A DNA stretch of 32,000 nt from Propionibacterium ruminifibrarum. GTDB lineage: Bacteria; Actinomycetota; Actinomycetes; Propionibacteriales; Propionibacteriaceae. Shown here in pieces: positions 1-32,000 of the stretch. How positions within the stretch are numbered: the stretch's first letter is position 1; the number at the start of each line of letters is the position of its first letter. The notes beneath the pieces are model-generated. The model did not search any database. It had not been told where the DNA came from and saw only the letters and a program-made list of their open reading frames with translations. Location of the stretch: the NCBI RefSeq assembly GCF_900289195.1, contig NZ_OMOH01000005.1:60001-92000 (forward strand), in the 5' to 3' direction. The translations under genes were made by a program, and so were the position numbers.

Positions 1-1175
1 GTCCGGACGCCGCGCTCGGGGTCGAAGGTCTCGATGCGTTCGCCGCCGAAATTGGCGCCGCCGCCGAACTTCAGGTTGATGCCGACGGCCGTGGTCTCGT
101 CGATGACGACGATGCCCTCGGCGTCGCACTGGCGCATCATCTCCTCCGAGTACGGGTAGTGGCTCGTGCGGAAGCTGTTGGCGCCCTGCCAGCCCATGAT
201 CGCGATGTCGCGGGTGTTCATCGGCAGGTTGATGCCGCGGCCGGCCGGGAAGGTGTCCTCGTGCTTGCCGTAGCCCTTGAAGTAGAAGGGCCGTTCGTTG
301 ATGAGGAATTTCGTGCCGTCGACGCGAACCGTGCGGATGCCGAAGGGCTCGGTGTAGACGTCCTCGCCGAACCGCACCCGCACCTGGTACAGGTGGCCGG
401 CGCCCGGCTGCCACAGCGTCGGGTTGGCGACCGTGAGCCGGCCGCTCGTGCCGGAGGACTCGTCGATCCGCGTGCCGTCGGCGTCGAGCAGCTCGACGGA
501 GCACGCCCCGTCGCCGACCGTGGTGACCTGGTAGTTCACGGTGGCCCTGGCCGCCGTGCCCGCCTCGGCGTCGATGCCCTCGACGTCGCTGGTCAGGGCG
601 ATGTCGGCGATGTAGGACCGGGGCGTGGTGCAGAGCCGGACCGGGCGAGTGATACCGCAGTAGTTGAAGAAGTCGAAGTTGGGGTGGTTCTGCTTCTTGG
701 CCTGCTCGGGGGCCTCGGCGATACCGCCCATCATGCCGCCGAGCATGTCACCTTTGCCGCCCACCGGCAGCGTCGTGTAGTCGATGACGTTGTCGACGGC
801 GATGGTCAGCAGGTTCTCGCCCTCATCCAGGTGCCCGTCCAGTTCGACCTCGAACGGCAGGAAGCCGCCGTGGTGCTCGGCGACGAGTTCACCGTTCAGG
901 TACACCCGCGCGTGGTGGGTGACTGCGTCGGCGCGCAGCACGACGCGCTGGTCGCGCAGGGCGGCCGGCACCGAGATCGTGCGCTGGTAGAAGACCCAGC
1001 CGTAGTGGTCACGGAAGTCGATGCCCTCCTTCAGGTCGTTGTAGGAGGCCGGCACCGGCATGGTCATGGCATCGGCGAGAGGGGCGGCGTACCACTTCTC
1101 GTCGAAGCCGGTGCCGTCGTCGAGCTTGAAGTCCCAGACGCCGCCGAGGTCGACGACCACGCGGGAGTCGGTCAT
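1..1175 (-). CDS. uidA: beta-glucuronidase (glycoside hydrolase family 2), N-terminal ~391 aa; 3' end beyond window edge
   Basis: The minus-strand frame is open from the window edge to an ATG (CAT at 1173-1175), with an alternative in-frame ATG at 1188-1190. My translation is MTDSRVVVDLGGVWDFKLDD...DAVTHHARVYLNGELVAEHHGGFLPFE...NHPNFDFFNYCGITRPVRL...FYFKGYGKHED...GANSFRTSHYPYSEEMMRQCDAEGIVVIDETTAVG. It matches E. coli UidA motif for motif (DAVTHYGKVWVN, HDFFNYAGIHRSV, FYFTGFGRHED, GANSYRTSHYPYAEEM, GIVVIDETAAVG). It is missing from the ORF track because no stop codon lies inside the window. Confidence 0.9.
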   Translation of the reverse strand, partial: MTDSRVVVDLGGVWDFKLDDGTGFDEKWYAAPLADAMTMPVPASYNDLKEGIDFRDHYGWVFYQRTISVPAALRDQRVVLRADAVTHHARVYLNGELVAEHHGGFLPFEVELDGHLDEGENLLTIAVDNVIDYTTLPVGGKGDMLGGMMGGIAEAPEQAKKQNHPNFDFFNYCGITRPVRLCTTPRSYIADIALTSDVEGIDAEAGTAARATVNYQVTTVGDGACSVELLDADGTRIDESSGTSGRLTVANPTLWQPGAGHLYQVRVRFGEDVYTEPFGIRTVRVDGTKFLINERPFYFKGYGKHEDTFPAGRGINLPMNTRDIAIMGWQGANSFRTSHYPYSEEMMRQCDAEGIVVIDETTAVGINLKFGGGANFGGERIETFDPERGVR

Positions 1176-1229
1176 TGTCGGGTAGAGCATTCTCCTCGTC
1201 TCCGTTCGATTGTGCTGAGGATGGGCTGA

Positions 1230-1273
1230 GGCGCCCCGCGGTGCCGGCCGTGGCCGGCTCACCGCGGGGCGCC
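1230..1273 (-). terminator. extended GC-rich hairpin between transporter stop and uidA start (intercistronic terminator/attenuator or RNA-stability element)
   Basis: GGCGCCCCGCGGTG (1230-1243) is the perfect reverse complement of CACCGCGGGGCGCC (1260-1273). The 16-nt spacer contains a nested CCGGCC-GT-GGCCGG (1244-1257). No U-tract follows on the minus strand. Confidence 0.4.
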
Positions 1274-1285
1274 GGAGGGGGTTGG

Positions 1286-2692
1286 TCAGGCCTTGGCCTC
1301 GCGCTGGGCGGCAAGCTGGGCGGCGTTGGCGTCCACGCGCTTCTTGTTCAGCGGGTACAGGAACCACAGGGCGAAGAAGAGCAGGGCGAAGGAGACGCCG
1401 GGCACCAGGCAGGTGATGTTGTAGATGCCGTCGGTGACCTCGGGGGTGAAGCCGGTCTCCGCCTTGTAGCCCACGACCGACAACAGGATGCCGGTCAGGC
1501 CGGCAGATCCGGCCTGACCGAGCTTGCGGGCCCACGAGTAGGTGGCGTACACGGTGCCGTCCTGGCGGTCGCCGAAACGCACCTCGGTGTCGTCGATGAC
1601 GTCGATGATCATGGCCCAGCAGATGAGCGAGAAGGAGGCCACACCGAGCCAGGCGAAGACGTAGAAGGCGATCCAGACTCGGACGTCATGGGTGTGGGCG
1701 AAGAAGGCGGCGAACAGGGCCACGGCGGAGATGGCGATGGTCACCATGGAGATCTCCTTCTTGCCGAACCTGCGGGCCAGGGCCGGCGTGAAGACCGACA
1801 GCACCAGCGTGATCGCGGCGCCGATGAAGGTGATGTACGAGAGCATCGAGGGGCTGTTGAAGTAGTTCGGGTAGATGTAGTTGCCCATGTTGCCCAGCGA
1901 GAGCTGGCCGACGAGCAGCAGCAGCGCGCAGACGACGATGCCGATGAGCGCGCGGTTGGTGAACAGGTACTTCAGCAGGTAGGTGAGGGAGAACTTCTGG
2001 GTCGTCTTCTCCAGCTTCACCCGCTCGGTGCTCATCTGGTAGCAGATGAGGTAGCAGCCCACGGCCAGCACGGAGCAGAACACCGAGGCCCACATCATCT
2101 TGGTGCCGTCCAGGATCGAATCGCCGGCCTCGTTCCGGTAGTAGACGAACAGGGGCAGCGCGACGCCGATGACGACCTGGCCGATGGTGGCGCCGATGCC
2201 TCGCCAGGTGGACAGGGCGGTGCGGTCGTCGGGGTTGTCGGAGATCGCCGAAGCCATCGAGCCGTAGGGGATGTTGATGCTCGTGTAGCAGACCGAGCCC
2301 CACAGCAGGTAGCTGAAGAACATCCAGAAGATCTTGAAGCCCATCGGCATGTCCTGGAACCACACGGCGAAGCAGAGCACCGAGGCCACGGCCACCGGGG
2401 CGCACATGCGGCGCAGCCAAGGGGCGAACTTGCCCTTGGCGGTCGGCCTGCTGCGGTCGATGATCTGGCCCATCGTCACGTCGGTGAACGCGTCGACGAT
2501 GCGGCAGGCCATCATCATGGTTCCGACCAGGGCAGCCGAGACGCCCATGACATCGGTGTAGAACTTCATGAGGAACATGGCCGACAGCACGAAGGTGAGG
2601 TCGTTGCCGAAGTCGCCGAACGCGTACCCGATCTTGTCCCGCCAGCCGAATGGCCTGACCCGCGTTGGTCCGGTCTGGACAACACTGCTCAT
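1286..2692 (-). CDS. uidB: glycoside-pentoside-hexuronide (GPH):cation symporter, glucuronide transporter-like
   Basis: This 468-aa ORF has about 12 hydrophobic segments. The N-terminus WRDKIGYAFGDFGNDLTFVLSAMFLMKFYTDVMGVSAALVGTMMMACRIVDAFTDV and the internal INIPYGSMASAIS parallel E. coli UidB/GusB (WRTIVGYSLGDVANNF...[41 protein letters not shown]). It lies directly upstream of uidA on the same strand. The symbol is assigned from family plus context only. Confidence 0.8.
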   Translation of the reverse strand: MSSVVQTGPTRVRPFGWRDKIGYAFGDFGNDLTFVLSAMFLMKFYTDVMGVSAALVGTMMMACRIVDAFTDVTMGQIIDRSRPTAKGKFAPWLRRMCAPVAVASVLCFAVWFQDMPMGFKIFWMFFSYLLWGSVCYTSINIPYGSMASAISDNPDDRTALSTWRGIGATIGQVVIGVALPLFVYYRNEAGDSILDGTKMMWASVFCSVLAVGCYLICYQMSTERVKLEKTTQKFSLTYLLKYLFTNRALIGIVVCALLLLVGQLSLGNMGNYIYPNYFNSPSMLSYITFIGAAITLVLSVFTPALARRFGKKEISMVTIAISAVALFAAFFAHTHDVRVWIAFYVFAWLGVASFSLICWAMIIDVIDDTEVRFGDRQDGTVYATYSWARKLGQAGSAGLTGILLSVVGYKAETGFTPEVTDGIYNITCLVPGVSFALLFFALWFLYPLNKKRVDANAAQLAAQREAKA

Positions 2693-2892
2693 GTGAGTGC
2701 CCTTCTGTTGCAGGGGCGGTGCCGGCGCGTGGCATCACTGCTCACGTGTCCGGTGCCCCGAACGATGTGGTGGTTCTGGCTCCAGGAGACGCGAACGATG
2801 CGTTCCCGCCTGGCCGGTGCGGGGGCCGCGCCGGGAACAGGCTCCAGTGACCCCAACTCTCGGGGTTCGGGCTGGGCGAACGCAAACACCCC

Positions 2893-2907
2893 TGGCAACA
2901 GTTGCCA
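2893..2907. promoter_or_regulatory. perfect 15-nt palindrome TGGCAAC-A-GTTGCCA in the divergent uidB/rarD intergenic region (candidate operator)
   Basis: TGGCAAC (2893-2899), A (2900), GTTGCCA (2901-2907). It lies 65 nt upstream of the rarD ATG and ~200 nt upstream of the uidB-like start. A related half-site pair GTTGCA-GTTC-TTGCCA occurs at 2925-2940. Confidence 0.3.
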
Positions 2908-2971
2908 AGGGTGGGGCGTGGATTGTTGCAGTTCTTGCCAGATTTTTCGGCTCAGCCAGTGGCGGGTGAGA

Positions 2972-3886
2972 ATGATCCCCGTGGGTGGGGCGACGGAGCG
3001 GAGAAAGGGCACTTTCTACGGGCTGGCCTGCTACATCCTGTGGGGCTTCTTCCCGCTGTACTTCCACCTCGTACGGCGCACCAACGCGTTCGAGATCATC
3101 GCCGACCGGCTCGTCTTCGCGTTCCTCTTCTGTCTGCTCCTCATCTCGCTGCTGCACGGCTGGCGGGTGATCGGGGCGATCTGGTCGCAGCGGGGGCTGG
3201 CGGCCTCGCTGGCGCTGTCCGGTGTCCTCATCACCGCCAACTGGACGATCTACGTCTGGGGAGTCACCACGGGCCACGCCATCGATGCGGCCCTCGGCTA
3301 CTTCATCAACCCGCTGCTGTCCACGCTCATCGGTGTCGTGGGCCTCCACGAGCGGCTGCGCAGACCGCAGGTCGTGGCCTTCGGTTTCGGCGCCCTGGCC
3401 GTCGTGGCGCTCATCGTCGGTTACGGCAAGGTGCCGTGGGTGGCTCTGGGCGTCTCGACGAGTTTCGCGTTCTACACGCTGGTGAAGAACCGCCAGGGCT
3501 CCCACGTGAGGCCCCTGCCCGGCCTGCTCAGCGAAACCGCGGCCGTCGTCCCCGCGGCCGTCGCCTACATGGTCTGGTCCGCCCGCCGCGGGACGCTCAC
3601 CACGGACCTGACCACGCCCTACGGATGGCTGCTCGCCCTCGCCGGCCCGATGACGGCCGTCCCGCTCCTGCTGTTCGCCGCTGCCGCGGCACGGGTCACG
3701 ATGACGACGATCGGCGTGCTGCAGTACATCTCACCGCTCATGCAGTTCCTCGTCGGGTGGCTCATCCTCGGCGAGCAGATGCCCGCTGCCCGCTGGGTCG
3801 GGTTCGTCATCATCTGGATCGCGGTGCTCATCTTCCTGTGCGACACCGTCCGGGTGGCGCGGCAGGGCCGGCACATGCCCGGGTGA
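2972..3886 (+). CDS. rarD: EamA/DMT-family transporter RarD
   Basis: This is the C-terminal part of the 903-aa track ORF. An in-frame ATG lies at 2972 and a GTG at 2966. The sequence KGTFYGLACYILWGFFPLYFHLV...TANWTIYVWGVTTGHAIDAALGYFINPL...IGVLQYISPLMQFLVGWLILGE is characteristic of RarD, with 10 TM segments. The upstream 1175-2971 part of that ORF is antisense to uidB and was rejected. Confidence 0.85.
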   Translation: MIPVGGATERRKGTFYGLACYILWGFFPLYFHLVRRTNAFEIIADRLVFAFLFCLLLISLLHGWRVIGAIWSQRGLAASLALSGVLITANWTIYVWGVTTGHAIDAALGYFINPLLSTLIGVVGLHERLRRPQVVAFGFGALAVVALIVGYGKVPWVALGVSTSFAFYTLVKNRQGSHVRPLPGLLSETAAVVPAAVAYMVWSARRGTLTTDLTTPYGWLLALAGPMTAVPLLLFAAAAARVTMTTIGVLQYISPLMQFLVGWLILGEQMPAARWVGFVIIWIAVLIFLCDTVRVARQGRHMPG

Positions 3887-3910
3887 CCCCGGAGGGAGCC
3901 ACCCGGGCGG

Positions 3911-5395
3911 TCAGGGCCGTTCGGGGCCGGTCCGGTCGGGGGTTCTCGTCGCCGGCGGGATCGGGGGACGGGAACGGTAGGCGCCCGGGGCGTCGACGAT
4001 CACGCCGGTGCCCGCGGCCTTGACGAGTTCCCTGGGGGCGAGCCAGCGGGCCAGGTGGTAGACGCCGACGGTGACGATCGTGCCGAGCGCGATACCGCCG
4101 AGGGTGAAGTCGTCGCCGAAGCTCAGCGAGACGTCACCGATGCCGATGATGAGGCCGGCCGCCACCGGGACGAGATTGAGCGGGTTGCCGAAGTCGACCC
4201 GGTTCTCCTTCCAGATCTTCGCGCCGAGCAGCCCGATCATGCCGTACAGCACGACGCAGATGCCGCCCAGGACGCCCGAGGGCGTGGCCGAGATGATGGC
4301 GCCGAACTTGGGGCTGAAACCGAACAGGATCGCGACGAGTGCCGCCACCACGTAGGCGGCCGTCGAGTAGACGCGTGTCGCGGCCATGACGCCGATGTTC
4401 TCCGCGTAGGTCGTCGTCGGGCCCGCCCCGGCCAGGGTGGCCAGCATCGAGGTGGCGCCGTCGGTCGCGATGGCCCTGCCCATCTGGTGATCGAGGTTGC
4501 GGCCGGTCATCTCCGCCACCGCCTTCACGTGGCCGGTGTTCTCGGCGATGAGAGCGATGACGACGGGCAGGGCGAGCAGGATGAAGGCCAGGTGGAACAT
4601 GGGCAGGTGGAAGCCCACGACATTCGTCGAGGCGTAGCTGCCCGCCCCGTCCGGCCCGATGACGTAGCTCCAGCTGTCCAGGTCGGTGACCGGCGGCAGG
4701 CCGATCCAGTCGGCCGAGGCGACGCCCGACCAGTCGACGCGCGGCGCGATGGTGCCGTCCGGCTGGGTGATGGGCCCGAGCACCAGGTCCTCGAGCCAGC
4801 TCAGTACGTAGCCGAAGACCATGGCCACGAAGATCGCCACCCGCGACAGGAAGCCCCGCGGCGCCACCGAGAGCACCACGACGACGATCATCGTGACCAG
4901 CGCCGTCCACTGGTCCTTGGGCCAGTAGGACTGGGCGACGGTCGGCGCGAGGTTGAAGCCGATGAGCATGACGACGGCGCCGGTGACGACCGGCGGCAGG
5001 ATGCGTCCGATGACCCGGGAGCCGGCGAAGTGGATGATGAGACCGCACATGAACAGCGTCAGGCCGACGCAGAACAGGGCGCCCGAGACGTCACTGGGCG
5101 TGCCGCCGGCGGCATAGATCGCGGTGGCGACGCCGGGGAAGGCCGCCGAGGACCCCAGGTAGCTGGGCACCTCGTGCTTGGTGACGATGATGAAGACGAG
5201 GGTCGAGACGCCGCTCATCATCACGGCGAGCTGAGGGTTCAGGCCCATCAGGAGCGGGAACACGAAGGTGGCGCCGAACATGGCCACCACGTGCTGGGCG
5301 CCGAGACCGATCGTCTTGCCCCAGCCGAGCCGCTCGTCCGGGGCCACGACCTCGCCGGGTCCCAGTTCGCCGTTGTTGTGCAGTTTCCAGATCAC
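3911..5395 (-). CDS. nucleobase:cation symporter-2 (NCS2) family permease (uracil/xanthine/pyrimidine permease-like)
   Basis: This 494-aa polytopic protein has a GTG start (CAC at 5393-5395). The motif GLGAQHVVAMFGATFVFPLLMG matches the NCS2 signature region (GLQHVLAMFGATVLVP). IAENTGHVKAV and TTTYAENIGVMAATRVYS are also typical of the family. Confidence 0.85.
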   Translation of the reverse strand: MIWKLHNNGELGPGEVVAPDERLGWGKTIGLGAQHVVAMFGATFVFPLLMGLNPQLAVMMSGVSTLVFIIVTKHEVPSYLGSSAAFPGVATAIYAAGGTPSDVSGALFCVGLTLFMCGLIIHFAGSRVIGRILPPVVTGAVVMLIGFNLAPTVAQSYWPKDQWTALVTMIVVVVLSVAPRGFLSRVAIFVAMVFGYVLSWLEDLVLGPITQPDGTIAPRVDWSGVASADWIGLPPVTDLDSWSYVIGPDGAGSYASTNVVGFHLPMFHLAFILLALPVVIALIAENTGHVKAVAEMTGRNLDHQMGRAIATDGATSMLATLAGAGPTTTYAENIGVMAATRVYSTAAYVVAALVAILFGFSPKFGAIISATPSGVLGGICVVLYGMIGLLGAKIWKENRVDFGNPLNLVPVAAGLIIGIGDVSLSFGDDFTLGGIALGTIVTVGVYHLARWLAPRELVKAAGTGVIVDAPGAYRSRPPIPPATRTPDRTGPERP

Positions 5396-5581
5396 TGCTC
5401 ACCCTCTTCCCTGTGCAACCGGTCCGTACGCGACGGTGCCGCCCCGGTCGCGTGCCATGGGCGGCGCCGGCCGGGCGCGGCCCGCAACAGTGTAGGGGAC
5501 CCGTAGCAGCTCCGGGCGCGAGCCCTCAGCGGCGGGACGGCGCCGGCTGCCGGGCGTGACGGGCGTCGGCGGCCGGGGCGG

Positions 5582-7297
5582 TCAGATCCAGGTGCTGAAC
5601 CACATGCGCATGAGCCACTGGCGCCTGGTCATCAGGGCGTCGGTGAGGATCGGGTAGATGAAGATGAAGTTCGCCACGATGAGCACTGTCGCCGCAGTGG
5701 CGATGAACGCGCCCCGGCGGCGTCTGAGCGGCGGGGCGTCCGCCGGCCCGAGGATGCGCCCGAGCACCAGGGCCAGCACGGTGGCGGTGAACGGGATGAG
5801 CATGATCGCGTAGAAGAAGAACGTGGGGCGATCCGAGCTGGGGAACCACATCAGCCAGGTGGCCGCGGCGGCGACGATCGGCACGCAGTAGTTCCACTGG
5901 CGCCCCCCGATCCAGAAGAACAGGCCTGCGATGACGGCCAGGCACGCGAACCACCACAGGAAGGGGGTGCCGGCGCCGGAGATGACCCGCAGGCAGGTGT
6001 CGTCGACCGCGGTGCAGCCGTCCTCGCCGGGCTGGATGCCGTTGACCGCATCGATGCCGATGACGCGCGCCATGATCGGCCAGCCGGCCGGTTTCGCGTC
6101 GTACGTGTGGGTCTGCTCGGCGATCCAGTCACCGGTGTGGAAGGCGTAGATGTCGTAGTGGTAGTGCACCAGGCTGCCGAGGGCCGGGCCCAGCGCCCTG
6201 GTGAGGAGGTCGTCCGGGTGCTGGGCGCCCCACTGGCGGTCGTAGCCTCCGTCGGTGAGCAGCCAGCTCGTCCACGTCGCCACGTAGACGACGAGCGCCC
6301 CGACGACGAGATAGCAGAAGGCTGCCAGACCGTCGCGCACCAGACTGCGGACCGCCGAACGGCCCGCGCCGGCCATCAGGCGTGCCCGGTAGTCGTGGAC
6401 GAGGCTGAGGATGCCGAAGACGGCGAGGACGTACACGGCGTTCCACTTGCAGCCGCAGGCCGCACCGAAGAGCAGGCCGCTCGCCAGCCGCCAGGGCCGC
6501 CACAGCAGCAGCGGGCCGTACCCGCCTCCCAGGTTGAGCAGGTTGTTGGCACGCAGATGATCGGCCAGCCTGTGCCGGAACCAGTCGCGGTCGGCTAGCC
6601 AGCAGCCGACCGCCGCGACGGTGAAGAAGGCCTCGAAGATGTCGAGCAGCGCGATGCGGCTCAGCACGAAGCTCAGGCCGTCGACGGTGATGAACAGGCC
6701 AGCCATGGCACCCACCAGCGTGGACCGGCCCAGCCGGCGGGCCATGCGTACGACGGCGCCGATCAGCAGGCAGCCGAAGACCAGGGAGGCGAACCGCCAC
6801 CCGAAGGGCGTCATGCCGAACAGCTGCTCGCCGCTCGCGATGAGCCACTTGCCGAGCTGGGGGTGCACGATGAACGAGGGCGTGCTCGACCAGCCGTCCA
6901 CGACCCCTGCGGCGATCTGGTCGTTGGCGTCCTGCCCCCAGGTGCCCTCATAGCCCAGGTGCAGCAGCGTCCAGGCGTCCTTGGCGTAGTAGGTCTCGTC
7001 GAACTCGATGTACGCCGGTCGCCCGATGTTGACGACACGGATGGCGAAGCCGAGGGCGACCAGGACAACGGTCACCAGCCAGCTCCGCGCCTCGTCGAGT
7101 GCGAGGACGGCTGCCTCGTCCAGGCGTTCGATGGTGGAGGGCAGCACCGGGCGCAGGCCATCGCCGTGCCGGGGGGTGCTCGCCATGGCCGGGACCGGGA
7201 GTGAACTCACACGCTCCATGTTAAACGCCGGCCCCATGGGCGAGAGGAACCCTGAGTCGGCGTCACCGGACGTCCCCATTCCCGGCCGGGTGCGCAC
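5582..7297 (-). CDS. pmt: dolichyl/polyprenyl-phosphate-mannose--protein mannosyltransferase (GT39, Pmt)
   Basis: This 571-aa polytopic protein contains the N-terminal loop FDETYYAKDAW (the GT39 DE motif region), followed by multiple TM helices and a C-terminal PMT_4TMC-like end. Its position next to rsmI is conserved in Actinobacteria (Rv1002c/Rv1003). The start codon is uncertain because several in-frame Met codons occur. Confidence 0.85.
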   Translation of the reverse strand: MRTRPGMGTSGDADSGFLSPMGPAFNMERVSSLPVPAMASTPRHGDGLRPVLPSTIERLDEAAVLALDEARSWLVTVVLVALGFAIRVVNIGRPAYIEFDETYYAKDAWTLLHLGYEGTWGQDANDQIAAGVVDGWSSTPSFIVHPQLGKWLIASGEQLFGMTPFGWRFASLVFGCLLIGAVVRMARRLGRSTLVGAMAGLFITVDGLSFVLSRIALLDIFEAFFTVAAVGCWLADRDWFRHRLADHLRANNLLNLGGGYGPLLLWRPWRLASGLLFGAACGCKWNAVYVLAVFGILSLVHDYRARLMAGAGRSAVRSLVRDGLAAFCYLVVGALVVYVATWTSWLLTDGGYDRQWGAQHPDDLLTRALGPALGSLVHYHYDIYAFHTGDWIAEQTHTYDAKPAGWPIMARVIGIDAVNGIQPGEDGCTAVDDTCLRVISGAGTPFLWWFACLAVIAGLFFWIGGRQWNYCVPIVAAAATWLMWFPSSDRPTFFFYAIMLIPFTATVLALVLGRILGPADAPPLRRRRGAFIATAATVLIVANFIFIYPILTDALMTRRQWLMRMWFSTWI

Positions 7298-7395
7298 CGG
7301 CTGATCGCCGACCTCTGCCGCCTGCTCCCGGAGCTGGCTCGTCGTGGAGGCGCTGGGTATCGTAATGCCAGCATGTCCACCAGGAGGACTCCCAC

Positions 7396-9777
7396 ATGCT
7401 GCGACACCGGATCATTCTCGACGGGCCGGCCACGAACCCCCGCGACGCCTTCCTGCTCGGCAACGGGCGGTTCGGTGCCGTCGCGCACGGCGGCATCGGC
7501 GCCGAGACCTTCGACCTGTCGCTCGACACCCTGTGGTCAGGCGGCCCCGTGCCACAGGCGGCGGACGATGGGCACCCTGACACGGCGATGCTCCTGCCGT
7601 CCCTGCGCGCCGCGATCGCCTCGGGCGATCTCGCCCTGGCCGGCGAGATCGTCGACCGGATGAGTGTCACACCAGCCGTCCAGACCAGCCAGCCCATCGG
7701 CACGCTCCGCTGGGAGTACGCGACCAGCCTTCGCACCCGCGGCTACAGCCGCGAACTCGACACCCAGACCGCCACCATGGCCACCACGGTGCGCGGCAAT
7801 GAACTGCGTACCTTCGTCAGCGCCCCCGCCGACGTGCTCGTCGCCGAGTGGAACGGTGCGGCGGGCGCCCTCAACGTGCCGAACCTGCGCAGCCCCCACC
7901 ACGGCAGCGTCCGAACCTGGCGTGAGGGTGAGGTGCTGTGGTTCGTCTTCTCAGCCCGCGTGCCCGTGGACGCCCGCGCCGGTGAACCCGTCCGCTACGG
8001 CACGGAGGCACCGGGGCCAGGGGGGAGCGTTCCGGCGGGCATGGCCTTCGCCGTCGCGGCCGCCGTCCAGCCGGTCGCCACGGGCTCGCGGCTGGTCGTT
8101 GCGGCCGAGAGCGGTTTCATCGCCTGGAACCGGCGCCCCTCCGGCGACACGTCCACGGCCGAACACATCGCCCGATACCGGGTGCGCAGTGCGCTGAGCC
8201 GCAGCACCGACGAGCTCCACGCCGAGCACGTCGCCGACTACCGCGCCCTGTTCGACCGCAGCGACCTGGACCTGTCGGAGTCCTGGCGCGGCGCCGAGGA
8301 CGAACTGGCCTTCCACCTGGGCAAGTACCTGCTCATCTCCGCCTCACGGGCGGGCTCGCAGCCCGTGCACGCCCAGGGCCTGTGGAACGCCCACGCCCGC
8401 CCGGCCGGCGAGGCCTACCGCGCCGACATGAGCCTGCAGATGAGCTACTGGGCGGCCGAGCGGCTCGGGCTGCCCGAGTGCACGGCACCGCTGCGCCGCA
8501 TGACGACCGAGCTGACCCAGACCGGCCGCGACCACGCCTGGAGGGACTTCGGTTTCTCCGGGGCCGTCGCATTCGAGAGCATCGACCTGTGGCGTGCATC
8601 CAGCACTCGCCTGTCCGACACGGGGCGGGCCTACTGGCTGGGAGCGCTGCCGAGCCTGGCGGCCGGGCTGCACGAGCACGCCCTGTTCACCGGCGACACC
8701 GCCAACGCCCTGTCCGTGCACCGCGTGGCCGCCCGCTTCGCCCTCGACCTGCTCGTCTCGGGTCCCGACGGCGACCTCGTCGCCAGTCCCTCGGCCACGC
8801 CCGGCGGCCGGTCCGGGGCCGACCCGGGCGGCGTCGTCGTGGCGGCCGGCTCGACCATCGACCGCGAGATCATCGTCGAGGTCTTCGAGCACTACCTCGC
8901 CCTGGTCGGCGACCAGCCGCGCGGCACGGACGTGGCGCTCGTCGGGCAGGTGCGCAGCGCCCTCACCCACCTGGCCCCGGTCCCCGTCGCCGACGGCGTC
9001 ATCACCGAATGGGGTGAGCGCCTGACCGGCGGGCGGGACGGCTCTGGTGCGCTGTCGCACCTGTACGGCCTCTTCCCGGGCAGACGCATCAACCACACCG
9101 GCCCCGAGATGCTCGATGCGGCGCGGGCCACCCTCCAGAGGGCGATCGAACGCGGCGCCGGCCGGACCGCCGCAGGCCAGGCCTGGATCCTCGCCATGGC
9201 CGCCCGGCTGGGTGACGGCCCCCTGGCCGGACGATCCCTGGAACGACTGACCGGGCCGCTCAGCTCGTCGTCCCTGCTGGCACTGGGCCGCGGCTCCCAG
9301 ACGCCCGGCACCGTCATCCAGCTGCCGGCCTCCCTGGCGCTGCCCGGGGCCCTCGCCGAGATGCTCGTCGGCTACGACGCCGGCGCCATCCGCCTGCTCG
9401 CCGCCCTGCCCGACCGGTGGCCGAAGGGCACCGCCCGCGGCCTGCGCACTGTCGGCGGGCACCGCGTCGACGTCACCTGGGACGAGGGCCAGCTCACCAG
9501 CGCGCGGATCAGGCCCAACTTCGGCTGCCGGATGCAGGTCGAGGCGGAGAACGGCCGCTTCACCATCACCGACGACGCCGGGGCGGCCGTCCAGTTCGCC
9601 CAGGTCACGGCCTGGAACCGCAACCGCAACCTGCTCAGCTTCCAGGTCGACGACGACCACAGCTACCTCATCACCCGCGAGGGCAGGGCCCGTCGCGGGG
9701 AACTGGCCGCCGGCGCGCCCGCCGTCAGCCTCGGCCCCGGCCTGTCAATGACCCTCTCAGGGCTCCCCACTGTGTGA
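7396..9777 (+). CDS. glycoside hydrolase family 95 (alpha-L-fucosidase-like), no signal peptide
   Basis: This is a 793-aa ORF. The RBS AGGAGGA (7381-7387) precedes the ATG at 7396. The N-terminal FLLGNGRFGAVAHGGIGAETFDLSLDTLWSGGP is the typical GH95 N-domain opening (LGNGRLGAM..G....E.I.LNE.TLWSG.P). The length fits the family. Confidence 0.8.
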   Translation: MLRHRIILDGPATNPRDAFLLGNGRFGAVAHGGIGAETFDLSLDTLWSGGPVPQAADDGHPDTAMLLPSLRAAIASGDLALAGEIVDRMSVTPAVQTSQPIGTLRWEYATSLRTRGYSRELDTQTATMATTVRGNELRTFVSAPADVLVAEWNGAAGALNVPNLRSPHHGSVRTWREGEVLWFVFSARVPVDARAGEPVRYGTEAPGPGGSVPAGMAFAVAAAVQPVATGSRLVVAAESGFIAWNRRPSGDTSTAEHIARYRVRSALSRSTDELHAEHVADYRALFDRSDLDLSESWRGAEDELAFHLGKYLLISASRAGSQPVHAQGLWNAHARPAGEAYRADMSLQMSYWAAERLGLPECTAPLRRMTTELTQTGRDHAWRDFGFSGAVAFESIDLWRASSTRLSDTGRAYWLGALPSLAAGLHEHALFTGDTANALSVHRVAARFALDLLVSGPDGDLVASPSATPGGRSGADPGGVVVAAGSTIDREIIVEVFEHYLALVGDQPRGTDVALVGQVRSALTHLAPVPVADGVITEWGERLTGGRDGSGALSHLYGLFPGRRINHTGPEMLDAARATLQRAIERGAGRTAAGQAWILAMAARLGDGPLAGRSLERLTGPLSSSSLLALGRGSQTPGTVIQLPASLALPGALAEMLVGYDAGAIRLLAALPDRWPKGTARGLRTVGGHRVDVTWDEGQLTSARIRPNFGCRMQVEAENGRFTITDDAGAAVQFAQVTAWNRNRNLLSFQVDDDHSYLITREGRARRGELAAGAPAVSLGPGLSMTLSGLPTV

Positions 9778-11575
9778 TTGATGTTTTGGACCTCTGCCAT
9801 GGCGCACCAGGACAACTCAATGGCCGCGTGACATTGACGCCAGCGATTCTGAGTCGTGGTGCACATTTTTATGAGTGGCGTTGAACTTCGCCACAGTCGG
9901 GTGTGCTGGGAGGAAGCAGGTTCATACCCCTGATAGCACCCTGAGATGTGAAGAATTGGCAGGAATTCAACTTTCTCCATGGCCTAGCGTCAGAGTTGTC
10001 TGTGCATCCGGTTGCATTGGCTGGAAAGGGTTGGCATGAATGTCAAGTTGAGAAGTGTTTCTGAAGCTGCTGATCTCATGGATTCCGATCCAGTGAGAGA
10101 ATTTCTTGTGGGATTTGATAATGGCCATGAAAAGGATTTAAGGAAAGGAAATTCTAATAGGACAGGGCTTGAAAAAATAGCAGCCCATGAAGGATTGGAA
10201 AGATGGAAGAAGGGCCACCCCAGGGTAGTGGCCTGGCTGACCCTTGTCTCTGCAGTGGTAACGCTTTTCTTGGTGGGTGGATTTGCCTGCGAAGTCTTTG
10301 TTAATTCACGATCTTCGGTTCCTGTGATTGTTGCGTGGGAACTTCTGATGATCCTCATTACTTGTACTTCTTTTTTACTGGTCTACCATGGTTTTCATGG
10401 TAGGCAAGTTCTTGCGGAGAGGGCTATGCGGTGCGTGGCGTCTCTCGCGAGATTCGTGGGTACCTTCCTTCAAATTCCACTGATGCTCTTTTCCTTGAGT
10501 ATGCTCGTGCTGCTCATTATCGCAGTTTATCAAGCGTATCCTGGTCGGGATTTACTGAGGCACATCAACTCACTCCTCATTGCGCTGCTCCTTACTTATT
10601 TTGGCCTGGGGTCTGCGGCTTTTTTGTATTATTCAAGAACTCAACTGGATTTCGGATTGAGGAGGCCGCATGTCATGCGACTGAGGCTTCTGATTGCAGT
10701 TTTTGGGAACTGCCTGTGGGCTCTCTTTGTAATTTCTTTCACACTCTTTGGGGTGCTCGCTGTCAGGAAATTAAAATCTTCAGATCATTCGCTGAAACTA
10801 AGCCTTGGTGGTCTTGTTTTTGATGTGTTTGATGTCTTTGTTGGCGTTGTGGTGTCAGGGGTATTGGCGGCTGTCATTCCCGTTTGGAAAACCCATGGAC
10901 GTGTCATGGGTGATGCCGTGGTGGTAATTGAGAGAGTTTTGATACTTATTCGAAAGGTGAAAACTGGTGATGATTGGAGGATGCTTGGGGTTGGGGATCT
11001 GGAAGCTATATATCTGGTGCTTGATCTGGAGAGGGTCTTGGGGGAAAACCTGTGTCCACAGTGGTGCCCACTCCGTTTCTCGATTGAATCCTTCAATTAC
11101 AGGACAATTCTTTGTCGAGAGGTGATGTTAATTCTTGGTGTTCGTTATCGCACTGTGGTTCCACAATTCGAATCGAAAAATTGGCTTCTGGAGAGATATG
11201 GTATCGAGCTGGGTGGATCTATTGCTGGTGTGGATGAATTGGTGAGAGAGCTGGAGCTGTTGAGAGACCAGCTCAAGGTGCGGACTTGGAGACCTTTTGT
11301 CAATAGTTGATAACAGTGTCAATGATAGATGTGTGATTGGTTTGGTCTGATGGAGATGAATATCATCTGTTGATGAAAATTGCCAAGCTCTGACATGATC
11401 CTTGGCTCTGGTTTCCGTGATAGAAGTCAGTGGTGACTTTTGCTCAGGCGATCGGTTGTGAGTCAATTTTCTTGCGCCAAGGGCTGGTGGACACAAGTTG
11501 AAGAAAACTTTTTTGCTGATCTATCCTTAATTTCGTGGATCATGAGGATACCAGGCAACCCATGAATGATTTCAG
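9778..11575. other. low-GC island (foreign-looking DNA) between GH95 and rsmI
   Basis: I counted GC by hand on 60-nt lines. Values are 38% (10081-10140), 45% (10261-10320), 40% (10321-10380), 45% (11521-11580) and 52-57% (9781-9900). The flanks give 78% at 9661-9720 and similarly high values from 11581 onward. The left edge coincides with the GH95 stop codon. The right edge falls within the first ~40 nt of the rsmI ORF. Confidence 0.85.
10036..11310 (+). CDS. hypothetical polytopic membrane protein (about 6 TM), no recognisable family
   Basis: This is the only long ORF in the island (track ORF 10012-11310, which starts at a TTG). I prefer the ATG at 10036, which is preceded by GAAAGGG (10024-10030). 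Predicted layout is a ~65-aa polar N-terminus, six hydrophobic segments (VVAWLTLVSAVVTLFLVGGFA, VPVIVAWELLMILITCTSFLLVY, FLQIPLMLFSLSMLVLLIIAVY, INSLLIALLLTYFGLGSAAFLYY, LLIAVFGNCLWALFVISFTLFGVLAV, LVFDVFDVFVGVVVSGVLAAVIPVW) and a ~135-aa soluble C-terminus ending in a coiled-coil-like ELVRELELLRDQLKV. Codon usage is AT-rich, unlike all neighbouring genes. Confidence 0.6.
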   Translation: MNVKLRSVSEAADLMDSDPVREFLVGFDNGHEKDLRKGNSNRTGLEKIAAHEGLERWKKGHPRVVAWLTLVSAVVTLFLVGGFACEVFVNSRSSVPVIVAWELLMILITCTSFLLVYHGFHGRQVLAERAMRCVASLARFVGTFLQIPLMLFSLSMLVLLIIAVYQAYPGRDLLRHINSLLIALLLTYFGLGSAAFLYYSRTQLDFGLRRPHVMRLRLLIAVFGNCLWALFVISFTLFGVLAVRKLKSSDHSLKLSLGGLVFDVFDVFVGVVVSGVLAAVIPVWKTHGRVMGDAVVVIERVLILIRKVKTGDDWRMLGVGDLEAIYLVLDLERVLGENLCPQWCPLRFSIESFNYRTILCREVMLILGVRYRTVVPQFESKNWLLERYGIELGGSIAGVDELVRELELLRDQLKVRTWRPFVNS

Positions 11576-12443
11576 GTCCGGCGGAAGTGTCGGACGTCTC
11601 GCCGGGCCGGGCACCCTCGTCCTGGCGGGGACGCCCATCGGCGACTCCACCCAGGTCTCCCCGCAGCTGCGCCGGGCGTTCGCCGAGGCCGACGTCATCG
11701 CCGCCGAGGACACCCGCCTGCTGCGCACCCTGCTGGCCCGCGCCGACGTCGAGACGAGTGCCCGCATCGTCAGCTACTTCGAGGGCAACGAGACCGAGCG
11801 CACCCCGCGCCTGATCGACGAACTGCGCGACGGCGCGGTCGTCGTCGTGGCCACCGATGCCGGCATGCCGTCGATCTCCGACCCCGGGTTCCGGCTCGTG
11901 CGGGCGGCCATCGAGGCCGGGCTGCGGGTGACGAGCGTGCCCGGGCCCTCGGCGGTGACGACCGCGCTGGCCGTCTCGGGGCTGCCCTGCGACCGGTTCT
12001 GTTTCGAGGGTTTCCTGCCGCGCGCCGCCGGCCAGCGGCGCCGCAGGCTGGCCGCCCTCGCCGGGGAGGAACGCACGATGGTCTTCTTCGAGGCCCCGCA
12101 CCGGCTCGCCGACTTCCTGGGCGACGCGGCGGCGGCCTTCGGCGACGACCGTCCTGGCGTGCTGTGCCGCGAACTCACCAAACCGTGGGAGGAGGTCATC
12201 CGGGGGTCCCTGTCCCAGCTGCGCGACTGGGCGGCAGAGCACGCCCGCGGCGAGACGACACTCGTCATCGCAGGCCGCACGGCAGACCCCGGCAGCGGCA
12301 TGGCCGAGGCCCTCGGCCAGGTCGACGAGCTGATCGGGTCGGGGGAGCGCCTCAGCCGGGCCGTCGCCCGGGTCGCCGAGGCGACCGGTGTCCGCAGGAA
12401 GGACCTGTACCAGGCCGCCCTCGCCGCCCGGGACGAGCCCTGA
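11535..12443 (+). CDS. rsmI: 16S rRNA (cytidine1402-2'-O)-methyltransferase RsmI
   Basis: The sequence LVLAGTPIGDSTQVSPQLRRAFAEADVIAAEDTRLLRTLL...MPSISDPGFRLV...PGPSAVTTAL is the tetrapyrrole-methylase-fold RsmI signature. The start is either GTG at 11535 or the in-frame ATG at 11562, and both lie in AT-rich island DNA. Confidence 0.9.
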   Translation: MDHEDTRQPMNDFRSGGSVGRLAGPGTLVLAGTPIGDSTQVSPQLRRAFAEADVIAAEDTRLLRTLLARADVETSARIVSYFEGNETERTPRLIDELRDGAVVVVATDAGMPSISDPGFRLVRAAIEAGLRVTSVPGPSAVTTALAVSGLPCDRFCFEGFLPRAAGQRRRRLAALAGEERTMVFFEAPHRLADFLGDAAAAFGDDRPGVLCRELTKPWEEVIRGSLSQLRDWAAEHARGETTLVIAGRTADPGSGMAEALGQVDELIGSGERLSRAVARVAEATGVRRKDLYQAALAARDEP

Positions 12444-13426
12444 TGCGCCGCACCGGCGCGCAGCCGGCCGGCCCGATGCGCGACAATGACACCGTGACCC
12501 CTGACGAGATCGCGGCCGAGCTGGCTCGCCTGGAGCTGCCGCCGCTGCCGGCGCCACTGCCCGGGCGCTGCATCGACAACCACACCCACGTCGACACGAC
12601 GACTGCGCGCTCCGGGCTGCCCGCCGACCTGAACCTCGCCGCCGCGGCGGCCGTCGGCGTCGACCGCCTCGTCCACGTGGGCTGCGACCTGGCCGACTCG
12701 CGCTGGGCGGTCCGGTTCGCCGCCGACCACGAGCAGGTCGTCGCGGCCGTCGCCATCCACCCCAATGACGCGGCCCGGCTCGCCGCCGACCGTGGCCGGG
12801 ACGAACTCGGCGCCCAGATCGACCAGATCGGTGACCTCGCGGTCGCCCCCGGCCGGGTCCGAGCCGTCGGCGAGACCGGCCTGGACTACTTCCGCACCCG
12901 CGACGAGGACGGCAGGGCCGTCCAGCGCTGGGCCTTCGCCCGTCACATCCGGATCGCTCACGACACCGGCCGCGCCCTGGTGATCCACGACCGCGACGCC
13001 CACGGCGACGTCCTCGACGTGCTCGACGAGCAGGGCTGGCCCGAACGCACCATCATGCACTGCTTCAGCGGCGACGCCGACGTCGCCAGGGCCTGCCTGG
13101 ACCGGCAGGGGGCCGGTACGAGCGTGTGGCTCAGCTTCGGAGGGGCCGTCACCTTCAAACCCAACAGCGCCCTGCGCGAGGCCCTGGCCGCCACGCCGGC
13201 CGACCGCATCCTCGTCGAGACCGACGCCCCCTTCCTGACGCCCGTGCCGCTGCGGGGCCGCCCGAACGCCCCCTACCTGATGCCCACGACCCTGCGGTTC
13301 ATCGCCGCCGAGAAGGGCGTCGACGTCGACGACGAGACCGCGCTGGCCGGATTCTGCGCGCAGATCACCGCCAACACGCTGGCCGCCTACGGACCGTGGG
13401 GCCCCGGCGAGGAGCAGGACACCTGA
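12443..13426 (+). CDS. tatD: TatD-family metal-dependent hydrolase/DNase
   Basis: An in-frame ATG at 12443 overlaps the rsmI stop (TGATG at 12441-12445). The motifs [43 protein letters not shown] and [11 protein letters not shown] are TatD metal-binding motifs. The track ORF beginning at 12164 overlaps rsmI and is probably too long. An alternative start is the ATG at 12476. Confidence 0.85.
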
Positions 13427-13427
13427 G

Positions 13428-14354
13428 ATGGGCGCCCTCCTGGACCCCCGCACGATCCGCGAGTACGCCGAGCGGATCGGCCTGCGCCCCACCAAGACCC
13501 TCGGCCAGAACTTCGTCGTCGACGCCAACACGGTGCGCCGCATCGTCGCCCTCAGCGGCGTGACGGACCAGGACACCGTCCTCGAGGTCGGGCCGGGCCT
13601 GGGCTCGCTCACCCTCGGTCTGCTCGAGACGGGCGCCCGCGTGACCGCCGTCGAGATCGACCCGCGGCTCGCCGAGCAGCTGCCGGCCACCGTCGCCGTG
13701 CACCAGCCCGGCGCGGCCGGCCGGCTGCAAGTCGTCGCCTCGGACGCCCTCGCCCTCACCGCGATCCCGCCGCCCGCGCCCACCAGGCTCGTCGCCAATC
13801 TGCCCTACAACGTCGCGGTCCCGGTGCTGCTGCACATGCTCGACCTGGCACCGTCCTGGCGCGATGGCTTGATCATGGTCCAGCTCGAGGTGGCCGATCG
13901 GCTCGTCGCAGCCCCGGGGTCGAGGACCTACGGCGTGCCGAGCGTCAAACTCGCCTGGTACGGCACGGCCCGCCGCGTCGGCACCGTGCCGCCCGGCGTC
14001 TTCTGGCCCGTCCCCAAGGTCGACTCCGGCCTGGTGAGCATCACCCGCGGCGAGCCGCCGGCCGCCGGCGCAACCCGGGAAGAGGTGTTCGCCGTGGTGG
14101 ACGCCGCCTTCGCGCAGCGCCGCAAGATGCTGCGCGCCGCCCTGTCCCGGCTCGCCGGGAGCCCGGCGGCGGCCGCGGCGGCCATCGAGGCCGCCGGACT
14201 CGACCCGACGGTGCGCGGCGAACGGCTCGGCGTCGCCGACTTCGCAGCCATCGCGGCCCGGCTGGCCGCCGCAGGACCGCTCGGCCCCGGGCCGGCCACC
14301 GACGCGCGTCACGGCCGTGGCAGCAACCGCACCAGGCAGGAGGTCCAGCAGTGA
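13428..14354 (+). CDS. rsmA: 16S rRNA (adenine1518/1519-N6)-dimethyltransferase RsmA/KsgA
   Basis: [16 protein letters not shown]...[17 protein letters not shown] (SAM-binding motif), NLPYNVAVP and FWPVPKVDS are canonical KsgA motifs. The ATG lies 1 nt after the tatD stop. Confidence 0.9.
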
Positions 14355-15337
14355 ACGAACAGTCCCCGAAGCGGTCCGCGGTCCTGCCGCGTCCCAGCAG
14401 CGATGCGGCCCGGCAGGTGCGGGTCGGCGCCCCGGCGAAGATCAACCTGACACTGCGCGTCGCCGCCCGGGGCGCAGACGGTTTCCACCGGCTCTCGACG
14501 GTCTTCCACGCCGTCCGTCTCGGCGACGTGCTGCACCTCACCGACCAGCCCGGGCGGATCAGCGTCACCACCCGCGGCGAGTACGCCCGGCACGTCGCGG
14601 ACGACGAGACGAACCTCGCCGTGCGCGCGGCAACGGCCGTCCGCGACCGGTTCGGCAGCCCGGGGCTGGGCGCCCACATCGAGATCGACAAGTCCATTCC
14701 CGTGGCCGGCGGCATGGCCGGCGGTTCCGCCGACGCGGCCGCGGCCCTCGTCGGCGCCACCCGGCTGTGGGGGCTGAACCCGAGCGACGAGGAACTCTTC
14801 GACCTGGCCGCCGCCCTCGGCTCCGACGTGCCCTTCTCGCTGCTCGGCGGCACCGCCCTCGGCGCGGGCCGCGGCGAACGCCTCGAGCCGCTGGAATGTG
14901 CGGGCCGGCTGCACTGGGTGCTCGCCGTCGCCCGGCGCGGCCTGTCGACGCCCACCGTCTACGGCCGTTTCGACGAACGCGTCGCCGCCGGGACGAGCAC
15001 CCCGATGGGCGACGGCCACACCCGCCCGACCGAACTCATCGACGCCCTCGCCAGGGGCGACGCCGAGACGGTGGCGGCCCTGCTGGTCAACGACCTGCAA
15101 CCGGCCGCCCTCGACCTCTACCCCGGGCTGGCCGGCACCCTGACCGCCGGGCGCGACGCCGGGGCGCTGGCCGGGCTCGTCTCCGGCTCGGGCCCCACCT
15201 GCGTATTCCTGTGCGCCGACCGGTCGGCCGCCCGGCAGGTGGCGGGCGCCCTCGCCGCCGCGCCCGAGGTGACCGTCGTGCGCACCACGACCGGGGCGGC
15301 GCCCGGCGCCCTGGCCTCCGGCCGGGCCGTGGCGTGA
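14351..15337 (+). CDS. ispE: 4-diphosphocytidyl-2-C-methyl-D-erythritol kinase
   Basis: The gene carries [23 protein letters not shown] and the GHMP kinase motif [17 protein letters not shown]. The GTG start overlaps the rsmA stop (GTGA at 14351-14354). Confidence 0.9.
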
Positions 15338-15409
15338 GGCAGGCCCCGGGCTGCGAAAACCCGGGTGAGATGACTGCCGTTTCCCGGCGCAGCTTGGGAG
15401 AATACGACC

Positions 15410-15949
15410 GTGAGTCATGACGTGGTGGATCGCGGCCGGGGCGACGAGTTTGGTGACGAGGTCGACGCGCTCGTCGCGGACTGGCGGCGCGAGCGGCCGG
15501 AACTGGACGTCTCCAGCCTCGAGATCTGGTCGCGGATCTCCCGCCTGGCGGCGATCCTGGTCCGGGAGCGCGCCAGCGCCTACGCCGAGCACGGCCTGGC
15601 GGTCTGGGAGTTCGACGTGCTGTCCGCGCTGCGCAAGCTGGGTGCCCCGTACCGCACCAGCGTCGGCACCCTCATCCGCGACAACCACGTCACGAGCGGC
15701 ACCATGACCAACCGTCTGGACCATCTCGCCGGGCGCGGCATGATCACCCGCCACGCGGATCCCCATGACCTGCGCAGCAAGACCATCGAACTCACCCCGC
15801 TCGGGCTGGAACGCGTCGACGCCGCCATCGAGAGCCTCGTCGCCGCCGAGTCGCGGATGCTCGACGGGATCGATCTCGACCGCGACGGGCTCGTCGGGCA
15901 GCTGCGCCTGCTCCTGACCACCCAGGAGAGGGCGCTCGGGGACGGCTGA
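15410..15949 (+). CDS. MarR-family transcriptional regulator
   Basis: This is a 179-aa ORF. A winged-helix region WEFDVLSALRKLGAPYRTSVGTLIRDNHVTSGTMTNRLDHLAGRGMITRHADPHDLRSKTIELTPLG is typical of MarR. Confidence 0.85.
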   Translation: MSHDVVDRGRGDEFGDEVDALVADWRRERPELDVSSLEIWSRISRLAAILVRERASAYAEHGLAVWEFDVLSALRKLGAPYRTSVGTLIRDNHVTSGTMTNRLDHLAGRGMITRHADPHDLRSKTIELTPLGLERVDAAIESLVAAESRMLDGIDLDRDGLVGQLRLLLTTQERALGDG

Positions 15950-15961
15950 TCGGCCCGGGCC

Positions 15962-17077
15962 TCACCGGCGGGCGCGTGCCCTGCTCCTGGCGCGCCGCAC
16001 GAGGACGGCGACGACAGCGGCCAGCACCACGAGCGGTACGGCCACGGTGATGGCCAGCCCCAGCCACTCACCGGGGGTGTGGTCCCAGTACGTGATGACC
16101 CGCTGGTAGGGCTCGTCGAAGGACGCCTGGGTGAAGGCGAAGTCGTCGCTGATCCGGCTCGGCGCGAGCCTGCCGTCGTAGGTCGTCAGCCAGACCTGGT
16201 CGGAGCCGTCGAACCCAGTGGTCATCCCGGCGTCCCCGGCAGGCACGGCGCCCGAGAAGAGCAGGTCGAGTGGCTGGTCGGGGGCGGCCTGGCGGCTGAT
16301 GTCGAGCCGGTGCGCCGACACGACGTACAGGCGGACATTCTGCGCCGACTCCGCCATGGAGCTGAGGCGGATCGGGTAGACCGGGGTGTCGGTGTCGAAG
16401 CTGAGGTTCATCGGCGGCAGATCGCCGTGCAGGGTCTCGTCGGACACCTCGGGGGCCAGTTTGACGGCGAGGATGCGCCAGCCCTGGTCCAGGTACTCCT
16501 GGAACGGTTCGACGAGCTCGGAGCGGTCCGGGTAGCCGTTGTCGACGAGCCAGTCGGTGAGCGCGCCCGCGTCGTCACTGGCCAGCGTCACCACCTCGAA
16601 GGGGCCGACGGTGCTCGTGTCCTCGACCTCGACCGAGGGGACGGCGCCCTCCTCGTTGGTCCGGCTCCCGCCCGGGGCGAACCACGGGAAACGGGGCGTC
16701 CAGTCCTTCTTGTGCTCGACTCGCGGCATGGAGTCCTCCTGAAGCGCCGCGAGGGTGTCCATCGAACCCAGCCCGATGGTCGTGCCGGCCGGCGCCGGCA
16801 TGATCCAGGCGACGTCCTGCGCGCTGGACGTCATCGTCATGACCATGGTGATGGTCTCGCGGGAACCGTCCCAGCTCAGCACGCTCGTCTCCCCGCCGAT
16901 CGACGAGTCCGAGCCGGGGTCGGCGACGACGGCCCCGCAGGCGCAGGCCACGGCGGGTCTGGGTGCGAACCAGAGCGCCCCGGACAGCAGCAGCACGAGG
17001 ACGGCGTGCAGCCAGAGCCGGGCCGGACCGTGTGCGGCGCCGACGGGACGAGGGCGAGGGTGTGTCGCGGTGGTCAT
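15962..17077 (-). CDS. DUF2330-type secreted, C-terminally membrane-anchored protein
   Basis: I prefer the ATG at 17077 (CAT at 17075-17077), giving MTTATHPRPRPVGAAHGPARLWLHAVLVLLLSGALWFAPRPAVACACGAVV (signal-like segment followed by a Cys-x-Cys-Gly motif). Further features are VAWIMPAP, FEVVTLASDDAGALTDWLVDNGY, PVYPIRLS, RLYVVSAHR and a C-terminal TM plus basic tail LGLAITVAVPLVVLAAVVAVLVRRARSRARARR. The layout matches my recollection of PF10092 members. Confidence 0.7.
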   Translation of the reverse strand: MTTATHPRPRPVGAAHGPARLWLHAVLVLLLSGALWFAPRPAVACACGAVVADPGSDSSIGGETSVLSWDGSRETITMVMTMTSSAQDVAWIMPAPAGTTIGLGSMDTLAALQEDSMPRVEHKKDWTPRFPWFAPGGSRTNEEGAVPSVEVEDTSTVGPFEVVTLASDDAGALTDWLVDNGYPDRSELVEPFQEYLDQGWRILAVKLAPEVSDETLHGDLPPMNLSFDTDTPVYPIRLSSMAESAQNVRLYVVSAHRLDISRQAAPDQPLDLLFSGAVPAGDAGMTTGFDGSDQVWLTTYDGRLAPSRISDDFAFTQASFDEPYQRVITYWDHTPGEWLGLAITVAVPLVVLAAVVAVLVRRARSRARARR

Positions 17078-17182
17078 GGCCACCACGCTAGCCTGCGATG
17101 CCGTCTCGTGCCCCGGAGACCGGGAGACCGGCCGTGGACCCCGGACCATGCTCCGCGGGTTGGGCGCCGGCCGGTGCAGGGC

Positions 17183-17827
17183 TCAGGCGTCGTCGGGGCG
17201 GCTGATGAGCTTGGGGGCGTGCTCCATGCTCGTCAGGCCGTTCCAGGCCAGGTTCACCAGCTCCGCGGCGACCCGGTCCTTGTCCGGTTCACGGCGGTCG
17301 ACCCACGCCAGTCCGGCCGAGCCGACCATGCCCACCAGGCCGTGCGCGTAGACCCCCGCCAGCGCCGGGTCGTAGCCGCGGCGGATGAGCGGCGGGCGCA
17401 GCAGGTCCTCGACCTTGTCGGCGATGTGGTCGAGGATGAGGGCGAACGAGCCGCTCGAGGAACCGACCGGGGAGTCGCGGGAGATGATGCGGAAGCCCTC
17501 GGGACGTTCGTCGATGTAGCTGAGCAGGGCGATGGTGCCGCGTTCGATGACCTCGCGGTAACTGGTCGACGGCTTGGCGATGGCCGTCATGATCGCGTCG
17601 TCCAGGGTGCGCAGTTCACGGTCGGTGACGACCGCGTACAGGCTCTCCTTCGAACCGAAGTGCTCGTAGACGACCGGCTTGGAGACCCCGGCGTGCGAGG
17701 CGATCTCCTCGACGCTGGTGCCGTCGAAGCCGCGCTCGGCGAAGAGGGCGCGCGCCACCTGCAGCAGCTGCTCGTGCCGCTCGCTGCTGCTCATCCTGGT
17801 GCGCTTGCGGTTCTCGGCCTGGCTCAT
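17183..17827 (-). CDS. TetR/AcrR-family transcriptional regulator
   Basis: The N-terminal HTH RHEQLLQVARALFAERGFDGTSVEEIASHAGVSKPVVYEHFGSKESLY is the classic TetR_N signature. A TetR gene sits at the equivalent position in M. tuberculosis (Rv1019). Confidence 0.9.
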   Translation of the reverse strand: MSQAENRKRTRMSSSERHEQLLQVARALFAERGFDGTSVEEIASHAGVSKPVVYEHFGSKESLYAVVTDRELRTLDDAIMTAIAKPSTSYREVIERGTIALLSYIDERPEGFRIISRDSPVGSSSGSFALILDHIADKVEDLLRPPLIRRGYDPALAGVYAHGLVGMVGSAGLAWVDRREPDKDRVAAELVNLAWNGLTSMEHAPKLISRPDDA

Positions 17828-17862
17828 GGGGTGAGTTTACGGGGACGTCCGTCCGGGGCCGG

Positions 17863-18909
17863 TCACCTCGAGGCGAGCCAGGGCGCGGGGCGGAGGTCCT
17901 CGAGCACGCGGTCGGCGACGCCGAGGGCGATCGAGAAGATCGCCATGCGGACGAGCAGGCCGTTGTCCGTCTGGTGGAAGATCGCCAGGCCCGGCCACTC
18001 GTCGACGTCGGGCGACAGGTCGAAGGAGTTGTGGCGCGAGTCGCGGGGCAGCGGATGCATGATGATCGCCTCGGGCCGGGCCGCCTCGTCGAGGATGGCC
18101 CGGTTGAGCAGGTCGCCCTCCAGGTGGACCTGCTGCTCGTCCTCCTCGGACAGGCGTTCCTTCTGCACGCGGGTGCAGTAGATGACGTCGGCGGGGGCGA
18201 TGGCCTCCTGGACGCCGTCGCACTCCACGATCGAGTTTCCGGAGGCGTGGACCAGGTCGAAGAACTCGGCGGGCAGGGCCAGGGCCGGCGGGCCGAAGAC
18301 GCGGAAGTTCACGTGGTCGAACAGGCCCAGGATCGCGAGCAGGGAGTGCACGGTGCGGCCGTAGCGCAGGTCGCCGAGCACGGCGATGGTCACGCCGTCG
18401 ATCGTCTTGCCGCGGGCGGCCAGTTCGGCGCGCATGGTGAAGACGTCGAGCAGTGACTGGCTGGGGTGCTCCCCGGAGCCATCACCGGCGTTGATGACCG
18501 GCACGACGGAGGCCTGGGCGAACTCCGACACCGAGCCGGTGTCCGGGTGGCGCACGACGAGGGCGTCCGAGTAGCCCGACACGACCCGGGCCGTGTCGTG
18601 GATGGACTCTCCCTTCGCCATCGAGCTGAAGGTGAAACCGGTGGTCGAGACGACCGAGCCGCCGAGCCGGTGGAAGGCGGACTCGAAGGACAGGCGCGTG
18701 CGGGTGCTGGGCTCGAAGAAGAGGCTGCCCAGGTTCGCGCCCTCGAGGACGCGGCACACCTGCCTGCCCTGCCCGACCGGCCGCAGGGCCTCGGCGAGGT
18801 CGAGAAGGTTTCCGAGGGACTCACGGTTCAGCTGGTCGACGCTCAGCAGGTGCTGTCCGGGGCCGAAGGGGGGAAGCGAGGAACTGGTGGAAGAAATGTC
18901 CGTGCTCAC
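17863..18909 (-). CDS. pyrB: aspartate carbamoyltransferase catalytic chain, E. coli/archaeal-type
   Basis: [66 protein letters not shown] and IIMHPLPRD line up with E. coli PyrB ([72 protein letters not shown]). The start is GTG. No pyrI or other pyr gene is adjacent. Confidence 0.8.
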   Translation of the reverse strand: [348 protein letters not shown]

Positions 18910-19017
18910 GGAACGTCAGCCTAGATGATGACGGCCGGGCCGGGCAGCGCCGGTGGCGTGTTCGCTCCTCAGGTCGGCTGGTTCTAGACTTGGCAGCGGT
19001 CGCCGACCGGCGATCGT

Positions 19018-19096
19018 TCCCTGGTTGGTCTGCCGGTAGGGCCCGCCTGACTTTGAATCAGGATTAGCGACGCAGGTTCGACTCCTGCCCAGGGAG
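19018..19096 (+). tRNA. tRNA-Gln (anticodon UUG)
   Basis: The acceptor stem is TCCCTGG (19018-19024) paired with CCAGGGA (19089-19095), with discriminator G at 19096. The anticodon stem CCTGA/TCAGG carries the loop CTTTGAA (TTG at 19053-19055). The T arm is GCAGG-TTCGACT-CCTGC (19072-19088). U1:A72 plus G73 fits Gln identity. No CCA is encoded. My hand fold leaves a 9-nt variable region and an imperfect D stem, so the exact geometry needs a covariance-model check. Confidence 0.8.
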
Positions 19097-19231
19097 CGCG
19101 ATGGCGTTCCGCCCCTGGCACGTGCCGGACAGGACGCCTGGCAGCTGGTGCGGCCGCAAGGTCGTGGCAGTTCGTGCGGCCGCCCGGCCGCTCGTGAGGA
19201 ATCAAGGACCGAAGGGCTCCCAGGAGGAATC

Positions 19232-20758
19232 ATGGCCACTGACCCGCGCACCGCCCAGGCCGACCCCGGCAGCGTGTCCGCCGTCATTGTGCTCGCCGCA
19301 GGCGGCGGCACCCGCATGAAGTCGCGCACCTCCAAGCTGCTGCACCGGGTGGCCGGCCGTTCCATGCTGAGCTACGCCGTGCAGGCGGCAGGATCACTCG
19401 AACCCGACCGGCTCGTCGTCGTCGTCGGTCACGAGCGCGAGCAGGTGCAGGCCCACCTGGCCGAGGTCGCCCCCGACGTGTCCGTCGCCGTCCAGGAGCA
19501 GCAGAACGGCACCGGTGACGCCGTGAGAGCCGGCCTCTCCGTGCTGCCCGCCGACCTGCGCGGCGCCGTCGTCGTCACCTACGGCGACGTGCCGATGCTC
19601 TCGGGCGCCACGCTGGCCAGGCTGGTCGCCGCCCACGTCGCCGGCGACAACGCCGCCACCGTCCTCACCGCGGTCGTCGACGACCCGACCGGCTACGGGC
19701 GGGTCATCCGGGCCGGTGACACCGTCGAACGCATCGTCGAGCAGCGCGACGCCTCGCCCGAGGAGGCCGCGGTCCGCGAGATCAACTCGGGCATCTACGT
19801 CTTCGACGCCGCCGTCCTGCGTGCGGGCCTGGCCGGCCTCGACACCGACAACGCCCAGGGCGAGCTCTACCTGACCGATGTCATCGGTTTCGCCAACAGC
19901 AACGGCGGCCGCGTCGGCGCCTACCGGATCGACGACACCTGGCAGACCGAGGGCGTCAACGACCGTGTCCAGCTGGCCCGCATGAACGCCGAGATGAACC
20001 GGCGCATCTGCGAGCACTGGATGCGTGAGGGCGTCACCATCGCCGACCCGGCCACCACCTGGATCGAGGACGACGTCACCCTCGAACCCGACGTCACCCT
20101 GCTCCCCGGCACCCAGCTGCTCGGCGCCACGAGCGTCGCCACGGGCGCCGTCATCGGCCCCGACACGACGCTGCGCGATGTCGAGGTCGGCGAGGACGCC
20201 CACGTCATCCGCACCCACGGCGAGCTGGCGGTGATCGGCCCGAACACCGACGTCGGTCCCTGGGCCCGGCTGCGCCCGGGCACCGAACTGGGCGCCGGCG
20301 GCAAGATCGGCACCTTCGTCGAGACGAAGAACGCCCAGATCGGCGCGGGCTCCAAGGTGCCGCACCTGACCTACTGCGGCGACGCGATCCTCGGCGAGGG
20401 CGTCAACGTCGGGGCGGGCACGATCTTCGCCAACTACGACGGCTCCCACAAGTCCACGACGCACCTGGGCGACGACGTGTTCATCGGGTCGAACTCGGTG
20501 CTCGTCGCCCCGGTCGACATCGCCGACGGCGCCTTTATCGCCGCCGGCTCCGCGATCACCCAGGACGTCCCGGCCGGGGCGTTGGGCGTCGCCCGCTCGC
20601 ACCTGCACGTCTCGAACGACTGGGTCGCCAGGACCCGTCCGGGCACCAAGGCGGAACGCTCGGCCAGCGCCCACGACGGCGGGGTCCACCCGGCCGTCCA
20701 GGCCAGCCGTGATGTACTTGAGGCCGATGCCGCCCAGAAAACCGGGAACGAGCGCTGA
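19232..20758 (+). CDS. glmU: bifunctional UDP-N-acetylglucosamine diphosphorylase / glucosamine-1-phosphate N-acetyltransferase
   Basis: The RBS AGGAGG (19222-19227) precedes the ATG at 19232, which is in frame with the track ORF that begins at 19148. The gene has VIVLAAGGGTRMKSRTSKLLHRVAGRSML (nucleotidyltransferase motif) and C-terminal left-handed beta-helix hexapeptide repeats (GVNVGAGTIFANYDG..). Confidence 0.9.
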   Translation: MATDPRTAQADPGSVSAVIVLAAGGGTRMKSRTSKLLHRVAGRSMLSYAVQAAGSLEPDRLVVVVGHEREQVQAHLAEVAPDVSVAVQEQQNGTGDAVRAGLSVLPADLRGAVVVTYGDVPMLSGATLARLVAAHVAGDNAATVLTAVVDDPTGYGRVIRAGDTVERIVEQRDASPEEAAVREINSGIYVFDAAVLRAGLAGLDTDNAQGELYLTDVIGFANSNGGRVGAYRIDDTWQTEGVNDRVQLARMNAEMNRRICEHWMREGVTIADPATTWIEDDVTLEPDVTLLPGTQLLGATSVATGAVIGPDTTLRDVEVGEDAHVIRTHGELAVIGPNTDVGPWARLRPGTELGAGGKIGTFVETKNAQIGAGSKVPHLTYCGDAILGEGVNVGAGTIFANYDGSHKSTTHLGDDVFIGSNSVLVAPVDIADGAFIAAGSAITQDVPAGALGVARSHLHVSNDWVARTRPGTKAERSASAHDGGVHPAVQASRDVLEADAAQKTGNER

Positions 20759-20815
20759 GCACACCGCCGGCCCGAACCACACCAGCACGAGTCGAGAGCA
20801 AGGGGAACCACCGAG

Positions 20816-21802
20816 ATGACCGGGGTCAAGCGCAACGACGAGAAACACCTGATGCTCTTCTCAGGCCGGGCATACCCTGAACTCGCCGAGCGGGTCGCCG
20901 ACCTCATGGAGGTCGAGCTGACCCCCCAGCGCCTGATCACCTACGCCAACTCGGAGATCTACGTGCGGTTCAACGAGTCGGTGCGCGGCTGCGACGCCTT
21001 CGTCATCCAGTCGCACCCGGCCCCGGTCAACGAGGCGATCATGGAGCAGCTCATCATGGTTGACGCCCTGCGCCGTGCCTCGGCCCGGCGCATCACCGTC
21101 GTCACCCCCTGCTTCCCCTATGCCCGGCAGGACAAGAAGCACCTGGGCCGTGAACCCATCTCGGCCCGCCTCATGGCCGACCTGTTCTCGGCCGCGGGCG
21201 CGGACCGCATCATGGCCGTCGACCTGCACGCCTCCCAGATCCAGGGCTTCTTCAACGGCCCGCTCGATCACCTCACCGGCCTGCCCGTGCTGGCCGACTA
21301 CGTCCAGAAGAAGTACTCGGGTGAGGACATGGTCGTCGTCAGCCCCGACGCCGGGCGGGTGCGCCTGGCCGACCAGTGGAGCGACCGTCTGCACGTCCCG
21401 CTGGCCATCATCCACAAGCGCCACGACCCGACCCAGGCCAACCAGGTGAAGGTGCACGAGGTCGTCGGCGAGGTCGAGGGCCGCACCTGTCTGCTCGTCG
21501 ACGACATGATCGACACCGGCGGCACCATCTGCCAGGCCGCGCAGGCCCTCATCGAGCACGGCGCCGCCAAGGTGATCGCCGCAGCCACCCACCCGATCCT
21601 GTCGGGCCCCGCCCAGGAACGCCTCAACGCGACACCGTTCGAGGAGATCATCGTCACGAACACCCTGCCGCTCGCGGATGACATCCACATCCCCCGGATG
21701 ACCCAGCTGTCCATCGCCCCGCTGCTGGCCCGCGCCATCACCGAGGTCTTCACCGACGGCTCGGTGGCGAGCCTGTTCGCCGACCAGGGCGAGGAGGCCT
21801 AG
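20816..21802 (+). CDS. prs: ribose-phosphate diphosphokinase (PRPP synthetase)
   Basis: The gene has MLFSGRAYPELAERVA, FPYARQDKK, AVDLHASQIQGFF and the PRPP-binding loop CLLVDDMIDTGGT. Confidence 0.95.
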   Translation: MTGVKRNDEKHLMLFSGRAYPELAERVADLMEVELTPQRLITYANSEIYVRFNESVRGCDAFVIQSHPAPVNEAIMEQLIMVDALRRASARRITVVTPCFPYARQDKKHLGREPISARLMADLFSAAGADRIMAVDLHASQIQGFFNGPLDHLTGLPVLADYVQKKYSGEDMVVVSPDAGRVRLADQWSDRLHVPLAIIHKRHDPTQANQVKVHEVVGEVEGRTCLLVDDMIDTGGTICQAAQALIEHGAAKVIAAATHPILSGPAQERLNATPFEEIIVTNTLPLADDIHIPRMTQLSIAPLLARAITEVFTDGSVASLFADQGEEA

Positions 21803-21807
21803 GGACG

Positions 21808-22059
21808 ATGCCGGCGTGGGGGTGGGCGCTGGTCGCGGCGGCCGCCGCTCTCGCGATCGACCGGCTGCTGCTCGCCATGGAGGCGCGGGGCTGGATCTAC
21901 TACCGCACGAAAAGTGCACGCAGGGGCGCCGCAGCGGTGATGCTGCCCTTCGACGAGGTCTTCCACCCCTCGAGCCACGTCGTCATCGCCGAACGCCAGA
22001 GCAGCGAGATTCGTGCGGCACAGCAGGACTCCGGGGACGGCCCCGACCCAGCCGAGTGA
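21808..22059 (+). CDS. small membrane-anchored hypothetical protein (possibly DUF6191-like)
   Basis: This 83-aa ORF starts 5 nt after prs. It has an N-terminal hydrophobic helix WGWALVAAAAALAIDRLLLAMEARGW and an acidic tail DSGDGPDPAE. The resemblance to small actinobacterial DUF6191 proteins is from memory only. A short hairpin CCCGCC-TC-GGCGGG (22061-22074) follows the stop. Confidence 0.5.
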   Translation: MPAWGWALVAAAAALAIDRLLLAMEARGWIYYRTKSARRGAAAVMLPFDEVFHPSSHVVIAERQSSEIRAAQQDSGDGPDPAE

Positions 22060-22277
22060 ACCCGCCTCGGCGGGCATGCCTCACGTGGCTATACTGGCCC
22101 GCGTCGCTTGGCGAGGGCCCGGCAGGGCCGTGATCGACTGGCGCCGGTTCTCCCGTGCGCGGTCGCGCACGACGACATCCCTCGTTCTCGCCGGTTCAGG
22201 CCTCGCGTACCGGGCGCGGTGCCACGGTCACGCGACGCACGCCAGGCGCCCCGGCGCCACGATGAATGGAGAACGAG

Positions 22278-22889
22278 ATGGCTGAGATCATCCTCAACGC
22301 CGAAGAACGCACCGAGTTCGGCAAGGGCGCGGCCCGTCGGATCCGCCGCGCCGACAAGGTGCCCGCGGTCCTGTACGGCCACGGCAGCGAGCCGGTCCAC
22401 CTGACCCTGCCGGGGCACGAGACCCTGTTGGCCCTGCGCCAGGAGAACGCCCTGCTCACCGTGCGCCTCGCCGGCGCCGAGGACCGCCTGGCCCTGCCGA
22501 AGCAGGTGCAGCGCGACCCCATCAAGGGCTTCCTCAAGCACGTCGACCTGCTGCTCGTGAAGCGCGGCGAGAAGGTCACCGTCGAGGTCCCGATCGAGTT
22601 CGTCGGCACCCCGGCCCCCGGCGGCATCGTCAACGAGGAGCGCACGCACCTGGCCCTGCAGGCCGAGGCCACCAACATCCCCGCCCACGTCGAGGTCTCC
22701 GTCGAGGGCCTCGAGGTCGGTGCCCAGGTCACCGCCGGCGACGTCGCCCTGCCCGCCGGTGCCGAACTGGAGGACCCGGCCGACGTCCTCATCCTGTCGA
22801 TCTCGGCGCCGGCCGCCGAGGAGGAGCCCGAGGCCGCCGCCGAGGACGAGGGCGAGGCCGGTGAGGCCGCCGAGTCCGAGGGCGAGTGA
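22278..22889 (+). CDS. rplY: 50S ribosomal protein L25 / general stress protein Ctc
   Basis: MAEIILNAEERTEFGKGAARRIRRADKVPAVLYGHGSEPVHLTL is the typical L25/Ctc N-terminus, and the C-terminal tail is acidic. GGAGA (22268-22272) precedes the ATG at 22278. The track ORF starts 12 nt earlier, at 22266. Confidence 0.9.
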   Translation: MAEIILNAEERTEFGKGAARRIRRADKVPAVLYGHGSEPVHLTLPGHETLLALRQENALLTVRLAGAEDRLALPKQVQRDPIKGFLKHVDLLLVKRGEKVTVEVPIEFVGTPAPGGIVNEERTHLALQAEATNIPAHVEVSVEGLEVGAQVTAGDVALPAGAELEDPADVLILSISAPAAEEEPEAAAEDEGEAGEAAESEGE

Positions 22890-22911
22890 CCTTGAACCGC
22901 TGACGCGCCGA

Positions 22912-22940
22912 GGGGCGGGCCGCCGTGCGCGGCCCGCCCC
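22912..22940 (+). terminator. perfect 12-bp GC hairpin downstream of rplY (terminator/attenuator candidate)
   Basis: GGGGCGGGCCGC (22912-22923), loop CGTGC, GCGGCCCGCCCC (22929-22940). It begins 23 nt after the rplY stop codon. No U-tract follows, which is common for actinobacterial terminators. Confidence 0.5.
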
Positions 22941-23003
22941 GTCACGCGTTCCCGCGCCGTCGACCACTGCGTACTCGCGCACCGGACAGAACAAGGAGTC
23001 GTC

Positions 23004-23594
23004 ATGACCTGGCTCGTGGCAGGCCTGGGCAATCCCGGCCTGAGGTACGCCTGGACACGGCACAACGTCGGTTTCATGGTCGCCGACGAACTGGCCCGGC
23101 GCGCGCACGGGCGGTTCGGCGCGCCGCGCGGCATGCATGCCGACGTCCTCACGACCCGCATCGGGCCGGCCGGCGTCGGCGCCCCCGGCGGGCAACCGGT
23201 GCTCATCGTCAAACCACGCACCTTCATGAACGAGTCCGGCCGGGCCGTCGGGGCACTGGCCACCTACCACCGGGTCGACACCGACCACGTCATCGTCGTC
23301 CACGACGAACTCGACCTCGACCCGAGCCGGATGCGTCTCAAGGCGGGCGGCGGCGACAACGGGCACAACGGCCTCAAGTCGATCCGCGCCCACCTGGGCA
23401 CCGGAGACTTCATCAGGGTCCGTGTCGGCATCGGACGTCCGCCCGGACACCAGTCAGGCGCCGACTACGTGCTCGGCCGCTTCCCGAAGAACGAGCGCGA
23501 CGACCTGGCGGTGACCGTCACCGAGGCGGCCGATGCCGTCGAGACGGTCATCACCGCCGGCCTGGCCGTGGCGCAGAACCGTTTCAACAGCTGA
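23004..23594 (+). CDS. pth: peptidyl-tRNA hydrolase
   Basis: WLVAGLGNPGLRYAWTRHNVGFMVADELA, FMNESG and DNGHNGLKS are canonical Pth motifs. The RBS AAGGAG lies at 22993-22998. Confidence 0.95.
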   Translation: MTWLVAGLGNPGLRYAWTRHNVGFMVADELARRAHGRFGAPRGMHADVLTTRIGPAGVGAPGGQPVLIVKPRTFMNESGRAVGALATYHRVDTDHVIVVHDELDLDPSRMRLKAGGGDNGHNGLKSIRAHLGTGDFIRVRVGIGRPPGHQSGADYVLGRFPKNERDDLAVTVTEAADAVETVITAGLAVAQNRFNS

Positions 23595-23602
23595 GGACAC
23601 CG

Positions 23603-24994
23603 ATGACACCGCGCAGTGCGTCCGCCCATGAGCCGGCCCGTGACGAGGGGCTGCGGCGCGAACTGAAGAACCGGCACATCCAGTTGATCGCCCTGGGCGG
23701 GGCGATCGGCACGGGCCTGTTCTACGGTTCGACGGAGTCGATCGGGCAGGCCGGCCCGGCCATCATGATCTGCTACCTCGTCGGCGGGGCGATCATCTTC
23801 CTGGTGATGCGCGCCCTCGGCGAGATGAGCGTCCACACCCCCACCTCGGGGGCCTTCAGCTACTACGCCTACCAGAACTGGAGCCCCCGGGCCGGGTTCG
23901 TGTCGGGCTGGAACTACTGGTTCAACTACATCGGCGTGCAGATGGCCGAACTGACCGTCGTCGGCACGTACATGCAGTTCTGGTTCGACTCCCTGCCCGC
24001 CTGGGTGAGCGCCGCCGTGTTCCTCGTGGTCATCACCCTCGTCAACCTCGTGACGGTCAGGGCCTACGGCGAGATCGAGTTCTGGCTGGCCATCATCAAG
24101 GTCGTGGCGATCGTCGCCACGATCGTCGGCGGCACCCTCATCATCTGCACGGGCATCGGCAACGGGGGACGCCCGGTCGGCATCTCGAACATGTGGACGC
24201 ACGGCGGTTTCTTCCCGCACGGGGTCACCGGCATGCTCATGGGACTGGTCGTGGTGATGTTCAGCTTCGGAGGCGTCGAACTCATCGGCATCACCGCCGG
24301 CGAGGCCGACGACCCGCGCAGGACCATCCCGCGGGCCATCAACCAGGTCGTCTACCGCATCCTCATCTTCTACATCGGCACCATCGCCGTCGTCGTCGCA
24401 TTGTTCCCCTGGGACCAGCTGGGCGACTCCGCCAGCCCGCTCGTGACGATCTTCTCCGGCCTGGGCATCTCCACCGCCGCCCACATCCTCAACTTCGTGG
24501 TGCTCACCGCTGCCGTCTCGGCGTACAACTCGGGCCTGTACTCGAATGGGCGGATGCTCTACTCGCTGGCCCGCCAGCACAACGCGCCGGCGGTGCTGGC
24601 CCGCACGAACCGCTTCGGCTCGCCCCATGTGGGGGTGCTCGTCTCGTCGGGGGTCACCGCCATCGCGGTGCTGCTCACCTACCTGTTCCCCGGCACGGTC
24701 TTCCGCTACGTCATGTCGGTCACGACGATCGCCGCCGTCATCAACTGGACGATGATCGTCATCACGAACATGAAGTTCCATGCCCGCATGAGGGCCACCG
24801 GCGAGTCCTCGGCCGGCTTCACGATGCCCGGCCACCCCTGGACCGGCTGGCTCGTGCTCGCCTTCATGGCGATGCTCGTCGTGCTCATGGCCCTCAGCCC
24901 CGGCTACCGCATCGCGATCGTCGTCGGGCCGATCTGGCTGATCATCCTGCTCGTCGCCTACCAGGTCAGGGCGAAGGCGCCGTCCGGTGAGTGA
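23603..24994 (+). CDS. amino acid permease (APC superfamily, AAT family), paralog 1
   Basis: An in-frame ATG at 23603 lies 8 nt after the pth stop. LKNRHIQLIALGGAIGTGLFYGS...AGPA...GEMS and FSFGGVELIGITAGEADDP are signatures of the AroP/CycA/AnsP-type permease family. There are 12 TM segments. The track ORF start at 22925 overlaps pth and was rejected. Confidence 0.9.
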   Translation: MTPRSASAHEPARDEGLRRELKNRHIQLIALGGAIGTGLFYGSTESIGQAGPAIMICYLVGGAIIFLVMRALGEMSVHTPTSGAFSYYAYQNWSPRAGFVSGWNYWFNYIGVQMAELTVVGTYMQFWFDSLPAWVSAAVFLVVITLVNLVTVRAYGEIEFWLAIIKVVAIVATIVGGTLIICTGIGNGGRPVGISNMWTHGGFFPHGVTGMLMGLVVVMFSFGGVELIGITAGEADDPRRTIPRAINQVVYRILIFYIGTIAVVVALFPWDQLGDSASPLVTIFSGLGISTAAHILNFVVLTAAVSAYNSGLYSNGRMLYSLARQHNAPAVLARTNRFGSPHVGVLVSSGVTAIAVLLTYLFPGTVFRYVMSVTTIAAVINWTMIVITNMKFHARMRATGESSAGFTMPGHPWTGWLVLAFMAMLVVLMALSPGYRIAIVVGPIWLIILLVAYQVRAKAPSGE

Positions 24995-26363
24995 ACAGGG
25001 GACCGCCGCAGCCGGCGGCGGGCTGCGCCGCGGCCTGAAGAACCGGCACATCCAGTTGATCGCCCTGGGCGGGGCGATCGGCACGGGCCTGTTCTACGGT
25101 TCGGGGGAGTCGATCGGGCAGGCCGGCCCGGCCATCATCGCCTGCTACCTCGTCGGCGGGGCGATCATCTTCCTCATCATGAGGGCCCTCGGCGAGATGA
25201 GCGTCCACCGGCCACGCCCCGGATCGTTCAGCGACTACGCTTACGAGTACTGGAGCCCCCGGGCCGGTTTCGTGGCCGGCTGGAACTACTGGTTCAACTA
25301 CCTCGTCGTGTCGATGACCGAGCTGTCGGTGGTGGGGGAGTACGTCCAGTTCTGGGCACCGCAGGTGCCCACCTGGGTGAGTTCGGCGGTCTTCCTCGTG
25401 GTCATCACGGCGCTCAACCTCGTCACGGTGAAGGCCTACGGCGAGATCGAGTTCTGGCTGGCCCTGATCAAGGTGGTGACCATCGTCGCCATGATCCTCG
25501 GCGGCCTGCTGCTCATCTTCACAGGCCTAGGCGGCCGGCCGATCGGCGTGTCGAACCTGTGGAGCCATGGTGGTTTCGTGCCGAACGGCATGCCCGGCGT
25601 CCTCCTGGGACTGGTGGTCGTCATGTTCAGTTTCGGCGGCGTCGAACTCATCGGCATCACCGCCGGCGAGGCCGACGACCCCGGCCGTACGATCCCCAGA
25701 GCGGTCAACGGGGTCGTCTACCGCATCCTCATCTTCTACGTCGGCACCATCACCGTCATGGTGGCGTTGTTCCCATGGGACCAGCTGGGCAGCACCGGCA
25801 GCCCGCTCGTGACGATCTTCTCCAGGCTCGGCATCGCCGGCGCCGCCCACGTCCTCAACTTCGTGGTGCTCACCGCGGCAGTCTCGGCGTTCAACTCGTT
25901 CCTGTACTCGAACGGGCGCATGATGTACTCGCTGGCCCTGCAGGGCAACGCCCCCGAGTTCCTGGCGCGCACCAACCGTCTCGGCTCCCCGTACGCCGGC
26001 GTGCTCGTCTCCGCCCTGTGCACGGGAACGACGGTGCTGCTCAACTACCTGTTCCCCGAAGGCGTCTTCGTCTACATCATGGCCGTCGCGACGATCGCCG
26101 TCGTGGTCACCTGGGTGCTCATCCTCCTCACCCACATCAAGTTCCGCGCCGGCCTCGACCGCACCGGCGGGAAGACCACCTTCCCCATGCCCGGCCACCC
26201 GGTGACCAGTCATGTCGCCCTGGCCTTCCTGGCCCTCATCGTCGTGCTGCTCGGCTTCAGCCCCAGCTACCAGGTCGCCCTGATCGTGGGGCCCGCCTGG
26301 CTGGCGGTGCTGCTCGTCGCCTACGAGGTCAAGCGGCGCCTGGCGGCTAGGGCGCGCGGGTGA
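24987..26363 (+). CDS. amino acid permease (APC superfamily, AAT family), paralog 2
   Basis: This gene has the same family motifs and is roughly 70% identical to paralog 1 by eye. The GTG at 24987 overlaps the paralog-1 stop (TGA at 24992-24994). Confidence 0.9.
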   Translation: MSEQGTAAAGGGLRRGLKNRHIQLIALGGAIGTGLFYGSGESIGQAGPAIIACYLVGGAIIFLIMRALGEMSVHRPRPGSFSDYAYEYWSPRAGFVAGWNYWFNYLVVSMTELSVVGEYVQFWAPQVPTWVSSAVFLVVITALNLVTVKAYGEIEFWLALIKVVTIVAMILGGLLLIFTGLGGRPIGVSNLWSHGGFVPNGMPGVLLGLVVVMFSFGGVELIGITAGEADDPGRTIPRAVNGVVYRILIFYVGTITVMVALFPWDQLGSTGSPLVTIFSRLGIAGAAHVLNFVVLTAAVSAFNSFLYSNGRMMYSLALQGNAPEFLARTNRLGSPYAGVLVSALCTGTTVLLNYLFPEGVFVYIMAVATIAVVVTWVLILLTHIKFRAGLDRTGGKTTFPMPGHPVTSHVALAFLALIVVLLGFSPSYQVALIVGPAWLAVLLVAYEVKRRLAARARG

Positions 26364-26509
26364 TGCCGGTTCCGGCCGGCACCTCGAAGCGTCCACTGCA
26401 GCAGGCCGGTCCCGGCCGTTCTCGGAACCGGCCGACGGGGCCGGTCGCGTCCGGTCAGGCCCAGCACGGGCGGCCCGGTCTCGTCGGCCGGGCCGCCTAG
26501 TATTGACGG

Positions 26510-29500
26510 GTGATTCTCTCCGGCCTGCTCGACGCTGTCCTCTCCGAACCCGGCATGGCCGACGTCCTGCGACAGGCAGAGGCGGGAGTGGACGTCCTCG
26601 ACGTCACCGGTCCCGCCTCCGTGCGTCCGCTGCTCGCCGCCGGTCTCGCCGAGCGGACCAGCCGGCCCGTGCTGCTGGTCACCTCGACGTTCCGCGAGGC
26701 CGAGCAGGTGCTCGAACAGGTGGCCGGCCTGCTCGGCGAGGACCGCGTCGCCTACTACCCGGCGTGGGAGACCCTGCCGCACGAACGCCTCAGCCCGCGC
26801 TCGGAGACCGTCGGCCGCCGCCTGACGGTGCTTCGCCGCCTGGCCGGCAAGGACGAGGCGCCCGCGCCGGCCGTCGTCGTCGCACCCGTCCGCGCCCTCC
26901 TCCAGCCCCAGGTCAAGGGGCTGTCCGATCTCGCCCCCGTGCGCCTGCGGGCCGGTCAGGACTACGAGCTGGGCGCCCTCGAGGCCGACCTGGTCGCCGC
27001 CGCCTACAGCAGGGTCGACCTCGTCGAGCGCCGCGGCGAGTTCGCGGTGCGCGGCGGTATCGTCGACATCTTCGCCCCCACCTACGACCACCCGGTCCGC
27101 GTCGACTTCTTCGGCGACACCATCGACGAGATGCGCTCCTTCACCGTCGCCGACCAGCGCTCCACCGACGAGACCCTCGACGAGTTCTGCGCAGCGCCGT
27201 GCCGCGAGCTGCTCATCACGCCGCAGGTGCAGTCCCGCGCCGCAGCCCTGGTCGACGCCCACCCCGAGCTGTCCGAGATGCTCACCAGGATCGCCCAGGG
27301 CCAGACCTGCGAGGGCATGGAGGCCCTCACCCCGGCTCTCGTGCCCGAGCTCGAACTGCTCACCGACGCGATGCCCGCCGACACGGTGGTCCTCGTCGCC
27401 GACCCCGAACTCGTCCGCACCCGGGCCGACGAGCTCGTGCGCACCAGCCAGGAGTTCCTGCACGCCTCGTGGGCCGCCGCGGCATCCGGCGGTCGCGCCC
27501 CCATCGACCTGGCGGCCTCCGCCTACCGCGAGCTCGACCAGGTGCGCGCCGGGGTCCTCGACCGCGGACAGGCCTGGTGGGGCCTGTCGGCCTTCGCCGC
27601 GGCCCCCGGCCCGGACGGTGCCGCGGCTCGGGACCCCGCCGGGCCGGCGGCCCCGACCGGTGCCATCCGCCTCGGCGTCGAGACCGTCCCCACCTGGCGC
27701 GGGGACACGCAGGCCGTCATGGACGCCATCCGCGCCGACCTGGCCGACGGCTGGCGCGTCGTCCTGTCCGTCGAGGGCAGGGGACTGGCCCGGCGCATGA
27801 ACGAACTGCTCACCGACAACGACCTCGGCTCCCACGTCGCCACGGAGCTGACCGAGGAGCCGCGGCCCGGTGAGGTGACGATCATCACCTCGCCGTTGCG
27901 CCACGGCCTGCGCGCCCCGGCCATCGAGCTGACGCTCATCGCCAACGGCGACCTGTCGAGCCAGCCGCACGCCGAACGGGGCTCCCGGCGCATGCCGGCC
28001 CGCCGCAAGAACCAGGTGCAGCCGCTCGACCTGAAGCCAGGCGACCCGCTCGTCCACGAGCAGCACGGGGTGGGGCGCTTCGTCGAGATGACCCAGCGCA
28101 CCGTCGGCGGCGCCACCCGCGAGTACATGGTCATCGAGTACGCGCCCTCCAAACGCGGCCAGCCCGGCGACCGCCTCTACCTGCCGATGGACCAGCTCGA
28201 CCAGGTCACCCGCTACGTCGGCGGCGAGACCCCCAGCCTCGACAAGATGGGCGGCGCCGACTGGAAGCAGCGCAAGAGCCGCGCCAGGCGGGCCGTGAAG
28301 CAGATCGCGGCCGGCCTCATCAAGCTCTACGCGGCCCGGCAGGCCACCCGCGGTCACGCCTTCGGCCCGGACACGCCCTGGCAGCGGGAGATGGAGGACG
28401 CCTTCGCCTACACCGAGACGCCCGACCAGCTGGCCTGCATCAACGACGTCAAGCACGACATGGAGCAGATCGTCCCGATGGACCGGCTGGTCAGCGGCGA
28501 CGTCGGCTACGGCAAGACCGAGATCGCCGTGCGTGCCGCCTTCAAGGCGGTGCAGGACGGCAAACAGGTGGCCGTCCTCGTGCCCACCACCCTGCTCGTC
28601 CAGCAGCACGCGCAGACCTTCACCGACCGCTACGCCGGCTTCCCCGTCGTCGTCGAGCAGCTGAGCCGCTTCCAGACCGACCAGCAGATCGCCAGGACGA
28701 TCGAGGGCCTGGCCTCGGGCCGCGTCGACGTCGTCATCGGGACCCATCGCCTGCTGTCCGACGCGATCACGTTCAAGGACCTCGGCCTGGTCATCATCGA
28801 CGAGGAACAGCGGTTCGGGGTCGAGCACAAGGAGGCCCTCAAGAAGCTGCGGGTGAACGTCGACGTCCTGTCGATGAGCGCAACCCCGATCCCGCGCACC
28901 CTCGAGATGGCGGTCACCGGCATCCGGGAGATGAGCACCATCGCCACCCCGCCGGAGGAACGCCACCCGGTGCTCACCTTCGCCGGCCCCTACGACGAGG
29001 GACAGGTGGTCGCCGCCATCCGCCGCGAACTCGCCCGCGAGGGCCAGGTCTTCTTCGTCCACAACCGCGTGCAGGACATCGACCGCATCGCCGCCCGCAT
29101 CCGCGACCTGGTGCCCGAGGCTCGCGTCACCACCGCCCACGGTCAGATGAGTGAGAAGCAGCTCGAGCAGGTCATGATCGACTTCTGGCAGCGCCGCGCC
29201 GACGTGCTCGTGTGCACGACGATCGTCGAGGCTGGCCTGGACATCTCCACGGCCAACACCCTCATCGTCGACCGCGCCGACCACCTGGGTCTGTCGCAGC
29301 TGCACCAGCTGCGCGGACGCGTCGGCCGGGGCCGTGAACGCGGCTACGCCTACTTCCTCTACCCGCCCGAGAAGCCGCTGACGACCACGGCCCACGACAG
29401 GCTGGCCGCCCTGGCGAGCAACGCAGACCTGGGCGCCGGCATGGCCATCGCCATGAAGGACCTCGAGATCCGCGGCGCCGGCAACCTGCTCGGCGACGAG

Positions 29501-30130
29501 CAGTCGGGGCACATCGCCGACGTCGGCTTCGACCTGTACCTGCGCCTGGTGGGTGAGGCCGTCGCGGAGTTCAAGGCCGGCGGACCGGTCGAGACCGAGC
29601 AGGCGATGCGCATCGAACTGCCCATCGACGCCCACCTCCCCGTCGACTACGTCGACTCCGAGCGCCTGCGGCTGGACATCTACAAACGCATCGCCGAGGT
29701 CCGCTCCGCCGAGGACATCGCGGCCCTGCGCGCCGAACTCGTCGACCGCTACGGACCGCTGCCGCGCCAGGGCGAGCTGCTGCTCACCGTCGCGGCCTTC
29801 CGGCTGTTGTGCCGCAGCGTCGGGATCACCGAGGTGATGGCCCAGGGCAACCAGATCCGCTTCGCCCCGCTGGTGGGGCGCCACGGGCCCGACGGCAGCG
29901 AGCTCGCCCTGCCCGACAGCCGCCGGGTGCGGCTCGAGCGCCTCTACCCGGGGACGGTCATCAAGCACGCGTCCAACATGCTGCTCGTCCCCGCCCCCAG
30001 GACCGCTCCGATCGGCGGGCGCATGGTCGACGACGAGGAACTCATCGCCTGGGCCACCGGTTTCGTCACCGCGATCTTCGCCCCCGACGAGCCGCGCGCC
30101 GCTGTCGGGTCTGTCAGAGGAACGGTGTAA
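26510..30130 (+). CDS. mfd: transcription-repair coupling factor
   Basis: This is a 1206-aa ORF. It has a CarD-like domain ([14 protein letters not shown]), helicase motifs ([49 protein letters not shown]) and a TRCF C-terminal domain. Confidence 0.95.
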
Positions 30131-30509
30131 GTGGCCCGATTGCCCGTTGGGGCAGAGAAGCCATGTTGACCGAGATCGCTACCGGCGCTGTCGAGCTCGT
30201 CGAGGGATTAGCCGGAGAGGATACCGTGCTCGAGCAGCTTCATCCTCATCACCTGAGTTGGCCGAGTTGGATAAGGCCCAGCGAGAGACGATTGCCGAGC
30301 TGGTGCGTCAGTGGCAAGGACGCTGGTATGGTCTTTACCGGTCCCGGGCGGGCTGTATGCAGGCGTTGACCGCTCAAGTGGTTGAGGCCACCTCGGGCGT
30401 GTTTGAAAGTACTGTGTTAAGGGTGTGCTTGTGAGTGTGTCGGTGTTGGTTGGGGGGCTCCCGTCTGGACGGGTTTGGTGTCGAATCGCTCCTATCTTCA
30501 CCGGGAGGG

Positions 30510-30857
30510 TTATTCAAAACTGTTTTTGTAGAATTCTGGTGCGATGATTGCTGTGATGGTTTGTGGGAGGGTGTGGATGGGCCTGCGGTAGCCGGTGTGG
30601 AGTGTCTTCCAGGTTTTCAGGTGGGCGATTGCTCGTTCGACTGGGGCTCGTAATGAATTGGTGGCGTGGTTGTATTGTTTCTGCCAGTCTGTGAGCTCGC
30701 CGCCTAGTGGTTTGCGTATCGGGGTTGTCATGCCCAGCCCGGTGTAGCCCTTGTCACCCAGTGGTGGGGTGTCCGGGAAGCCGTCAAGAAAACCCGTGGA
30801 TTGGATGGCTTTCGCGTCGTGGGTCGATCCGGGGGGTGTCCCTATGTTTCTTGTCAA
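30510..30857 (-). pseudogene. C-terminal fragment of a DDE_Tnp_4 (Harbinger/PIF-like, IS5-type) transposase
   Basis: PPGSTHDAKAIQSTGFLDGF...LGDKGYTGLGMTTPIRKP.GGELTDWQKQYNHATNSLRAPVERAIAHLKTWKTL matches the distal part of that family (PGSxHD ... DxGY ... N...S..R..VE..ia.LK.W.iL). The N-terminal half carrying the first catalytic Asp is absent. The fragment starts (TTG) exactly where the IS110 transposase ORF ends. Confidence 0.7.
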
Positions 30858-32000
30858 GCGGCGAGGGGTGTTGGGGCTGGTTTGGGTGTCTGGTAGGTTT
30901 CTTGGTTCTTGATCATGGCGAACAAGACGTCACAGCGGCGGCGGGATAGACAGATCAGGGCTGCGTTGTGTTTTTTGCCTTGGGCTCGTTTGCGGTCGTA
31001 GTAGGCCCGTGAGACGGGGTCTGCTCTCAGCGCGGCGAAGGCTGACAGGAACAGGGCTCGTTTGAGGTGTTTGTTGCCTGACCGGGCGGGGAACTCGCCG
31101 CGGATACTGGTCCCTGAACGACGGGTGATGGGGGCGAGTCCGGCGTAGGCGGCAAGGTGTCCAGCGGTCGGGAACTGTGAGGCGTCACCGACGTCGAGCA
31201 GGATCCGCGCTGCGGTCCTGACCCCGACGCCTGGCATCGAGATCAGGACCTCGGCAAGAGGGTGAGCATCAACAACCTTCTCGACCTGGCTGGCGAGCTC
31301 GGCCCGCTGGTCCAGGACCTGGCGCAGGGATGCCGCCAACTTGGGTAGGACCTGCTCGGCTGCAGCCGTCCCGGCGACGACAACGGTCTGTTCTGCCAGC
31401 GCTGTGGTGATCGCGTTGGCGAAGTCGGCCGCGCCGCGCGGGTTGGCCTTGTTGATCACTCGAAGCATGCGGCTTTTCGACGCGGCTGTCATGCCTTGAG
31501 GCCCGCCGAGTTGCTCGATGACGGCCAGGCCTTGCTTGGTGGCCAGCCTGGGCCCGATGACGCGTTCTAGTGCGGGATGGATTTGTGTCAGCAGGCCGCG
31601 GATACGGTTCGACAAGCGAGTCGCTTCGGCGGCGAGGTCCTCGTCAAAGCCGACCAGTACCTTCAACTCCGCCAAAGTGTCCTCACCGGCATCGACGCGA
31701 CGTAGTGTGTGGGGCATGCTCCGGGCGGTCTCGGCGATGACGAACGCGTCACGGGCATCGGTCTTCACGTTGCCTGGGTAGAGGTCGGCTGCGCGGCGCA
31801 TCGCCAGCCCTGGAAGATAGGCGACAGTGATGCCCATCGACCTGGCGACCGCGATTGGTAACGCGCCGATCGTGTTGGGCTGATCAACGATCACCAACAT
31901 CTGGCCAAGGCCCTCAAGGCGGGTGAACAGTTCCTCCAAGCGCTTCTGGTCTTGTGGCAGGGGCTTGTCGAACACTCGTCTGCCAGCAGCATCCAGAGCG
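30854..32000 (-). mobile_element. IS110-family insertion sequence; transposase ORF, N-terminus beyond the window edge
   Basis: The minus-strand frame stays open past the listed Met to the window edge (..ALDAAGRRVFDKPLPQ..). VIVDQPNTIGALP...KTDARDAFVIAE is the DEDD_Tnp_IS110 domain. MPGVGVRTAARILLDVGDASQFPTAGHLAAYAGLAPITRRSGTSIRGEFPARSGNKHLKRALFLSAF...YYDRKRAQGKKHNAALICLSRRR is the Transposase_20 domain. Confidence 0.9.

Follow-up and report, generated by a model that had tools for sequence, protein, structure and literature searches.

Replacement flexible genomic islands, described by Lopez-Perez, Martin-Cuadrado and Rodriguez-Valera, classically comprise O-antigen and capsule loci and display a peak of single nucleotide polymorphisms (SNPs) at their boundaries (PMC4033161). 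The low-GC segment studied here, located in a 32-kb stretch of DNA from the rumen bacterium Propionibacterium ruminifibrarum (the window), resembles these islands in several respects. It is fixed in a slot between conserved core genes, conspecific strains carry very different versions of it, the same version can be found unchanged in strains of different clonal background, and SNPs peak at its boundaries. Moreover, its GC content is atypically low, its exchange appears to proceed via homologous recombination in the flanks, and its product is a predicted six-transmembrane protein of the cell envelope. Unlike the described islands, which are multi-gene glycan clusters with unrelated gene sets, this cassette contains one gene whose alleles are mutually homologous, an empty form also segregates, and the host is a 70% GC actinobacterium. 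With the same slot, strongly different content and a signature of recombination, the cassette looks like a minimal one-gene variant of a replacement-type flexible genomic island.

Other known systems share parts of this pattern. The staphylococcal agr groups are discrete allele classes, coexisting within one species, of a sharply bounded hypervariable agrB-agrD-agrC segment, in which the polytopic membrane protein has a variable membrane/sensor part and a conserved cytoplasmic C-terminal part. The cassette is likewise sharply bounded within conserved flanks, and its product combines a variable membrane part with a conserved cytoplasmic C-domain. However, the cassette ORF has no histidine-kinase/HATPase match and no partner genes, and no conserved small ORF such as a peptide precursor is common to the alleles in the arms, so membership of the agr-type quorum-sensing loci was rejected. 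The AT-rich islands bound by Lsr2 or CgpS in high-GC Actinobacteria are similar in being short, low in GC and apparently horizontally acquired, but most of them hold a prophage, a biosynthetic cluster or a virulence locus, whereas the cassette is a multi-allelic single-gene slot. Lastly, single-gene membrane proteins for abortive infection or superinfection exclusion and orphan bacteriocin-immunity proteins are also small, polytopic, strain-variable, fast-diverging and low in GC, and often have no detectable homologues, as is the case for the cassette ORF. Unlike them, the ORF has no PADLOC or PHROG match and no prophage, bacteriocin or defence-island context, and the resemblance is one of evolutionary pattern only.

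The segment (9778-11575) has a GC content of 46.8%, compared to 70.1% in the remainder of the window. When GC was computed in steps of 300 nt, the island averaged 0.465 against a background of 0.702 ± 0.042 with a minimum of 0.567 (z = -5.7), and the tetranucleotide L1 distance between island and background was 0.91, compared to 0.23 ± 0.05 for other 1.8-kb windows. The fall in GC amounts to ~23 points over the whole segment and ~46 points at third codon positions, where the island ORF has a GC3 of about 45% and the neighbouring genes 92%. The genes around the island are pmt, GH95, rsmI, tatD and ksgA, and a single conserved ORF lies between its two non-coding arms (Table 1). The left edge is the GH95 stop codon, with divergence between strains beginning at the third base of the second-to-last GH95 sense codon; the right edge lies within the first 12 codons of rsmI. 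The first-pass annotation, made from this sequence alone, had described a low-GC island of ~1.8 kb with these edges, and both the sliding-window and the tetranucleotide analyses bear it out, as do the positions at which strains begin to diverge (9771) and become conserved again (11598).

Table 1. Features of the low-GC segment and its flanks (positions in the window).
Feature	Position	Strand	Evidence
pmt, protein O-mannosyltransferase, conserved left core gene	5582..7237	-	Pfam PMT, PMT_2, PMT_4TMC
GH95 glycoside hydrolase, flanking gene on the left; final two codons and stop fall on the divergence boundary (9771-9777)	7396..9777	+	Pfam GH95 domains
5' non-coding arm, 258 nt; homologous, strongly diverged among alleles	9778..10035	+	alignment
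Orphan ORF, 424 aa	10036..11310	+	open frame, dN/dS
Cytoplasmic N-terminal segment, aa 1-63 (predicted)	10036..10224	+	
Six transmembrane helices, aa 64-284 (predicted)	10225..10887	+	
Conserved cytoplasmic helical C-domain, aa 285-424 (predicted)	10888..11307	+	
3' non-coding arm, 251 nt	11311..11561	+	alignment
First 12 codons of rsmI, from island DNA; low GC, allele-specific	11562..11597	+	alignments
Remainder of rsmI, 16S rRNA 2'-O-methyltransferase, conserved right flank	11598..12443	+	Pfam TP_methylase and RsmI_C

The window's copy of the island contains no integrase, transposase, tRNA or terminal repeats, as the first reading had noted, and no flanking or attachment-site repeats were found; the nearest tRNA is at 19018. 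The vehicle gene, att repeats and terminal inverted repeats of a classical mobile island or integrative element are thus absent here. In allele C, the 5' arm holds an IS5-family insertion (contig L001, 8963-9873), and its transposase is absent from alleles A and B. This transposase was rejected as the vehicle of the island because it is restricted to allele C, lies within the 5' arm and has its own 23-nt terminal inverted repeats; the element is a secondary insertion.

To place the segment in its evolutionary context, it was compared with empty sites. GH95 and rsmI lie 57-100 nt apart, with no island between them, in P. australiense (L008), in a more distant relative (L088) and in three conspecific strains (L172, L175 and L176) with an identical Pmt protein. 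In Propionibacteriaceae more distant than these, pmt and rsmI are direct divergent neighbours. GH95, found in P. australiense and L088 and absent from those further removed, is an earlier, lineage-specific addition to the pmt-rsmI interval. These comparisons support the earlier proposal that a conserved locus has been interrupted by an insertion of the segment, while its exact position has to be revised from between pmt and rsmI to between GH95 and rsmI. The empty spacers of the conspecific strains and of P. australiense have GGCTATCGTCGT(G/A)CAGGTGAACGAGAAGACG in common, and because they are orthologous the empty form is ancestral.

In an empty-site strain the first rsmI codons are GC-rich and different from those encoded by the island. 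Compared with the empty site, the island-encoded rsmI start showed significant homology just in alleles B and C, where it is confined to the final 11-12 nt. A motif (CTATC..TCGTG) and an equal N-terminal length had raised the idea that the first 12 rsmI codons and the DNA immediately preceding them are AT-shifted ancestral sequence. This idea was dropped, since the alignment scores were marginal compared to shuffles (18, 8 and 28 of 1000 shuffles reached them) and the match consists of 11-15 nt beside the conserved block.

To survey the slot within the species, conspecific contigs were gathered by exact-protein look-ups, yielding about 14 independent assemblies in which several allele-C contigs represent one clone. 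Within P. ruminifibrarum the slot is polymorphic: it is either empty or filled by one of at least four haplotypes (A, A', B and C), and each allele occupies the interval from the GH95 stop codon to codon 12 of rsmI. Such multi-allelic and presence/absence polymorphism goes beyond what a single sequence could have revealed. The ORFs of the three full alleles are 47-59% identical at the amino acid level, within flanks that are 99-100% identical. The Pmt protein is 100% identical among strains carrying different alleles or none (pmt dS 0), the GH95 protein is 99.0-99.4% identical between strains (within-species dS 0.02-0.04), and on the rsmI side 1.7 kb of flank is free of SNPs when the window is compared with the allele-C strain. 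Between alleles the ORF has a dS of 0.6-2.0 and a dN of 0.27-0.42, compared to 0.23-0.33 and 0.05-0.08, respectively, for the flanking genes between species. The island alleles have therefore diverged further than the flanking genes have between species. Divergence extends into the arms, with a sliding identity between alleles of 26-59% in the 5' arm and an identity of 48-88% in the 3' arm.

The relationships among alleles do not follow those of their flanks. The closest pair is B and C by island sequence (dS 0.70) but A and C by GH95 (dS 0.019). Allele A is identical over 1.83 kb in the window and in strain L179, although their flanks differ at 21 sites, and L170 carries an identical left end of allele C despite 23 differences in its flanks. 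The SNP density is 0-2 per 100 nt in GH95 and 5-12 in its last 100 nt, at the island boundary. Because the island and flank trees disagree and identical alleles occur in different backgrounds, the pattern indicates that old alleles are shuffled by homologous recombination rather than generated by local hypermutation.

All three alleles have an intact reading frame, of 412-428 aa. The dN/dS of 0.2-0.47 in all comparisons, a ratio that cannot reveal positive selection because dS is saturated, shows that the ORF is a real gene under purifying selection and not inert cargo. Hydropathy and the positive-inside rule predict an N-in/C-in topology, with outward-facing loops of 11-31 aa. The C-domain is the most conserved part of the protein (67-71% identity to the window allele, compared to 47-59% for the whole protein), and, as the outward-facing loops are short, the membrane part could owe its high variability to loose constraint on hydrophobic helices, not to diversifying selection. 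AlphaFold2 returned a pLDDT of 48.7 for the full-length protein and 63 for the C-domain, modelled as a helical bundle. Foldseek searches of the PDB and BFVD yielded generic helical-bundle matches only (E>=0.4), from which no inference was drawn.

Sequence searches placed the ORF in no known family. Profiles from Pfam, PADLOC, PHROG, NCBIfam and the PDB gave no significant match; PADLOC-DB yielded 0 families at E<=1, and the sole PHROGs match was a holin model (E = 0.27, one allele). A profile search of 5.8 billion protein clusters and an exhaustive phmmer search of 1.84 billion representatives recovered nothing beyond the three conspecific alleles, and a phage tblastn, a plasmid blastn and a viral-contig scan with the ORF likewise recovered nothing beyond conspecific alleles. 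The ORF is thus a true orphan, with no homologue outside P. ruminifibrarum in any database searched. The first-pass annotation was right to call it an orphan; its suggestion of foreign acquisition fared less well on the donor side, as no low-GC donor was found among the clusters, representatives, phages, plasmids or viral contigs. The 3' arm now supplies whatever stands upstream of the rsmI operon. Neither arm contains an Rfam match or a terminator, three weak promoter-like sites are the only such signals in them, and the 3' arm shows no excess RNA structure (folding z = -0.53).

These results are consistent with a model, which on balance we consider probable, of a single-gene replacement-type flexible genomic islet whose old alleles are exchanged between strains and selected via a membrane-acting agent. 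A low-GC cassette comprising the 5' arm, the membrane-protein gene and the 3' arm would have been inserted once, replacing the GH95-rsmI spacer of roughly 57 nt and the first rsmI codons. The identical junctions of all alleles, together with the homology of both their arms, suggest a single origin. The slot would then have been kept in the species as an old polymorphism of the ancestral empty form and the deeply diverged A, A', B and C, with alleles passing between near-identical strains through homologous recombination in the flanking GH95 and rsmI sequences. The predicted product is an inner-membrane protein of six helices whose termini both lie in the cytoplasm; its conserved cytoplasmic C-domain may be the working or output part, and the most variable part, membrane-embedded and outward-facing, may serve in recognition. 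Several forms and a null would most likely be kept by negative frequency-dependent selection from a membrane-acting agent, for which phage or membrane-targeting bacteriocins are candidates. The allele pattern resembles that of loci exchanged among bacteria when phages or toxins exert pressure. An interplay with phage or bacteriocins would be the most likely function: the protein could be their target, and so be altered or discarded, or it could provide exclusion or immunity. Counting against the exchange model, the persistence of low GC falls outside it, the ORF has no family, defence-system or structural match, and there is no phage, bacteriocin or defence gene near the island.

Among the alternatives, a one-off AT-rich horizontal island, kept silent by an Lsr2-type protein and carrying a selectively neutral orphan as cargo, fares best and is nevertheless unlikely. 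AT-rich DNA is a known target of Lsr2 in high-GC Actinobacteria, and the strongly atypical composition, the empty sites of sister taxa and the lack of a homologue elsewhere would all fit such an origin. However, neutral cargo does not explain an ORF that stays intact, under purifying selection, through more than one substitution per synonymous site, and a one-off insertion does not predict four haplotypes and a null in near-identical backgrounds; the absence of any donor found also speaks against it. Silencing of the Lsr2 type and cassette exchange are not mutually exclusive.

Alternatively, diverged members of one family could have been acquired repeatedly from low-GC rumen organisms by landing at a specific site, which we consider improbable. 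A GC content of about 46% lies within the range of common low-GC rumen bacteria, and the alleles differ as much as orthologues from different genera. Against this, there is no integrase, attachment-site repeat or tRNA at the site, and the only transposase is the one inside allele C. Furthermore, the junctions are identical, the non-coding arms are homologous up to both of them in all alleles, and no homologue was found outside Propionibacterium, although the rumen is heavily sampled in the databases.

Local AT-biased hypermutation would have the merit of producing both the low GC and the extreme strain divergence by one mechanism, together with the sharp common boundaries. Third codon positions on the coding strand are depleted of C (15%) and enriched in T (35%), and the 3' arm has the same skew (G>C, T>A), which could be taken as its trace. 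However, divergence of the island is not proportional to that of the flanks, being 0% vs 0.28% for L179, 6.1% vs 0.21% for A' (L187, 3' arm compared to A) and about 50% vs 0.3% for L001. The 208 nt of allele C shared with L170 are unchanged, while the adjoining GH95 has 11 SNPs. When changes are polarised, the two directions are in balance or tilted towards GC (221 GC>AT vs 244 AT>GC; 4 vs 10 in the A/A' pair), and the trees conflict as described above. There is also no reverse transcriptase domain and no template/variable (internal) repeat pair at the island; with divergence decoupled from the flanks, it does not resemble a diversity-generating retroelement. Local hypermutation is thus largely refuted and was rejected as highly improbable. 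An assembly or contamination artefact in the form of a chimeric contig, for which the abrupt change in composition is the only argument, was ruled out with near certainty, because the same junctions recur in the NCBI P. ruminifibrarum record and in independent ENA, JGI, NCBI MAG and Logan assemblies.

While cassette exchange would account for the spread of alleles, all alleles remain at 44-46% GC, and because their junctions are shared they probably diverged at this locus in genomes of about 70% GC. A speculative reading, to which we give a low chance, is that the 1.8-kb cassette has its own compositional equilibrium and is not the relic of a foreign donor; its basis is the balance of GC>AT and AT>GC changes over more than one substitution per synonymous site. 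Either allele classes too diverged to recombine together escape GC-biased gene conversion, or AT-richness is itself selected, for example by holding a silencer on a potentially toxic membrane protein. If so, the sharp match between the edges of low GC and of divergence would be one of cause and effect, and the cassette would offer a natural experiment on how genomes of high GC maintain their composition.

The ORF family has no relatives among about 15 billion catalogued proteins, and the empty, A, A', B and C forms in 99-100% identical flanks provide a clean system for studying the function of an orphan membrane protein restricted to one species. The same set of strains could be used to ask what maintains deep alleles and a null in a gut commensal, be it phage, bacteriocin or host pressure, and why the segment does not drift to the GC content of its host. 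In several metagenomes contigs end exactly at the island edges (L170, L175, L176, L187 and L189), which indicates co-occurring haplotypes; assemblies of P. ruminifibrarum break between GH95 and rsmI because the slot is multi-allelic, and the cassette offers a practical strain marker for this species in rumen metagenomes.

Across the window, GC content fell from 0.73-0.77 to 0.45-0.49 between ~9780 and ~11580 and then returned to 0.75 (sliding windows). The island (9778-11575) contained 46.8% GC compared to 70.1% in the remaining window. Its mean lay 5.7 standard deviations under the background of 300-nt windows, the lowest of which outside the island reached 0.567, and its tetranucleotide L1 distance from background was 0.91, against 0.23 ± 0.05 in other 1.8-kb windows. 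The GC drop described in the first-pass annotation was thus confirmed, and both measures that it had proposed for examining the segment deviated strongly. The island boundaries are very sharp: between-strain SNPs in GH95 numbered 0-2 per 100 nt and rose to 5-12 in the final 100 nt, and on the right side no difference separated the window from an allele C strain across 1.7 kb from 11598. As also read from the sequence, the island holds a single long ORF with non-coding DNA on either side, and Pfam, repeat and tRNA searches of the window's copy detected neither mobility genes (transposase, integrase) nor a tRNA or terminal repeats. The sole tRNA of the window, tRNA-Gln (anticodon TTG, 19018-19097), lies 7.4 kb off and is unrelated to the island.

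Genes and parts at the island locus
Feature	Window position	Strand	Remark	Basis
pmt	5582-7237	minus		Pfam
GH95 hydrolase	7396-9777		left neighbour of island	Pfam
Island ORF, 424 aa	10036-11310		sole long ORF of island	
Non-coding DNA beside island ORF			258 nt 5′ arm, 251 nt 3′ arm	
rsmI	11562-12443		right neighbour of island	Pfam
tatD, ksgA			further neighbours of island	Pfam

P. australiense (L008) and another relative (L088), with RsmI identities of 87% and 81%, respectively, have the gene order pmt-GH95-rsmI with a GC-rich spacer of just 71-100 nt. Three conspecific contigs (L172, L175, L176), identified through exact matches to the Pmt protein of the window, likewise lack the island and carry 57 GC-rich nt between GH95 and rsmI. 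The comparison of relatives therefore bears out the proposed insertion into a conserved locus, and indicates that the island took the place of the spacer and the first rsmI codons; the start codon and first 12 codons of rsmI are now island DNA. Because the 57-nt spacer is orthologous to that of P. australiense, the empty form is the ancestral state, and it still segregates in P. ruminifibrarum. The right arm was also considered as AT-shifted ancestral sequence, a reading that was dropped since its similarity to the empty site is limited to 11-15 nt beside the conserved block, with scores marginal against shuffles. The claim of a direct, divergent pmt-rsmI arrangement holds for more distant Propionibacteriaceae without GH95 (L009-L065, among the matches listed), but not for P. 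ruminifibrarum, P. australiense or L088, where GH95 intervenes as a lineage-specific insertion. With GH95 and the island both inserted, the pmt-rsmI intergenic slot has been struck at least twice.

The island ORF is 100% identical to the hypothetical protein PROPJV5_1493 of P. ruminifibrarum. Only two related protein clusters were found besides its own (5.8 billion clusters; HMMER, exhaustive over 1.84 billion representatives; profile search), both in exactly the same GH95-rsmI slot, carried by metagenome contigs and MAGs of rumen type, and likewise low in GC (44-46%). The ORF is thus an orphan in that these searches found no relatives beyond this slot, but with conspecific alleles filling the same position the island is no one-off insertion. 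These were named A (the window), B (L007) and C (L001-L006). Within the species, the island alleles diverge further than the flanking genes do between species. Both arms are homologous among alleles up to identical junctions, which points to a single ancestral insertion.

Divergence of the island ORF and its flanking genes (dS by Nei-Gojobori)
Comparison	Protein identity	dS	dN
Flanks within species	Pmt 100%, GH95 99.0-99.4%, RsmI 100% (window vs C strain)	GH95 0.02-0.04, pmt 0	GH95 0.003-0.005
Island ORF among alleles	47-59%	0.6-2.0	0.27-0.42
Flanks, window vs P. australiense		0.23-0.33	0.05-0.08

Local hypermutation was rejected as the source of this divergence, because island and flank divergence are decoupled and their genealogies disagree. 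Compared with the window, island and flank differed by 0% and 0.28% in a conspecific with allele A (L179), and by ~50% and 0.3% in L001; a fourth haplotype, A′ (L187), differed at 14 of 229 positions of the 3′ arm (6.1%) and by 0.21% across a 7.8-kb flank. The closest pair in the island is B and C (dS 0.70), whereas in GH95 it is A and C (dS 0.019). In L170, the left end of allele C shows no change, while the adjacent GH95 has 11 SNPs. Strains thus appear to exchange the alleles through homologous recombination in the flanking genes. This pattern, boundary SNP peaks included, is the signature reported for replacement flexible genomic islands (PMC4033161). The window and MAG GCA_040307615.1 (L179) differ at 21 sites, ten of which are packed in 55 nt of GH95 (8338-8392), a cluster that resembles either a recombination tract of very short length, imported from elsewhere, or an error of local assembly. 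Several metagenome contigs of the species (L170, L175, L176, L187, L189) end at or within ~200 nt of the island edges, a pattern that co-occurring haplotypes would produce by splitting the assembly graph of a sample. In SRR7110455, two contigs overlap, one with an empty-type rsmI start at its end and the other beginning at window 11594. This suggests that several haplotypes coexist in single rumen samples.

Allele C contains an IS5-family element of 911 bp, bounded by 23-nt inverted repeats (L001 8963-9873) and encoding a 254-aa DDE_Tnp_1/DDE_Tnp_4 transposase. As a secondary insertion inside the 5′ arm of that allele, it was ruled out as the island's vehicle. A truncated copy occurs in the window just downstream of mfd (30505-30857, minus strand; 115-aa DDE fragment, 91.5% identical), and an IS110-family transposase gene (373 aa, 30854-31975) abuts this fragment or overlaps it by 4 nt (30854-30857). 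Together they account for the second, milder GC dip of the window (30000-31500, 57-63% GC).

Third-position GC was 44-46% in all three alleles, compared to ~92% in neighbouring genes (C3 ~15% versus 55-60%; T3 ~35% versus ~4%), and the 3′ arm was skewed like the third positions (G>C, T>A). Changes polarised on the three-allele tree were balanced, with 221 GC>AT versus 244 AT>GC in the ORF and 119 versus 105 across the C-domain and 3′ arm combined; between A and A′, the corresponding counts were 4 and 10. The cassette is therefore close to compositional equilibrium at ~46% GC, with slight upward drift at most, substitutions by now exceeding one per synonymous site. If, as the shared junctions imply, allele divergence took place in this slot within genomes of 70% GC, simple amelioration to host composition has not occurred. 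Possibly AT-richness is selected, for example for silencer binding or low expression, and putative Lsr2 silencing of the island is plausible. The cassette may also escape GC-biased gene conversion, in that its allele classes would be unable to recombine with one another, or the alleles may have diverged in unsampled hosts.

All alleles keep an open reading frame (412-428 aa; an upstream ATG is open in allele C too) and dN/dS was 0.2-0.47 in every region; this is thus a functional protein-coding gene under purifying selection, which speaks against a neutral cargo. Hydropathy and the positive-inside rule predict a cytoplasmic N-segment of ~63 aa, six transmembrane helices whose outer loops are short, and a cytoplasmic C-domain of ~140 aa. 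Conservation is by far the highest in the C-domain (67-71% identity to the window allele in its alignment, A6; mean column identity 84%), while the membrane part shows 45-65% nucleotide identity among alleles. Conserved polar residues include E102 and N225 in the membrane part, and AER..RC and RRP..MR in cytoplasmic loops. Searches of Pfam, PADLOC, PHROGs, NCBIfam and PDB matched the protein to no known family, defence system, phage protein or solved structure. AlphaFold2 was uninformative at full length (pLDDT 48.7) and modelled the C-domain alone as a helical bundle with low confidence (pLDDT 63); Foldseek returned generic bundles only (E≥0.4). A word-indexed protein search with the 140-aa A6 profile yielded nothing at E≤1, a negative that is untrustworthy for so short a profile because even the three full-length source proteins were missed.

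Taken together, these results very probably describe a one-gene cassette in a fixed slot, with an ancestral null, several old alleles exchanged among strains, and a gene under purifying selection. Negative frequency-dependent selection at the membrane could maintain the null form alongside the alternative ones; there, the variable membrane module would provide specificity and the conserved cytoplasmic bundle output. Phage or membrane-active bacteriocins may supply the pressure, and we tentatively place the protein as a target, or an exclusion or immunity factor, an assignment with rather less than even chances. Alternatively, the variable membrane part may reflect weak constraint on hydrophobic helices, which saturated dS prevents from being separated from diversifying selection.

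Among known kinds, the locus comes nearest to the replacement flexible genomic island, four of whose five defining features are found here. It differs in comprising one gene with mutually homologous alleles and a segregating null form, and in a GC drop unusually large in an actinobacterium. The locus is no classical mobile island, known defence system, DGR or agr-type locus; defining features tested for each of these were absent. While a hypervariable, recombining envelope locus is a well-known overall pattern, the protein family is a new one confined to this species, and the compositional stasis poses a real puzzle.

Searches of the arms for an Rfam family, terminator, conserved small ORF or excess RNA structure found none. 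Just 5′ of rsmI, the motif CTATCCTTAATTTCGTGGATCATGAGGATA (window 11535-11561 and homologous positions in L001 and L007) is nearly invariant among otherwise diverged alleles, and could be a candidate new promoter or translation-initiation region for the rsmI-tatD-ksgA-ispE operon. For an in-frame GTG near it (MDHED...), the frame is open in alleles A and C and closed in B. Gene calls on L001, L004 and L005, contigs 100% identical in DNA, differ in length for DUF2330 (371 or 395 aa), tatD (316 or 327) and ispE (317 or 328), which reflects the gene callers, not biology.

Follow-up and report, generated by a model that had tools for sequence, protein, structure and literature searches.

The agr locus of Staphylococcus and the comQXP locus of Bacillus each contain a bounded hypervariable segment that falls into discrete allele classes, with a receptor that is variable in the membrane and conserved in the cytoplasm. 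Lactococcal-type abortive infection (Abi) and superinfection-exclusion systems are single accessory genes with a GC content below that of their host, often without detectable relatives, and some of their products are membrane-anchored. The presence or type of these genes differs between strains, and variation in known Abi genes usually means that they are present or absent, or that different systems occupy a hotspot, rather than that allele classes of one gene share a fixed site. In Neisseria, minimal mobile elements are small cassettes devoid of mobility genes and terminal repeats, which are exchanged through the homology of their flanks; their cargo usually alternates between unrelated genes, and in some strains or species the site is empty. 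Replacement flexible genomic islands, described by Lopez-Perez, Martin-Cuadrado and Rodriguez-Valera in 2014, are multi-gene clusters of 20-40 kb that encode surface glycans or appendages and in which the genes are usually unrelated (PMC4033161).

Here, a single-gene island of Propionibacterium ruminifibrarum JV5 was analysed within a window of 32,000 nucleotides, corresponding to the whole stretch of DNA under study. The island spans 1.8 kb with 46% GC in a genome of ~72% GC, a drop of 26 points, and its sole gene, located between GH95 and rsmI, is an orphan ORF of 424 codons plus stop (PROPJV5_1493; 10036-11310, on the forward strand like all features below). The first-pass annotation had taken this ORF for a lone foreign gene placed in a low-GC island: its length and the island anatomy were confirmed, but a foreign origin could not be demonstrated since no donor was found. 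Third-position GC (GC3) is 0.46 in the ORF (0.43-0.46 cited for the cassette) versus 0.91-0.94 in neighbouring genes, AGA and AGG account for 67% of its Arg codons, and TTA occurs five times, versus none in GH95. At four-fold sites of the cassette, C represents 0.14-0.19 and T 0.34-0.38, with G (~0.30) equal to the flanks. This strand asymmetry of silent sites was observed in the ORF and the downstream spacer and not in the upstream arm. Among the matches listed, which did not extend to the closest species, 80 other actinobacteria showed no GC dip of this kind in the vicinity of rsmI. The neighbours of the island include a GH95 glycosidase (7396-9777, by Pfam) and a protein O-mannosyltransferase (PMT), and the sole structured RNA detected by an Rfam scan is a tRNA at 19018-19096.

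The upstream non-coding arm (9778-10035) has a low GC content, is strongly divergent between alleles and presumably contains the ORF promoter. An SD-like GGAAAGG (10023-10029) precedes the ATG at 10036. An alternative TTG start at 10012 is not conserved in the other alleles, and the N-terminal pattern M-x-x-x-x-RS-x-S...D-x-MDS is common to 3/3 alleles, given the upstream start in contig L001. Downstream of the ORF, a spacer (11311-11497) leads to a putative rsmI promoter predicted from the sequence (11498-11534), with TTGAAG at 11498-11503, 18 nt, TATCCT at 11522-11527, and 7 nt before the GTG of rsmI (11535-12443). This pattern is kept in 3/3 alleles, and P. australiense displays an identical -10 / 7 nt / GTG geometry (TATCGT-cgtacag-GTG). 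No att sites, target-site duplications or terminal inverted repeats common to the three alleles were found at the island ends, and no terminators were predicted within the island. No response regulator adjoins the orphan gene. Searches for a partner peptide or small ORF in the island returned nothing conserved, cross-allele matches being shadow frames of the main ORF.

Hydropathy and AF2 helices define six hydrophobic segments in the encoded protein (residues ~64-86, 97-119, 137-165, 173-197, 218-240 and 264-284), and the positive-inside rule places both predicted termini in the cytoplasm. Three domains can thus be distinguished: a cytoplasmic N-terminal domain (residues 1-63; 10036-10224), the six-TM region (residues 64-284; 10225-10887), and a cytoplasmic C-terminal helical bundle of ~140 aa (residues 285-424; 10888-11307), which is all-helical in the model of this domain. 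The earlier proposal of a 6-TM protein with a soluble domain at either end is borne out. The four C-terminal cysteines attributed to it were in fact three (340, 344 and 360), of which C340 and C360 are kept across alleles. The CPQWC motif occurs only in the window allele, the others having CSGWY, which together with the conservation of C340 and C360 alone leaves no conserved metal-binding site in this domain. The invariant polar residues of the six-TM region include E102, N225, W228 and D263; the TM6 motif G270-V-x-V-S274-G275, H287 just past TM6, and a VPQFESKNWLLERY block in the C-terminal domain are also invariant. Predicted external loops are only 7-23 aa long. In agreement with the first-pass annotation, which reported no K-channel, EExxxR or P-loop signature, a motif scan of the 424-aa protein detected none of T[VIL]G[YF]G, EExxxR, Walker A, HExxH or CxxC.

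The claim that this protein belongs to no recognisable family withstood every sequence and structure search performed. Pfam and NCBIfam returned no family match, the best being Pox_I5 (E = 0.07) and MAG2810 (E = 1.1), both dismissed as TM noise. Sequence and profile searches of the PDB yielded designed TM helices alone (E ~0.03), discarded as low-complexity matching. The AF2 full-length model was too poor for use (pLDDT 48.7), whereas that of the C-terminal domain was moderate (pLDDT 69.7, pTM 0.68), and Foldseek searches of two libraries with this domain gave only generic helical bundles. An exhaustive HMMER (phmmer) scan of 1.84 billion representatives, a word-indexed search, a profile search and JGI metagenome pattern scans recovered nothing beyond three allele classes, and no donor or relative outside this one species was encountered in ~15 billion proteins. 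The literature on P. ruminifibrarum contained nothing about this locus. The orphan-protein family is known from P. ruminifibrarum alone. A known anti-phage system was also rejected, with zero PADLOC-DB 2.0 defence families at E <= 10, no PHROGs match and no relative in IMG/VR. Several other candidate classes were dismissed. For a HEPN toxin, a class marked by a four-helix fold with a catalytic Rx4-6H, Foldseek matches were at chance level (E 0.87-1.3, TM 0.33-0.36) and no Rx4-6H was conserved across the C-terminal domains of the alleles. A CPBP/CAAX-protease (Abi, PF02517), whose family is characterised by EExxxR, FxxxH and HxxxN, had no Pfam match and no EExxxR, the sole FxxxH lying in the soluble N-terminus. 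Voltage-gated-like 6-TM cation channels (Ion_trans) have an S4 with Arg repeats and, between TM5 and TM6, a re-entrant pore loop bearing the selectivity filter; here there was neither a Pfam match nor a T[VIL]G[YF]G, and the loop joining TM5 to TM6, in which indels occur, ranks with the most variable parts of the protein.

The most informative feature of the locus, which the first-pass annotation had missed, is that it is a hypervariable allelic cassette. Other strains of P. ruminifibrarum carry two further versions at this site, with protein identities of 47-59%. Across 18.5 kb of flanking DNA, L001 shows identities of 99.72% and 99.85% to the window; for L007 the flanks are 98.9% identical, and the GH95, PMT, RsmA and IspE proteins are 99-100% identical between strains. 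By blastn, the island is unalignable between the window and L001, and aligns with L007 only in part, at 82% from the last ~500 nt of the ORF onward. The variable block starts at the stop codon of GH95 and takes in the first ~20 codons of rsmI. At its left, presumably recombinational boundary (GH95 3' end, 9678-9777), where substitutions peak, strains differ at 10-14% of the last 50 nt of GH95 and at 2-6% of the next 50 nt, against a background of 0.2-0.9% that is regained within 100-400 nt. The right edge, formed by the variable first ~21 codons of rsmI (11535-11597), is sharp: identity returns to 98-100% at 11598, and window and L001 are then identical for 1.8 kb. The RsmI start MDHED is kept between alleles through synonymous changes. 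In the handful of samples available, all contigs of the species spanning the site (window, L001-L007, L095-L097) carry the island between GH95 and rsmI. By contrast, in P. australiense and two uncultured sister lineages, reached through RsmI homologs and contig look-ups, GH95 directly adjoins rsmI and the site is empty.

At least three deeply diverged mosaic allele classes thus exist on almost identical backgrounds, with substitutions peaking at the flanks. A recombination breakpoint between allele lineages was located at ~11151 (max chi-square 65.6, matched by 0/500 permutations). Class A was found in three further contigs with 1-2 aa changes, its ORF differing at 6/1275 nt, and five contigs from different samples share the allele-C locus without a single nucleotide difference. 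No frameshift interrupts the ORF in any of the three classes or three within-class variants (six sequence variants). Identity between alleles amounts to 62% in predicted cytoplasmic parts, 42% in TM helices and 36% in external loops, where every indel column falls. By domain it reaches 67-72% in the C-terminal domain, ~51% in the N-terminal domain and 47-57% in the cytoplasmic loops of the six-TM region. Cytoplasmic parts, chiefly the ~140-aa C-terminal domain, are thus conserved, whereas membrane and outward parts are highly variable. In the allele-C strain, an insertion sequence (IS; DDE_Tnp_1/DDE_Tnp_4, L001 8963-9873, inverted repeats of 23 nt) sits in the region matching the upstream arm, with its end 86 nt upstream of the start codon.

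Substitution patterns argue for a functional product. All three domains display dN/dS values of 0.18-0.48 (dS 0.7-2), and silent sites have reached saturation between alleles (dS 0.7-1.3); together with the intact ORFs, these values indicate that the protein has been under purifying selection throughout allele divergence, and the reading-frame conservation on which the first-pass annotation had made its coding call depend is present. Allele dS exceeds that to sister species without the island (0.28-0.41). The silent rate of the ORF is at most ~2.5-fold faster, which explains this excess only in part: within class A, silent differences amount to 4/312 versus 13/2553 in the flanks (p = 0.095). 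A clear hot spot occurs between the ORF and the conserved part of rsmI (11311-11597), with 15 differences in 287 nt between class-A strains versus the same 13/2553 flank synonymous sites (p = 9e-9), so that the spacer evolves ~10 times faster than flank silent sites and varies even within one allele class. These differences are nearly all transitions and are split over both lineages, which rules out a single imported patch. At third positions, changes between alleles are balanced (GC>AT 86, AT>GC 94; C/T = A/G = 176 each; Ts/Tv ~2). The alleles are mosaic, compositionally stationary and stable within class.

Like replacement islands, the cassette occupies one chromosomal site in all strains, with divergent content in a near-identical surrounding genome, and homologous exchange probably takes place at its conserved boundaries, where substitutions peak (PMC4033161). 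It differs from them in comprising one 1.3-kb gene whose versions are homologous and mosaic, in encoding an orphan product with conserved cytoplasmic parts, and in the empty site of sister species. With agr and comQXP it shares a sharply delimited hypervariable segment, discrete classes and the opposition of a variable membrane part to a conserved cytoplasmic one, but it has no kinase domain, signal-peptide gene or processing enzyme, and its divergence and low GC extend over the entire gene and the two non-coding arms. As with lactococcal-type Abi genes, a single low-GC orphan gene encodes a strain-variable membrane protein; unlike them, it occurs as allele classes of one gene at a fixed site, and matches no PADLOC or PHROGs model. 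The small cassette between conserved genes, the lack of shared terminal repeats and the empty site in sister species are reminiscent of Neisseria minimal mobile elements, except that the alternatives are here diverged versions of one orphan gene.

Taken together, these data point to an orphan gene confined to one species, the product of which is a polytopic membrane protein (N-in, 6 TM, C-in); its conservation indicates that the gene is functional. We tentatively favour, with considerable reservation, a single-gene replacement-type island whose polymorphism would be kept by recombination and balancing selection, and whose product would take part in strain-specific antagonism at the membrane. 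Whole cassettes would be swapped by homologous recombination within the flanks, and allele classes retained by balancing (negative frequency-dependent) selection, for which the argument is drawn from the depth of divergence and the three classes rather than from allele frequencies. More speculatively, the variable membrane module might set strain specificity while the conserved cytoplasmic module performs a task shared by all alleles, for instance oligomerisation or an effector function. The antagonism would most likely consist of phage exclusion or abortive infection, or else of immunity to a membrane-acting toxin. Among the functions listed in the first-pass annotation without a preference, a channel or transporter shows no signature, and defence finds no PADLOC match; a conflict role is made more plausible by within-species hypervariability. 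Since the variable block contains the start of the rsmI-tatD-rsmA-ispE series, with its first codons and putative promoter, a simple deletion would carry a price, and this may be the reason why every sampled strain retains the cassette. A role in strain-specific membrane exclusion, defence or immunity is nonetheless a leading guess that is weakly supported. Short external loops are a poor recognition surface, dN/dS never exceeds 1 and the faster evolution of TM segments may reflect weaker constraint alone, no defence or phage model matches, and the island contains no partner gene or conserved small ORF. The IS close to the start codon in one strain and an allele dS above that to sister species also speak against it.

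The same variable block would suit a functionless or silenced xenogeneic passenger, entered by chance and kept for the rsmI-tatD-rsmA-ispE promoter and start, with classes arising by introgression from unsampled relatives. Such a passenger would account for the foreign-like GC3 and codon usage and for the IS tolerated just upstream of the gene, and the AT-rich island resembles the targets of actinobacterial Lsr2-type silencers, which are directed at AT-rich DNA (PMC7002338, PMC6584129). We regard it as doubtful because dN/dS is 0.2-0.5 in all domains, ORFs are intact in 6/6 sequence variants and neither another host nor a donor can be detected. Hypermutation specific to the locus, whether deaminase-like or linked to transcription, could have driven one recent insertion to apparent age and low GC, and both the strand asymmetry of silent sites and the fast-evolving spacer recall such a process. 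This is the least probable reading and is largely refuted: the symmetric, stationary allele spectrum and the stability of alleles within class dismiss deaminase-type hypermutation as well as ongoing GC decay, and neither the few differences in the class-A ORF nor the allele-C locus shared unchanged between samples fits it.

Wzy proteins have 10-14 TM segments with a large external loop, Wzx proteins adopt the MOP fold, and both are found in glycan clusters; serotype-specific polytopic proteins are low in GC and near-orphan. These latter traits would suit an envelope-modifying enzyme or transporter comparable to serotype-specific Wzy, Wzx, GtrC or Oac, in which an allele swap alters a surface polymer and phage sensitivity. 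The proximity of PMT and GH95 might be read in the same way, as might the observation that replacement islands typically encode exposed structures and glycosylation (PMC4033161). However, sister species that lack the island have PMT and GH95 just the same, so their adjacency is uninformative. With 6 TM only, tiny external loops, conserved parts that are cytoplasmic, no polymerase, flippase or acyltransferase match in Pfam or NCBIfam, and a single-gene island, a Wzy/Wzx/O-antigen-type protein was rejected and an envelope enzyme in general is quite unlikely. Still more improbable is a pherotype-like receptor of the agr/comQXP type, in which a variable sensor in the membrane, together with a conserved signalling domain in the cytoplasm, would respond to a strain-specific signal. 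The variable polytopic N-terminal part, the conserved C-terminal part, the sharp hypervariable DNA between conserved flanks and the invariant H287 would match such a receptor, but the protein has no histidine-kinase, HATPase or other signalling domain, and the island has neither a conserved peptide-precursor or processing gene nor an adjacent response regulator. An HPK10-type receptor kinase (AgrC/ComD-like), which would combine a polytopic sensor with DHp and HATPase_c domains next to peptide and processing genes, was dismissed on the same grounds, with no HisKA or HATPase_c, an all-helical C-terminal domain and no conserved small ORF.

If the island is indeed a recombining, balanced locus of strain-specific antagonism, it would represent a minimal replacement-type locus, with one gene, 1.8 kb, sharp edges, mosaic alleles and sister species whose site is empty, in which allele swaps are simple compared with glycan islands of 20-40 kb. 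The protein, under purifying selection although it has no relative in ~15 billion proteins, would also be a candidate for a new kind of conflict function at the membrane (defence, exclusion or immunity) in rumen actinobacteria, a group whose systems of this type are little known. A bolder proposal, which we consider unlikely, is that of a new family of membrane-anchored strain-specificity determinants (for phage exclusion, toxin immunity or kin discrimination) confined to one rumen species, an old, recombining and balanced polymorphism with its own compositional equilibrium maintained by a locus-specific force. The alleles have accumulated more than one substitution per silent site, yet remain at 45% GC3 in a 93% GC3 genome, with no donor detectable. 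The force holding them there could be selection for silencer binding or, alternatively, the loss of GC-biased gene conversion between alleles that have diverged too far for recombination. Should the reading as a balanced locus hold, this low GC3 would bear directly on what maintains bacterial GC content, be it mutation bias, selection or biased gene conversion, and on whether low GC alone may be taken for proof of recent foreign origin. As the founding member of such a family, the locus would offer a compact natural model in which balancing selection can be set against base composition in bacteria.

The orphan gene PROPJV5_1493 (window 10036-11310, + strand), an ORF of 424 aa, is a real gene under selection and the only one in a low-GC cassette specific to P. 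ruminifibrarum. The island around it has ca. 46% GC and is enclosed by DNA of ca. 70-75% GC in a high-GC actinobacterial chromosome. Hydropathy analysis and AF2 secondary structure concordantly placed six TM helices in the protein; judged by Lys/Arg loop counts, its cytoplasmic side comprises the N-terminus (63 aa), two loops (TM2-3 and TM4-5) and the C-terminal domain (ca. 140 aa). The lack of channel, CAAX-protease, P-loop and HTH motifs stated in the first-pass annotation was borne out. Four Cys had been claimed in the C-terminal domain; three were counted, and because only two of these are conserved, this domain has no conserved metal site. Polar residues of the membrane part (E102, N225, W228, D263 and S274) are invariant; with the TM6 motif G-V-x-V-S-G, they point to a core of packed helices. 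The full-length AF2 model was poor (pLDDT 48.7), and the C-terminal domain modelled alone gave a moderate five-helix bundle (pLDDT 69.7, pTM 0.68).

The orphan protein is a member of no known family. Searches of Pfam, NCBIfam, PADLOC and PHROGs returned no credible family match and, with those of PDB and Foldseek, upheld the earlier claim that no family is recognisable. Matches in PDB by sequence and profile searches were low-complexity TM matches to designed proteins only, and Foldseek matches of the C-terminal domain (best E 0.74 in PDB and 0.34 in BFVD) were chance-level generic helical bundles. Three clusters were all that emerged when 5.8 billion clusters were searched by word index, when 1.84 billion representatives were scanned exhaustively with phmmer and when a profile from three sequences was used. 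Neither IMG/VR nor the collection of JGI contigs yielded a relative.

These relatives are alleles, not orthologs, the two other clusters being located at the identical site between the GH95 glycosidase gene and rsmI. Known from three classes under thin sampling, the alleles are deep, mosaic and carried on near-identical backgrounds. The orphan protein is 47-59% identical between versions, neighbouring proteins are 99-100% and RsmI 94-100% identical to those of the window, and flank DNA matches that of the class-C contig L001 at 99.72% over 8,850 nt and 99.85% over 9,710 nt, and that of L007, with another version, at 98.9% over 3,215 nt. The divergent block matches the low-GC island in extent: it runs from the stop codon of GH95 (9777) to ca. 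11597, inside the first ca. 21 rsmI codons. All three versions have 44-46% GC and 43-46% GC3 (flank GC3 91-94%). The alleles are discrete and stable: class A, that of the window, was seen in three further contigs with 1-2 amino-acid changes each, and the class-C locus is nucleotide-identical across five contigs. On one metagenome contig of the class-C strain, L003 (1634-3111), the xanthine/uracil permease gene is broken into two ORFs of 205 and 287 aa (vs 494 aa), through a pseudogenising frameshift or else a fault of assembly. Alongside the orphan gene, neither a conserved small ORF nor a structured RNA or terminator was found; across the window, Rfam gave a single match at its gathering threshold, a tRNA gene (19018-19096).

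The cassette boundaries carry recombination signatures. At the GH95 end, substitutions peak at 10-14%, then 2-6% in the last 50-100 nt, and reach background within a few hundred nt; at the right edge, a 26-nt stretch with 17 differences gives way to 1.8 kb with none. Such peaks have been described for replacement flexible genomic islands, whose exchange proceeds by homologous recombination within their conserved boundaries (PMC4033161), and the orphan cassette shares this signature. Alleles B and C group together against the window allele over 10276-11115, and the window allele groups with B over ca. 11151-11597; the breakpoint (max chi-square 65.6, 0/500 permutations) falls where the DNA of the gene is most conserved. 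The island ends of the three alleles have no terminal repeats or att-like sites in common, and no mobility gene lies inside the island. In the class-C strain, a DDE_Tnp_1/DDE_Tnp_4-type IS is inserted just upstream of the orphan gene (L001 8963-9873). A second lower-GC patch of the window (30147-31975, 59-61%) consists of IS debris, in which an IS110-family transposase (30854-31975, minus strand) abuts a truncated DDE_Tnp_4/DDE_Tnp_1 fragment (30510-30857, minus strand) with 91.5% DNA identity to that intact IS.

In P. australiense (RsmI 90% identical to that of the window) and two uncultured Propionibacterium lineages (80-82%), the gene order PMT-GH95-rsmI-tatD-rsmA-ispE is kept and the site is empty, with a high-GC GH95-rsmI gap of just 26-153 nt. 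No comparable GC dip near rsmI occurred at 80 other actinobacterial loci among the matches listed, and the cassette is therefore specific to P. ruminifibrarum. A second variable spot of this neighbourhood lies after ispE in L093, a locus of the 80%-RsmI lineage (10984-13513), with an extra DUF3995 gene, small ORFs and a DUF2330 gene cut to 90 aa.

The sequence in front of rsmI suggests leaderless-type expression, with a -10 hexamer, 7 nt and a GTG start. The putative promoter, TTGAAG-18 nt-TATCCT-7 nt-GTG (11498-11537, + strand), is conserved in arrangement in all alleles; P. australiense (L089, ca. 6975-7003) has the same -10/7 nt/GTG geometry in unrelated surrounding sequence. The first five rsmI codons (MDHED) are kept between alleles through synonymous changes, and the variable block therefore carries the putative rsmI promoter along with the start of that gene. 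As rsmI is directly followed by tatD, rsmA and ispE, a strain that lost the cassette would presumably pay a cost. A rival explanation makes the gene a silenced passenger, kept through promoter capture. It uses codons that are near-absent from host genes, with 5 TTA, 3 ATA, 23 AGA/AGG and 16 TTT (10036-11307) compared with 0, 0, 5 and 0 across the 793 codons of GH95, and its translation may be slow or reliant on rare tRNAs. Between alleles, dN/dS is low in the N-terminus (0.18-0.32), the TM region (0.26-0.48) and the C-terminal domain (0.21-0.28), and every version is thus a functional gene under purifying selection.

Coding-strand cytosine deamination, or hypermutation, would be compatible with the C-poor, T-rich four-fold sites of the alleles (C 0.14-0.19, T 0.34-0.38; flanks C 0.60, T 0.03), at which G is unchanged from the flanks at ca. 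0.30. However, the polarised between-allele spectrum is stationary and symmetric (third positions GC>AT 86, AT>GC 94), C/T equals A/G, Ts/Tv is ca. 2, and allele classes are discrete and stable across contigs. Hypermutation is essentially excluded, and the composition is therefore at equilibrium; it is not decaying, nor is it ameliorating to that of the host. The strand asymmetry extends over the coding strand of 10036-11571 and the same region of L001 and L007, being present at silent sites of the ORF and downstream spacer and absent from the upstream arm; transcription-linked bias, donor codon usage and selection are candidate causes. The sole real hot spot is the 287-nt ORF-rsmI spacer (11311-11597), where two class-A strains differ at 15/287 nt (5.2% vs 0.5% at flank silent sites, p = 9e-9; flanks overall ca. 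0.2%) by nearly all transitions, divided over both lineages.

Between-allele dS amounts to 0.7-1.3 for the gene as a whole and reaches 2 in the TM region; flank dS is 0-0.03 within the species and 0.28-0.41 to the island-less sister species. By this measure the alleles seem to date from the species split or from before it, an apparent age that conflicts with the empty site in sister species. The silent rate between the two class-A strains (ORF 4/312 vs flanks 13/2553, p = 0.095), an excess of at most ca. 2.5-fold, softens this paradox without removing it.

We infer that balancing selection maintains the cassette and that its versions are swapped by way of the flanks. Identity between alleles averages 62% in cytoplasmic parts (70% in the C-terminal domain), 42% in TM helices and 36% in external loops, which hold all indel columns; the variable membrane module might set specificity and the conserved cytoplasmic module supply an effector function common to all alleles. 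The protein may serve in a conflict that is strain-specific, for example phage exclusion, abortive infection or immunity to a toxin; an envelope-modifying enzyme and a pherotype-like receptor are rival readings of the same protein. As a phenomenon, the cassette is a variant of the known replacement islands, here shrunk to one homologous but highly diverged gene.
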